Shown: positions 1 through 64,000 of the stretch, piece by piece
Layout: each line of letters opens with the position of its first letter
Numbering within the stretch: position 1 is the stretch's first letter
Position numbers and translations under genes: made by a program
The notes under the pieces: generated by a model
The model's input: the letters and a program-made list of their open reading frames with translations, nothing else
Told to the model about the DNA's origin: nothing
Databases searched by the model: none
Source of the DNA: Alloascoidea hylecoeti
Taxonomy: Eukaryota
Length of the DNA stretch: 64,000 nucleotides
Assembly (NCBI GenBank): GCA_001600815.1
Contig: BCKZ01000002.1
Span: 310,001 to 374,000 of the forward strand
Reading direction: 5' to 3'

Positions 1-1
1 T

Positions 2-883
2 TTGAGGGAAAAAACGGACATCGATCTATTGGGTAGAGATACTCGAATGAACTCAAACAATTCAAAATCTTCATTCCCACCACCGGTAGTTGCAAGACCT
101 TTTCCTGCAAGGACAAGGAATGGGAGCAACACATATTTTTCTCAATATTCAACAAGAAGCTCTAATTCAACTTTTCCAATAGATGAAGAAGTGCCTCCTC
201 GTAATTCTAATAGGGTTGAATTACTTATAGATAACAATGCAGTTATAGGTGATTATGAGGCTGATGCTGGTCATGGTGTTTACGTCGGGGATGATAATAG
301 TGCTGGATCTATATCGATATCTTCTTTAACAACTACTGATAATGATTCTATTGAAGTGCAAAACATTGAGAAGGGCTCTCGTGCATTCTCACCTGAACGA
401 TTTCAGCATAATAAAGGAAAAGAAATAAGGACTCCTAGTATTGCTGAAAGTTCATATCTCAACGAAACTAATGAACTTGAAAGAACTAATTCGTATGAAA
501 ATAACGATGAAGAAATTAAATTCAGTGCTGTCGTATTACAGAATATGGAAAGCCATAGTTCACTCTCGTTTTCTCAAGGCAGAGGTAGTGATGATGTTAG
601 TATTAACGAAAGAGAAATAAATAAAAATAGTGTTCTTCAGGTTGTTAATTATATTTCTGAAGATGATTCATCAAAAGAAAAAGGCAATGAAAATGAAAAT
701 GAAAATATCTCCACAGATAGTGAATCAGAAGTTGGTTATTATGGACTCGATGAGGGAGGTCAGGCAACAGCAGATCGTATGATTTCAATATATAGGGGTT
801 ATATGAACAATGGTACGATGATAAGAAAAGATACAGGAACGGAGAATTCGAATAGGGAATCAGTTGCAGAAGAAATACTATGA
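2..883 (+). CDS. Partial (5'-truncated by window) Ser/Asn/Glu-rich low-complexity protein of unknown function; 3' part may be decayed
   Basis: 293-aa ORF open from the window edge, disordered composition, no recognised domain. Confidence 0.5.
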   Translation: MREKTDIDLLGRDTRMNSNNSKSSFPPPVVARPFPARTRNGSNTYFSQYSTRSSNSTFPIDEEVPPRNSNRVELLIDNNAVIGDYEADAGHGVYVGDDNSAGSISISSLTTTDNDSIEVQNIEKGSRAFSPERFQHNKGKEIRTPSIAESSYLNETNELERTNSYENNDEEIKFSAVVLQNMESHSSLSFSQGRGSDDVSINEREINKNSVLQVVNYISEDDSSKEKGNENENENISTDSESEVGYYGLDEGGQATADRMISIYRGYMNNGTMIRKDTGTENSNRESVAEEIL

Positions 884-2400
884 TAAGTCTGCTGAATCCA
901 AAAGAAAATAATAATGAGCTAGATATAGCATATCAATGCACAAACTCTCGATTATGAAAGCACAGCGTAATCAAAACCACGTTACGAGACTGGATCCCGA
1001 TCGTGAGGAGGTTGAAATCAGTAGCGGATGATTACATTCTATATTGGCAATTGATACTAGCTCATCTGTTGAAGCTTCGGATTCGGAGCTAGAAATAATG
1101 ATAGTCTCGATAGGAGCCTAAGCTATGGCTCTGGTCAAGATCAACTTCAGCTACAGCAGATGATACTGTTACACTCATCTCGAAACTTTTTCTTTCAATT
1201 GAGACAGAATAAGAATAAGAATAATAATCATCATAAAAATTCGACTGATAGTAATATATCAATTTCTCTTATCTACATTCACAAAACCCTCCGATACAGA
1301 ACAATTACAATTAATATTCCCAACAACATACATCGAATGACATACACATCTCTATCATTATTGCAACTATATTTAGAGCAACAATCCGAAGCACAACTAC
1401 TTCCAGGCTGTTCCCACCTGCACCTACTAACTCTTACTCTCAACAACCTTATTAAATGGAATAGTATAATCAATCTTTTTCATCAGTATCTGGAGCTCTG
1501 TCAGCAGAATATAATTCAAATGGAACAGTTTGAAATAAGTAAATTGGAATAAATAGTGATAGATATGCTCTATTACAACGAAACATCTATGAAGATACGA
1601 ATACAAATTCAAATCTAAATTCTACAGATATAAAGCGAGAACAACATTAACCCAAAATTGATATTTATTATTAATATATTTTATTTGTTTCGATTGTATG
1701 CAAAGCTATAGGAAAATATAATAAAAAAAGACTAGTTCTAAAGTATAATAACCCATGATAAATTAAATGCAAATTAAACTTCGCATTATCTCTAGATATA
1801 TTGGATTTTGTCTCAATTCATCAGACTTCTATGGTATGTATGTACCAGGCTTATAAGCTTACATGTATTTTTTTAGCATTGTTGTAAATCCTATATAGCC
1901 AATTGAGTCGGTTTTCTGTTTGTATTTTAAGACTGAAGTACACTAATATGTGATCATAAAGAATATGATAAACATCTATAATTAAGGAACTTCATCAAAT
2001 TCTGGCTTATATGGAAGCCGTAAATGCAACTACGTCACTTTTGTTCTCGAAATATCTTTTTTGCAATTGAACTCTCGACATTTAATCTCTTCTTTATAAT
2101 AATTAATCGATATGTGTATAGCTCTCTCATTTAGCCAAATATTCTGTTACTAGCCTTCTAGTCATATGCTTATAAAAGATGATAATCTTTAAAAAAATAC
2201 ATGCATTTAAGCCGCACGCAAACTTAAGAGTGATGTGTAAATTTAAAGTGAAGCTACAATTGCAGTAAAAAAAGAGTATAATTAGACCAAAAAACATAAA
2301 CATTATCTTAACACTATGTTATGCCAACTATCCAGCCTCAATTATAACAATTTCGACTAGAAATTTAGAATAATTATAAATAAAAACATTATCTACCTGT

Positions 2401-2408
2401 CCGGGTAA
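2401..2408 (+). promoter_or_regulatory. Reb1-type site CCGGGTAA upstream of UBP15
   Basis: Exact motif about 260 nt upstream of the ATG; the same motif (TTACCCGG) lies at 16860 in the AIM7/RPS13 promoter. Confidence 0.45.
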
Positions 2409-2665
2409 TCTTCTACCAATCCTACATTTATTTCCACGTTTTGAGGACCAGAAGCTTCAGTCAGTTGGATATGGAGGAGGTGATCGAATGAAGATCGTAG
2501 AAAGTGATAATGTAGTCGTAGTCCGGGTTGTAAATTTGTGCTGGTCTAGATAAAATATCAAAGATTTGTAGTGAAGATCACATTATGAATAATCTGATGA
2601 TGGGTTGTCTTTAAAACCTCTTTCCCCTTTCTCTCACTATTTTAGGTACTACAATCAAATCAATA

Positions 2666-5600
2666 ATGCCTTTTTCAGATACGATCCACACGGTAAGTTT
2701 AATGATCAATCTGCTGATTATTGGCTGTATTCTAACATACGAATAGGACGACGAGCCGGATCAGGCACATAATCCGGAAAGTCCACAGGAGTCGGAACAA
2801 TCTCCTCGTGCCATCCAGTCTGCCGTGGATGCCCCATCTGCCGCAGATTTTGACACCATGAGAAAACTAGTTCTACCTCCAATCGAAAATGCAGAGCCAT
2901 TTGCTGAGACGACACACACTTGGACCATCACCAATTACTCTTCTTTGCCTCAAAAAGCACATGGTCCAAAATTTGACTGTGGCGGATTTGAATGGGGTGT
3001 TCTTCTCTTCCCACAAGGTAATGGTGCTTCGTCTATGTCATTGTACTTGGAAGCAACTCATCCTCCAAAAAAATACGACGGTTTTACTGATGAAGTCGAT
3101 GATAGTTGGGCTGTATGTGCACAATTCGGACTCGTCATCTGGAACCCAGAGCATCCCGAGATCTTTCACCGCAACACAGCAAACCATAGATTTTACTCCG
3201 ACGAGTCAGACTGGGGGTTCACAAAGTTCCAAGACCTTCACGCTTTAACTCAGAGAACTAAGGATAAGCCAGCCCTGTTAGAAGGAGACTCAATTAGCAT
3301 AACCGCATATGTTCGTGTCATGAAGGATCCCACTGGTGTTCTTTGGCACAACTTCCTGAAGTATGATTCGAAAAAGTCAACTGGTCATGTTGGATTGAAA
3401 AATCAGGGTGCTACTTGTTATTTAAATTCATTGTTACAATCTCTTTTTTTCACAAAGACTTTTCGTAAATCGGTTTATCACATTCCTACAGAAAATGATG
3501 TGCCTGTTAATAGTGTTCCATACTCACTGCAACGATTGTTTTATCAACTACAAGTATCGCCACATCCGATCGATACCCTAGAACTAACTCAATCTTTTGG
3601 TTGGGACTCTGCAGATGCTTTTACCCAGCATGATGTACAAGAATTACTTCGAGTTTTAATGGATAACTTGGAAGGCAAAATGAAAGGTACATCCGTTGAA
3701 AAAAGTTTGAATGAAACCTTTGTTGGAAAAATGAAGAGTTTTATTAAATGTGTTAATGTTGATTTTGAAAGCTCAAGATCTGAAGAATATTGGGATATTC
3801 AATTGAATGTCAAAGGAATGAAAACGGTTGAAGATTCTTTTAAAGATTATATACAAGTCGAAATGTTAGAAGGTGAAAATCAATACGAGGCTACAGGCTT
3901 AGGCTTACAAGATGCTAAGAAAGGTGTTGTTTTCCAAAGTTTCCCACCCGTTCTGCATTTACAATTGAAACGATATGAATATGATTTCAATAGAGATGTT
4001 ATGGTAAAGATCAACGATAGATACGAATTCCCACCAGAGATTGACTTATCACCTTATCTGGATCATGATCCCTCTGTGCACAATAGCACCAACAAAGATG
4101 ACTATAAATATATATTACATGGCGTTTTGGTCCATTCTGGTGATGTTAATGCTGGTCATTATTATGCTTTAATCAAACCAAATGCAAATGGTGATTGGTT
4201 TAAATTTGACGATGATAGGGTCACTCGTGCAACAGATATAGAGGTATATGAGGATAACTTTGGTGCTGATATAGGTGCAATTGCCCCTAAATTTTCTAAT
4301 CGTTTAATGTATAACAAGTATCAAATTAAACGACACACAAGTGCTTATATGCTTGTTTATATAAGAAAAACTTCGATTACAGATATATTGGCACCTGTCT
4401 TGGATACAGATGTGCCACGACATATTCCTGAAAAACTGGAACAAGAAGCCAAGGAAATGGAAAAAGCATTAAAAGAACAAGAAGAGATGCCTTTATATCT
4501 AAATGCTCGTGTTTTCCATCCAAAGAGCTTTGAAGCATACCAAGGTTTTGATTTAGGACCAGATGAAAAAACATCAACTCCCGATCTTCCAGAAGAAGCT
4601 TATCCCCTTCAATTACGTGTACTAAAGACCATGCCATTTAAAGACTTTGTTAAACTAGTCGCAGCACAATTGGGTTATAAAAGCGATAAAGATATTAGGT
4701 TGTGGATTTTGGTCAATAGACAAAATAGGACCGTTAGACCGGATGTACCGATTCTAACTGATACTGAAGCTTCCGTTGATAAAGTCAGAGAAGCAATGTC
4801 TGTAAAATCCCAAATCTTACGTATATGGGTTGAAGAGAAACAACAACAACAGTTTGCATTACCATCGGTTTTAACGAATTTCAAAGAAAAAGGACAAGAT
4901 CAAGAATGGATTATTGAACCTACTGCTATAGACCCACATTCTCTTATCTTTCTCAAATATTTTGATCCGTTTACACAAACGATTAAAGGTATTGGTCATT
5001 TCATTATTAGTGATGGGGATCTCGTCGGTGATTTATATCCATTCATTAATAAATTGATGGGATGGCCTAAAGAAACCGTACTAAAATTGTTTGAAGAGAT
5101 TCAACCTCTAAATATATCTGAAATGAAGCCTGATTTAACATTTTCACAAGCGGAAATTCAAAATGGTGATATAATTTGTTTTGAAAAGCAATATTCAAAA
5201 GAAGAATTGGCTCCATTAAATGAAACAAATTATGTTGATGCTAAGAGTTTTTATGATTACCTAAACCATCGTGTTCAAATTAGTTTTCGACCATATGTTC
5301 ATCATGAAGATGATGAAAATGAAGAAGAAAGAGAATTTAATGACGATGATACAATTACAGTCGATCCTGAGGAGGAAGTTGAAAATGACAATACTGAAGA
5401 TCTTGAAAAAAGCAAAGTCATTCCTAAGAATTTTAAGATTTGGGTTCATTCAAAAACCTCATATGATGGTCTTGCGCAACTTGTTGGTAATAAGCTAGGA
5501 ATTGATTATACACATTTACGCTTCTATTATACCGGAGGAAATCATAGACAAACCGTTAAAAGATCAAATAGTGCTACGATTCAAACAATCTTTCCTAACC

Positions 5601-6403
5601 TTCAAAATTTTATCAGTCGGTTACATACACAGCAACAGCATCTTCTAGCTTATGAAATTTTAGAAATGAGCCTTGCTGAATTGGAAAATATGAAACTAGT
5701 GAAAATTGCATATTTGCCAGAAGGTTTAGTACATGAACAAAATTTAGAATTTTACATCCCTAAGGATTCAGATGTCGCTACCCTAATCCGACACTTACAA
5801 AAAAAGTTGCAATTATCTGATGATATTGCAAAAGATATAAATGTTTGGGGCACTCATTGGAATAAGTTCAATAAATTATTTTATATGGATTCAGCAGTGT
5901 CTCAAATTCCAGATTCGTTACAGCTTTATGCTAGCCCTTTACCAGAGGAGTCTCAGGCCCTCTCAAATATAGCGCAAAGACCAGTAAGTTTAGGGTCTAT
6001 AAATAAAATTTGGAATGAAGCTAATGGAGATACAGAAGATAAAGATGGCGATTTATTAATGAACTCAGATTCACCCAAACCTCTCGGAATTGTCAAGGTT
6101 TTTCATTATCAAAAGGAACCCAATAGGGTACATGGTGTTCCATTTGCATTCATTCTTTATGAAAATGAACCATTTAGTGAAACTAAGAAAAGATTGCAAC
6201 GAAGACTATGCTTCAAGGATAAGGAATTTGAAAAGGTTAAAGTTGCCATTATACGATCAGGTAGTAGTAAAGCATTTTATCCTTCTGACGAATCAATAAC
6301 TGCTAATGAATTTGAGGCTGAAGATACACTTGGACTGGATCATTTTGATAAAACTTTGCATAGAAAAGGTTATTCAGAGCGTGCAATTTTTATTAAGAAT
6401 TGA
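2666..6403 (+). CDS. UBP15: Ubiquitin-specific protease, USP7/Ubp15 family (MATH + USP + UBL repeats); exons 2666-2692, 2747-6403
   Basis: MATH domain (HRF...DWGF), Cys box GLKNQGATCYLNSLLQ, His box GVLVHSGDVNAGHYY; 54-nt intron GTAAGT..CTAAC..TAG joins the ATG exon in frame. Confidence 0.95.
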
Positions 6404-6494
6404 TTGATGAGTTCTTGCCAGAAATCTCAGTGAGTGAATTATGAAGTGATGCTAGCAGCATATTGAATATAGAAAATAAGGAAAGAAAGAAAGA

Positions 6495-6522
6495 TATAAC
6501 TTATAACTTATAACTTATAACT
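6495..6522. repeat. Tandem heptamer (TATAACT)x4
   Basis: Read directly in the UBP15 3' region. Confidence 0.8.
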
Positions 6523-7349
6523 TAAACATAAATAAGTATGAAATTTAATTTCTAGAATAAGTTTTTTGATTATTGTGTCTTTTTTTTTCTAGCACTTATT
6601 TTTCTAATATTTTGAATTGATTTGATCTTTGCAATTTTTTTATTTAAATTTCTATAAAATAACTATATAATTATATAACAAAACCTCATCACTTCCTTGC
6701 CTTATTTTTATTAGGAAGTTCCCCCTGTTTTGGGATTTTACTTCATCTTATATATCTTATTCTCGATTATCATATTTCTCTAGATACTTGAGATGTTTTG
6801 TTGGATCCATTTTGCTAAAATTCGTTATGGGCATAATTTTAAAGGGAACTCAAAATTATCATCTTATACTTGTTTTATGATAATGATAATCTTGAATTTA
6901 TAAAAAAAATCTATTTATAAATTTAACTTAAAGCACTAACAAGAAGTAGTAGTACTGGTTTAAATTACATATACGTGTAATGATTTTGTGGGAATATTTA
7001 CATATATAATATAGTACTAGTTCTATTTTATGTTTAGGAGAACGTTTTTTATTTAGTTTGTACAATTTCTGGAGATTTGGGGATGGAGGCTAAAAAGTGA
7101 CAATGGAATGAATGGAATGACAATGAGGATAAGTTCCATTCATATTCATCTGGCTGGTAAAATGTAGGATTATAAATTATAAACCCCTGCAACCGTCATA
7201 TCAATATTCCTGTGCCCATAACATTAAGTATTAACAGTGAATATTAATTATGACCTTGCCACAGTAATCAAAAAAAAAAAACAGTAATATATAAGTAATA
7301 TTAACTCAAGAAACTGAAAATAAGTTCATAAAAACAACGTGGCCTCCAA

Positions 7350-10181
7350 ATGCACACCCTAGCTGAATTGACCATAATCGCCAACCAAATTGTTCAAGAA
7401 CAAGACCAAAATATTGCAAATATTCCTGATCTGATACAGATCGCAGTTGTTTTCTTGAAGGAAGTGAGTTATCTTGTCCCTATCCTCCATAACATTTGAT
7501 AAATTAGCTAATTCTCAGTTGAAATTCTTCAGTATAGTAACGACCTAGAAGCCTCAAACATTCAAAAAGCATACACCAATTTTCTTATATACGATGCTAT
7601 TATATCGATTAGTATTCCCAATAGACCGGATTTCCAGAAATTCCAAGAAAAGAAGTCGTCTCCATTGTATACTCTCTATTCGAATCTGGCTGCCATAATA
7701 ACCCAACAAAAAGAGCGCATCCACGAACTTGAACTTCAAATCATAGATAGGCTTAAAGCACAAAAAACCTCCGAAGAAAAGTCATTAACTGTTCATACAG
7801 CACCACTAGTTGGTTCGAATGACTCCTTGGAAGTGGAAAACCTTAAAAAGCCACCCCCAAAAGTGCCTAAACCCAACAAACTACTATTCTGGGGATTCTC
7901 CCAGTCCTCTATTGGTCCCGATACTCTCCTTAAATTTATTGAGTCTGCCCAGTCATCTATACTAATTATAGATGTACGAACAAGAAAGGAATTTGAAGCT
8001 GCACATATTAAATCATCAAATGTTATTTGCATCGAGCCTAGATTAATAAAACCTAATATTAGTGACGATGATATTAGTCAATCACTACATAAGCATGAAA
8101 AAGAACTATTCATGAAAAGAAGCGACTACGAACTAATTATTCTGTATGATGAAGATTCAGAGGCAATTACAGATGAAAATGAATATGAACAGGATGATGT
8201 AAATAAAATACCCCAAATTAAATCTGTATCAGTGGAGCGATTAGAAACGATTACTTTAATGTATAAAGCATTGGTGGTAAAGTCAAATAATATTAATAGT
8301 AAAAAGCTTAAACGACGGCCTTGTCTGCTTGACGGGGGGATAAAATTTTGGACCAAGACTTTTGGCCCACGTTTCATAATCAAGCCTCAACATGATATTA
8401 ATATTAATATTAATATTAACGAAACTACTCCTTTATCTCTTCAATCGTATAAAAAGCTCGGCAGTAGCGCTGGAGATGGTCCGCAGATACAAGCTTCACC
8501 CGGAACTACGTTTATTAGCACTCAAACAGCAGCTGTAACTATGGAAGAATATGATAATGACAAATCTCCCAATTTGAAATCAAATACAAATACTTCTTCT
8601 AGTACCCTCCTTTCTTCTGGGAAATCTTCAGCTTCTTCGTACCTTTATTCCCCCGCTAGTTACAATACTAAGAATATGCAAGTAGACTCAAGTACTACTC
8701 TTCTAAACAGTCATTTGAATGACCCACTTTTAGATTTCTCCGCTAAAACTGGTATTAATAATCTGGGGCCAACATCATTTACAAAAATTGTCTCTGCATC
8801 TCTTCTGGATATTATGGAACAAAAATATCTGCCCTCAGCATCTGAATTAAATAATAATGATAAGACCCCTTTATCAGATAAGAAACCCCTAAATAACGGA
8901 GATACCAATACGGCTGTTAATGTTAAAATCCCATTATCACAAAAGAATAATAATCATGACCCCGTACCCCAGAGTAAGAGTCAATTGCAAGCAGCTCCAG
9001 CAACAACAACTGTAACAACGACATCGATAATAACAACGTCATCAAAACCTTCTTTGCCACCAAAACAATATAGAGAAGAGTTTTACACTGGACTTCGTAA
9101 TTTAGGGAACAGTTGTTACATGAATTGTATACTTCAATGTATAGTTGGTACTCCTGAATTATCAAATATATTTGTTAGCGGTAAGTTTGAAAGATCGATC
9201 AATTCAAATAATAAACTAGGGTATAAAGGAGTTTTTGCAAGGATTTTTTCGACTCTCGTCAAAAATCTATACATTGGAGAAAAAGAATATATTGAACCTA
9301 CGTCTTTTAAATTTTTATGTGGTGATTTAAGAAGTGATTTTAAAGGATCCGACCAACAAGACTGTCTTGAATTTTTAGCCTTTTTACTTGATGGTTTGCA
9401 TGAAGAATTAAATGAATTCGGTGGCCATTCTGCATTACCATTAACCGCAGAACAAGAAATAGCTAGAGAATCAATGTCTGTTAGGCAGGCCTCTACAATT
9501 GAATGGGAAAGATATCTTCGAACCAATTACTCAATTATTACTGATATTTTCCAAGGTCAATATCAAAGTCAATTAAAATGTTTAGTTTGTGGTTCTACTT
9601 CAACAAATTATAACGCATATTCGTTTTTAAGCTTACCAGTACCAGAAACTGGGAGTGATGTTGTTACTTTAGAAGAATGTTTTGAACGTTTTACAAGACC
9701 AGAAGTTCTCAATGGAGATAATATGTGGAATTGTTATAAATGTCGGAAAAGGCAACCATCTATTAAAAAAATGATGATTTCTCGTTTACCCCAGATTTTA
9801 ATTATACATTTAAAAAGATTTAAATCAAATTCAATTGATATCAATAATCCAGGTACAAGTTTTGAAAAATTAAATACTTTTGTATCATATCCTCAGGATT
9901 CAATTCTAGATTTAACAAGATTTTGGCCGAGTATTCAACCACAGGATTTGGAGATTTTAAAACAATTACCATCGAGGGGGCAGGAACCGCCATTCAGATA
10001 TAAACTGTATGGAGTTGTGAATCATGTTGGTTCATTGGTGGATGGTCATTATACCAGTTATGTTCGTAGAGGAAGTTTAGGATGGTGTCATTTTGATGAT
10101 TCGGTAGTTCATACAGGTGAATGGAAAGGGGTTTTAAATCGTGATGCATATGTATTATTCTTTAGAAGGGTTACAAAATAA
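7350..10181 (+). CDS. DOA4: Ubiquitin-specific protease Doa4/Ubp5/USP8 family (MIT-like + rhodanese + USP); exons 7350-7463, 7533-10181
   Basis: Rhodanese ILIIDVR..EF..AHI; Cys box GLRNLGNSCYMNCILQC; His box GVVNHVGSLVDGHY; intron GTGAGT..GCTAAT..CAG gives an in-frame N-terminus with USP8-dimerisation-like AYTNFLIY..IPNRPDF. Confidence 0.9.
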
Positions 10182-10445
10182 TAAAAATCTTAAGCTTGTA
10201 AATAATTTCATATTCATAAAGCCATTTTATATCTAATTATAAGGGGTGAGGGGATCCGTAATAGCACGCGTGTTCTTCAAAACACATATATATATCTGAC
10301 GCCAAATATTAATGTTTTTGCAATCAATCCTTAGAAGAAGAAGAACTATAAGATTCTCCTGTGTCTGATATAAAATTAATACCTTTTAGCTATAGGCAAT
10401 ATTAATACCATAATTTGTTAATGTTTTAAAAATGTTTTAATTATG

Positions 10446-11351
10446 TGCACCCAGTTGTTATTCCACTCACCTTTTAACTAACGTTTAATTTCATATGAAG
10501 ATGTGAAAAGGAGTAATTAACTACCTAACCATATTAAATTAATATTGTCAGGTTGTGCTATATATGACATAACTATAGCTTCATCCTTACAAATATTAAG
10601 CGCTCCAACTGGGTGTACGCATAAGTATATGATTTTATTTCGTTGATTACTACGCGTAATACCTTTTTACTTCAATTACAATTGCAATTGCAAAGCTATA
10701 ACGGCGGAATAGAATGCATACAAATATCTCGAGCTGTGTTTCCAATTGTATCCTAAGGAAATTTAATTATATTGATTTTATAATTGGCTATAAAGTACCG
10801 TACCTTATCTTTAGCCTTTTTATGATAGTGAATGATGACTAGTATGGTACTATAGCTACTATGTAATGGATTTGTGCTTAAAATAGCAATATGAATTTAT
10901 AAAGGTTTCATCGTTCTTCTCATCAGAATTGAAACGTTAACTTGTGATCATGACTATACTATGTTATTCTATATATATATATATAGGTTCTGTGAGTAAT
11001 ATTGATTCTTAAGTTAACTGTGTTTCTGATCGATATCTTCATCGATATCGATTAATATATTGATTATAACTAGCTTATAGTTAACGGCATATAATTAAGT
11101 CCTACCTATACATATAAGTTATAATGCAAGCTTCGTTAACTTGAACAATTTCGAATTCGTAATTGTAAACTAATTAATACATGTTTATGTGAACATTTCC
11201 TTTTATAATTATAATTTCCCACTGGAAATGAAATGTAAAAGGAAGTTCTGATACCGCTAACGGATAAAAGGCACTTATTTAAAAAATTTGTACATGTTTT
11301 ATAAATAGAATATTGATGCAACAGTTTCTAATTTCTCGATGTATGCACCCG
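10446..11351. promoter_or_regulatory. Three Aft1/Aft2-type iron-responsive boxes (YRCACCCR) at 10446, 10610 (reverse) and 11344
   Basis: TGCACCCA, TGGGTGTA and TGCACCCG in an AT-rich spacer upstream of the GPI wall gene. Confidence 0.5.
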
Positions 11352-11567
11352 TAAATATATTCTTAAGCTTCTGGATGACTTAAAATTCTCCCCGATCTCA
11401 AACAGCCACTGAAAAGACTGGACTTTTGAAAATCACAGTGCAACAGGCGTGTCTGATACTATCATATTTATTCGAGCTGCAGTCCTTCTAGAGATCCATG
11501 CAGAAACACCTATACAAGCTGTAATAGCAATACACCTCCGATCTGATATTTTATAATCCTCGATCCT

Positions 11568-11575
11568 TATATAAA
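11568..11575 (+). promoter_or_regulatory. TATA box TATATAAA
   Basis: About 130 nt upstream of ATG 11699, followed by a pyrimidine-rich tract. Confidence 0.6.
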
Positions 11576-11698
11576 GCGATCATTTCCACCAAATTCACTC
11601 CTTTTTCTTCATCGACTGCCGTTCATCCTCTCGTTAATACAAACTTTATACTATACCCAACTAATTTACATTCTTTCTAATCAACTATAATAATCACA

Positions 11699-12724
11699 AT
11701 GCAACCTTCTACTTTATTACCAATTGTCATATACGCTGCTGCTCAAGCCACTGCTGCTTCTGAAATCCCATCCTGTGCAAGCTCTTGTGTTTCTTCTTAT
11801 ACAGGTGGTGAAGCCAATGAGAATGAATTAATTGGATGTGTTTACAATGGATGCGCTGTTTCCGCTTCTAATGTCGCATACTTCACAGCTTTCTTACAAG
11901 AATACAACAACTACTACCAAAGTGTCCTCAGAACACAAGCTGCTGGTATCGATACTACAGCTGTTGCTGGATCAGCTATCGTCTCCATTGCTTCTGTCGT
12001 TGGTGCTAGTGCAACTGTTACCAATCAAGTAGAGGCCTCTGCAACAACCGTTAGCGCTGCTCCAATTGCTACTGCTACTTCTGGATCTGTAGTTATTGTT
12101 TCGGGCTTTGCTTCTGTTGCCCAAGCTAGTGTAGCCACCATTTCTGGTGTTGCTGCCTCTGGTACTGTTGCTTCTGATGCTGCCGTCTCCGCTACAACAG
12201 TTTCTGGTGCTGAAGCTTCAGGTATTCCAGCTGTCTCAACAGTCTCTGGTGCTGTTGTCTCTGGTGTTGCTGTCTCTGGCTCTGTTGCCTCCGGTGCTGC
12301 CGTCTCCGCCGTAACAGTTTCTGGTGCTGAAGCTTCAGGTATTCCAGCTGTCTCCACAGTTGTTTCCAGTGCTTCAGGTATTTCAGCTGTTTCTACCGTT
12401 GGCGTTTCTGCCACTGGCTCAAAGGCCGCTACTGTCACAAGTGCAGCAGCTACCCCATTTAGTTCAGGATATTTCTCTAGTAATTCTACTTTGTCAACCA
12501 TCAGCTCCTCTGGATCATTTTCTAGTTCTTCCAATTCAACTAAAACCTCTTCCAAGAGTAAGAGTACCACAAAGAAAGAAAGCTCTTCTACAACTGCTTC
12601 TATTACTGCTAGTGAATCTGGTGCTTCTGAGAGTGCTTCTTCTACTGGTGCCGCTGCTGCCAACATTGTTGGGGGAACTGGATTTGTTGGTGCCATCGTT
12701 GCCATTGCTGCTTTACTTTTATAA
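11699..12724 (+). CDS. GPI-anchored Ser/Ala/Thr-rich cell-wall mannoprotein with reduced CFEM-like N-terminus
   Basis: Signal peptide, IPSCASSCV..IGCVYNGC, S/A/T/V repeats, C-terminal omega-site context (STGAAA) and hydrophobic tail; strongly biased codons. Confidence 0.85.
   Translation: MQPSTLLPIVIYAAAQATAASEIPSCASSCVSSYTGGEANENELIGCVYNGCAVSASNVAYFTAFLQEYNNYYQSVLRTQAAGIDTTAVAGSAIVSIASVVGASATVTNQVEASATTVSAAPIATATSGSVVIVSGFASVAQASVATISGVAASGTVASDAAVSATTVSGAEASGIPAVSTVSGAVVSGVAVSGSVASGAAVSAVTVSGAEASGIPAVSTVVSSASGISAVSTVGVSATGSKAATVTSAAATPFSSGYFSSNSTLSTISSSGSFSSSSNSTKTSSKSKSTTKKESSSTTASITASESGASESASSTGAAAANIVGGTGFVGAIVAIAALLL
12143..12360 (+). repeat. Intragenic tandem duplication, 117-nt (39-aa) period
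   Basis: Two near-identical copies starting at 12143 and 12260 (..VSGAEASGIPAVSTV..). Confidence 0.85.
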
Positions 12725-14004
12725 ACTATTTAACTCTTCCTTAATCAATGTTATGTATGAATATGAAACTGTTATTTAGATTATGAAATTTAAAAGCTTA
12801 ATTTTGTAGCACTTATAATGCTAAAGTAGTTAATGTTCCCATAAAAATACTTGTTCACAATTTTTCCTGTATTCTCTTTTTCTCTGATTTAGTTATGTTA
12901 GTACGTTTTTCGATATTTTTCTGACTTAGTTTTGCTTCAATTTGTAACGAATATCTCAAAACAAATTTATAATTACTTACAATAAAAAGTCTGGAAAGTT
13001 TTATTTATAATTATGGTAATTATACACTACTGTACCATCAAGTTTTGATATTAGTTGGTTTTAAATTTAAATATTACAGCCGTAGATTGGGGTGGCGAGT
13101 CTAACAAGCCTAACGAGCAATTAACTATCGTCGTATGCGTATTATTACGATTAATCCGTATATCTCCATGTCCAATTAATATTAATAAGGCTCAGCTTTA
13201 TAAACTTATAAGAATTGTGGGGAATTTATTAAGCAAATGGGGAAACTTTCTACTAGCCTAAAACTTTATAAGGTTATAGGAAAATAAATTTAAAAACCCA
13301 TTTCTAATGACACTCAATTGCAACTTGTTTGTGATGATATATCTACAAGTGCTTGATTTTGCAATTCAAAATCTAACATTGAAGAGCACAATATCTTCGA
13401 TTTAAGATTCACATTTATAACTTTCAATATATTCCTTCATTCCCGTGAATATGTGATGAACCTACTTCAGATTTAATACAAGTTATTAGTTTAATTGAAT
13501 TTTTTTCCTTCCTTGCTCGGATATATGTTGCTCCTGAGGTCTAGCTAATATCATGACAGTCCAGCACTAGCATTATATACACTGCAAAGAATGTTGGATC
13601 AAAATCTAAAACATAATTAAATTCAGGAACGTCTAAATCTGCATACAGTTTGCTTGCTTCTAGCTGTTCCATGATAGAGAATATTAATGTTATGGATATC
13701 GATACTACAATTCTCAAACCTACTTTCCGGGTCCTCATTCATATATACAAGATACGGCCTTATTCTTTAAATAAATTCAATACATGTAAACCTATATTTT
13801 GCAATTGATAAATTATTCTCACTATTAGAGGTATAGTGCGGTCCGGAACTGAGAGATCGAAAAGCTAAAATTTAAAAATTATAACTAGTTATCATTACGT
13901 TAGTTGTAGCTATTTTTTAATACATGTATATCATTCAGTTGCGAGGACTTACCAGATGTAAGATATAAATAATACGTACCGTAGTGAAGGACCTATTGTG
14001 CACA

Positions 14005-14546
14005 TAGACACCCCATGTTTTTTTTCAATTCTTTTAACGTTGCCCTTTTTGTTTCAAATGGGAAATGTTTAATCTTGGATTTTTATGAATTACACAACCA
14101 TTTTAACCAACTAAAATACCTTGATTTCTAGAAGAATTTGGTTCAATATAAATTAAATGAGCACTATTCATATAATTTTTCCACTTTAATAATAATTTTC
14201 TTATATCAGCTTCTAAAGCATTTTCATTATAACGTCTTAACTTTGTACCAGCAGTATTTAAATTACCTTTTGCAATATCGCTTCTGGATTGCGAACCACC
14301 TTGTTTTGGTCTTGTTGTGTATCTATGAAATGTTTTATGTTCAATTATATTAATTGATTGAAAAACTGATAGATCTTTTGATTTCACTAAACCAACAAAA
14401 TAACTTCCACCAATCATAAATAAAATCAAATAAGCATTGACATATTTATTTAATGATGTGATTGAATTTTCAAGTTCTTGTTGGTGAATATGTTCCTAAA
14501 GCCCAAAACTCCTTGATGATGGTAAAATAATAAATTTGCACTTGAA
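14005..14546 (-). pseudogene. VMS1: VMS1/ANKZF1 (VLRF1 domain) pseudogene fragment
   Basis: HKTFHRYTTRPKQGGSQS..AG..LRRYNE motif. In-frame TAG at 14498-14496 and TAA at 14105-14103. After a frameshift, homology resumes (KIKHFPFETKRATLKELKK). Confidence 0.85.
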
Positions 14547-16103
14547 TTTTTTAAATTAATATTAGATATTCTTGAAGAATAATGATATCAGAATTATCTT
14601 TGGGAAAAGTTGAAAGGAAAGTGAAGGAAAAAAAGTGTTGAATATTGGCACTTGTCAACCAGGTGTTAAGGCTTTTTTAGGATATTACAAGAATTATTAA
14701 ACGGGAAAGTTGCAGAAAGCTTAAAAATGGAAGTACCTGTTGTGTATTGTGCATGCAGCTCGTGTATTTTAGAATTGAACATTGTGTTAGAGTATTGAAC
14801 AAGGTGCATTATAAGTCTATAATAGTATAGGATATATTATTTAGGCTATTATAAACTAGATGGTTATATATAATTATAACATGTAGCACTGTATATTCGA
14901 ACTCAGAGACATATTTTCATTGATGGCCATGAATTGTCTTCTACATGTTACAGCCAGGTACAATGTATACAACAGATATTGGTACTTATCAAATTATGTT
15001 AATTAACGTTATGCCCATCTTACTTAAGCTTTCAGTTGTAGACACTTCTGATAATGGACTACCTCCTACTTAGATATAGCTATACATACGTTATACTTCT
15101 CGGACTCTATACGGTTAAGCTTCTGATTTTTTTTTATAATTAAAAACAACTCAAACAACTACAAGTTTAACTGCGGACTAATTATAAATAATAATAGCAT
15201 GTTCTACGTTCACAGTTAATATAAAAACAAATTTATCGCTTAGTGGGAATTCATGTACGAAGGATAATGTGAATCAGCCTTTTATTTGGATTCTTCTAAT
15301 CAATAATGGAGTGTAATCGCAATAATCAATTGAAATCGTCATATTATAATGATTGTAATCACAATACAATTGAATTTGCAATCTACCACAAATCGGTTAC
15401 AAAAGAGGACCGTGAAATGATATATCTTAATATATTATTCAAAAATGTGTCTTTTGGAAATAAACATGATAAAAAGAGGAAGAAGAGGTGGTCAAAAAAA
15501 AAAAAAGATCATCCAGAGTCCATGTTGACTAATTCGCGATCATTTAACATTCCCCATTTCAAAAGATATTTTTCACAGTTTCTATTTATCTTTGATATGT
15601 TTTCTTTACTCAAATACATACACATATGTAAATCAAATAGTTTACAATTGAATACAAAGCGGTTGTTAAACTGTTAAATTGTTAAATTGAATAGGATTAA
15701 CTAAAGGTCTGTGATTATACTTATAGTTATAATTGGATGCTATTAATATTAATATTTCTACAGTAACGGTACGCACGTATGTAAAAAGTTGGCAGTTCTC
15801 CAAATCAAATATTTACAATTTCAAATAGTTATATACTATTACCCACTCTAACAGCAGTTGGGGGTTGAACTTACAAGCTATAAATATACAATTAATACAC
15901 AATTTGAAATTATAACTTATATATGGTACGAAGTACAATCTACAAATGCACGAACCGTTTCTTGTCGGCGTGACGATCAAAATTTGGGGTTTTGCACGAT
16001 ATATAATTATAATTATTAGCTTATGGACATTTATTGGACATAAAATAAATTTTAATGGCATGGTACTATAATCTCACTAAAATATAAATAGTTCTGAAAC
16101 TCT

Positions 16104-16775
16104 TTACTCAAATTTTTGTGGTAATTCTAAAATATCGTCTTCATCTTGAGCTTCGATAATTCTAAATTGATTAGTTAGTAATTATAAATAATATAATAAA
16201 CCAGATATTTCGATCGCAATTGCAATATTAAATTCAAATATCCTTAATAACCAATGTGCCAAAACAATTCACTTACCTTGAAACTCCAGCTTTCTCCCTA
16301 ATCAGTTCAACGGCAGAAGCGTATAACATACGAGCCTCCTGAGTAGATGTTGGAGGTAAATAATATACAAGCACCAACGGAGTTGATTTTCTTCCGTCTG
16401 ATAGCGTCACTGGATATGACAAAATGATATATCGAGGTGTATTATCAGGTAACTCTTCATTTAAATCGTCCAAATCTGTGATGATATTTGGGTTGTCAAG
16501 TTTAATTTCATAGGTCTTCTTATCAATTTGATCTGAAAGTTATCATGAGAGATAACAATTAGTTATTACTCTTTTAATATACAAATATCAAATATACCAT
16601 AATTGATACGTACAAATTAATGCTTGAAGCGTGCCTGATCTGGCACTACTAAATCGGAACTTCTTAAGTGTTTTTAAAGTTTCTTCTGAAAATGAATACA
16701 GCGAAGTCGACTGAAACCGAGTGCATTGTTAGATAAATTTGTATATATATGTATACTTTTGCAGATTCTTACCAT
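16104..16775 (-). CDS. AIM7: Glia maturation factor (ADF-H); exons 16775-16773, 16710-16614, 16532-16277, 16161-16104
   Basis: LKKFRFSSAR..ELPDNTPRYIILSYP..DGRKSTPLVLVYY; three canonical introns keep the frame. Confidence 0.92.
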
Positions 16776-17040
16776 TTCAATTGTTAGAAAGATGGTATTC
16801 TTTAAACTTTAAGAGAGACGTATAAATATAAGGGATGATTACATAATCAAAATCAACGATTACCCGGACCTTCCATTTTTATTCACCCTTACACCTATTA
16901 GTGACTGGTGTTTCCAGATTAGGCAATATTCAACTAATGTGACCTACGTATATCTGATACCGATGAATTGGAATTAAATCCATCAAATTAGAATCTGGTT
17001 CGTCAACAGCACTTCAATAGAATAATAATAATCAGTCAAA

Positions 17041-17854
17041 ATGGGTCGTATGCACAGCAAGGTATGTTTGAATATGAATAATAAATGATGTAGCTGGTTG
17101 ATTTGGATATTTGCAAAAACTACATCTATTTGTGGTATCATATAATTTAGGATTGATTGATTGATGTATTTTTCAAATGGTTTTGATGATTAAGGACAAT
17201 TCTGTTTTATTTTGGAGTGATTGGGAATATCAAATATATTTAAAAGTTTTTATTAAACAAGAATTCAAAAAAAAAATTCGGCATTGTTTATTCAATATTA
17301 TTTGTTTTTACAGTTTGAATAAATCAATCATCAATTTATTTTCATTTCACAAGCAACCAGTCAATGTTTTGCATCTTATTAAAATCAAACACGAAATCTA
17401 ATTCTTTTTATTATTATAGGGCAAAGGTATTTCCTCATCAGCCACTCCTTATTCACGTTCAGCACCAGCATGGTTCAAACTTACACCAGAAGCTGTCCAA
17501 GAACAAATTATTAAATACGCCAGAAAGGGTCTTACTCCATCTCAAATTGGTGTTCTTCTCCGTGATGCACACGGTGTTACTCAAGTTAAGAGTGTCACTG
17601 GTAACAAGATTTTACGTATCTTAAAGTCAAATGGGTTAGCTCCAGAAATCCCAGAAGACTTATACCATTTAATTAAGAAAGCCGTCTCTGTCAGAAAGCA
17701 TTTAGACAAGAACAGAAAGGACAAGGACTCTAAATTCAGATTAATTTTGATTGAATCAAGAATCCACCGTCTTGCTAGATACTACAGATCTGTTGAAGTT
17801 TTACCACCAACATGGAAATACGAATCTGCTACTGCCTCTGCTTTAGTCAACTAA
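17041..17854 (+). CDS. RPS13: 40S ribosomal protein uS15 (S13); exons 17041-17061, 17420-17854
   Basis: [37 protein letters not shown]; 358-nt GTATGT intron. Confidence 0.97.
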
Positions 17855-17988
17855 AGGAGTTAATTCAGTTATTTAGTTCATATGTATCTCTAGTTTCTTA
17901 GTAAATGACAAACTTTATTAAACATTTTAATTTCATTATAATTGTACACTGATATATATTGAGGAGATAAATTTATTGATTTCTAGAA

Positions 17989-18580
17989 CTAGTCATTATA
18001 ATCAAGTTTTGGTGGTTGCACATAGAAGTCCTCATCCCCAATTTTAAACGCCAAAACAGTATCATTAACAATTTGTAAGTCTAGTAATGAGGGCGACCTT
18101 TTTTTTGAATTGTCTTCTGCACTTGAATCATCAAGGAGAATCCATCTTCCAGAAAGTGGATTATTTTTATCAGCTGGTAATGCAAACGTTATAGATTTAG
18201 GATCGATCAATTTCGTCTTAACACTACCATTACCTTTAGAATCGAGCGTTTTATCATTTTCATTTTGATCAACTGTATCAAAAGAAGGAACTGGAATATC
18301 AATGTCATCATCTTCTAATTCGTCCTCGCTATCTTCATCTATTTTACCTAGTTTTAATCCGCCAGTTTGATTTACTGCCTCAAATACTTCATTTTGAAGA
18401 TCTTCAATTGTTTTCGTTCCTTCGATTATGATCATTATGACTTGTTTCCGCCGTTTAAGCTTAATGGTGAATGGCACATCCGTTCCTTGTGGCTTTTTCC
18501 CAAATCTCGGTGGCTAAAAGACAAAGTATTTAGTATAGGGAATATGATGGCGTATAAGACAACATGAATTAACTGACCAT
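17989..18580 (-). CDS. Hypothetical protein with ubiquitin-like/Elongin-B-like pattern; exons 18580-18578, 18513-17989
   Basis: ATG|GTCAGT intron with TACTAAA..TAG joins in frame; beta-beta-alpha pattern TIKLKRRKQVIMII..TIEDLQNEV. Confidence 0.7.
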
Positions 18581-18910
18581 TTCTAATTATAATGTCACTT
18601 TACGTGGATAAATGATAGTATAGAACTAATACTTCTTATAATGAGTTGTATGACGAAACACCCGTACACCGTATTGCCCTCCATATTGATTACAAAAGTT
18701 AGCTATAAATATATCCGAAGAGAGTTAAATTTAAATTACAGGTCCTATCTAAATTTAAAAAGCCCAAATAAGCAATGTATATTAAGCCATATCGTGTGTG
18801 TCATTATATATCGTGAGATCATATCATAATTATAACCAGCAAAGGATGATGTTAATGATGATTCATAAGCAACAAAAATCATAAATTCCATAGAAAAGTA
18901 AGGCAGCCAA

Positions 18911-19170
18911 TCCAATCCTAGCACTGGATTAGTTAAGTCATTATTTCATAGCAATGATGTGAGTTCGCTGGAGGGATACGTTACTGCGGTCATAGACCCA
19001 CCCCTTAATATTGTTAGCTAACGGCTGGCAGTGCAAAACGACCAACATTGTTAAACAAGGTTAAAATGAGAATCGTGATAATGGACATGATTGGCACCAA
19101 CCGCTTGAACGTTTTCTTCAGCGTGTATTGAACAGAACCCGCATTCAAGTCTAAGGCATTTCGACTGAGA
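18911..19170 (+). ncRNA. Atypical box C/D snoRNA, snR4-like (candidate 18S ac4C guide)
   Basis: Long 5' extension, C-like ATGATGT (18954), C'-like ATGATT (19087) followed by GCACCA (complement of 18S helix 34 UGGUGC), D box CTGA (19165); GC-richer than flanks; no ORF. Confidence 0.55.
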
Positions 19171-19208
19171 ATTAAAATATTTGAGTCAGGAGATCAAAGT
19201 TAAAATGA

Positions 19209-20084
19209 TTAAATGTTCATCGAGGTAGTCTGTCGATTGCTAAAGCCAAAAGTGCTTTTAAACCCTTGAGGAGTGTAACCGTCAATTTGCGTTGAAGAAT
19301 CGGTAGCATCATCAAGATTATGGATATTATCTTCGTCAATCTCTTTTTGACCCCTTTCTGATATGACCACTTCAGATATTCCATTAGATAATTTGCTGAT
19401 AGATGTATACTCATCATTATAGTTTCCATTAATTTTTTGTTTCTCATCAACTTGTAACTCTTTGAACTCCGCAATGACTTCCGAAAGACTTTTAGCTGTC
19501 GCTTCCGAACTGTATTTATCAAGAACTTCTTCCAATAAAGCAATATCCCTTTCCCAAAACATTGCACCAAAAGGAAGGTATGTAATATTATCTCTTGCAA
19601 ACAAAGCTTCATTTGATAATTGAGCTCTATAAAACTGAGAAGCTTGATAATGTTCCTTACAGCAATATCGAGAAAGATAGGTCGATGGCAACACCATACT
19701 AGGCCTTCTTAAATTTATTCTGTGTTTTTGTCTCATTCCCTAAAGAAGTCATGTTAGATTTAAATGAATGAATATAATAGACAATGATGAGGTGGAACAT
19801 ACCTTAGGGTCGTTGTTGCAAAGTGGGTACCCACATAGATGTATGATGTTTCTTTCCGTGATGATCTCATCAAACAGTTCTGGAGTAAGAAACCTTGCCA
19901 CAAACTTCAGGAATTGACGATCACAACCATCTAGCATGAACTCAACGATGTCCAGAGAGAGATTGTTTGCTTCCGACATGGTCAATGCTCCTGGTTTGGA
20001 GTATTGTCTTAAGCCGGATAAGAACCGCGCCAGAGAGGAGGACGGATCTACTTCGAGAGCTGGTTGTGGATGTGGAAAAGACAT
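19209..20084 (-). CDS. RTR1: RNA Pol II CTD phosphatase Rtr1/RPAP2; exons 20084-19803, 19739-19209
   Basis: DEIITERNIIHLCGYPLC..YCCKEHYQASQFY zinc-finger motif; in-frame 63-nt intron. Confidence 0.92.
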
Positions 20085-20268
20085 TTGTTTTGAAGTAATA
20101 AAGTAAAAGACAGTAATGCCCAAGATTTCATGAGAATGGGAATAAAAGTGAAATTAATTATGGAGCAAAAAAGAAGAGGAATTTGAGGACAAAACTGACC
20201 GCTTTTATACTCGTCGCAAAGTACTTCCAGACACTCATCCCCACCACCATCTGGCTTCAGGATCAACA

Positions 20269-22464
20269 ATGCCCACTTTTGAGGAAAATCCCAGTGGAAG
20301 ACGACGTTCGATCAGTTCTAGTAGCACAATGAGCGTATCTGCCACTCAACCGTCTTTGCAGGATGTGAAACTCAATGCAGAATCCCAGGAAACAGTTAAA
20401 GCATCAAATGTTAGGCGTTCAAGACTGACGATATATCCTCACTCCTCCCGATCTGGTCATTCTGCTTCTTCTACAAATTCTGACAAAGATCCTCTCTCTC
20501 CAAGTTTAAGCATCTGGGAACATTTCATGGATGAAATGAAAGGCCCGAAATCTACAACGACCGCAGTGGACGTTGATATGCTAACTGAACAACTACTTAA
20601 TATATGTAAGCTCCCTTTAGAGTTAGAAAAATTCATGCTTTTTGGAACTTTAGCATGTCTTGATACTTTTCTATTTGTTTTCACTATACTTCCTTTACGA
20701 GTGTGCTATGCTTTTGTGGATTTATTACTGTTCATATGGAGAAAAATATACCCATCTGCTAAACCAGACCTTCGATCAAATCACAGAGGAATACGAGTAG
20801 CGGATACTACAAGCATGATCTTAGTTTTAACAGGTGTTTTTATATTGTCATTCATTGATACCTCAAGAATATATCATAGCATCAGAGGGCAAGCAGCCAT
20901 CAAATTATACGTTATGTTTGGGTTGGCCGAAGTAGCTGGAAAACTTTGTTCGGCGATAGGACAAGATATTTTAAGCTGTCTACTAGCTGTTATTCCTTAC
21001 GAAGAATCCAATAGAAATTCAATGGGGGTCATGAAATTTTTAATATTTTTCATCTTGGCTGCTATTTATACAAGCATTCATTCTTTTGTCCTTGTGTATC
21101 AAATTATCACTTTAAATGTCGCAGTTAACTCATATTCAAATGCATTATTAACCTTAATTCTAAGTAGCCAATTCAGTGAAATAAAATCAACTGTTTTTAA
21201 AAGATTTGAAAGAGAGGCACTTTTTCAAATTACATGTGCTGATCTTTCCGAAAGGTTCGAACTTCTTGTGATGCTAACCGTTATTGGCCTTAGAAACATT
21301 ATGCAGGTCAACAATGTTGGTCTTGTTCCTAACTCTTGGTCCGGTTGGAATAGATGGCTAGGTGCTCTATTTGGACCAGCATTTGTTGTATATGGTAGTG
21401 AAATCATGGTCGATTGGGTCAAGCATGCATATGTTACTAAATTTAATAAAATGAGACCAAAAATGTATGGCAGATTTTTGAACGTTTTAGCAATTGATTT
21501 TTCGGAACAATCAATTAATAGTAGGAATTTATTTCGAAGGATAGGGTTGCCATTATATCCTCTTACTTGTGTTTTCATAAGGTTAACCGTTCCAACAATG
21601 CAATATTTATTTTCTGCTCATGATAGTGTTGCAGCACAAACTTTGATTCACATTTCTTCTACATCTACACCTTATTCTTCATCAACACCTATTCCACTTG
21701 GGAGTAGAAATCAAGGAAATAAATATTTTAATGGAAGTCACGATTTCATGTCTACCATCGATGAATTTTTAAGATCAACATTTAATAAAGAAACGTCTTT
21801 GAAAAGTATTAATATCTTTTCAGTAATAATGCTTGTTATGACATATTTAATTTTATTAGTGGTTAAATTAATGTTAGGTATTTTATTGACTAAATGGGCA
21901 AGAATTAGAACTCAAAGGGTTTTAAGGGAGAAAGAACAACGGGATCTTCATAATCAAAAGAAATTACAATCACAATTACAAGCCCAATTCAACCCATTTA
22001 TTCATAGTTCAGAAAATGAAATAGAAAAGGAGAATGGGACTGCATCTACAGCAAATATTAGGAATCGTGGTTCAAGCGTTCATAGACGAACCAAGCGTGC
22101 CAACACAATATCAGAGTTTCAACCTGCGCTTCCTCCATTCATAAACAACAATTCTATCCCCCCAACCAATGATGTTAAAAATCATACTATTACTAACAAC
22201 AACAACAACAATAATAATAATAATAATAATAATACTAATAATGCGTTTCAAGATTTTGTTCCTGGTCCTGTTCCAGGAGGAGATAATGGAACAATAAATA
22301 TGAGCGAGGAGATGAGAAAAGGCTTATATGAACCCAACGAACCCATTCCACCGGATAGTGAAAACGCCAGAAATAAAAAAATAGTTAAAAAAGGTGCTAA
22401 ATCTTTAGAAGACGAATTGGGTGGAGTAATGAGGTATAAAATGGTTTCTAAGAGGATTTGGTAA
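20269..22464 (+). CDS. EMP65: ER membrane protein Emp65/TAPT1 (DUF747)
   Basis: LEKFMLFG..CLDTFL..FTILPLR, YHSIRGQAAIKLYV, QFSEIKSTVFKRF, VDWVKHAYVTKFN; poly-Asn near 22195-22240. Confidence 0.93.
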   Translation: MPTFEENPSGRRRSISSSSTMSVSATQPSLQDVKLNAESQETVKASNVRRSRLTIYPHSSRSGHSASSTNSDKDPLSPSLSIWEHFMDEMKGPKSTTTAVDVDMLTEQLLNICKLPLELEKFMLFGTLACLDTFLFVFTILPLRVCYAFVDLLLFIWRKIYPSAKPDLRSNHRGIRVADTTSMILVLTGVFILSFIDTSRIYHSIRGQAAIKLYVMFGLAEVAGKLCSAIGQDILSCLLAVIPYEESNRNSMGVMKFLIFFILAAIYTSIHSFVLVYQIITLNVAVNSYSNALLTLILSSQFSEIKSTVFKRFEREALFQITCADLSERFELLVMLTVIGLRNIMQVNNVGLVPNSWSGWNRWLGALFGPAFVVYGSEIMVDWVKHAYVTKFNKMRPKMYGRFLNVLAIDFSEQSINSRNLFRRIGLPLYPLTCVFIRLTVPTMQYLFSAHDSVAAQTLIHISSTSTPYSSSTPIPLGSRNQGNKYFNGSHDFMSTIDEFLRSTFNKETSLKSINIFSVIMLVMTYLILLVVKLMLGILLTKWARIRTQRVLREKEQRDLHNQKKLQSQLQAQFNPFIHSSENEIEKENGTASTANIRNRGSSVHRRTKRANTISEFQPALPPFINNNSIPPTNDVKNHTITNNNNNNNNNNNNNTNNAFQDFVPGPVPGGDNGTINMSEEMRKGLYEPNEPIPPDSENARNKKIVKKGAKSLEDELGGVMRYKMVSKRIW

Positions 22465-22948
22465 AGCTTATATGAACGTGCATTTACCACACAGTTTAAT
22501 CTTTGCTATAAAATTTTAAGGAAACTGCCATTATTAGCACGTTGGTTAAATTATATTGAATTGCCATTTTCTGGTTATATGTGGTTATTTATTTATTTTT
22601 ATTTTTAACAATTTTGATATAGGTTGGTCATGGTTTGAATTTTTTATTATATGTCCCGTTATATTATTTATCATGAACTGTATTAATATTCCCCCTGTTA
22701 ACGTTTTACAACATTGATATTAATACGATGGTATAGTTATGATTAAGTTAATTAACATTACAGGAGAGTTTTTTAAATGAATAAGTTATCATGCGTAATC
22801 ATGATCCGATATATATTATCTACAATAATAATTATAATAGCTAAATTATTAAATATACATCTTAAGAAAAATCTTACAATTGCACAATATTAAATTTCAT
22901 AACTTCAGAAACATCATTAAAAATAAAGTGAGTCAATCATATACAAGA

Positions 22949-24589
22949 TCAATGAACTATTTTTGAAGCGTTTTCGGTTGTAGCCTCGGCCATTTTTCTC
23001 ATTATATGAACATGGCCAGGTTTTCCAATATTTGGACCAGTCGATGCGAGTTTGGTGACCATTATCTTAATTGCCCTTCCTGGAAGTCGTAGAGCATGAA
23101 CAAGAAACAGACTACCAGTGAATAAAAGCACAGCGCAAGATTGATGAGCAGTTCCAATATCTACTGGGACAGTATATATCAATGCAGATATTCCAAGAAC
23201 AACCTGTAGAGTCACAAGACCCATTAGATCACCGAGACGTTTAGCAGCAAAACGTGGAACAACACCAGTCTTCCCGATAAATCGATGATAATTTGAATAC
23301 ATATGGACAGCAAATACTGAAGCAGTAGCTGTGCAAGCAAGGACACGATGAATAAGTTGGACAGTAGTTGGATTATCTAATAAGTTTCTCCACCATAAAT
23401 CACTCAAGTCAGCTTTACGAGCATAATAACTACTAAATAATTCAGACTTGGGGGGTATATATCCCTCGCCCATTTTTGGGAATTCATTATAGATCATACC
23501 CGCATCCAGACCAGCAACAAATCCACCGGACATAGCTGTGATTGTGATAATAACTAATAAACCAAGTGCACTTTTTCTTAAGGGACGTAGCGATGGTGCT
23601 TCCAATATTTTAAAATGTTTTAACGCTTCAGCAGGATTTTTAAACCATTTATTTTCAGCTAGAATATCTAAACCAGTCCAAATCATAGCACCATATAGTG
23701 CAAAAGCAGCAGCCAAATGAGTGGTTAAACGATATTGAGAAACGGTTGGGATGGACTTTCTTACATCTAATTGCTTTTGATCTAAACCTGAATATACCAT
23801 CCACCAGCCAATTGCACCTTGAAGGCCTAAAAGACCGCATATACCAATTAAACGTTTAGCAACTGAAGGTGATACTCTCTTTTTCGCTATCAAATAAGCA
23901 GTAGGAACCAAACATATCAAACCAATTGCGCGACCAAGGAGACGATGACTCCATTCCATAAAAAAGATAAACTTAAATTCATCTACAGTCATCATAGAAT
24001 GTAATTGTTTAAATTCAGGAGAGTTTTGATATTTAGCAAATTCAACATCCCAATCAGCTTGTGATAATGGAGGAATAGCACCTGTTACTGGTTTCCATTC
24101 AGTTATACTTAAACCGGATTCAGTTAATCTTGTAGCACCACCAAGTGCAACAATAGCAATTACCAATGCAGAGGTACCAAATAGCCAATAAGCGATCTTG
24201 GGAGAATTTATAGAAGGTCCATTAGAGTGATTTGAAGAAGATCCAGAGTCCAATTCAGTGGTGGAACTGGATTTCGGATGGAAAGCATTGTTCGTGAAAA
24301 TATCGTTTAACTTGGGAGTAGCTGCCTGCCTTTTAAGTTGATGATCTGATGAGATCCCAAGATATCGAGAAGTTGAAAATGCTCTTAAGCTTAAATTTGA
24401 ACTACAAAGATTTCCTGTTTTAAAACTCAAAGAATATGTAGAGTATTTTGAAATCGACGTAGCAGTTTGTAACTTTTGTAATTGAAATACAGATCGCTTC
24501 AGTATTTGTGAAACGTTTATACCACCTTTTCTAGAGATGGAGCCCACACTTCTGAGCATAAAAATCCCAGGCACCAAGCCAGGTATCAT
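22949..24589 (-). CDS. COX15: Heme A synthase; start ATG 24589 or 24559
   Basis: GGATRLTESGLSITEWKPVTG, EWSHRLLGR, VSQYRLTTHL, VAGLDAG; mitochondrial presequence-like N-terminus. Confidence 0.95.
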   Translation of the reverse strand: MIPGLVPGIFMLRSVGSISRKGGINVSQILKRSVFQLQKLQTATSISKYSTYSLSFKTGNLCSSNLSLRAFSTSRYLGISSDHQLKRQAATPKLNDIFTNNAFHPKSSSTTELDSGSSSNHSNGPSINSPKIAYWLFGTSALVIAIVALGGATRLTESGLSITEWKPVTGAIPPLSQADWDVEFAKYQNSPEFKQLHSMMTVDEFKFIFFMEWSHRLLGRAIGLICLVPTAYLIAKKRVSPSVAKRLIGICGLLGLQGAIGWWMVYSGLDQKQLDVRKSIPTVSQYRLTTHLAAAFALYGAMIWTGLDILAENKWFKNPAEALKHFKILEAPSLRPLRKSALGLLVIITITAMSGGFVAGLDAGMIYNEFPKMGEGYIPPKSELFSSYYARKADLSDLWWRNLLDNPTTVQLIHRVLACTATASVFAVHMYSNYHRFIGKTGVVPRFAAKRLGDLMGLVTLQVVLGISALIYTVPVDIGTAHQSCAVLLFTGSLFLVHALRLPGRAIKIMVTKLASTGPNIGKPGHVHIMRKMAEATTENASKIVH

Positions 24590-25240
24590 GATTGGTGATT
24601 TATAGAGTAATAAGTATGAAGAAGAATTGTTTAACAAAAGGAAATTGACCAGTTTAAATATCATCTTAGAATTATTTGGTAATAGTCTCCTGATTTTACT
24701 TTGTGTAACTTTAAATAATATTCGAGGGTAAGCGGAAACAGCAGTCATCCATTGGACAACACTTTGAAGACACATTTCACCATAATTAGTTGGTCCAAGA
24801 GTCTGTACACAATGTATGAACAACTCCAGCACCTCTGGTGTTGAGCCTACGACTAAAAGGCGTGTTCAAAGTTGAAGATAAAGATGACTATATAATTGAG
24901 ATGAATCAATAAGAAGTTAATTAATGTACTCCTATTCTTCATAAATATAAGTGTGATAATAATGTTAATACCTAATCAGCTAATTAGTCTTTATCCATAT
25001 ATGGAATAAATTCTTTGAAACTATTTAAATGGCCTAGAGCAAGTGTATAATTATAGCGTTTAATCGTTTAAGAGGATTTTTTACCAACATGCCCTAGTAA
25101 TCCTATAATATAGAGCATAGGAGTTCGATCTTGTAGAAACAAGGCTTTTGTTTATGATTATTAATTCAAGAACTTCTTCCAAATTCCGTAGTAGTTCTAG
25201 ATGGATGTTGCAAAATATGATATAAATATACAGAAGAATC

Positions 25241-25545
25241 ATGACGATTAATCTCGATATGCACAAATTCAAATATTTTTTTTACATAATATCTTTTAAT
25301 TATTAGTTTCAAATTCTTTATTATCAATTAGATTATCGATAAAATCAACTACATGTATTCAGAGTCAGGCTCTACTTCTTGTTTATTTAAGACAATTATA
25401 ATTTATAACATAACCTGACGATTAATATCAGTATGCGCAAATTCAAATATTTTTCATGTACAATATCTTTTAATTATAAGTTTTAGATTTCTTTTTATCA
25501 ATTGGATTATTGATATAATTAACTAATCTTGTTTATTTTAACATA
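25241..25545. repeat. Diverged direct repeat, about 175-nt period
   Basis: TGACGATTAAT..GC(A/G)CAAATTCAAATATTTTT..AATATCTTTTAATTA..TTATCAATT..CTTGTTTATTT occurs at about 25241 and 25417. Confidence 0.75.
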
Positions 25546-25595
25546 TCTATATACAACAGATATATATACAAATATATACAAATATGATAAATTGC

Positions 25596-26389
25596 TTATT
25601 TAACCTTCTTAGCTTTAAGTTTAATTGTTTCATCACCTTTATAAACACCCTATAGAAATATGTTAGTAATTTAATCCGAAATAAAAATTGATATCCATGA
25701 AATTCACTTACCTTTCCTTTATATGGATCTGGTGGATGCAATTGTTTTATTTGCCCTGCCAGCAAATTCACTTGTTGTTTATTAGATCCCTCTATTATAA
25801 TTCGTGTTGGGACGGGAATTTTAACAACAATATCTTTTGGTATAGGCATTAATTGCGCATTACAAAAACCAATTTTCAAACTAACATATCTGACATCATC
25901 AATGGTTTCAAGTTGAGCTTTATAACCAGTTCCCAGTAATTTCAAAATGGCAAGATGTCCTTCAGTAACACCAATAATATGATTATACACTGTAGCACGA
26001 GTAGTTCCCCAAAATGTCTTTTGGATCTTACTATCGGGGTTCTTAACACTGAATGTCATCTTTTTCCCCTTATCTTCCTTTTTAATATTGATAAAATTGG
26101 CCAATTCAAAATTCTCTTCGCCTAATGGTCCCTTAACATTAATTTTTTTGCTGAATCTCAATTTATCTGGCCCCTTTGTCTTTAAAATAGGAGTTTCCAT
26201 ATTAACTATTGTGACCTCAACATTCTCTGGGATTGTAATGGGTGATGAACCAATATAAGACTGGTTAATTGAAGATGTTGAAAATTGGTTTCTCAAGATC
26301 TGATTTCTTGAGACACAAACAGAACTTCGCGAAAGTATATTGAACTCTCTAGAGACGAATCTGGCACTTGTTAGTCCACTCCTCAACAT
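25596..26389 (-). CDS. MRPL6: Mitochondrial ribosomal protein uL6m; exons 26389-25712, 25649-25596
   Basis: SYIGSSPI, WGTTRA, GVTEGH, PPDPYKGK|GVY. Confidence 0.93.
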
Positions 26390-26549
26390 GCTATTTTCCG
26401 TTCGTCCTCAAACAGTTCTGGTGTTGGAGTCGTTGATTTTTCACTTTTTTTATTAGGTGTAAACATCAGCACGGTAGATATGCTACCTCCGAACACACAA
26501 ACAGTAAAACATATTTTCTTTCCATAACTTTTCAAAGTAAAAGTTGAAA

Positions 26550-27416
26550 ATGAATGTTTATTCTTCATTGAGGCCCCTGCTGAGGTCCAACACTCTAAAA
26601 GTTCGAGAGGGTTTGTCTTCAAGGATCACATTGACCTCCCTATCAACGCAAATCAGAATGAAAGCCTTTTTAGTGGCCCCAGGTGCAGTTGCTGAAGTGG
26701 AAACACCACAACCTGATCTACTTCATTCTCCCAAACAAGCACATTCTAGAAAACGACTATTATCTCGACCTGGATTGATTGCTATAAAAAGAGGCATGGT
26801 TCCTTATTTTACAGAAGATGGAAGAAGATTCCCTTGTACCGTACTAGAAGTTGATTCAGTTGAAGTTACACACGTCAAGAAAGAACCAATAGATGGATAT
26901 TGGGCAGTCCAACTTGGTATTGGTTTCAAGAAAGCTAATAATGTTACTAGACAAATGCTTGGACACTTTGCGAGAGCTGTTGTTGCTCCAAAGGCTAAAC
27001 TCATGGAATTTCAAGTTAGAGATGAATCTGGGTTATTACCATTAGGTACTGAATTGAAGGCTGACCATTTTAAAGAAGGTCAACTCGTTGACATTAAATC
27101 TGTCAGCAAAGGTAAAGGTTTTGCCGGTGTTATGAAACGATGGAACTTTGGTGGTGGTAGAGCAACACATGGTACTTCTAAAGCACATAGACAAGGTGGT
27201 TCTTATGGTCAAAATCAAACACCAGGTCGGGTCTTGCCAGGTAAAAAGATGCCTGGTCATATGGGAAATCATCAGGTTACAATTAAACATTCGCCAATCA
27301 TCAAGGTTTTTCCTGAAAAGGGGATAATTTTAGTTAAAGGTCCTGTTTCAGGTCCAGATGGATCTTTCATCAAGTTACAGGACTCATTTGGAAAGTTAAA
27401 AGCTGGTAGAATTTAA
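26550..27416 (+). CDS. MRPL9: Mitochondrial ribosomal protein uL3m
   Basis: RPGLIAIKRGM, SKGKGFAGVMKRWNF, PGRVLPGKKMPGHMG. Confidence 0.95.
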   Translation: MNVYSSLRPLLRSNTLKVREGLSSRITLTSLSTQIRMKAFLVAPGAVAEVETPQPDLLHSPKQAHSRKRLLSRPGLIAIKRGMVPYFTEDGRRFPCTVLEVDSVEVTHVKKEPIDGYWAVQLGIGFKKANNVTRQMLGHFARAVVAPKAKLMEFQVRDESGLLPLGTELKADHFKEGQLVDIKSVSKGKGFAGVMKRWNFGGGRATHGTSKAHRQGGSYGQNQTPGRVLPGKKMPGHMGNHQVTIKHSPIIKVFPEKGIILVKGPVSGPDGSFIKLQDSFGKLKAGRI

Positions 27417-27930
27417 AATATAATGAATAGTACTAGTGTTGTATATAGAGCATTATCATTTTATAAATAAATAAGTCAATTGCAATAATCTAATTGTAAT
27501 TGGTTGTGAATTTAAATAATACCTAAAAATCTGTAAGGCTAAATTATAAATTATATATTTATATAAATTCTATTGACTAATATTAAGGCCATGGACGAAA
27601 ATTATACAATATTAATAAAACAGTATTGATGTATAGAATTAAAAATGTTGAAAAGGTAAAATAAAGTGCTCATAAATCAATTGCAAAAGTCATAACAAAT
27701 CTAAACCTTCAATTTTTTTTCAATTCTTTTTGTAGTTCATTTGATTAGTTATAATGCTTCGACATTTAAAATGTCAAGATATATGCCACTTTATATATAC
27801 TTGATTTTCTTATGTATTAAATATCTGGTTTTATTTTGTATCCCAAAAATCATAATGAAGTTTAGAACACAAAAATATTATAATGTAGTTTTTGTTTTCA
27901 ATTGAGATATAATTCGATTTCTTTAAATTT

Positions 27931-30900
27931 TCAATCGTCATCCATTTCTGAAGGTTTGATCAAACCGCCAATTTTTTTAGCCTTTTCTTTTTCTAATTTT
28001 TGTTTTTCTAATAATTCACTCTCTTTATCAGCGGCAAAAAGATAATCTGTTGGATCACCACCAAACTCTTTAATTTGGACCAAGAAATCACGTAATGTAC
28101 TTTTAAATTTAATCAGATCACCGTGTATTGCAAATAAGGTATTAATGAAATTGCCAACCTGTTCTTTTTGTAATTGTTCGAACCCAGTTAATAACATAGA
28201 AGCAAGAGATTCTTTTACAAAATCCCTATTAGATGTACCAGCAGGAGCTTCATTTTCACTGTACAATGGGGCAGGAATACTATTTGTTTCAACCAAATTA
28301 ATAAGTTTAGCTAATAATTGAGATTGATGTACAAACCCATCTTTATGATCACCTTCAGTCAAAACAAAGAAAGTATCTTTCAAAATCGAAAAATAGAATT
28401 GTTGATAAAAACTGCCAACAAACTCTGAATTTTCTAACGCTGAAACATTATCCAATAGTTCAATTGCAAGCTCTAAACCTGTTGATTCAACATCTCTATT
28501 ATTATGTTTAAAAGCCCATAAGATTGCATTAATGAATAATTCGAATCCAGCAGGTGGCAATTTAACCAAAGCATTGAATGATTTAGAATTAATTTCTCTT
28601 AATAATCTATAAAATTCAACACGATGTTCTGGATATTCGGTGAAGTCCTTATCAATCATACTTAAAGTTTGTTCAAAAACATTGTTGAGAATAATACTAA
28701 CAGCATCTGGAATTATACTGCCAACTCGTGAAATCAAAGTTGTCATACAATTTAATACTTCAGCATCTCTAGCATCTGGAACATTTGAACTATAATCATC
28801 TAAGACAGCAGATAATAATGGTTGGGCTAGGTTTTGGACAACATCATCAAGATTATTCGCTTTGCTAATATATGCCTCAACCAATTTTAAGATTTCCTTT
28901 TTAATTGTTCTTAAACCTCTAACACGAGGAGTTTTCGTAGCAACTAAACCATCACGTTCAACAGAATCCGAAATCATTTTTGAAACCGCAGCATATAAGC
29001 TTAACATATCGATAAAAATTGAACTCAATTGAGAATAAAAACTATGACCAACAGTAGTACAAACAGCAACATTTGTTTTCATAACATTTGCAATAATTTT
29101 AATTGTATTTGTATCAGAAAGTAATTCTGGATTTTGACTTGCTTGGGAAATTATTACATTCCATGCAGCATTTGGTAATTCTAAAAGAGTAGCAATTAAT
29201 TTTTCACGGATTGGTTTTGATGGTTGTACTGAAATAATATAACCACATGCTTTATAAAAAGTATGAACTTGGTTTGGCTGTAAGTCTGAAGTAATCGAAG
29301 GCAAGTCTCTTATGATACTTTCAATGAATGGTTCCGATTCACCTGATTGTTGAGCAACAAAATGTCTATTACACTTTTGACTAATCTTAATAAAAGTATC
29401 ACAGGCCATATCTTGAACACCTTCATGAGTTTCATGCATAAATTCGAACAATTTATTAACAACTGTTTTTAAGAATTTCCAATGAGCTTTTAAGAAACGT
29501 GGATATTGACCAACAATATACATGATATTTGAAGCAACAACGGCCTTATTGTCTTTACCGCGTTTCATTTCAGTCAAGGATAATAAATCTTTAATAACTG
29601 TAACCAAAAAGCGTTTTTCCATTTCTTCATTCATACTACCAGAAATTGAACCGATTGCCCAACATAAAGTATTAATATTATGCCATGACCATTCACTTCC
29701 ATCAAGCTGTTTAGCTAGCTTATCGGTCATGATTTGTTCAGTATCAACGACATCCAAGTGAGTAAGGAAAACTAAAACTTCTCTCATACTTTTATATAAA
29801 GTAATTGTATCACTTTCACGAACAAATTCTCTAACGATCTCACCTTCATCATTTTCAACGATTAAGACCTCTTCAGGTCTTGTCATTTTTGAAATCATAA
29901 TTTTCCGTAATTCTGAAAGAATATCAGCATAGATATGTTTCCTAAGAGGGAAATTAGCCAATAATTCGGGATTTATGGCGCCACGAGAATGGAAAACCGA
30001 AGAAAAATTCATTTGCATAAGTGGGTTCAAGTCAGACATTGGTATATTTTGAACTTCTTCATATAAATCATTAACCAATTTAGACCAATAATCTAAACAA
30101 ATTTTAAAGATTTCGCGCTCTTCTATTTGCGAAAGTTTTATGACATAGGAATGGGCATTGATTAGTAAATCTCTAGATTCATTCTTTTCAATGATTCTTA
30201 AATGATTAGATAAGAAAGTGCATAAAAACATTGCAAGGTCTTGAATAAATTCTTGATCTGTTGTACCAGAAGTTCTATAAGATTCTTTTAAATCCGTCTC
30301 AACGGGGATGATTTCATTAATTTTGGACATTGCTTCACAAAATAAGGAGTAGAAGGTATGATCATAATTCTTAGAAATTAGACCAGATATTTCAGTTAAA
30401 CACTTCATTGAAACGCTTCTTGATTCAGGAGCATATAAAAATTTATCAGATAATAATACAAGGATTTGTGTTTCAAAAATATAACCCATTGGGATCCAAT
30501 TCAAATAACGTAATAAGCAATTTAAAGTAGCAACAATTAAAGGGATCCTATCAGCTTTCTCCAAAACCTCATAACATAAACGGAAGATTTCCGAAAATTC
30601 CTCACCAAGCTTTGCCTTCATTGTTTGGGCCTTTGCCTGAGTCATCTGCTCAGCAGAGAAATCGAAAACTTCTTCAGAAAGTAGTTTCAATATAACCATG
30701 TTGTTTTCACAAACATTGAAACCTGTACGACTTGAAGCAACAATTTCGGGAATAAAAGCGGGCCACTTAGCAGGCCATTCTTGTTTGATTATTTGAACCA
30801 AAGTAAGATCGCATTTATTGATAAGAGCACGTTGGGTTCTGAATACGTCATCATTTTCACATAAAGCTATAATCATATTAACGATGAAGTTCCTGATACC

Positions 30901-31382
30901 CTCTGATTGGGCTGGGGGAAGAGCTTTCCATCTTGTTTTGATTAACTTGTCAAGAATTGATAGAGCAATATCTAATAAGAGAGGAAAAAGTTAATATTAG
31001 TGATAATAATGGCGAGTAACAAAATAAGGGGTTACACATACATTTGGTTTGGGAATCATTAGAAAGTTGAAGAATTCTATCCGCAGTTGTCCAAGCATTT
31101 GGATCATTTTGAAACTAAACAGAAACAAAAAAGTCAGCAAGATCAATTATAAATCAATTGATTAAAGTAAATTGCAGTGAAATTCAGTGGTGTAAAACAT
31201 ACTCTTGTAACGACATTTTGAGCCAGTATTCGCTAGATAAACACGGAGAGTTAGTCGATCTATCCAGAAAAAGGTGAAAAAAACAAGCATACCTCTTCGC
31301 CAGAGCCTCCATAGAAGGTCTGAACGACACGGTCCAGCAAAGCGACGTCTAACTCCTGAGAAAAATCTAGAACGGCCTCCAT
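27931..31382 (-). CDS. CRM1: Exportin-1; exons 31382-31293, 31232-31203, 31114-31042, 30971-27931
   Basis: [21 protein letters not shown]-terminus, [49 protein letters not shown]. Confidence 0.97.
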
Positions 31383-31544
31383 TGAAAAGCAGAAAATTGG
31401 TGAAGCAGAAGGAATTGATTTTCTGGTGGTGCACTTCTACTCTCTTTTTCCGTTTTCACAGTTGTTGGCGTACATCTGGGACCGGACTGATTTGTATTAT
31501 AGCAATTGTTTTTACTTCTGATTCTTGAATTGTATTTGTGCACA

Positions 31545-34500
31545 ATGTATGTTTTGACTGGAAATTTAAGCAAATCGATCTCATTTATTAACAATTTCAA
31601 TTCTTCTTTTTCTCAGGAAATTCGGTAAATATCTGGCTTCAAGACAATTAGATTTGCCTGAATATTCGGGCTATTTCATCAATTATAAAGGTCTCAAAAA
31701 GGTATTATTGTTAATGTTAATGTTAATGTCAATGACAATGGATGCTAATGATGATTTCCAGTTAATAAAATCTTTATCTGCTCCAGCGAGACAAGCAAAT
31801 GCTTCCCATCATGAGATTGAAAGAGTCCTACAAGAAAACAAAGCAACCTTCTTCTTCAAACTCGTACGTCTCGATTCCATCATCAATTGTCCAAACCCCA
31901 CCTAATCATATTTAATCATATCTCTTATTTTTTTTCAGGAACGCGAATTGGAAAAAATAAATGCTTTTTATATAGTTAAGGAAGCTGAGGTAGATATACA
32001 CATGGATTTAATGAAATATATTTTTCAACTATCTACTAATCTTCTTCATGCAGCTTAAACTACGAATTGATATCCTCAATAAAACAGAAGAAGAAGCTCT
32101 TCAAAAGGGAAGGCTTGAGTCTCGAAACTCCGTAGCATACATTTCAATACACGAAGGATACCAACGCTTTAGGAGAGATCTGGAAAAACTTGAGGTAGCT
32201 ATACTCTTTTTATTACGTCATTAGATCAACATATTAATATCCATATCTAGAAATATATCCAACTAAATGAGACGGGGTTCTCAAAAGCCCTCAAGAAGTG
32301 GGACAAACGGTCAAAATCACATACTAAAGAAGTTTACTTAACTACAGCTGTTGAGGTACAACCCGTTTTTCATAGGTCTGAGATTTCTCAATTATCTGAT
32401 TTAGCAAGTACTTGTATTCTAGAACTGGAATCCCGTTGTGATAATGAAAATAAATCATCCAAGATTCTTTTTAAAGATGAAGATTCAGATAAAATAACCG
32501 ATGAATTATATTATGAATTTGTTAAAAAGGCTTCTTCTCCAAATATCGATTCTAATCTACAAAATATAAAAGAATTAATAGAAAAGTCAAAACAAACAAA
32601 AGATCCCAAAAAGCAAATGACAAAAATTTTATACTTATCAATATCTTCAAATGCTTCAAATTTATCTTTACAGGCAATGATTGATTCGGGATTTGTTGAT
32701 TTAAATTCAAAAGATGATCTCAGTGGTAGAAATTGTTTACATGTTGCTGTTATTGCAAATAGAGAGCCTATCATTGATATAGCTTTAAAGCTTGGTGTCG
32801 ATTTGAACAGTAGAGATGCTACTGGTAGAACTCCTCTACATTTTGCTGCTATTCATAATAGAAAAGATGTTGTCATTAAATTAATAGAAGCTGGTGCAAA
32901 TCTTGATATTGTTGATCAAGATAACTTCTCTCCTTTATTATACTCAATTAAAAATAAGAACCCCGATTTAGTTAAAATCCTTGTTGATCATGGTGCTTCA
33001 ATAAATGGCAATTGCGATCAAGGTTATATACCTCTTAATTTTGCATGTCAATATGGTGTTCATGAAGCCTGTGATATTCTATTGAAAAAACCTGATATAA
33101 AACTTCAAACAGATGCAAATGGATTATCACCAATTCATGTAGCTGCAAGTGCTGGTTATCATACCATAATTCAACTTCTTATTGAGCATAATCCTAATGT
33201 AAATGAAATTGATAAATTAAACCATTGGACTGCGCTATACTATGCTGCTTTGGAAGGTCATCTCAAGTCTGTTAAAGTTCTATTAGAAGCAGGCGCCGAT
33301 CCTGGTATTACTGATAACGATGGTCATTCGCCTGATTACTACGCAGCTTGGGAAGGTCACTTGGACTGTCTTTATCTGTTAACCCAAACTAAAAAGGAAC
33401 ACCAACAATTACAACCAAAAATTCTTACTCATAATCAAAATTCCTCCTCAAATAATTATATTTCAAATCCTACTAGTTCAATACTCACAACTACAGATTT
33501 AGACTCAATCGAACTAATCCCAGATCTTGAATTACCTCCTCCACTCATACCATTACGAAGGTATGGTCATAATGTTCTTGACGAAAAGATTTTCTTACAA
33601 TTGATGTTTCCACCTGGTACACAAGCAATTAAATTTTACTCAGATGATGGAATGACTTCTAGTCGTGGTTATCGCATAACTGTATCTTCATGTGGTTCAG
33701 ATACAATGCCTAGAAACATTTCTTTCCCAATTGATAACGATATCGAGAGATCAAAATTAACTTTCAAATTAGATCTAGATGATTTGAATAAATGTGTGAT
33801 TGATTTTGAGTTATATCCTGCTTTTGGTACAAAATTAAATGCAAAAGCAACCGCAATCTCGAAAACTTTCATCGAATCAACTTTAGATGGGGTTCGTGGC
33901 GATTGTATACTACCATTATTTGATGGAAAATTAAGAGCTATAGCAGAATTAAAATTCATGTATATAATTGTTAAACCATATCCTGGTAAGCCTTTACAAA
34001 TTTCAAAATATGATACTTACTGGAAATCAACTACGCCTAATAATAATAACAATCATTCAATTATTAATAGCAATACTATCTCAAATGCTTTAACCACTTC
34101 ATTACATTCATCAAGTCAAGTGAATCCTTTATTGTCAGCTGCAACTTTAAATTCCGTTCAAAATTTTTCATTCATTAATGGTTCATCATTATCAGGGGAA
34201 TATGTTTCCGTGAAACTAGCGATGACTCGTGATAATGTCCCAATAATTTGTCCGGATTGGTTTATCACGAATAGTTCTAAGGATGTAAACATACCAATAT
34301 CTGATTTAATTTATTCAGATTTTAAGACCATGTTAAGAGATTTAATTAATATTGAACAAATAAATACAAGTTTAAAATCAGTTGAAACAGCAACAGAAAC
34401 TGAAGAAATATTAAATCGAAATATGGTTTATATTTCCCTTGAAGATGTATTAAAGGTACTACCTTTAAAAATACAGCTTAATATTTATGTCTTATTTCCA

Positions 34501-35010
34501 TCAACTCAAGAAAAAAATCATTTAAACTTATCATCTGGGGTATTTTCAGATATAAATTCTTATGTTGATGTTATTCTTACAACCGTATTTGACGCTGTTA
34601 GAATGACACACGAATCAAGCCCAACACACAAATCAAGACAATTAATATTTTCTTCAAATAATGCCGATGTCTGCACTGTTTTAAATTGGAAACAACCAAA
34701 TTTCCCGGTTTTTTATAGCATGGATTCTTTCCATTTAGACAAATTTACAGGTACTAATCCGATCTGCGATGGTGTTATAGATGGATCTTTGAAAGCTGGT
34801 GTTACGTTTTCAGCTGCAAACAATTTATTAGGAATCATATGTTCTGCAAAATTACTTGAACTAGTCCCTGATTTGATTGATACTATTCGATCGTTTGGTC
34901 TTGTTTTGGTGATTTCGGATGAAGGAAATAGCAATTGTAAAGGTTTCCCAAGGATAAATGGAATCCGTTCCTCGGGAATGCTTACATTCAAAGAAACAAT
35001 TGATGTATAA
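31545..35010 (+). CDS. PHO81: SPX-ankyrin-GDPD-like CDK inhibitor Pho81/Nuc-2; exons 31545-31546, 31617-31701, 31762-31863, 31939-31989, 32054-32194, 32251-35010
   Basis: MKFGKYLASRQL..FINYKGLKK..ERELEKINAFY..GFSKALKKWDKRSK (SPX), ankyrin repeats, PPPLIPLRRYGHN, LNWKQPNFPV. Confidence 0.92.
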
Positions 35011-35157
35011 CGCTCATTTTCCTGCCCCAATTTTTCTTATGTAATTTCTGTAATAAAAATATATACGGTAGAATAGTATTATTTATGTCTTAGCTATAGT
35101 GCTACAGATACATGTCTTCAACCTCTCCAATTTTCACTGCATAGTTAAGATCTTAAC

Positions 35158-36392
35158 ATGTCTGAAAAAAAACCACAACCAGCTACGCCCACGCGTACGT
35201 CCATGCCTACGATCACAGGTCCTTTGAATACAAATGGTCCGAAGCTGATTATAGTACCAAAATGGTTGGATCCCTATAAACAAGGTGTAGCAGCATATTC
35301 TTCATCTTTGATCTCTGTACTGGTCGGATTTCCTTTAGATTCCATGAAAACACGGATACAGACTTATCATTATGCAACATACAGAGCGTGTATATCTGAT
35401 ACAATAACAAACGAGGGAATCAAAGGGTTCTTTCGAGGTGTTTGGGCCCCCCTGTTATCAACTTCTGTCTCAAGGTCCGTCTCACTCTCCATTTACATTT
35501 CAATGAAACCAATCATGACTAAACTGGCTTCCAATTTTTATAATACAGATGTGACCTACGATGGAAAACAATTATCAACTAGTGCAATCATAAAAAATTT
35601 ACCGATATCGATGGGGGCCGGATTGGCTAGTGGTGCTTGTGTCACAATTTTTGCCTGTCCCTTTGAGTTCACAAAGTTATATTCACAAGTGGAACAACTT
35701 GTATTTCGGCATACAGTCACCCAACCGGGTGCTAAATTCAAACCAAATAACACATTTTCAGTTGCTAAAAGAATTGTACAAAGTCAAGGCTTTGGGGGAC
35801 TTTATTCAGGATTTCGTTGGCATTTGTGTAAGCTCTTTGTTATTATATTATGATTCACTATTTTAATACCAATCACTAACTTATAATTATCAATAGTACG
35901 TGATTCATTGGGTACTGGTGTTTACTTCTGCTGTTATGAAACATTAAAATTATCAATTGCTAAGATATTTTCCCCACAAAAAGAGATTGGATCAGCGACA
36001 GTTGCTTTGGCCGGGGCTCTTGCTGGTGCTCTAAATTGGGTTTTTGTAAGCTTATATTTACAACGACTAATAATTCTTTAATTTCTAACGAAATGTTCTT
36101 TTGTGTTTCTAGATTTTTCCTATTGATACGACGAAATCATTGATTCAAAGAGACGTTGTGGCTCTTATACAGCAACAACGATCCGGGAAAGAAGTTACAG
36201 CCTTACCAAAGCGAATGTTACAACTCGGAGACCGAAATTCTTATAGAGGATTAGGGTAAGTTGATAATACTGTTTTTAATGATTGCAAAGTATCTAACCT
36301 TTCCCTTGGTCCATAGAATTTCCATTACCAGAACAGCACTAATAAGCATGATTTTCTTTACATGTTATGAAAAACTATGTGAAGTTATATGA
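35158..36392 (+). CDS. Mitochondrial carrier family protein; exons 35158-35827, 35897-36045, 36113-36255, 36317-36392
   Basis: Three carrier signatures FPLDSMKTRIQ, CPFEFTK, FPIDTTKS; three canonical introns. Confidence 0.88.
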
Positions 36393-36807
36393 TTGATTTT
36401 ATCTTCAGAGTTATTTTATATATATACTATTGATTTCGAAAGGCTTTATCAATGTGCCGTTTTTTCAGATCTTCGGTTTTTCAAAATTTGTGCTGATATT
36501 ACATTAGAATAGTCTTATTATTCAACTTATTTATTACAACCTCACAAATGTCTTCACATTCATAACAGTAAATATAGTATTAAAATGAATATTTGTAAAT
36601 AGATAACTGCAGTACTACATAGTCCAATTGCAATTGCAAGCTCCATATACGTGTGTGAAAATATGATACAATTGTAACTAGTTATATAGCGGTTATAAAT
36701 AAGAATATTATAATATGGTATACATAGTATTTAAAATACATAATATTAATGAACAATATACAAGGAGAAATATATCATAATAGCAAAAAATATTGCAATT
36801 GAAGTAT

Positions 36808-39352
36808 CTAGTTTCTTTTAAATGGATTATTCCACAGACGGATTGGTGTAAATATCGCACTTAATCCTGTAAACATTTTAGAAGGTGTTTCTGTTTCTAT
36901 CAGCATGTTTACATCGATATCACTGTTAGCGCTAGGTTGGCTTGTTTTCGGTGTATTGGCAGGAGTGGATATCATGTCACAATTTGATGATGACGTATTC
37001 AGAGAAGTCAGTGGTGTAAAAGGTTGTATTGATTCTATTCTCGACGCAATGAATTCATTCTCGTTATCACTAATAGCATCAACGAAAACAGCATCTTCAA
37101 CGTCGTTATAATCATGGGTGTCAATGGTTTCATGAGTGTTGTTATTCTCCATCTCTATTTCGGAGAGATTTGCTCCTCTTTTATGGTCTGCTCTTTCTGA
37201 CTCGTCTCCATCTATTTCCATATTTTCTTTAGATCCTTGATAGTCATATTTTGTTTCTAGATTCTCCATATCTGCATCATCTTCTGATTCAGACAACTCA
37301 ACTTCAATATTTTCTTCGATTTCATTTTCAGAAGAAATTTGAGATATATAAGGGTCATCTTTTTCTTGAACAAAATCTTCTACATCCATTTCACTGTTCA
37401 ATGAAAGAAAACGTTCATACCCACTTTCACTATCAACAACATCATCGTTTTTAATATCTGTTATTTTAGATTCGTTTTTTGCAGGATCATCGTCTGAATG
37501 GTCTGCATCTTCCATGATTTCGTTTGTATATATCTCGGATTTTTCTTCATTATTAATATCTGATTCACTAAATAAACTTGTATTTATATTTGTTATAGGA
37601 GGGTTTATTGACTTAAGGAATAAAGAAGGTAAAACGGTGTCTATTGAATCATCAACACAAGATGAAAGTTCGTTCGCCTTTTCATTTTGTTTGCTATCGA
37701 GTGATTTTAAGCTAGATTCTGATCTTAAACCATACTCTTCCAGGCCAATATCATCCATTGTGACTTCTTCAATATCTTCGTTGTTTTCATTAGAATTTGT
37801 ATCTGCGTCAGGGATAGATTCATCTAAATTCTTTGAAGCAGTTTCGCGTTGAGCCAACCGTTCAAGTTCTTCCAACTTGTCAATTATATTAACAATATTA
37901 GGATCAGCGTGAGAATTTGGATTTGATTCAGAATCTACATCTTCTCCAGAAGCCGTGTTACGTACAATAATTAGGGTATCGTCACTTCTTTGACTTTGAT
38001 CAGTGGCGATCGAATGGTTGGCATAAATACTGTTGTTTTTGTAAATCGATCGAACCAATTCGGGGTCAACGAAATTACACATTCCATCAATGACAGATAA
38101 TTTGCTTTCGTTCTGAAATACCTCACCACGATCATTTTCTGTTGGAACAGGATTTTTTGTAATTAAGCTCTCAAAAAAAATATCATTCGAAACAAGCTCC
38201 TGTATAGAGGAAAGCGATACTTCTTCGTTAGGAATAGTATACCTATTAGTAGTATTCTCTCTTTCCCGAAGGCTCTCAGATTTTAGATAGTCGATTAAAA
38301 TGTTTGTATCCTCATTTAATATTTGATTAGATAGCATTTCATTTTCAGGAGTTTCTCTTTCACCAATGTCTTCAATGGAATGTAGAGTTTCGTGAGACTT
38401 GATTTTTGAAATCTTTTCATTATGGTCACCCTCGCCCTCATCTTGATCTGAATTTAATTTAATGATATCCACAGTCCTATTTTGAAGAAATCCATTTTCC
38501 ATGTCTGCATTGAAATTTTTTTCTTTTTCTGGAAAGTTTGGTAAGTGGTATAATTGATTTGATAGGGTTAGCTCCGCTTTTGAAAATGGTGATTGAGACT
38601 CGCCTTCGATTTTATGGGATATTGACGTAAATTGTGTTAAATCCAGTGACGATCTATGACCGGAACTGTCAGTTCTGCTATGCTCCGATTCCAATTTAAT
38701 GGAACTGTTGTTATATTTAACATCCAGTATTTCAGTATCAGCGGCATATTCCCCCAATTCACTAGATTGAATACCATGCTCATTTAACACCAGAACACCA
38801 TTTCTAAAGGCATTGAGGCTCTCCGACAGATTATGTTCACTATCGTATTCATTCTGACCATCAGATTGGACACATTCTGCGTTTTCAGAAATTTCTGATA
38901 AAAGCCCCTGATCTATTGCCATCGCTTCATCGGTAACATTGCTTTCTTTAAGCAAATTGGACACATATTCCTCGAGTTGTTTGGCATTCATTTCCTCAGG
39001 TTGTTCGGCATTCATTTCAAGAGCTTCTTCTCTCTTATCAGACTGCTCATAATTATTAATTTGTATTTCCTTTTTTTTAGCATCTTCTGTATCATCATAG
39101 GCATACTGTTCTTCTACTTTAATACTATCTGATTGTTCATGATCTTCTTCACTTATAACACTATCTGATTTTTCATGATATTCTTCCTGCTCTTCCTGCT
39201 CTAAATTATTCCGATTGTTTGAGTATTGGATTTCTAGATCACTAGATGAATAATCCTGATCTTCACTTTCATTTGCTGATGAGAATGATTCATTGTGACC
39301 ATCCCTCTCATAATCATAACGATTTTCAGGTGGCTGGGGAATCTCAATATCG

Positions 39353-39398
<46 letters not shown>

Positions 39399-40379
39399 TA
39401 GTGCATAAACCGTCTATTGGTTCTGAGACGGGAATAGGGGGCTTCCTTGAGGGTAATAGAAAGTTACGACTTTTAAACATCATATTTGGACCAATCCGTT
39501 CTTGAGACTCCTGACTGCTGTTCACGCAATTCTCTTCATCATATCCATCCTCTTCATTTTCTTCACCCTCTTTATCGAGATGATTAAATATTTTTTCTGT
39601 TGAAAATATGTGATTTATTCTTTCCTGTATATCGCCATCTGTATTCGAGTCCTTCGGTTGAATGTTAAACTTGGTGTCATATTCCTCTCTATCAGAGTAT
39701 TCATAAATGGACTGTTTCTCTGAATACCGGTGTTTGCTAGATGATTCCCGAGAATATTCGAGATGAGAAATGAAGCTGTTAACCGATGGTATGGATTCTT
39801 TTTCATATTTATCATCAGAACAGCTGGGAGAATTTAGGTCATTATCATCGTCGGACTAAGATATTAAGATACCATAAGTAATGAGAAATTAATTGCAATA
39901 AAAAGCAAACTTACCTCTCTTACTCGTCGCCTTTTATTAGGTGATTGTATTGAATCATCAAGGTTTCCCCGGGAATTTCTCCCTTTTTTATTCTGTTCAA
40001 CCTGTTGAGCTTTTAATAGTCGAGCTAGTTTTTCAAATTCCTCAGTTCGCGGCGTAAACAATCTTTGATGTTGTCTTTGAAGAATTTCAATTTCATGTTG
40101 AAACTCAATATCTCTTGTTTTTGATTCATTTAAACTGTTTTGTGCTCTACTTCTCAACTCATCCATCCACGAGACCAAATCATTTGGGTCCCTTCCGGGT
40201 GGAGTGTCAATAGCATAATGTTGTGGTTGAGCCCTTGGGGAAGAGCGGGACGGATTGTTCAATAAGCGTTTGAAAGGTGATGAGCGTGTCGGGGTACGCT
40301 GTATCCTTCGGACAGGGGGTGTTTCTGGTTCAGTGGGGGTGTGCGTTGTTTGTCGCAACTGGTACTGATACCCTTCCAT
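36808..40379 (-). CDS. Large acidic low-complexity protein (about 1170 aa), unknown function; exons 40379-39915, 39855-36808
   Basis: A 59-nt GTAAGT..TAG intron fuses the 171-aa and 905-aa ORFs in frame; poly-Asp tract; NLS-like KRRRVR. Confidence 0.75.
39351..39398. repeat. (GAT)n microsatellite encoding poly-Asp
   Basis: About 16 tandem TCA on the + strand. Confidence 0.9.
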
Positions 40380-40679
40380 GATTAATTATTAGCTGCAATT
40401 GGGGATTTTAACAATAGAATGGAAGTTGATGACATGCTGGTGTTTACCGACAGTATCAGGCTTACACATTCATTTCTACTTGTTAATCATATAACTTATC
40501 GGCCATGAACTGCTTTCACAAACAGTTTAAAATATTTCATCCAAGCCCATTTTGTATTTATTTGGCCGTTATTTCAAGGTCTAATTAGATCCCAAAAAAG
40601 GTTACTGTTCAAGCTTAGCTGTACCACGTGATGATAGTCTTTTATGATTAAAATTACGAGAACCCGGAGATTAAAAATA

Positions 40680-40719
40680 GTCACGTGAATACCTTCTTCC
40701 ATAGTAAATGAAAAATTTT
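40680..40719 (+). promoter_or_regulatory. E-box GTCACGTGA plus RRPE TGAAAAATTTT upstream of the SET gene
   Basis: Exact motifs at 40680 and 40709; a second CACGTG at 40625. Confidence 0.5.
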
Positions 40720-40789
40720 AGAATTTGAAAATAGTAGAACATCTCTAGATCTCCAAAAAGAAATATAAATCATAATATATATATTCAAG

Positions 40790-42409
40790 ATGGATAAATA
40801 TGATAAGCTTCTAGAATGGATGAAGCACTTTGGAATCAGATTCAATAAACATTTAGAAATAAAACAATCGAAACTTGGTGGTGTTGGTGTTTTTGCTACC
40901 AAAGATATTAGTGCAGATGAAGATTCTAGTATCCCTTTACTATTAGTACCAAAAGAAACAATTTTATCCCCCGAAAACTCGGGAATTGCAAATATTTTAC
41001 ATGAAGCCGAGATAGGTGGCATGGTAGGCTTGATACTGGCTTTTCTGTTTGAAAAAAGTCTAGGGGAACAATCACCATGGTTCCCGTATCTAGATACAAT
41101 TGATATAAACGCTCACAATGCAGAATTATTACCAAGGTTTTGGTCAGATGAGGAAAAGGACTTATTGAAGGGTACCGAACTTGCCTTGATGGATGGCACA
41201 AATGAGGACGAGGTTTCTATGATGTATGAGCAGGTTGTCACACCATTTTTAGAGGAAAACAAGAGTATATTTAAAGATATTGAAATTGATTATGCTCGAT
41301 TCTGGAAAGCTTCAATTGTCGTCAGTTGTAGAGCTTTTGAGGTTGATAATTTTCACGAGTTAGCTCTAGTTCCTGGCGCAGATTTATTTAATCACAGTGA
41401 TAAAGAAAATGCACATTTTGAAACAAGCGCCCAAGTGTGTCCATTATGTGGTGCTTTGTTTGGGTGTGAACATGAAGCCCAACTTATAAAGATGGCTGCT
41501 GATGCTGGCCAAGATAATGGGATTGGAGAAGATTTAGACTGGGAAGATGAAGAAAACGAAGAAGAGGAGATAGAAGCCCTATCTGAAGATGGAAAACTTG
41601 TAATCCCAGAATCCGATGATGATGAAAAATCAGAGGAAGATGAAATTATGAGCAATGCAGGTAGCGAAACTAGTGATTTTTCAACAGTTTCAGGTAATGA
41701 AGATCTTACAGACTCTGCAAATACATGTGATGTGATCTTATTTTCAAATGTGGCTAGAGGTGAAGAAATTTTTAATACTTATGGAGAACTAGGAAATGGA
41801 ATTCTTTTATCGAAGTATGGATTTTCAATTTGGGATAATTTCCATGATACAGTCAACCTTGGGAAAGAAGTATCTAAAGATATTAAAGCTAAAAAGCTTT
41901 CTGGAAAACTAACTTGGTGGAAAACTAAAGGATATCCAATAATTTCTGGTTACTTAAAAGAGAAAATGAAGGCTGAACTTCCAGAGTTTGAAGAAGATGA
42001 TGAAGAAGACGAGGATGAGGACGAACCTTCTTGGCATGAACAGCTCTTTATAGATGAGGATGGTCATCCCTCTGCGTGTACTTATGCTTTGGCTAAAGTT
42101 ATAACATTACCACCTGGTGAATACATGAAAATAATGACTGGATTGTCGTCCAAAAAGAAGAAATTAATTAAGACATTATTACGCTCTTATGACCAGAAGA
42201 CTAGAGATCTTATTCAACACTGGATTCAGCTACGGTCTAAAGCATATAAAGACGGGGGGCTAACGAGTAAGGAATATAACAAGATAATCGAAACACTTCC
42301 ACAACAAGAAATTAGAAAGAAATTTGCCTTGATAACGGTAGGGTCTGAGAAAATAAAACTGGAGGCTGCTATAGAATCTCTAAAAAGCACAGATGTATCA
42401 TTTGTTTAA
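40790..42409 (+). CDS. RKM3: SET-domain ribosomal lysine methyltransferase, Rkm3-like
   Basis: GGVGVFA, SPWFPYL, RAFEVDNFHELALVPGADLFNH, VCPLCG..CEH insert, GEEIFNTYG. Confidence 0.82.
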   Translation: MDKYDKLLEWMKHFGIRFNKHLEIKQSKLGGVGVFATKDISADEDSSIPLLLVPKETILSPENSGIANILHEAEIGGMVGLILAFLFEKSLGEQSPWFPYLDTIDINAHNAELLPRFWSDEEKDLLKGTELALMDGTNEDEVSMMYEQVVTPFLEENKSIFKDIEIDYARFWKASIVVSCRAFEVDNFHELALVPGADLFNHSDKENAHFETSAQVCPLCGALFGCEHEAQLIKMAADAGQDNGIGEDLDWEDEENEEEEIEALSEDGKLVIPESDDDEKSEEDEIMSNAGSETSDFSTVSGNEDLTDSANTCDVILFSNVARGEEIFNTYGELGNGILLSKYGFSIWDNFHDTVNLGKEVSKDIKAKKLSGKLTWWKTKGYPIISGYLKEKMKAELPEFEEDDEEDEDEDEPSWHEQLFIDEDGHPSACTYALAKVITLPPGEYMKIMTGLSSKKKKLIKTLLRSYDQKTRDLIQHWIQLRSKAYKDGGLTSKEYNKIIETLPQQEIRKKFALITVGSEKIKLEAAIESLKSTDVSFV

Positions 42410-42564
42410 TTAAATTATATACTATTGCATTTATTTTAAGAGATTTATATCTAATTATAAACTATATTTATCTCTTTTAAAATTTCTCTGCTTCTGATGT
42501 ATGGGTGTTCTTAAATAACCAGTCAGAGAAGGTGGAAAATAAAAGAACTCCTATTATATTTACA

Positions 42565-43278
42565 ATGTTTCACAGAGCTTTACGGCCATCTATTGTAAGA
42601 AATTAGCTGATACTATATATGATATTTCTAAGAAATGTAATTAATGATGTTCTCTTTAAAGTTAAAGCCTCTTCAAAAGTCTCTTATCAACTCTTCCACA
42701 TCTAGATTGGGTCTTGCCCGATTCCTATCCAGTGATGTGAGAAATGCCATTGAACAAGCTATTGGGTCAGCTAAAGTGGTTCTATTTATGAAAGGTACCC
42801 CAGAACAACCTCAGTGTGGTTATTCAAGAGCTATGATTCAGTTATTAGGTAACCAAGCTGTTGATCCAAATAAGTTTGCTGCTTACAATGTGCTTGAAGA
42901 TGAAGAGCTACGAAGTGGTAAGTCACATATGCTCCGAAGGTATTAAGAAATTATTAATAACACTGCAAGTTTAGGTATCAAGGAGTTCAGCAACTGGCCA
43001 ACTATTCCTCAGTTATATCTTGACGTAAGTCCTCTTTTCTTCACAAATAATAATACGAATACTAACTCCAGTTAATAGAAAGAATTTGTTGGTGGTTGTG
43101 ATATTGTTATGGAATTGAGCAAAACGTATGTATATGTGAACAAATTATATAACTCGTCGGATCTAACAGATGTATATATAGAGGCGAACTATCTGAATTA
43201 CTTGAAAACTCTGGTGCACTCGTTGAAGAGGACAATGGTACCGAATCAGCAGATGTAAAACCTGCTGAACGATCTTGA
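42565..43278 (+). CDS. GRX5: Mitochondrial monothiol glutaredoxin; exons 42565-42594, 42662-42917, 42975-43024, 43079-43125, 43182-43278
   Basis: VVLFMKGTPEQPQCGYS, IKEFSNWPTIPQLY, EFVGGCDI; four introns. Confidence 0.93.
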
Positions 43279-43912
43279 GCTTCAATATTTAAACGACCAT
43301 ATCATCATAACTTTAGTGAATACCCTGAAGTTATCCGGGACATTGTGAATAGAGATCCTGGTCTGTGCTCTGTAGATTCTATCACTTTCCAGTCATAAGA
43401 CAATATATATTTAAATGCTTATAAATATTATAATTATATGATCAAGGACTGTCATAAACAAGTAAGGAATAACATGTTAAATATAATTCTAGATAAGTGT
43501 AATAACTACTCAAATAAGAAATGTGTTTAATGAAGCAGGTAATCAAATTGTAAAAAAAAAAGAGCTTCTTTTTGCGTCATGGACGTCCTTCGGTTACTCC
43601 TAGGAGCAGTCGGGTTGGATCCTGAAATATAATATAACGCATTGTTTATATATCATAGAAACTGTTCCCAATCTAAATCGGAAACAATTTAAATACATGG
43701 CTATAGAAATGCAATTGTGAAATATTCTTGACCAATACAGTCTTTCTACTAAAGATAACACAACACGTAAAATAATTTTCATATAAAAATTATACATAGT
43801 ATCTATCATTTATTTAACTCATCATAAACCCTCAAAATCAATTCTGTTAATAAAATAAATAATTTGAAATGCTTTAAACTGTATGCAATAGATTTAGTAT
43901 GAAATGGAACAC

Positions 43913-44401
43913 CTAAAGAGCAACGACGATGGTTAGTAAATATTAAGACATAATCTTCATATAGTTCTGACAAAATGAAAGCATAATTCAGTTAAAAATC
44001 CATAGGTATCAACAAGGACAGAAAATTGTTCATTGACAATCTCAAAGTATATGTCTCCCTGTGCCATTGATCAATGATGGTGAAATAAGCGGCCCAAGAG
44101 CCTGACATCATTAATTCCAGAATAAGGGAAGCCATATAAATAAAGAATGATATATTGAAAAATTACAAATATTTTCAAACCAAATTGATATGACTTTCTT
44201 TTATATTATCAAAAATGACTTAAGAAAACAAGCGGTAGTCTCTGCCAGTGTCTCTGATATCACTAGTTCTATCACATAGTAAGAGTAAGTCATTTGATAT
44301 TTTCGTAGTCAATGAACAAATCCAATCAGACCTTTTACCAGATAACATCATTAATGTCACTTTCGTAACCACGATGATGAAATTTTTAAAATAAAACTTA
44401 C
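43913..44401 (-). other. 489-nt spliceosomal intron in the 3' UTR of the DUF1748 gene (or a non-coding host transcript)
   Basis: GTAAGT donor at 44401, TACTAAC branch at 43938-43932, TAG acceptor at 43913; no meaningful ORF across it. Confidence 0.75.
43984..44356 (-). ncRNA. Intronic composite C/D-H/ACA guide RNA, U87/SCARNA5-like, predicted to guide 2'-O-methylation of U5 loop 1
   Basis: ATGATGT-TATCTGGTAAAAGG-T-CTGA; perfect 12-bp helix 44319-44308/44037-44026; hairpin plus H-box-like ATATAA; terminal CTGA about 55 nt before the branch point. Confidence 0.65.
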
Positions 44402-44434
44402 CATGCAGTTATAAGGCAAAAATACACTGAACGA

Positions 44435-44850
44435 TCATGTCTCAGTTTCATATTCACTGGACGTAGATCTAGATACCTCGGGGGTAGAAGGGGTTGCGGG
44501 TGGTGCAATTGTCTTACGCCCAAAGTAAGGGGATTTGTTTGCAAGCACAATCCCTACATTCAGAAGATACTCGCCGATAGATAAGTATCTCCTAATCCAA
44601 GAGCGGATTGTAGGATTTTCGATTCTCTTGATGAGAAACCTATTTTCCAAATAAATGTTAATTCAAAAATATGACATGGCCGTCATTTTGATATTTACCC
44701 TAAACCTGATAGTCTCTTAATAGCTGCTAAAATCACAGATATGAGAAAAAGATCAAAAGACCAATGAGCAATGCGTCTCGTCTTGGATATTCCTGTTAAT
44801 ACTAGATTGAGTGCAATATAAGAGGAGACTCCTAGGCATACCAATACCAT
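44435..44850 (-). CDS. Small DUF1748 protein (YKL018C-A/Mco12-like); intron 44698-44640, possible extra 5' intron
   Basis: RIAHWSFDLFLISVILAAIKRLSGL|..SWIRRYLSIGE..KSPYFGRK; lies near HCS1 as YKL018C-A does in S. cerevisiae. Confidence 0.8.
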
Positions 44851-45013
44851 ATTTTCAGAAATTTATGTGCTCACAAAAGGGTGGCAACGGTCGATGAAGT
44901 TATTTGAAAGGAGGCTGAACATTTATATTACCCGATCACTACAATAAAAATGTAGCTATAATGACTTACCCACTAGTTGTTATATACCTATACAATTAAA
45001 TAATATTAAGTCA

Positions 45014-45790
45014 CAAAAATAACCAATTTCAAGTAGGTATACGAGCTTTCAACCATAACACCTTTAAATCTAAAGAAACAGTAAAAGAACACTTAGGTAC
45101 GAGTCCTTTACTGAAATAACGTTAACAGTTACAATTGTGAATAATGTAATAATACTCTCTACCTAATGATGATAATATTTATTTTATTGTAACGATATAA
45201 GTGAGGGGAACTTTAGGTAGATTCGGTCGAATAAGACGTACAAGAATCAAGAAGTTCGCTGGTAATCTAGGGCTGGTAGTGGTGACATGACTTTCTGAGG
45301 GCCCCGGGGGCTTAAACAGCAACAAACAAAAATGTTCTGATAACTACTAAGGGCAAACGCACCGACCTATCCATTGTATGCAAGATGTCTAATTCTTATC
45401 GAGTGAGCAACAATTCGTTCAATTACCACTATTAAGCACCTTGATCTCACTGGAAACAAAATAAAACAATTAATTAAGGGTACAAAAGATAAAGCAAAGT
45501 TACTCAGAGAAACTCCGGTGCTTGGTGATGTTCAGGTAAGACTTAAACTTCTTGAAATAGAGATGAATATTATACCGGGTAAAAAGAAGAAACTCTCCAA
45601 CTTTGAATTAAAAACAAAGGAACACGCAGAAAATTGTCAACAGAATCTATTAGGATACATACTTTATCTATTTAAAATACCTAATGAATTTATATTTATA
45701 GTTGATGTTGGTGATTGCTTTAGTAAACACTTGTTTTGGGATACACGGTTGGAGTGGTCTAAATGGGTTTCGTGGTACCGCCCTTATAAT
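45014..45790 (-). ncRNA. Candidate telomerase RNA (5' end uncertain)
   Basis: ORF-poor, stem-rich spacer. On the minus strand in order: boundary helix, template UACCAGCCCUAGAUUACCAGC (45278-45258), pseudoknot, three-way junction, Sm site AUUUUUG (45020-45014). Confidence 0.55.
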
Positions 45791-45893
45791 TAGACAGATT
45801 TATTATGTATTTTTTTGTTGATTACCATAGATGCCCATTTTATTTTGTCTGAAATAATTATGAAATGAAATTAATCCGCATAAAATTTTATAA

Positions 45894-48134
45894 TTAATTC
45901 AAAATCATATCAGGATACCTTAGATCAGAGTTATATTCTGCCCACTTAACATAGTTCTTTAAGAACCTAGATCCATGACTAACTGTTTCCATATCCCCAA
46001 TTACACATAAGTGTCGTTTGGGTCGTGTAATTGCAACATTCAATCTTCTTTCCTCATCTAAGAATCCCACTTTGAATTCTGGGTTGCTTCTAACCAATGA
46101 AAGAATGATCGCCTCTTTTTCTCGCCCTTGAAAGCCATCGACAGTGGATATCTCGACGTCAGGATGATCAACATGAATCCACTTCTTCAGTATAGCTACT
46201 TGCGCATTATATGGCGCAATAATTCCAATATCTGTTGGTGATACATTGGCCGAGATCAAAGTCTCTACATACTTTTTCACTATTCGAGCTTCCTGTTGAT
46301 TATATTTACCAACAACAGATGTATTTGAGTCTGATCTAGAAGAACTAGAATCAAGTACATCTTCCTCGGGATAATCACCGCCTTGTGTATCTATCCAGAC
46401 AACTGGAGTTTCTGTATCATCTGTTTTCTTGACCCCAGGTAAATCGCATAGTAATCTATTTGCAACTGAATCAGCTGCTATTAGTTTACTTTCATACAAT
46501 TCTTTTGAGGGAAACTCCATTATAGATGAGTTCATTCTGTATTGAATTGTCAACATCTTTCTTATTGAATCGCCATGAATCTTAAGTAATCTATCAAATA
46601 ATGTTCTCTGCATTACGGATCGTGCCTTTTTATCCTTTTCGATCTTTACCGTTGGTGGAAGCTGCTGATTATCACCGGCAAGAATCAATTTATGTGTCTT
46701 TGGACTGACTACAATTGGAATCCAACATTGTGGTTCCAAAGACTGTGATATTTCATCAATAATAATTGTTGAGAATAGTGGTTTATCCCCACAATGAAAC
46801 TTCGCAACTTCCTCGATATCTCTTGACCCTGCTCCATGTAACGTAGCGACAACAACTTGAGAATCTAAAAGTATATCTCCAATCAACTTTTTCTCTCGTG
46901 TTCGGTATTCTTTCCTTAAATATTTCAATTCTTGAAATATTTCCCTTCGTTCTCTCCCCGATCTCGTTTTCTTAATACTTCTAACATTTTTATCGATATC
47001 ACTTCTTACGTCCTTCACTATATCCCCCAATTCGCTCGTTTTTGATACAATTTCCAAAGAATGTTTTAAATTTGCTGTTAAAAGTCGTGCAGGATGACCA
47101 AGTCTAAGTAGTTTGTCGCTTGGTAACAAGCCATCCAATCTCTCCAGGATAATATCAGCTGAAATATTCGAAGGTCCACACACCAATACCCGCTCGCCAC
47201 GTTTAACTAGTTGTCTTATAATTTCTATAATTGTATGCGTTTTACCTGTTCCTGGTGGTCCATGGATGATTGAAACTGGAACATCACCCAGCACAAACTT
47301 AATTGCTTCTTTTTGAGGGTCGTTTAATGATGAATCAAAAAATTCTACATCCACTAATGGGTTCAAAGGAGGATTCGATTTTCCTAAAAGAGCGTCAGTT
47401 AATTCGTTTGGCTGTATTTCTGATAAACGTTTTAGAGCAAATTGCATTCGTTTGTAAGTAGCCGAATTGGCCAGTTTAACCCTAGATTTGAATAAAATAC
47501 GTTAGAAAGATATATGATTTAAACAATTGTCGTCATCACTCACACCCATAGACGATCTTGAGTACTCAAAGAGAATACTTTATCCTCATATTTGTCTTCT
47601 ACCGCAAGTTGTATGGATTTTGAAGAGACTTTAGTGATCACACCTTCAATACCGTCGTCACCTTCAGTATCGTCATTTTCGAAGTTTCTACTTTTATCTT
47701 TCTTAGATCCCTTTTTATCTATCTTTTTTGTGTTTGACTTGGCGCTTGGTTGCAATTTGTCTAATTTCTTTGGCAATTGAACGAATTTATTAGTTGAAAA
47801 TTAATGCTTAACCAACAAAATGAGCACATACTACAATATCGCCTGTTCTTATATCCCCAGAGTTCAATTCCTGTCCTTCTATAGATACAGAGGGATCTAA
47901 CTCGAGCTCCAAAATGTTTTTGCCACCCAAACCAGTTCTCATGGAGACGAGTGAGAGATTGATACAAGCCAACCCCCGTTGTGCTAATTTTTTGGGAGAA
48001 AGTCGTGCAATTGTCTCTAGAGTATCAGCAACATCCTCAATCTGTTCCTTTGATATACACTCAATAAATTTTGTTGCTAGTCTATACTGAATGGTATCAG
48101 TGTTAATCTCTTTTTCGTTCTTGGGTGGTGACAT
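45894..48134 (-). CDS. HCS1: SF1 helicase Hcs1/IGHMBP2; exons 48134-47832, 47767-47544, 47481-45894
   Basis: IHGPPGTGKT, RLGHPAR, IIDE, LAGDNQQLPP, QYRM, TVDGFQGREK, RRLNVAITR. Confidence 0.94.
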
Positions 48135-48426
48135 GATGCGATATTTGGAAGTGTTAGAGATCTAAATCTCAATATGAATGAGGTTTTAGTGGTACAGAGA
48201 AAAGTTATCATCGATTTGGGAAATATCTCAACTACTAGATAACCCACCAAAACTGTACTTGTTGTAGGATTCTAGACCAATTCAAACCTGATAATGGAGT
48301 AGATTAATTTACAATTTAATATGTACTTATCTTAAAATTCATTGAATATTTCTATGTTATGAAACGTGTAAACTATAGTTTATGTTCGCAACGAAAATTA
48401 TATTTCTAGATAAAATAGTCAATCCT

Positions 48427-49315
48427 TTACATAACGGCATTGTCACCAAAGGTGTCTTTGTATCCAGGAACTTCCCATCTACCTTTCTTAACCATTTCGG
48501 TAACCTTGTCATCAATGTCTGGACGAGCAGCGACAACATCAGAGATGGTAAGTTGATCAAATGGTCTGGCAGTTTCAATGTTAGCCAATGTCTTCTCTAA
48601 TTCATCCAATTCAGCAAGGACTTTTGATTCAGTTTCCTTTGCGTTTTCAACCGCTAAAGCTTCGTATGATTCAATGGCTGCAATTTGCTTGGAAACATCA
48701 TAAGTAACAGGTTTGAAGTTGCTGAAAGCCTTTTCAACCTCGGCGATAATACTCTGGTTCTTTAAAACTGATTTGTAATGAGAAAAATCAACGGTGCTTG
48801 GATGGTTTTTTGCTTCGGTTACCTTACGACGAGCATCATCATTTCTCTTCTTGAAAGCAATGAGGGAAGCGGCAGTAGCACCGGTGAGTCCAAGAGATGA
48901 GGTGACCTTGGTCCAATCTAATTTAAGGGCAGCAGGACGCTAAGAAAATTGTTAGATGATGTTATATAGACTAATGGGTACAGTGAAAAGAAGGTCTGAA
49001 TAACTTCTTCAAATTGACCTCGAAAGATTTGTTGACATATTTTCCAAAATGATATTCTGTCACTAAGCTTCCTATTATACTGATAACACAGCCAATTTTT
49101 GATTATAATCAGTTCGTTCATTAAGGTCACTGGTTATTGAATAGAAGGAGGAAAAGATCATTCTAGCCAATAGGTGGACCTGGAAAACTTAACCAGCGAT
49201 CCGGATTTTATTTCACTTATAATAGCAGTCAAGACGTCGGAGGTCCTTGAAGAAGTTCTCCCGTATACCAATTACCGTCCTAATGATAACAAATAATACT
49301 TACAGCAACAGACAT
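48427..49315 (-). CDS. ATP7: ATP synthase subunit d; exons 49315-49304, 48939-48427
   Basis: [51 protein letters not shown]; 364-nt intron. Confidence 0.93.
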
Positions 49316-49489
49316 TTCGGAATAGTGATGCTATCAAAAGTAATGAAGATGTGGAAATACGGTGAATCGCCAAAACAAAACTACCGGAAAACGGGAGGTT
49401 TATGCACAAATTTGCACTGCACTTATGCACCCTTATAAGCACATTTTTATTGGCCATTTATATTGTTAAAAGGATGTGTAGATATAATT

Positions 49490-52400
49490 TTATACAAATG
49501 ATATATATCTTCGTAACAGACTACTATTTCCGCTCTCTCCGCTCCATTGTAGAATCCTGTCTTTATCAACTCCCATCATAAGCCTAGTGGCTTCTCTCGC
49601 AATGTTAGACTGCTCCTGAAATTTGATTTCTTCTTCAGATAGGTCAGATTTCTCTCTTCCTTTGACAAATAAATCATTATTTTTATTAACCTCTGACTCA
49701 AGTCGAGCCAATTCCATATCTAGCTGTGCAAATTCGGCATATCTAGTTACCAAAATACCAGATCCACCTTCGATTTCTTGCATTTTGAAAAACAGTTTCT
49801 TCAGTTTCAATCTCAGTTGATTTGGGGTATAAGGTGATAAGGAGAGAGTTCTTAAAGATTCATAAACACCTCTGTGGACAAGAACTTGTATATCCTGTGA
49901 AGTCTTCATAGAGAAAATTATTCCGTCTATAAGCCAGTCGATTTGCCTATAGTAAATATCATGTGTGTCGGCATTTTCGTCTTTCATAATATGATCATAC
50001 ATGGGGATATCATACTCAAAAAACGTTGGAGCTCTTAACAAATATTTAACAGCCCTCCGATATAATAAATGCCCTGGATTTGTGAGGATAGAAATCATTC
50101 TTCCAAATTGAATTGCACTAATCGATGTCAGTTTTAGAGGTGCTTTTTTATCAGAGTCATTATTGAAAGTTTCCTCTCTTGTAAACATGGACAGAACCTT
50201 CACAATTAGTACCCGTAGTATATCCCTATCTCTGTATTTTGAGCTTTCGATCCCAGACAGAACACCTGATAAAATTCGTCTTGCCATCTCCACAATATTC
50301 AGATCTTGTGAACCTAAACAAGTCATTACAAATTCTAGCGCTTTATTTTCCACCAGGCCTCTGATATCAACAGTGATGGTGTTACTATCATCGTCAATTT
50401 TAAAAAGTTGGGAATTGGCAATAGCCATTAATAGAAACTTTTGATTATAAGAAGCCCCTCTAATATTTTGAGCTGAAATATGTCTGTAGAAACTATCTGC
50501 CTCGTTTATCCAATCAATAGGTTTGGATTTAAATCCATTTTTCAATCCTTCTGGTAAATCATTAATTTCAACATTGAAATATCTCAACGAATTGTCAAGG
50601 GTTCTTTTCCAGAGCATGATGGTAGCAGAACCTTTGTTCTTGTTGATAAATTTAACTGTATCTGCAATTTCATTATTCTCATCCTCAAATACACCTATTT
50701 CAAGTGATTGGATATTATTAAGCCAACTTGTCATGGATACACTTTCAATCCTCTCGAGAACGTGGTACAAAATTAGATCTTCTGGGCTATTTGTTCCATT
50801 ACAATAACGAATAAGTTCATCTTGGGCAAATGAGCTTGATACCAATTTTGGGTCAAGATTATATACTCTCAAAATTATTAGAGCAATTGAAAATCTAAGT
50901 TCATCATTGAATATTGATCTTGGTTGTAACAGCGGTGTCTTATTATTGTTTAAGAGAATCTGAAAAAGTTTGGAGTAATTCAATACACCTTTCGAAGCAC
51001 ACGTAACTAATGCTTTGGCCAGATTGATAACCACTTTGCTATTAATCCAATCAGAATTCACGAAAGTAACTTCCAGCAAAGAGTTTACATGACTCCACGA
51101 AGCTAAAGAAATGAATTTTCTTCCACATTTCAAAATCACTTCAGTGAAAGAGGATATAATTTCTGAAGCAGTTTCTGTCAGATTGTCATACTCTGAAAGA
51201 CGCTTGGTAATCCAAAGAACAACTTTTTGAAGCCATGGCTTTACAAAATTCTCAAATATGTCAGGGGTTACAATTCCCTTCTCTAATGAAGCAGACAAGA
51301 AATTACAAACCTGGGATGATATACTAGATAAACCAGATATTTGAGTACAATAACGTATACATTTCTGGAATTCTTCTGGAGTCAATAAATAAATAGAGTT
51401 TGTGAATAATAAAAGCAATTCATCACTCTCCACTGCCTCGTTTCTACTAATAAGGGAAAGTGCAATTGATGTTGCCTTATGAATAAAATTGTTCAGTGTG
51501 TCATTAGTTGTTTCAGTTAGTGATCCAGCAATACGAATCATCGCAGTGAGATTTTCTTCAACAATAGAAATGTTGTTAGCTAAGTTATCCACAGCTTTTG
51601 AATATTTAGTAAGAGTTGAGCAAATCAGCCTGCAGCACGATTTCTTGTCAAGGTTATTAAGGCATATTTCGGTTAATTGTTTTATATCATCATCTTCTTG
51701 AAATTGTAATAAACTTGCTTCAAATAATTCATTCGATAATTTGAAAACTCCTTCTGTGGGAAATCGTTTCAAAATTCCCAAAATACTTTTAGGAGCTATA
51801 TTTTGATTTTTTGATAAAAGATCAGTCAGAATGTCAATAGCAAGATCAATTATTGAGAGATTTTTAGGGTCTGCAGTTTCGATAAATTCAGATAAAAGGT
51901 TCTCTATTTCTTCTTGACTAAACAGAAAAAGACTATTCACAATGAAATGTTTTAGTGACCTAACAATTTCCGGTGATTTAAATGTTTTTTTGCATACAGC
52001 CTGAATCTGGTCTGTAAGAAATTCTCGATCTTTAGAAGGTATTTTACTGTTGAGCTCTTCAAGAATAGTTATAAGAAGCAAAGAACATTTGATTTGTTTC
52101 TCATTAGCCTTGGCATCCTTTATTAATAACGGGTTCCAAAAACTGCGTTGACCAACTAACTCGCTATTTCCATTAACAGCGCTAAAGCCAATATTCGTAA
52201 ATAGAGCGGTTAGTGCACTTTCTGATTGTTCATATGACAATTGATCATCATGTATAATTCTTTCTATCCGAGCTTTCGCAGCTACTAACTCGAATGGACT
52301 TAGAATATCAAACCTATGTCTTTTTGTTAAATCTTTAAGGTTATTAAAGAGAATTGCTTCAAACCCAGATCCAATTTCAAGAATATTGATTGGCATTTTA

Positions 52401-54681
52401 ATATCATTTATCCATTTATTAGTTGGAACAAAATAAAAGTCTGGTAATAAATTAACCTTAAAGTTGGCTTCATTACATAGAATTTCAGCGATTTCGTATG
52501 AATCTCCACATATACAAGCGGTTCTAATGAAAAATAATAGCCACTGTTCAACCCTGTCGAATGGAGTATCCTTTGGAACAAATTTCCACTGCTCTATTAA
52601 TGTCACGATCAATGGACTAATAAATTTGGTTTTGTCTTTGACTTTAGTAGTTTGAATCTCTCTGAATTGGTCAATATATTTAAAGGGAGTTCTAACACAA
52701 CGAGCAATAGACTCATCAAGTAGTTTCCAGATTTTGTTATTTTGATCTTCATTTGAAATTTTATTACTGGTGAAAATAGAAAGAGAATGTACTAGAGGAT
52801 TTATCACTGAAACAAGGGATTTTTTGTTGAGTAAGACTGTTGTACTAAATAATTTATTTAATAAATTTAGAATTTCGTTTCTTAATCCCAGGTTTAGATT
52901 AGAAGAATTTAAACTCGAATGAAGTTTCAATAGTGAAGTACCAAGAGAGTACGGGCTATTTCCAGCTTTGTTATACCATTTTGTTCCACTGGTTAACGAT
53001 GACTGAAGTTCCAAAACTAGTTTTAAAGTTACAATATCGCTACCGGAAAACTCTGACTTGTTTGTAACTGAAAGGACGTTTGCAGGGAGTTGGTGTTTAC
53101 CCATGAAAACTGCTCTAGGAAATAATCTGATGTACAATGAAATCAGGGTCAGAATTGTGAAGAGTAACAGTTTATTGCTCTCAGGAATAGAGCTAAGTGA
53201 GGAAAAGAATATTGAAAGATCAGGTAGTCTTTTAAATATTTCTTCACTTAGCTGAAATTTCGCGTGTGTCCATTCTCTATTATTATATAATTCAAAAACT
53301 TTTAAAACTTTTCTTAAAGACAAGATTATCAGTTGAGCTCCAAATTGGCGCACGAGTAATGATTCGCTCTGGATGAATTTTATCATACTACTTTTTGATA
53401 ATAAAGTCGGCAGAATATTCTCTGCAACGTTTGGCAATGGAGGCGCTTCCATGTTTGTTGATTTAAGAACATTTTCTGGAATTGGTAGGCTGATTATTTC
53501 TGAATAGAGCAAGACATGTGAGACCCAGTAAGAAGTCAGTTTTGGGTCAAAAGAAGATGCTGCTTCGTGAATCATGAAAGGAGCTACTAATTCTGGAGCA
53601 GACTCCAAAATATTCAAGCATAGCTTATGCTGTAATTCATCGTTCCAAGGTCGAAGAGATTCCAGAACTGAAAGTAATAAACGGTTATATATTTTAGGCC
53701 CTTTACCATCATTCTGCTTATTTGTTGGTAAATACCAACCATTGTCACGAAATCTAATACTATATCGTGAAGCGACACATAGCTTAATCATAAAATTGTG
53801 AACTGCTTGCGCAACAGTTACATTGTCAGTTATCTTGTCAGATCTTGAATATAATGAAATCAAACGTGCCATGACCCAATCATTAAATATTTTGACTTTT
53901 GTTGACATTAAAAAGTTTGTATCTGATAAAATACATTTATCCAATGCTATTAAAACATCTTGAATTAGTTTGGGACTATCAACATTAAGATGCTTAAATA
54001 ACCCTCTTATAAAGTGTTTCTTTTCCATTACATCTTTCCTTATTATAGAGCTACCATTTATCATAAATGCGCATATAAATCGAATAAATCTACTTCTGGG
54101 TCTTTTTTCATCTTCCTCAAATTGTTTATGATTCTTCTTTAGATCCATTATAATTGTTATTGAGTTTTTTTTATCCATCTCCAAATTAGAAAAAATTAAA
54201 TTTGTGAATTTTCCATCCTGATACTTTGATATGGTCTCAAGCAATTTAGCTACTGCTGAAGTATACCCTCTTCTACCCGAATATAATGTTTTAAAAAGGA
54301 CTTTAGTATGAGATTCAAAAATCGTTCTTATTAAATCGTTTCCATATTGTGTCAAAGGTTGGTATCTAGAACATTTTACTAAGATATTATTTGTCGCATA
54401 TACCACCTCCAAACATGTATTAGAATTATCTATCTATATTACGACAAAAGTGTTAGAGTTTAAAGGTCATATTCATTCCGATATATATTGATTGATCATA
54501 CCTCTAAGGAATAAGACCAAAGTTGTAATAGCCGACTGGGAAACCCTTTTTCAAAGTAATTGATTAAATTCGTTAGATCAGGGTTCTCACCGATTATAGA
54601 CTTCAAAGTCTCTTTTGCCTTATCAAGGGAGCCGGAGTCTATGTTGGTATCTGGTTCGCCTCTCTTTCTTTTTGGTGGCAT
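49490..54681 (-). CDS. URB1: Nucleolar pre-ribosomal-associated protein Urb1/Npa1; exons 54681-54502, 54433-49490
   Basis: About 1700-aa helical protein with Npa1-type motifs (LRPWNDELQ..ILESAPELVAPF; ILTNPGHLLY); next to ATP7/HCS1 as in S. cerevisiae. Confidence 0.85.
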
Positions 54682-54720
54682 TTCTGTTAAAATTGAAGTT
54701 TTAAATATTTCTCAATATAA

Positions 54721-54761
54721 TCTCATCATAGAAAAATTCTTTTTTATGTTGAGGTCACGTG
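54721..54761. promoter_or_regulatory. Ribi-type promoter elements of URB1: PAC core (CTCATC), RRPE-like GAAAAATT, E-box GTCACGTG
   Basis: Clustered 40-80 nt upstream of the URB1 ATG. Confidence 0.45.
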
Positions 54762-55153
54762 TTGTGTAAGAGATAAATCTTAATATTAACTTACTGTACA
54801 TAGATGAGTCTTCTTAATAACCTGTTTAACTGCCAAAATGAAAGATTACGCTTTCTAAAATACATTTAATATTCATATTATACAGAGCATCTATATCATT
54901 AAATAATTTTTTGATGTTGTTGTAATAAAAAAATTCCCAAATTGCTATTTAATGTCAGTAGGTCAGTGCAAAAAGAAGAGATAAAGAGAAAAATAAGAAA
55001 AAAGTGTGTAGCAAGAAGAAAAATCGGTCTTTAATATGAATCTATTGCTCCCAAATTCGTTGAGGAACAAATTTTTTCTGTTTTTTTGTCATTAGTTGTA
55101 ACTAGTTTATGATGATTATAAGCTAGTAATCATATAAAAAAAAAGGAGTTAAG

Positions 55154-55783
55154 TTACTGCCATTGCAATCCATCAGCGGCTCCAGCATTCCCAAACTGAT
55201 CAGGGTATCCATTAATATTATTATTTACGGTAGGTGGATATAATTGTTGTAACATTTGTTGAGGACTAACATGCATTCCTACTGATCCATTAATTGGATC
55301 ATTACCATTGCTTTGTGGTGTTCCAACTTGACTATGATTACTTTGTCGGCTTTGATTATTTTGGGTTCGATTTTGTTGGGCATGAATTTGAGCAAGGATT
55401 TGTTGTGGGTTGATCATACTGGGTTGAATTGATGAAGAATCAGATTGTGGCGGAGTTTGGGTTTGTCCAACGGTTACTTGAGGATCCTGGATAAAATCTG
55501 GGGAATTTACGACACTACTAAAGAAATTTTGAGATTGAGGCCGAGATGGAGGTGCTAGGGGTTTTTTCATTTGTTTTTGTTTTTGCTGCTGCTGTAGTTG
55601 TTGTTGTTGTTGCTGTTGTAGTTGTTGTTGTTGCTGTTGTCTTAAAGCTAGTTGTTGTTTAGCAGCAAATGTAGCCTGATTGTTTATTATAGGGCTCATA
55701 TTTCTTGGATTTTGAATTTGTTGAGGTAGTCCTTGGTGTTGTTGCTGTTGTTGTTGCTGTTGTTGTTGCTGTTGCTGTTGTAG

Positions 55784-55817
<34 letters not shown>

Positions 55818-56716
55818 CTTAACATGGCTGCTTTTTTCTGAAGTACTACCATAGCATCAGGAAATAGCCCTTGCAATCTCCGGTACGGTTCAAAAAGAGC
55901 AGGAATTTCGGGCATCGGTAATAGATATTGAGGAAATGGTATAGCATTTGCAGCTGCTCCTTTTGTGTACCGTTCCTGTAGACCCGCCAAATATAAAAGA
56001 TTGCTATGTATTCGTTTCAAACAGGTAGTATATAAAGATCCTGTTCTTGTATCTCTAGTTTGCTCAGGTTGTAACCTCATTGCAACTCTCAACAATTCAG
56101 TATTAATTTCGAGTAAAACGTATACCCTTATTCCATCAACTTCTTCCTGTTTCATACCCGCCAATGAATTGATTCGTTTCGGGACGGGAAATGGTTGTTG
56201 ACTTTGAGGAACCATTGCAGCTTGTTGTTGACGTAGTTGCATTTGAGTTGCTGGTATTCCCTGTGTTACTGATGGGTCACTTAATTGCTGTTGGATTTGT
56301 CCAGCATCTTGAAAGTTTCCATTATGTTGTGGTATTGGTTGAATATTTTGATTAAACATCGCTTGAGAATCTATTAATAGGAAAAAGTAAAAAATGTTAA
56401 TTATTTAATAAAAAGAGACAATGAACTATGAAAGAAATAATAGCATACTAAAGTTCATGCCCATTTCTCCATTATTCGCATCACCATTTGGAAAACTTTG
56501 CATCGAATCACTTATATTCATATTAATGTCATTTTGGGTTTGTCCTTGAGTGTGTGATAACTGAGATTGTAGTTGTTGCTGTTGCTGTTGCTGTTGCTGT
56601 TGTTGATGCTGTTGAGCCTGTTGGGTTCTTTGTTGCATAGCCCAAATCTGCTGCATTCTCTGTTCATATTGCTGTTGTCGAAGAATATGCTCTGGTGTTA
56701 TTCCGATGTTCGACAT
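55154..56716 (-). CDS. SNF11: Gln-rich protein with SSXT/Snf11-like domain (SWI/SNF subunit candidate); exons 56716-56449, 56370-55154
   Basis: VYVLLEINTELL..CLKRIHSNLLYLA..YRRLQGLF resembles Snf11/SS18 N-terminal helices; poly-Q tracts. Confidence 0.65.
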
Positions 56717-56878
56717 TTTGTCTGATAGAAAGTAAGGCAGAAATGTAAGAAATAACTTTTGGTGGATGGAAACATGAGTGATGGAATGTACGCCTGTCAC
56801 TGCGTATATATCAGCACTCATATATATATTGAATTCACCCAAAGCCCAAATAATCAGAGATTCAAAGATTAACAAAAA

Positions 56879-57394
56879 ATGGCGACTACAAGTACAACAG
56901 AAGCCATTCCTCAATTATTACCATTAGAATTGGTTGATAAATGTGTTGGATCTAATATATGGGTTGTTATGCAGGATGATAAGGGTATGATGATTATTTT
57001 GATATTTGAGCAAGAAGCAGAAGTAGATTTTAATAGAATATTTGATGGTTTAGAATTTAGTGGAACATTGGTTGGATTTGATGATTTTGTCAGTAAGTTT
57101 ATTGAATAATTAATTTTAATAGGATTACTGGCTAACATTTTTAATAGATATGGTGTTAGAGGATGTTACTGAATAGTATGTGTTAAGATACTATATTAAG
57201 TTTTTAAAATCTTCTAAACGCTAACTCAGATATTAAGCAATTCTAATGGAGAACAGAAGAAATTAAAGAAAATGTTATTAAATGGGAGTCATATTGTCAT
57301 GGTAAGTGATTTATTCATAATTCATTTACTTTCTAGAAACTAACAATTGTATGGTATACTACAGCTTGTTCCTGGGGGTGAAGGACCTCAATAA
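56879..57394 (+). CDS. LSM5: Sm-like protein Lsm5; exons 56879-56984, 57054-57092, 57148-57175, 57238-57301, 57365-57394
   Basis: LLPLELVDKCVGS.IWV..EFSGTLVGFDDFVNMVLEDVTEY..LLNG.HIVMLVPGG. Confidence 0.95.
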
Positions 57395-57515
57395 TTTACG
57401 ATAATTATTCATTTCAATTAAATTGTACAATATAAAATCATAATGTATAAGTTGATCATAAAGTGTATATATATGGCTATTAAATTTCCCAAGCCTAAGT
57501 AGCAAGTACTATATA

Positions 57516-58556
57516 CTAAGCGGTTAAACCTGCTAAATCCAATCCACCGCTTTTCCCCCACATTAACATCATGAAAATTGATTTATAAGGCGAAAATAAT
57601 TTTGCAACTTCAATTGTTAAATAAGGATCTAAAGGAGTCCATTTTCGTTTTGAATTTTTAGGTACTTTAACAGTTGATAATTTTTTAATTTTTTTAATTT
57701 TTTCACCATTTGAAATTGCAATTTTCATTGCTTCTTCTTCAATTGATTTTGTAATTGTCAAATTTTGTTTAGCAATTTCTAATATTTCAGGACTTGTTTT
57801 AATATAAAAAGATAAACCTCTAGCAACCCCTAAATCTGTAGGAGTGAAAACATCCAATTTCCCAAGAGAAAAGAGCATAAACATATCACTACTCCATTTC
57901 CCAATTCCTTTTAATTCACATAATTTTTCTTCAATTTCGGGAATTGATGCATTGATGAATAGATCTTTTGTAATTAAACCTTTTGAAAAAGCATCTGCTA
58001 TACCTTTCACATATTCTACTTTACGAGCAGAGAGTCCAGAAGAGCGTAATTGTTGATCTGGAGCAGCTAAGACTTGTTCAAAGGTTGGAGCGGGAATATC
58101 GGATAAAGAAGAATCTATCAATTCTTTAGAATCAATAAAAGATAATCTATATTTTGTTTCGATTGATCTGGCAGCAGAACCACTAACTTGTTGAGCAATT
58201 ATGCCACTTACTAAGCTTGTGAAATGATTGTGTAAAGATTGGGCCTCAGGAGTTTTGAGAGAATCACGTAGGAAAGGCGTGAAAGAATAGTTGACGGCGG
58301 TATTGTATAAAGATGGGTCTATGGATAATACTTTTTGAAGGGCAAGAATGAATGAGTCATTATATTTATCGGTGAAGGAGGTTGGTAAGTCTGGTGGTGG
58401 CGATGAAGGCTCTAAATTCTTCGTTGAGACATGGACCGTTGTGGCACTTTTCTTGGTGCTGGTCCTGGACTTTGTGGGTTTCCGCTTCTTCACAACTTTT
58501 TGTGGAGGGGAGATGTGCCTGTTCAAGGCATTTGACATTGATCTTGTGATGCGCAT
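57516..58556 (-). CDS. MAG1: 3-methyladenine DNA glycosylase (HhH-GPD)
   Basis: IIAQQVSGSAARSI, GLSARKVEY, LKGIGKWS.DMF..F.L...DVF...DLGV. Confidence 0.92.
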   Translation of the reverse strand: MRITRSMSNALNRHISPPQKVVKKRKPTKSRTSTKKSATTVHVSTKNLEPSSPPPDLPTSFTDKYNDSFILALQKVLSIDPSLYNTAVNYSFTPFLRDSLKTPEAQSLHNHFTSLVSGIIAQQVSGSAARSIETKYRLSFIDSKELIDSSLSDIPAPTFEQVLAAPDQQLRSSGLSARKVEYVKGIADAFSKGLITKDLFINASIPEIEEKLCELKGIGKWSSDMFMLFSLGKLDVFTPTDLGVARGLSFYIKTSPEILEIAKQNLTITKSIEEEAMKIAISNGEKIKKIKKLSTVKVPKNSKRKWTPLDPYLTIEVAKLFSPYKSIFMMLMWGKSGGLDLAGLTA

Positions 58557-58807
58557 CGATATTGCAAGACTATTGTTTTGAACAGTTGCTGCTTGAATTT
58601 GCAGTTGGAGAATATTGAGACCCGACTGCCTTGACTTGAGCCTGATGACTACCTGAACGACCTGAATTGACGGAGACCCGGGGTTAATATTGGATCTGCT
58701 GCAACTGATCGGCCGGAATTATTATAATCCCATACTATTTATTTGTTTATAACGGACACCATTCCAGTCAAACCTCCCATTTCCTTCTCTCTCTCCAAAC
58801 CGCCGCT

Positions 58808-60352
58808 ATGAGATTGACCCTCAGTGTCTTCGACTCAGACGAGCTCATCCCTCTCGAAATATCCACTTCAATGTCCGTTCGCGACTTCAAGGCCTTCGTA
58901 GCCTGCGAAACGAACATCCCTAACGATGAAATCAAGTTAGAACTGCTAAATGAGGTGGTGGAAGGGGACCATTTGCTGCTCTCTAATTGGGACTTCCAAA
59001 GGGACGACATCATCGTCGTCAAGCGTGAGAAGAAGAAAAAACAACAGCCTGTCTCTGTTCCTGTTCATGATCTTCCTTCTCCGTATAACTACTATAAGGC
59101 TTCCTCCCCTGCTCAAAAACGAGTGAGTCAGCCACCCAGACTGTCTGCTAACGTGAAATACAATAATAATAACCATACACACTCCTATTCATATTCCTCA
59201 GGCTCAGGTTCGGCTTCGGCCAGAGCTTCCCGTTCTGGTTCGGGCGATTCTGGTGGTTCTGGTGTAGCCACTTCCCCCTTGATTGCTTCAAAATCAATAC
59301 CAGCAAAAATATCCGTCCCAAATATCCCTACAACGTCTTTGCAATACCATAAGAGAGCTCAAAGCTCTCGTGGTAGGAGATCAAGTCTAGATCAAGAGGA
59401 GTTCCATAATCAGTTAAAACGCTACTTAAATGGTGATTACTCAACTACAAGATCTTCATCTCCGTCTATGGCCTCAACCTCCAAAGCCTCTCAATCTCTA
59501 GCTCTACATTACTTGGAAGATCCTAATCCAATCCCTGAAAAAGTCGATGACTTTAACACTCCTCCTCCTGAAAATCAACTTGACGCTGAAATCGAAAGAC
59601 TTCGTTTACAATCTCGTCTAGACCCAAATTTACGAGAACAATTATTTGGCGCCTGGCCCGATCTGATGTATTTAACTCATGACCCTATTTTATTTAAACA
59701 AGCAATGGTTGATAATGATAAAAGAAGAGGAAGTGAGAAACAATCAATTCGTGATCAAATTATAAAATTAAATGCAAATCCTTATGATCCTGAAAATTCG
59801 GAAAAATTAATGGAATTTATTAGACAAGATCAAATTGCTGATAATTTAAATCAAAGTTTAAACATTCCAAAAAAAATCGTTGCAACTTATATTCATTTAG
59901 AAATAAATGGAATTATTGTTAAAGCTTCTGTCAGTACTTCGGATTTATTATCTTCAATGTCTCTGCAATGTGTTGAAAAATGTTCAATGCTGCAAATCAT
60001 TGATCCAAAAGTTAAATTGCGTCAATCAATGATTGGTAAAATATGGGCTGCACCTGTTAGAATTAATAATTCTTTTATATCTGTTGCATTCAATATTTTA
60101 GAAGATCAGGAGATTGATGTTAAATTAGGTCTTGATATGTTAAAACGATATAAAGGTGTTTTAGATTTTCATGACAATGCTTTAAAGTTTGGAGATGATA
60201 CACAAATTCCATTTTTAACTGAAGAAGAAATTTTAGAACCTGATACTGTTAATACAAAAAATGTTAAAGCAGATACTGGTATACAATCTTTACAATCAAA
60301 GTTTCAGTCTATCATGGGAATGTTTTCAAAAAAGAAAACAATAGTTGGTTAA
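58808..60352 (+). CDS. DDI1: Ddi1-family protein (UBL + helical domain + retropepsin-like), catalytic Asp lost, no UBA
   Basis: N-terminal UBL, LNANPYDPE..EFIRQ.QI.DN, YIHLEING..VKA, LGLDMLKRY; head-to-head with MAG1. Confidence 0.8.
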   Translation: MRLTLSVFDSDELIPLEISTSMSVRDFKAFVACETNIPNDEIKLELLNEVVEGDHLLLSNWDFQRDDIIVVKREKKKKQQPVSVPVHDLPSPYNYYKASSPAQKRVSQPPRLSANVKYNNNNHTHSYSYSSGSGSASARASRSGSGDSGGSGVATSPLIASKSIPAKISVPNIPTTSLQYHKRAQSSRGRRSSLDQEEFHNQLKRYLNGDYSTTRSSSPSMASTSKASQSLALHYLEDPNPIPEKVDDFNTPPPENQLDAEIERLRLQSRLDPNLREQLFGAWPDLMYLTHDPILFKQAMVDNDKRRGSEKQSIRDQIIKLNANPYDPENSEKLMEFIRQDQIADNLNQSLNIPKKIVATYIHLEINGIIVKASVSTSDLLSSMSLQCVEKCSMLQIIDPKVKLRQSMIGKIWAAPVRINNSFISVAFNILEDQEIDVKLGLDMLKRYKGVLDFHDNALKFGDDTQIPFLTEEEILEPDTVNTKNVKADTGIQSLQSKFQSIMGMFSKKKTIVG

Positions 60353-62506
60353 TTGAAGATATATTTTTACTTTTCTGCTTTTAAAATTTGCATTTGGTTT
60401 TTCCTTTTCCCTTTTTCCTCAACTTTTTTTTAAACTCTAGAATATTTAATTATAAGTTTACCTAGATGTTTTATTTATTCATTTACTTTTACTATTATCT
60501 TTTGTTTCTAAAAGTGTATTTCTGTCAACCTTGATTCCTGAATTGTTACTACTTTCTTTCTTTTATTAAGAAAACAAAACAAAAAAACTATTATAACAAA
60601 AAAACAATTTTGAATCATAAAAACTAATCATTAGTCTTATAAATTGAAACATTAAAACATATACCTCTAGCTTTTCCTTTTAAAACACACACACACACAA
60701 ATTAAAACCTTCTTTTCTTTTATATATATATATCTATCTGTTTTACTATTACAATATTACAATTATTATTATTAATATTTTATCATTACTACCTTTATGT
60801 TTATTCATTATTTTATCTCTTTATAAATTTTTTTTTTTTATATTACCCACGATGGATGCTAACAACGATGAATTGAAAATGAACGAAAATGAAAACGAAA
60901 ATGAATTACAAGTAAATGAATATAAAAATTAAAATGAAAAACATTTTTTTTATGTTGTATGACAGTTTTATGAAAAGTTTGGAAACAATCAATTTCAATT
61001 TTAACCTACCTATCTATCTGAAATTTAAAAGTTTTGAGTTAAAAATAAACAACAGTTATTATGATAAAATGACATCTAGATCTACATTTTTTGATTGTAG
61101 TCTTGGAATTCAAGTTACAACCAAACAATGGTAATAAACTGAAACTTTCTGTGTTTAGAATTCACTTATTTAACAAATTTTGAATTATGATTGCTAAGAT
61201 TATTTGGTCTCCTCCTATTTTTTTAAACCATTTTATTTTTACCGATTTTGTTTGCGAATTTTTGTTAATGATTTTTATTTTGATATTTGATACTATACTC
61301 AATATTTTTTTTTCTCTATCCGTCTAAACTAGCTACTTTTACATCAATAGCAGTATTATGTTTTGAACTGTTTTTAGTTTTTAGCTTTCATGTTTTTTCT
61401 ACACTATTATTATTATATCATAATTAAATTACAATAAAATTAAATTAGTCAATGTATATATTCTTTTGAATTTTTTTTTTCTCTCTTTTGTTCTGCGACT
61501 GTATACCTTTAAACTACTATTCTCATTCTATATTTCATATCTCTAGTGTTCAACCATTTTGCTATATTGGATCTAATCAATTTTAGGAATATTGGCCTAC
61601 ATTTAACATGTTTGTTCAACAGATATCTTCCCAAAGTTGAGGATTTTTATAAATTTAAAAAAATTCAATGCATATGCATAATCATGATAAATGTAATTAA
61701 ATTATAATTTTTTGATTCTTTATAATCATCAATTGTAATACGATGACCATAATGATGCTTTAAAAGTTTGTTATTTTCTCTTCTACTCTTTTATAAATGA
61801 TTAAAACAGTCATAATTAACTCCGCTTCGCGTTAGGTTAAGCAGTTTCATTGTATGTTATAAGTTGTATGCAGACGATTCATTGAGACTTCTCCGATTCT
61901 GTTGTAAATGGACATCCATAACAGTGTGTCTTCATGTTCTGCAACTAATAGAACAATCAAATTATTTATATTTTTTCTTAACTTTTAGATCTTATAATTA
62001 AATTAATTAATGTAGTTTCATGTTGCACTATACTACAATGTTATGTTGCACCCAATCGAATCGGGTAAAACGAAGAACACCGCTCAGGTGCATCCCGTTG
62101 AGATGATTCAAATACAATCATTTTACTTAATTTCGGCCATTCTGGCACATTAATCATCTATCATTCCCATAATTCTGCATTATTAATATGCAGGGATATG
62201 GGGCAACTTCGGGCGCAGACACAGCCAAAAATTAGTTATGGAAATGGCCTAAATTAAGTAAAACGATATGCAGGTATACCTTAACTTATAATTAAGCTTT
62301 TAGACACATCAGTACCATGACAAGGAACGGAGAAACTAATTATGTACTTACTAATTTAAATCATTATAAATATACTTTGAGCTGTAAATAGATATGTGTT
62401 TTTGGAACGTAGGCCCTATATAGGCCATAGCTCTATCCAAAAAATAAATATAGGAATGTGAATAGCTAACAAACATGATGGATATAGACTTTAGTAGATG
62501 CTGCGC

Positions 62507-63586
62507 TTATGACTCTTGTTCGTCTAAAGTCTTAAACTCCCATTGGGGAGTGTCAGGTTTGAAAGGAACTCCTAATTCCAATAGTTTCGAATAAGCAGTA
62601 GAGAAATCATGAAAGAATAAATCAACATCATTTGCATATTTAATAGTCCATTGTTTAAAAGATTTATCTTTAATCATTTCATAATCTGTAGGTAACATCA
62701 TTAAGGATTTAGTTTTCACATCTTCATACTGAGCAGGACCATCCCATTTTCTCCATTGCCATTTTTCATCAACCAATAATTTATAGAAATCATTTGTAAA
62801 AGTAATAGGAGAGAAAGTCCATGGGCCATCAAATCCAGATCTATCAGTATGACATCTACCTAAAGCATGAGCGCCCATTAAAGCAACTATTTGCTGATCA
62901 TTAAAACCCATTCTATAAAAAATATCCCTAATATGTTTAGACCCCTTTGAAGCATCTGGTAGTCTGCCTAAAGGAGGTTGTTTTGTCTCATCTTGATCAA
63001 CACGACCAGCTCTCCACGGAATCTTCGGACCTTGCATTTCTTGGACAGCAGCAACACCACCTAAAGTCCACAAATCACCATAAGATAACCAAGGATTCTT
63101 CTCTTTAATCGGTTCTAAAAAATTTCTAGCGTGATCTAATCCATTATTAGCACCATCATTACCTTCAACCTTAAATCTCATTGTACCACCATACGAGCCA
63201 CCAGTTTTAGTAGCCTTGTCAAAAGTACCAGAGGAGTGCCATGCCAAACGAAGTAAAACAGGAGCATAAGAGCCATCATCGTACTCATCTTCATCAATCA
63301 GTTTCTGAGAAATAGCGTTATAGACCTTTTGATAGTCATCGAAAGTAGCAGTTTCGGCAGTTATAGCAGGAGAAGCAGCCTTAAAAGGAGAAGGTGAGTT
63401 GTTATAATAGTAATAGGCAGCGAACCCACCACCGCCAATTGTAGTAAGAGCAATAAGAGGTTTTAGAATTGAGTTTGATCCAGAAGTAGTATTAGTAGAG
63501 TTAAATCGAATAATACCCATCTTCTGTTTAAACATGGGATATGCTTTAAAAGCAGCCCTATAAAGGCCTTTTGACACAAATGGCAT
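62507..63586 (-). CDS. CCP1: Mitochondrial cytochrome c peroxidase
   Basis: [45 protein letters not shown]. Confidence 0.96.
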
Positions 63587-63659
63587 TTGATAGAGGTCAA
63601 TTGAGTAGAAAAAGGGGGTATAAAAGAGGAGAAGGGATTAATTGAGATCTAGGATGAGC

Positions 63660-63690
63660 TGACTCAGCGTCTTTACGAGCCTCCCATTGG
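63660..63690. promoter_or_regulatory. AP-1-type TGACTCA and CCAAT box upstream of CCP1
   Basis: TGACTCA at 63660; ATTGG at 63686; consistent with oxidative-stress/respiration control. Confidence 0.35.
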
Positions 63691-64000
63691 CCCGTAAACA
63701 CCAGCACTGCACACAAACACCCAAACACTGGGGAAAAAAGAAGACGCAAAAATAAAAAAAATCAGTTGATTCCGATCGCAATGCCTTCCAAAACCTCCAT
63801 CATCACTTCTCTGGTTGCCGTCAGCGCTGGTACGTGTCCTCCCCGGAATTATGGCTCGGGCTGTTGGAACTCCTGCTCTGAAGTCTGATATTTACCGAAT
63901 TTTCCATCCCGATTATATGAAAGAACTTTGAATTTGTGGCTAACCATTATCGATTTAGTATCTTATTTGGTTTATTTCGATTACCAAAGACGTCACAGTG

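Follow-up and report, generated by a model that had tools for sequence, protein, structure and literature searches.

A candidate intron-encoded composite guide RNA for U5 snRNA loop 1 in the yeast-like ascomycete Alloascoidea hylecoeti

One locus in the 64,000-nt stretch of Alloascoidea hylecoeti DNA analyzed here (hereafter the window) is likely to encode, within an intron, a composite guide RNA of ~370 nt in which an H/ACA-like domain of two hairpins is embedded in a box C/D unit. The body of this candidate, delineated by sequence reading, lies on the minus strand at positions 44356..43984 (~373 nt) and would extend up to 44364/43977 if its outer stem is retained. The proposed order of the box C/D unit is box C, guide 1, box D', closing helix, box C', guide 2 and box D, and this layout, with a two-hairpin H/ACA-like insert located between D' and C', is probably the one known from human U87, U88 and U85. 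An earlier note, made from the letters alone, had interpreted the locus as a U87/U88-like guide for U5 loop 1. All the elements that it named were found again on the minus strand, and its interpretation is supported by guide 1 and the D+5 register of this guide, by the composite layout and by the homology of the 3' hairpin of the insert. Its proposal of an H/ACA domain stands in part, since homology supports the 3' hairpin and its ACA and leaves the 5' hairpin and the H box unsupported.

The unit begins with a box C (AUGAUGU, 44345..44351) which agrees with RUGAUGA at 6 of 7 positions and ends in U, followed by guide 1 (UCUGGUAAAAGGU, 44330..44342, that is to say UCUGGUAAAAGG plus one U) and by a perfect CUGA as box D' (44326..44329), the entire block covering positions 44351-44326. 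Guide 1 is antisense to GCCUUUUACCAGA, which corresponds to U5 loop 1 and the flank on its 3' side (CAGA, which we take to be the flanking sequence), with 12 Watson-Crick pairs and one G-U, giving more than the antisense stretch of at least 10 nt expected next to a box D or D'. Counting back from D', the fifth nucleotide (A44334) lies opposite the second U of GCCUUUUAC, in agreement with a target located at the fifth paired nucleotide. According to the accessible text of a 2021 review, this 9-nt U5 loop is invariant and is written in human GmCCUUmU-psi-ACm-psi, its second U being Um41 (PMC7960923). The pairing agrees with two statements of the earlier note, namely that the guide is the complement of the conserved loop and its adjacent stem, and that the D+5 rule lands on the equivalent of human Um41, the register being also the one of SCARNA6. 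In the window, the 12-mer guide complement has one exact occurrence and the motif TGATG-N6-GGTAAAAGG-N-CTGA has one match against 0.01 expected even with two mismatches allowed, which excludes that the C box, guide and D' block arose by chance.

In human SCARNA5/SCARNA6 (U87/U88), whose genes are intronic, C box, U5 loop 1 antisense and D' follow each other in the same register as in the window RNA, an H/ACA-type insert comes right after D' and a second guide precedes box D. Indeed, GUAAAAGGUCUGA, i.e., the 13-nt guide plus box D', agrees with the Rfam SCARNA6 consensus at every position and without a shift in register, which bears out the near-identity with the 5' end of human U87 put forward in the earlier note. 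In contrast, the inserted domain shares no detectable sequence similarity with the one of SCARNA6, and the pocket of hairpin 2 in the window RNA, unlike the human RNAs, appears to address U5 itself. The H/ACA domain of human U87 is given as nt 27-183 in the accessible part of one report (PMC3884663), and human U5 Um41 is assigned to scaRNA5/6 in the part of the review cited above (PMC7960923). The covariance search with Rfam SCARNA6 (RF00478), proposed as a check in the earlier note, went the other way, the score being 13.5 bits (E 0.18) against a gathering score of 68, with only the C/guide/D' part aligning. No Rfam family matches anywhere in the window at gathering thresholds, and the E-value-mode matches to mir-268, CRISPR-DR22 and SAM-III were discarded as being at chance level.

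Downstream of D', the insert is delimited by a closing helix whose arms, UUGUUCAUUGAC (44308..44319) and GUCAAUGAACAA (44026..44037), are complementary at 12 of 12 positions and separated by 270 nt, just as the perfect 12-bp helix around a ~270-nt insert had been described (arms 44319-44308/44037-44026). When the 390-nt segment was resampled 300 times with a first-order Markov model, a perfect inverted repeat of at least 12 bp appeared in 4 cases. Two hairpins are found in the insert. Hairpin 1 (44213..44295) has a 10-bp stem, AAAUGACUUA/UAAGUCAUUU, formed by arms 44295-44286 and 44222-44213 and extendable by UAUCAA/UUGAUA. It is followed by a hinge of ~80 nt (44131..44212) in which ANANNA is matched several times (AUAUAA and AUAAAA among others), including an AU-rich stretch with ATATAA at 44209-44198; the hinge being AU-rich, these H-box matches are uninformative. 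Hairpin 2 (44055..44130), defined by the predicted fold and by the best window match of a homology model described below, comprises a lower stem, UUCCCU/AGGGAG, and a predicted upper stem of 9-10 bp (44114-44106 and 44079-44071), and is directly followed by an ACA box (44052..44054) located 15 nt 3' of the base of the upper stem. Regarding minimum-free-energy folds, neither the whole RNA (z -0.62, giving no support) nor the hairpins stand out from shuffled sequences, hairpin 1 having a z of -1.43, with 14 of 200 shuffles folding as well, and hairpin 2 a z of -0.42, no better than shuffles.

On the 3' side of the insert, a degenerate C'-like box (UGAUAC, 44006..44011), guide 2 (CUAUGGAUUUUUAA, 43992..44005) and a CUGA box D (43988..43991) complete the unit, box C (AUGAUGU, 44351-44345) and box D (CUGA, 43991-43988) being thus located near the 5' and 3' ends, respectively. 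These ends might be joined by a terminal stem in two parts, GAAAG/CUUUC (5 bp) and CAU/AUG (3 bp), which includes a bulge of 3 nt and is set 2-3 nt back from the boxes; its outer arms, GAAAG (44360..44364) and CUUUC (43977..43981), would pair with each other and the outermost pairs are present in the minimum-free-energy fold. An automated search for a contiguous terminal stem of at least 4 bp returned none for the window.

The family to which this RNA belongs became apparent from metagenome sequences, in which the C box/guide/D' motif was found at 118 loci. Among 99 unique matches, 29 have a terminal stem of at least 7 bp to a CUGA located 112-713 nt downstream (mean 2.6 and maximum 7 with permuted flanks), from which it follows that U5-loop guides carrying this motif are usually long RNAs. 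One of these loci, L075, is a bona fide SCARNA6 (139 bits), and the Rfam SCARNA6 threshold was passed by only 1 of the 20 metagenome loci scanned. The nearest relatives found form a subgroup of eight sequences (L007, L010, L024, L026, L032, L035, L068 and L098), which are probably fungal and have a GC content of ~50%. In the ESM Atlas, a kinase fragment of L007 could not be placed in a taxon, and the helicase encoded in the window points to Ascomycota. They have in common the layout C, U5 guide, D', closing helix, hairpins, C', guide and D, and share with the window RNA this order of elements, the xUGGUAAAAGGUCUGA guide, the closing helix beside D' and C' and a homologous 3' hairpin with CAAUGGC-N8-ACA, while the place of the degenerate C'-like box corresponds to the one of their UGAAGAC. 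However, they differ by their length (400-710 nt, with extra internal structure, versus ~370 nt) and by the D guide AAACUGAAAAGAY, present in 6 of the 8 and absent from the window RNA.

The 3' hairpin provides the homology linking these relatives to the insert. In the relatives, RNAalifold gives 16 pairs, of which 11 show compensatory changes, followed by ACA, and in the window CAATGGC-N8-ACA has one match for 0.09 expected. A covariance model of this hairpin plus ACA (model R1), for which 7 of these eight sequences were used and the window was left out, has its best match over both strands of the 64 kb inside the insert, at 44140-44048 on the minus strand (16.9 bits, with a rough and modest E of 0.016), the next one having an E of 0.38; at E up to 1, it retrieved nothing in 100 other loci totaling 123,937 bases. 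Another hairpin of the relatives, hairpin A, contains only a very small internal loop and aligns poorly in its interior.

With these sequences in hand, guide 2 can be compared with the D guides of two metagenome loci, L075 and L065. In the window RNA, GGAUUUUUAA-CUGA ends at 43988 and shows a U run followed by AA similar to that of AGUUUUCAAG-CUGA (L075) and AGUUUUCAAU-CUGA (L065). However, compared with GUUUUCAA-N-CUGA in both loci, this run is shifted by one nucleotide toward D and a U replaces a C; guide 2 thus appears to differ from the U4 Am65 guide of the human RNAs.

The relatives also bear on whether the locus encodes one RNA or two. Indeed, the 11-nt AUUAAUGAUGU is found twice (44355-44345 and 44116-44106) with an identical immediate flank, and its internal copy could be read as the C box of a distinct 125-nt C/D snoRNA ending at the D box 43991-43988, the upstream C/guide/D' block being then a separate entity. 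We regard this partition as highly improbable. Within hairpin 2, the internal copy builds the upper stem and, as the relatives carry unrelated sequences at that place, it is not a conserved box; moreover, there is no CUGA between this copy and the terminal D box, the GAAAG/CUUUC outer stem and the 12-bp helix favor the long form, and the long form is also found in relatives, with stems of 5-7 bp (L026, L032 and L068).

Considering the locus as a single composite RNA, hairpin 2 and its ACA might constitute a pseudouridylation pocket directed, with less certainty than guide 1, at the same U5 loop 1. In H/ACA guides, the canonical distance between pocket and ACA is 14-16 nt. In hairpin 2, the predicted fold places an internal loop of 9 + 9 nt, formed by UAUUCUGGA(A) (44124-44115) and (U)CAAUGGCAC (44070-44061), with 15 nt from the upper stem to ACA. 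These strands could pair with the two flanks of U5 loop 1: the 3' strand AAUGGCA would bind UGCC-U-UU except for a single U-U mismatch, and the 5' strand UUCUGG would bind CCAGAA, leaving the fourth loop U and the next A unpaired for a possible pseudouridylation of the fourth U. The resulting 6-7 + 6 pairs, which besides the U-U mismatch leave one spare guide nucleotide per side, may be compared with the minimum bipartite pairing of 8 bp given for H/ACA substrates in the accessible text of the review (PMC7960923). The fourth loop U corresponds to psi99 in S. cerevisiae U5 and to psi43 in human U5.

Further indication comes from the variation of the pocket among relatives. Changes in its 5' strand go along with changes in the 5' extension of the C/D guide, which is what one would expect of two elements recognizing a common, species-specific U5 stem. 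When 7 sequences were delineated automatically, the observed score was 22.0 (mean 15.6) and was reached by 30 of 5040 permutations (2 of 720 without L098), and with manual delineation in 9 sequences the observed score is reached by 0.5% of 20,000 permutations, the windows compared having been picked in each case after the pattern had been seen. The mismatch opposite the first loop U is conserved, being a U in 7 sequences and a C in L068, the arrangement being shifted in L024. In L007, L010 and L068, the nucleotide located two before GG is C in the C/D extension and A in the pocket (manually picked for L068). As the pocket is complementary to the loop flanks and co-varies with the C/D guide extension, the sequences suggest a second function for this RNA, which would be the pseudouridylation of the fourth U of U5 loop 1 by hairpin 2.

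It could be argued that the RNA is a plain box C/D guide for U5, whose long insert is a structured expansion or a module for stability or localization, with a hairpin 2 binding no substrate. The lack of a clear H box, the 80-nt hinge, hairpin energies at the level of shuffles, the very small internal loop of hairpin A in relatives and a pocket model in which the mismatch is conserved and nucleotides at the junction stay unpaired all speak for such a view. On the other side, a hairpin plus ACA is conserved with covariation and recognized in the window by model R1, its 15-nt spacing to ACA agrees with the H/ACA rule, and the 5' strand of the pocket varies together with the C/D guide extension across species, which would be needless for a purely structural module. 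We hence consider the plain guide unlikely, and retain the composite RNA as the preferred reading.

Regarding the genomic context, the composite RNA would be carried by a putative host intron of 489 nt (43913..44401, minus strand), delineated by sequence reading. An ATG (44404-44402) directly abuts a 5' splice site GTAAGT (44401-44396), and a TACTAAC branch point (43938-43932) and a 3' AG (43914-43913) follow on the same strand, with 73 nt between box D and this AG. The intron is proposed because these signals flank the RNA on its own strand and not because of motif enrichment, GTAAGT (30 in the window versus 27 expected) and TACTAAC (10 versus 7.5) being not enriched. GTAAGT 5' splice sites are used in this organism, in which one gene has several short introns. 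A near-identical strain shows no change within the RNA; as only 3 changes are present across 1601 nt, this comparison is silent on constraint. Of the other sequences compared, one covered 44591-44809 only and two did not align.

One may also wonder whether the locus is a decaying relic which descended from a U5 guide gene and lost its expression or function in this lineage. C' is degenerate, the last position of box C is a U and the terminal stem is interrupted; in addition, losses occur among yeasts, S. cerevisiae, which serves as reference for work on the structure and genetics of the spliceosome, being reported, in the accessible text of the review, to lack 2'-O-methylation on its snRNAs and to contain only psi99 in U5 (PMC7960923). 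Guide 1 is nevertheless perfect over 12-13 nt, intact copies of boxes C, D' and D are present, the 12-bp closing helix has no mismatch, the stems of hairpin 2 are maintained by compensatory changes despite a sequence differing from the relatives, and the splice signals around the RNA are intact. A relic therefore appears very unlikely.

For a functional composite RNA, we infer from its anatomy and homology that it would be expressed as part of the intron and, after splicing and exonucleolytic trimming, assemble into an RNP with the C/D core proteins (Snu13, Nop56, Nop58 and the methyltransferase Nop1/fibrillarin). Guide 1 would then pair with U5 loop 1, which holds the exons as splicing proceeds, and direct 2'-O-methylation of the second U of the UUUU run, equivalent to human Um41, while hairpin 2 might direct the second modification of this loop.

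Such a dual activity has a functional counterpart, though on other nucleotides. Human SCARNA10 (U85), which contains box C/D and box H/ACA elements, is described in the accessible part of one article as guiding 2'-O-methylation and pseudouridylation of neighboring nucleotides in the U5 5' loop (PMC5733568). Its target nucleotides are C45 and U46, whereas those of the window RNA would correspond to U41 and U43, and the two are likened here by function and not by sequence. The predicted target of hairpin 2 is also that of human ACA57, the guide entered for U5 psi43 in the table of the review (PMC7960923), a comparison made by table entry only; in contrast to ACA57, hairpin 2 is a domain inside a C/D RNA. 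In fungi outside Saccharomyces, C/D guides acting on snRNAs are known, as judged from the accessible parts of two reports: Neurospora crassa has CD29 (U2-Am31), CD11 (U6-Am47), CD24 (U5-Am62) and CD26 (U2-Gm183) (PMC2780460) and Aspergillus fumigatus has Afu-191, directed at U2 Am32, in a screen giving no C/D snoRNA targeting U1, U5 or U6 (PMC2377427). The guides listed there resemble the present candidate as C/D guides on snRNAs, but none targets U5 loop 1, and Afu-191 (92-nt cDNA and 90-nt northern band) is short compared with the ~370-nt window RNA. In the papers accessible to a literature search, no account was found of a U5 loop 1 guide from a yeast or another fungus.

We tentatively advance, as a possibility that we do not yet favor, that a single intronic RNA makes both U5 loop 1 marks, the C/D half being responsible for the Um41 equivalent and the H/ACA half for the psi43/psi99 equivalent, and that this composite RNA is ancestral in fungi and belongs to a class of long U5-loop guides extending more widely across eukaryotes, its methylation half having been lost in the S. 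cerevisiae lineage. If the H/ACA half does target the fourth loop U, the CAAUGGC-N8-ACA hairpin would offer a search image for the guide of U5 psi99, a Cbf5-dependent modification in S. cerevisiae whose guide entry is blank in the table of the 2021 review (PMC7960923). Moreover, long U5 loop 1 guide RNAs present on many metagenome contigs escape the Rfam SCARNA6 model, which reveals a gap in Rfam.

Finally, if the guide is intact in a yeast-like ascomycete, methylation of U5 loop 1 would have passed to the fungi and disappeared afterward from some of their lineages. A Saccharomycotina-wide mapping has linked splice-site preference to snRNA-modifying factors, as stated in its accessible text, and an organism using GTAAGT sites and having several short introns in one gene is of the kind of species for which that link was made (PMC10581693). 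The role of U5 loop modifications in exon alignment is, in the accessible text of the review, still without direct evidence (PMC7960923), and, if the present reading is true, this yeast would provide a small-genome and potentially tractable system to address the contribution of Um41 and psi43 to this process.

On the minus strand of the window, every element that the earlier note had listed for a putative composite guide RNA of about 370 nt (43984..44356) was found and its exact coordinates fixed. An ATG (44404-44402) directly abuts a 5′ splice site GTAAGT (44401-44396), and 44 nt past the latter stands a box C, AUGAUGU (44351-44345), followed by UA, by guide 1, UCUGGUAAAAGGU (44342-44330), antisense to U5 loop 1, and by an abutting box D′, CUGA (44329-44326). 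Six nt past D′ begins the 5′ arm of a closing helix, UUGUUCAUUGAC (44319-44308), whose fully complementary 3′ arm, GUCAAUGAACAA (44037-44026), lies 270 nt away, and 13 nt past this helix a degenerate C′-like UGAUAC (44011-44006) precedes guide 2, CUAUGGAUUUUUAA (44005-43992), and a box D, CUGA (43991-43988). Further 3′ are a TACTAAC branch point (43938-43932) and then an AG (43914-43913). The window has a single match to TGATG-N6-GGTAAAAGG-N-CTGA, vs 0.01 expected even at two mismatches, and when the 390-nt segment was resampled 300 times by a Markov model, four resamples contained a perfect inverted repeat of at least 12 bp; folding energies gave no gain over shuffled sequences. Neither GTAAGT (30 found, 27 expected) nor TACTAAC (10 found, 7.5 expected) is enriched in the window, and the call of a putative host intron around the RNA is thus based on the placement of these signals on the same strand. 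A near-identical strain (run X4) has substitutions at 43482 and 44833, an AT inserted in the intron tail (behind 43949), 3′ of box D and 5′ of the branch point, and no change inside the RNA, differences so few that constraint on the RNA is not demonstrated.

Regarding the C/D half, the Rfam search (E-value mode) placed box C, guide 1 and box D′ on the 5′-terminal part of SCARNA6 (human U88). Of the likeness that the earlier note had proposed to check with this model, the guide stood, GUAAAAGGUCUGA being exactly the SCARNA6 consensus in equal register, and the family-level match did not, the total score being 13.5 bits vs a gathering score of 68; no family reached its Rfam threshold anywhere in the window. 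In the available text of one review, the conserved U5 loop is GCCUUUUAC, modified in human as GmCCUUmU-Ψ-ACm-Ψ, with scaRNA5 and scaRNA6 assigned to Um41 and scaRNA5 to U4 Am65 (PMC7960923). A44334, the fifth guide nucleotide counted from D′, is opposite the second U of the loop run, in agreement with the D+5 position first proposed, and past the loop guide 1 is predicted to form three or four pairs (CAGA), depending on the host species' own U5. The second guide, GGAUUUUUAA-CUGA, is similar to the D guides of two SCARNA6-type metagenome loci, L075 and L065 (AGUUUUCAAG-CUGA and AGUUUUCAAU-CUGA), and lies one nucleotide nearer box D with U replacing C; the one-nucleotide register shift noticed beforehand is seen against these loci.

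Scanned for ATGATG-N2-9-GTAAAAGGTCTGA, metagenome contigs yielded at least 118 loci, corresponding to at least 99 unique matches. Among the matches listed, 29 of 99 have a stem of at least 7 bp in which the sequence 5′ of box C pairs with that 3′ of a CTGA situated 112-713 nt downstream (mostly 230-520 nt), vs a mean of 2.6 and a maximum of 7 with permuted flanks, and U5-guide RNAs are thus typically long. In an Rfam scan of 20 such loci, five matched SCARNA6 at E ≤0.01, L075 alone exceeding the threshold (139 bits), and L026, L032 and L068 were without any match. Such long RNAs with a U5 loop 1 guide are found on many contigs and their second guides vary: ...CAGAUACU-CUGA in L001 and L005, ...CAGAUAU-CUGA in L016 and relatives, GUUUUCAA-N-CUGA in L065 and L075.

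The guide xUGGUAAAAGG is common to the window and to all eight members of its closest subgroup: L007 (=L025, L087), L010, L024 (=L109), L026 (close to L105), L032 (=L037), L035, L068 (=L069) and L098. From the guide extension and the eukaryote-like size, we infer that these contigs are fungal. Their shared layout comprises box C, U5 guide, D′, helix, two internal hairpins, C′ (UGAAGAC), second guide and box D, the helix 3′ arm standing directly before C′ (CUGCG/CGCAG, CUGCA/UGCAG, CUGG/CCAG). Before CUGA, six of the eight (L007, L010, L026, L032, L035, L068) carry AAACUGAAAAGAY as second guide, the complement of which, RUCUUUUCAGUUU, resembles the part of U2 that lies immediately 3′ of the region recognising the branch point; L024 carries a different second guide, and the L098 sequence stops short of this element. 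L007 and L032 have, between ACA and closing helix and some 60-100 nt ahead of box D, a conserved pair CUGNUGAYGG ... CCUGAGA that resembles one more internal C/D-like (K-turn) unit; the window's RNA lacks this pair.

The subgroup's 3′ hairpin consists of a lower stem, an internal loop (5′ xAAUGGA, 3′ CAAUGGC) and an upper stem, with an ACA eight nucleotides past CAAUGGC; on seven sequences RNAalifold gave 16 pairs, of which 11 show compensatory changes. Against the window (both strands), R1, a covariance model of this hairpin and ACA built from seven metagenome sequences alone, scored best on the minus strand at hairpin 2 (44055..44130), with a match spanning 44140-44048 (16.9 bits, rough E 0.016); the second-best lies elsewhere (E 0.38). 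In 100 other loci (123,937 bases in total) the model gave no match at E ≤1, and two of the loci so missed are family members whose hairpins are very long. The window has a single match to CAATGGC-N8-ACA, at hairpin 2, vs 0.09 expected. Folded alone, this segment forms a 10-bp upper stem, 15 nt from the ACA, above a 9 + 9 nt loop and the lower stem UUCCCU/AGGGAG; its stems are unlike those of the relatives in sequence, with pairing kept. Judged by sequence and predicted fold, the insert is homologous to the subgroup's 3′ hairpin. As in human U87, whose H/ACA domain (nt 27-183) is placed right behind C/guide/D′ in the available text (PMC3884663), it directly follows these elements. For an H box, neither hairpin 1 (44213..44295, 10-bp stem) nor the AU-rich 80-nt hinge gave usable support. 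Of note, the 11-nt string AUUAAUGAUGU is present twice on the minus strand, at 44345-44355 as the real box C and at 44106-44116 as the 5′ strand of the hairpin 2 upper stem, and the 3′ strand of that stem (44079-44070) could pair with either copy, an alternative pairing that might mask box C.

This hairpin may also act as a pseudouridylation pocket. Its invariant 3′ strand, C-AAUGGC-A, complements UGCC-U-UU, the loop's 5′ side and likewise invariant, with the first loop U mismatched. Its variable 5′ strand ends in UGG (UUCUGG in the window), and the partner of this strand would be CCA together with the species-specific U5 stem, the same stem that the 5′ extension of the C/D guide would have to read. 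The fourth loop U and the next A would remain unpaired in the pocket; this U is Ψ99 in S. cerevisiae and Ψ43 in human U5, Ψ99 being Cbf5p-dependent with a blank guide entry in a review table (PMC7960923). The pocket strand and guide extension, UUAUCUGG and UUAUUCUGG in the window, are more similar within their own pairs than in pairings permuted across sequences, in test windows picked after the pattern was seen: automated delineation of seven sequences scored 22.0 vs a permuted mean of 15.6 (30 of 5040 permutations as high; 2 of 720 without L098), L024 and L068 being excluded because the stem finder picked other 5′ partners, and with manual delineation of nine sequences 0.5% of 20,000 permutations reached the observed score. 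Against this model stand the conserved mismatch opposite the first loop U, one spare guide nucleotide on either side of the junction, and three sequences (among them L068, by manual pick) that differ at one position between guide extension and pocket.

In the neighbourhood, a GRX5-like glutaredoxin gene (42644-43280, plus strand) is split by three introns of 55-58 nt: 42918-42975 (GTAAGT, TAATAAC-like branch site), 43025-43079 (GTAAGT, TACTAAC) and about 56 nt from GTATGT near 43127 (CTAAC). Together with the window's helicase, nearest to Ascomycota clusters, these introns point to an ascomycete richer in introns than S. cerevisiae. Upstream of the RNA, 44440-44990 on the minus strand contains a TATATAA (about 44986), a second GTAAGT (44969-44964) and, at about 44640-44440, a structured stretch rich in GC and in palindromes, which includes AGATCTAGATCT-like repeats and a hairpin CCUACA...UGUAGG. 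This stretch, for which Rfam gave no match, may encode another non-coding RNA carried by the transcript that hosts the guide RNA. At 43570-43630, three palindromes, GGACGTCC, CTCCTAGGAG and GGATCC, stand side by side in a lone GC-rich island amid AT-rich DNA, with a run of A's directly beyond on the plus strand.

In the available portions of the published record, no 2′-O-methylated residue is identified in S. cerevisiae snRNAs (PMC7960923), the snRNA-directed C/D guides of N. crassa address U6-Am47, U5-Am62, U2-Gm183 and U2-Am31 and none U5 loop 1 (PMC2780460), that of A. fumigatus addresses U2 Am32 only, none being found for U1, U5 or U6 (PMC2377427), and a fungal snoRNAome study cites U6 and U2 and not U5 among spliceosomal RNAs (PMC5824354). 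No fungal composite scaRNA was found in the literature searched, whose incomplete coverage leaves novelty unproven. Taken on its sequence features, the RNA is probably a real, functional member of the composite U5-loop guide class, of which none has been described so far in its lineage, as far as the literature was searched. Possibly, it would install both Um and pseudouridine on the U5 loop, a more novel and testable function.
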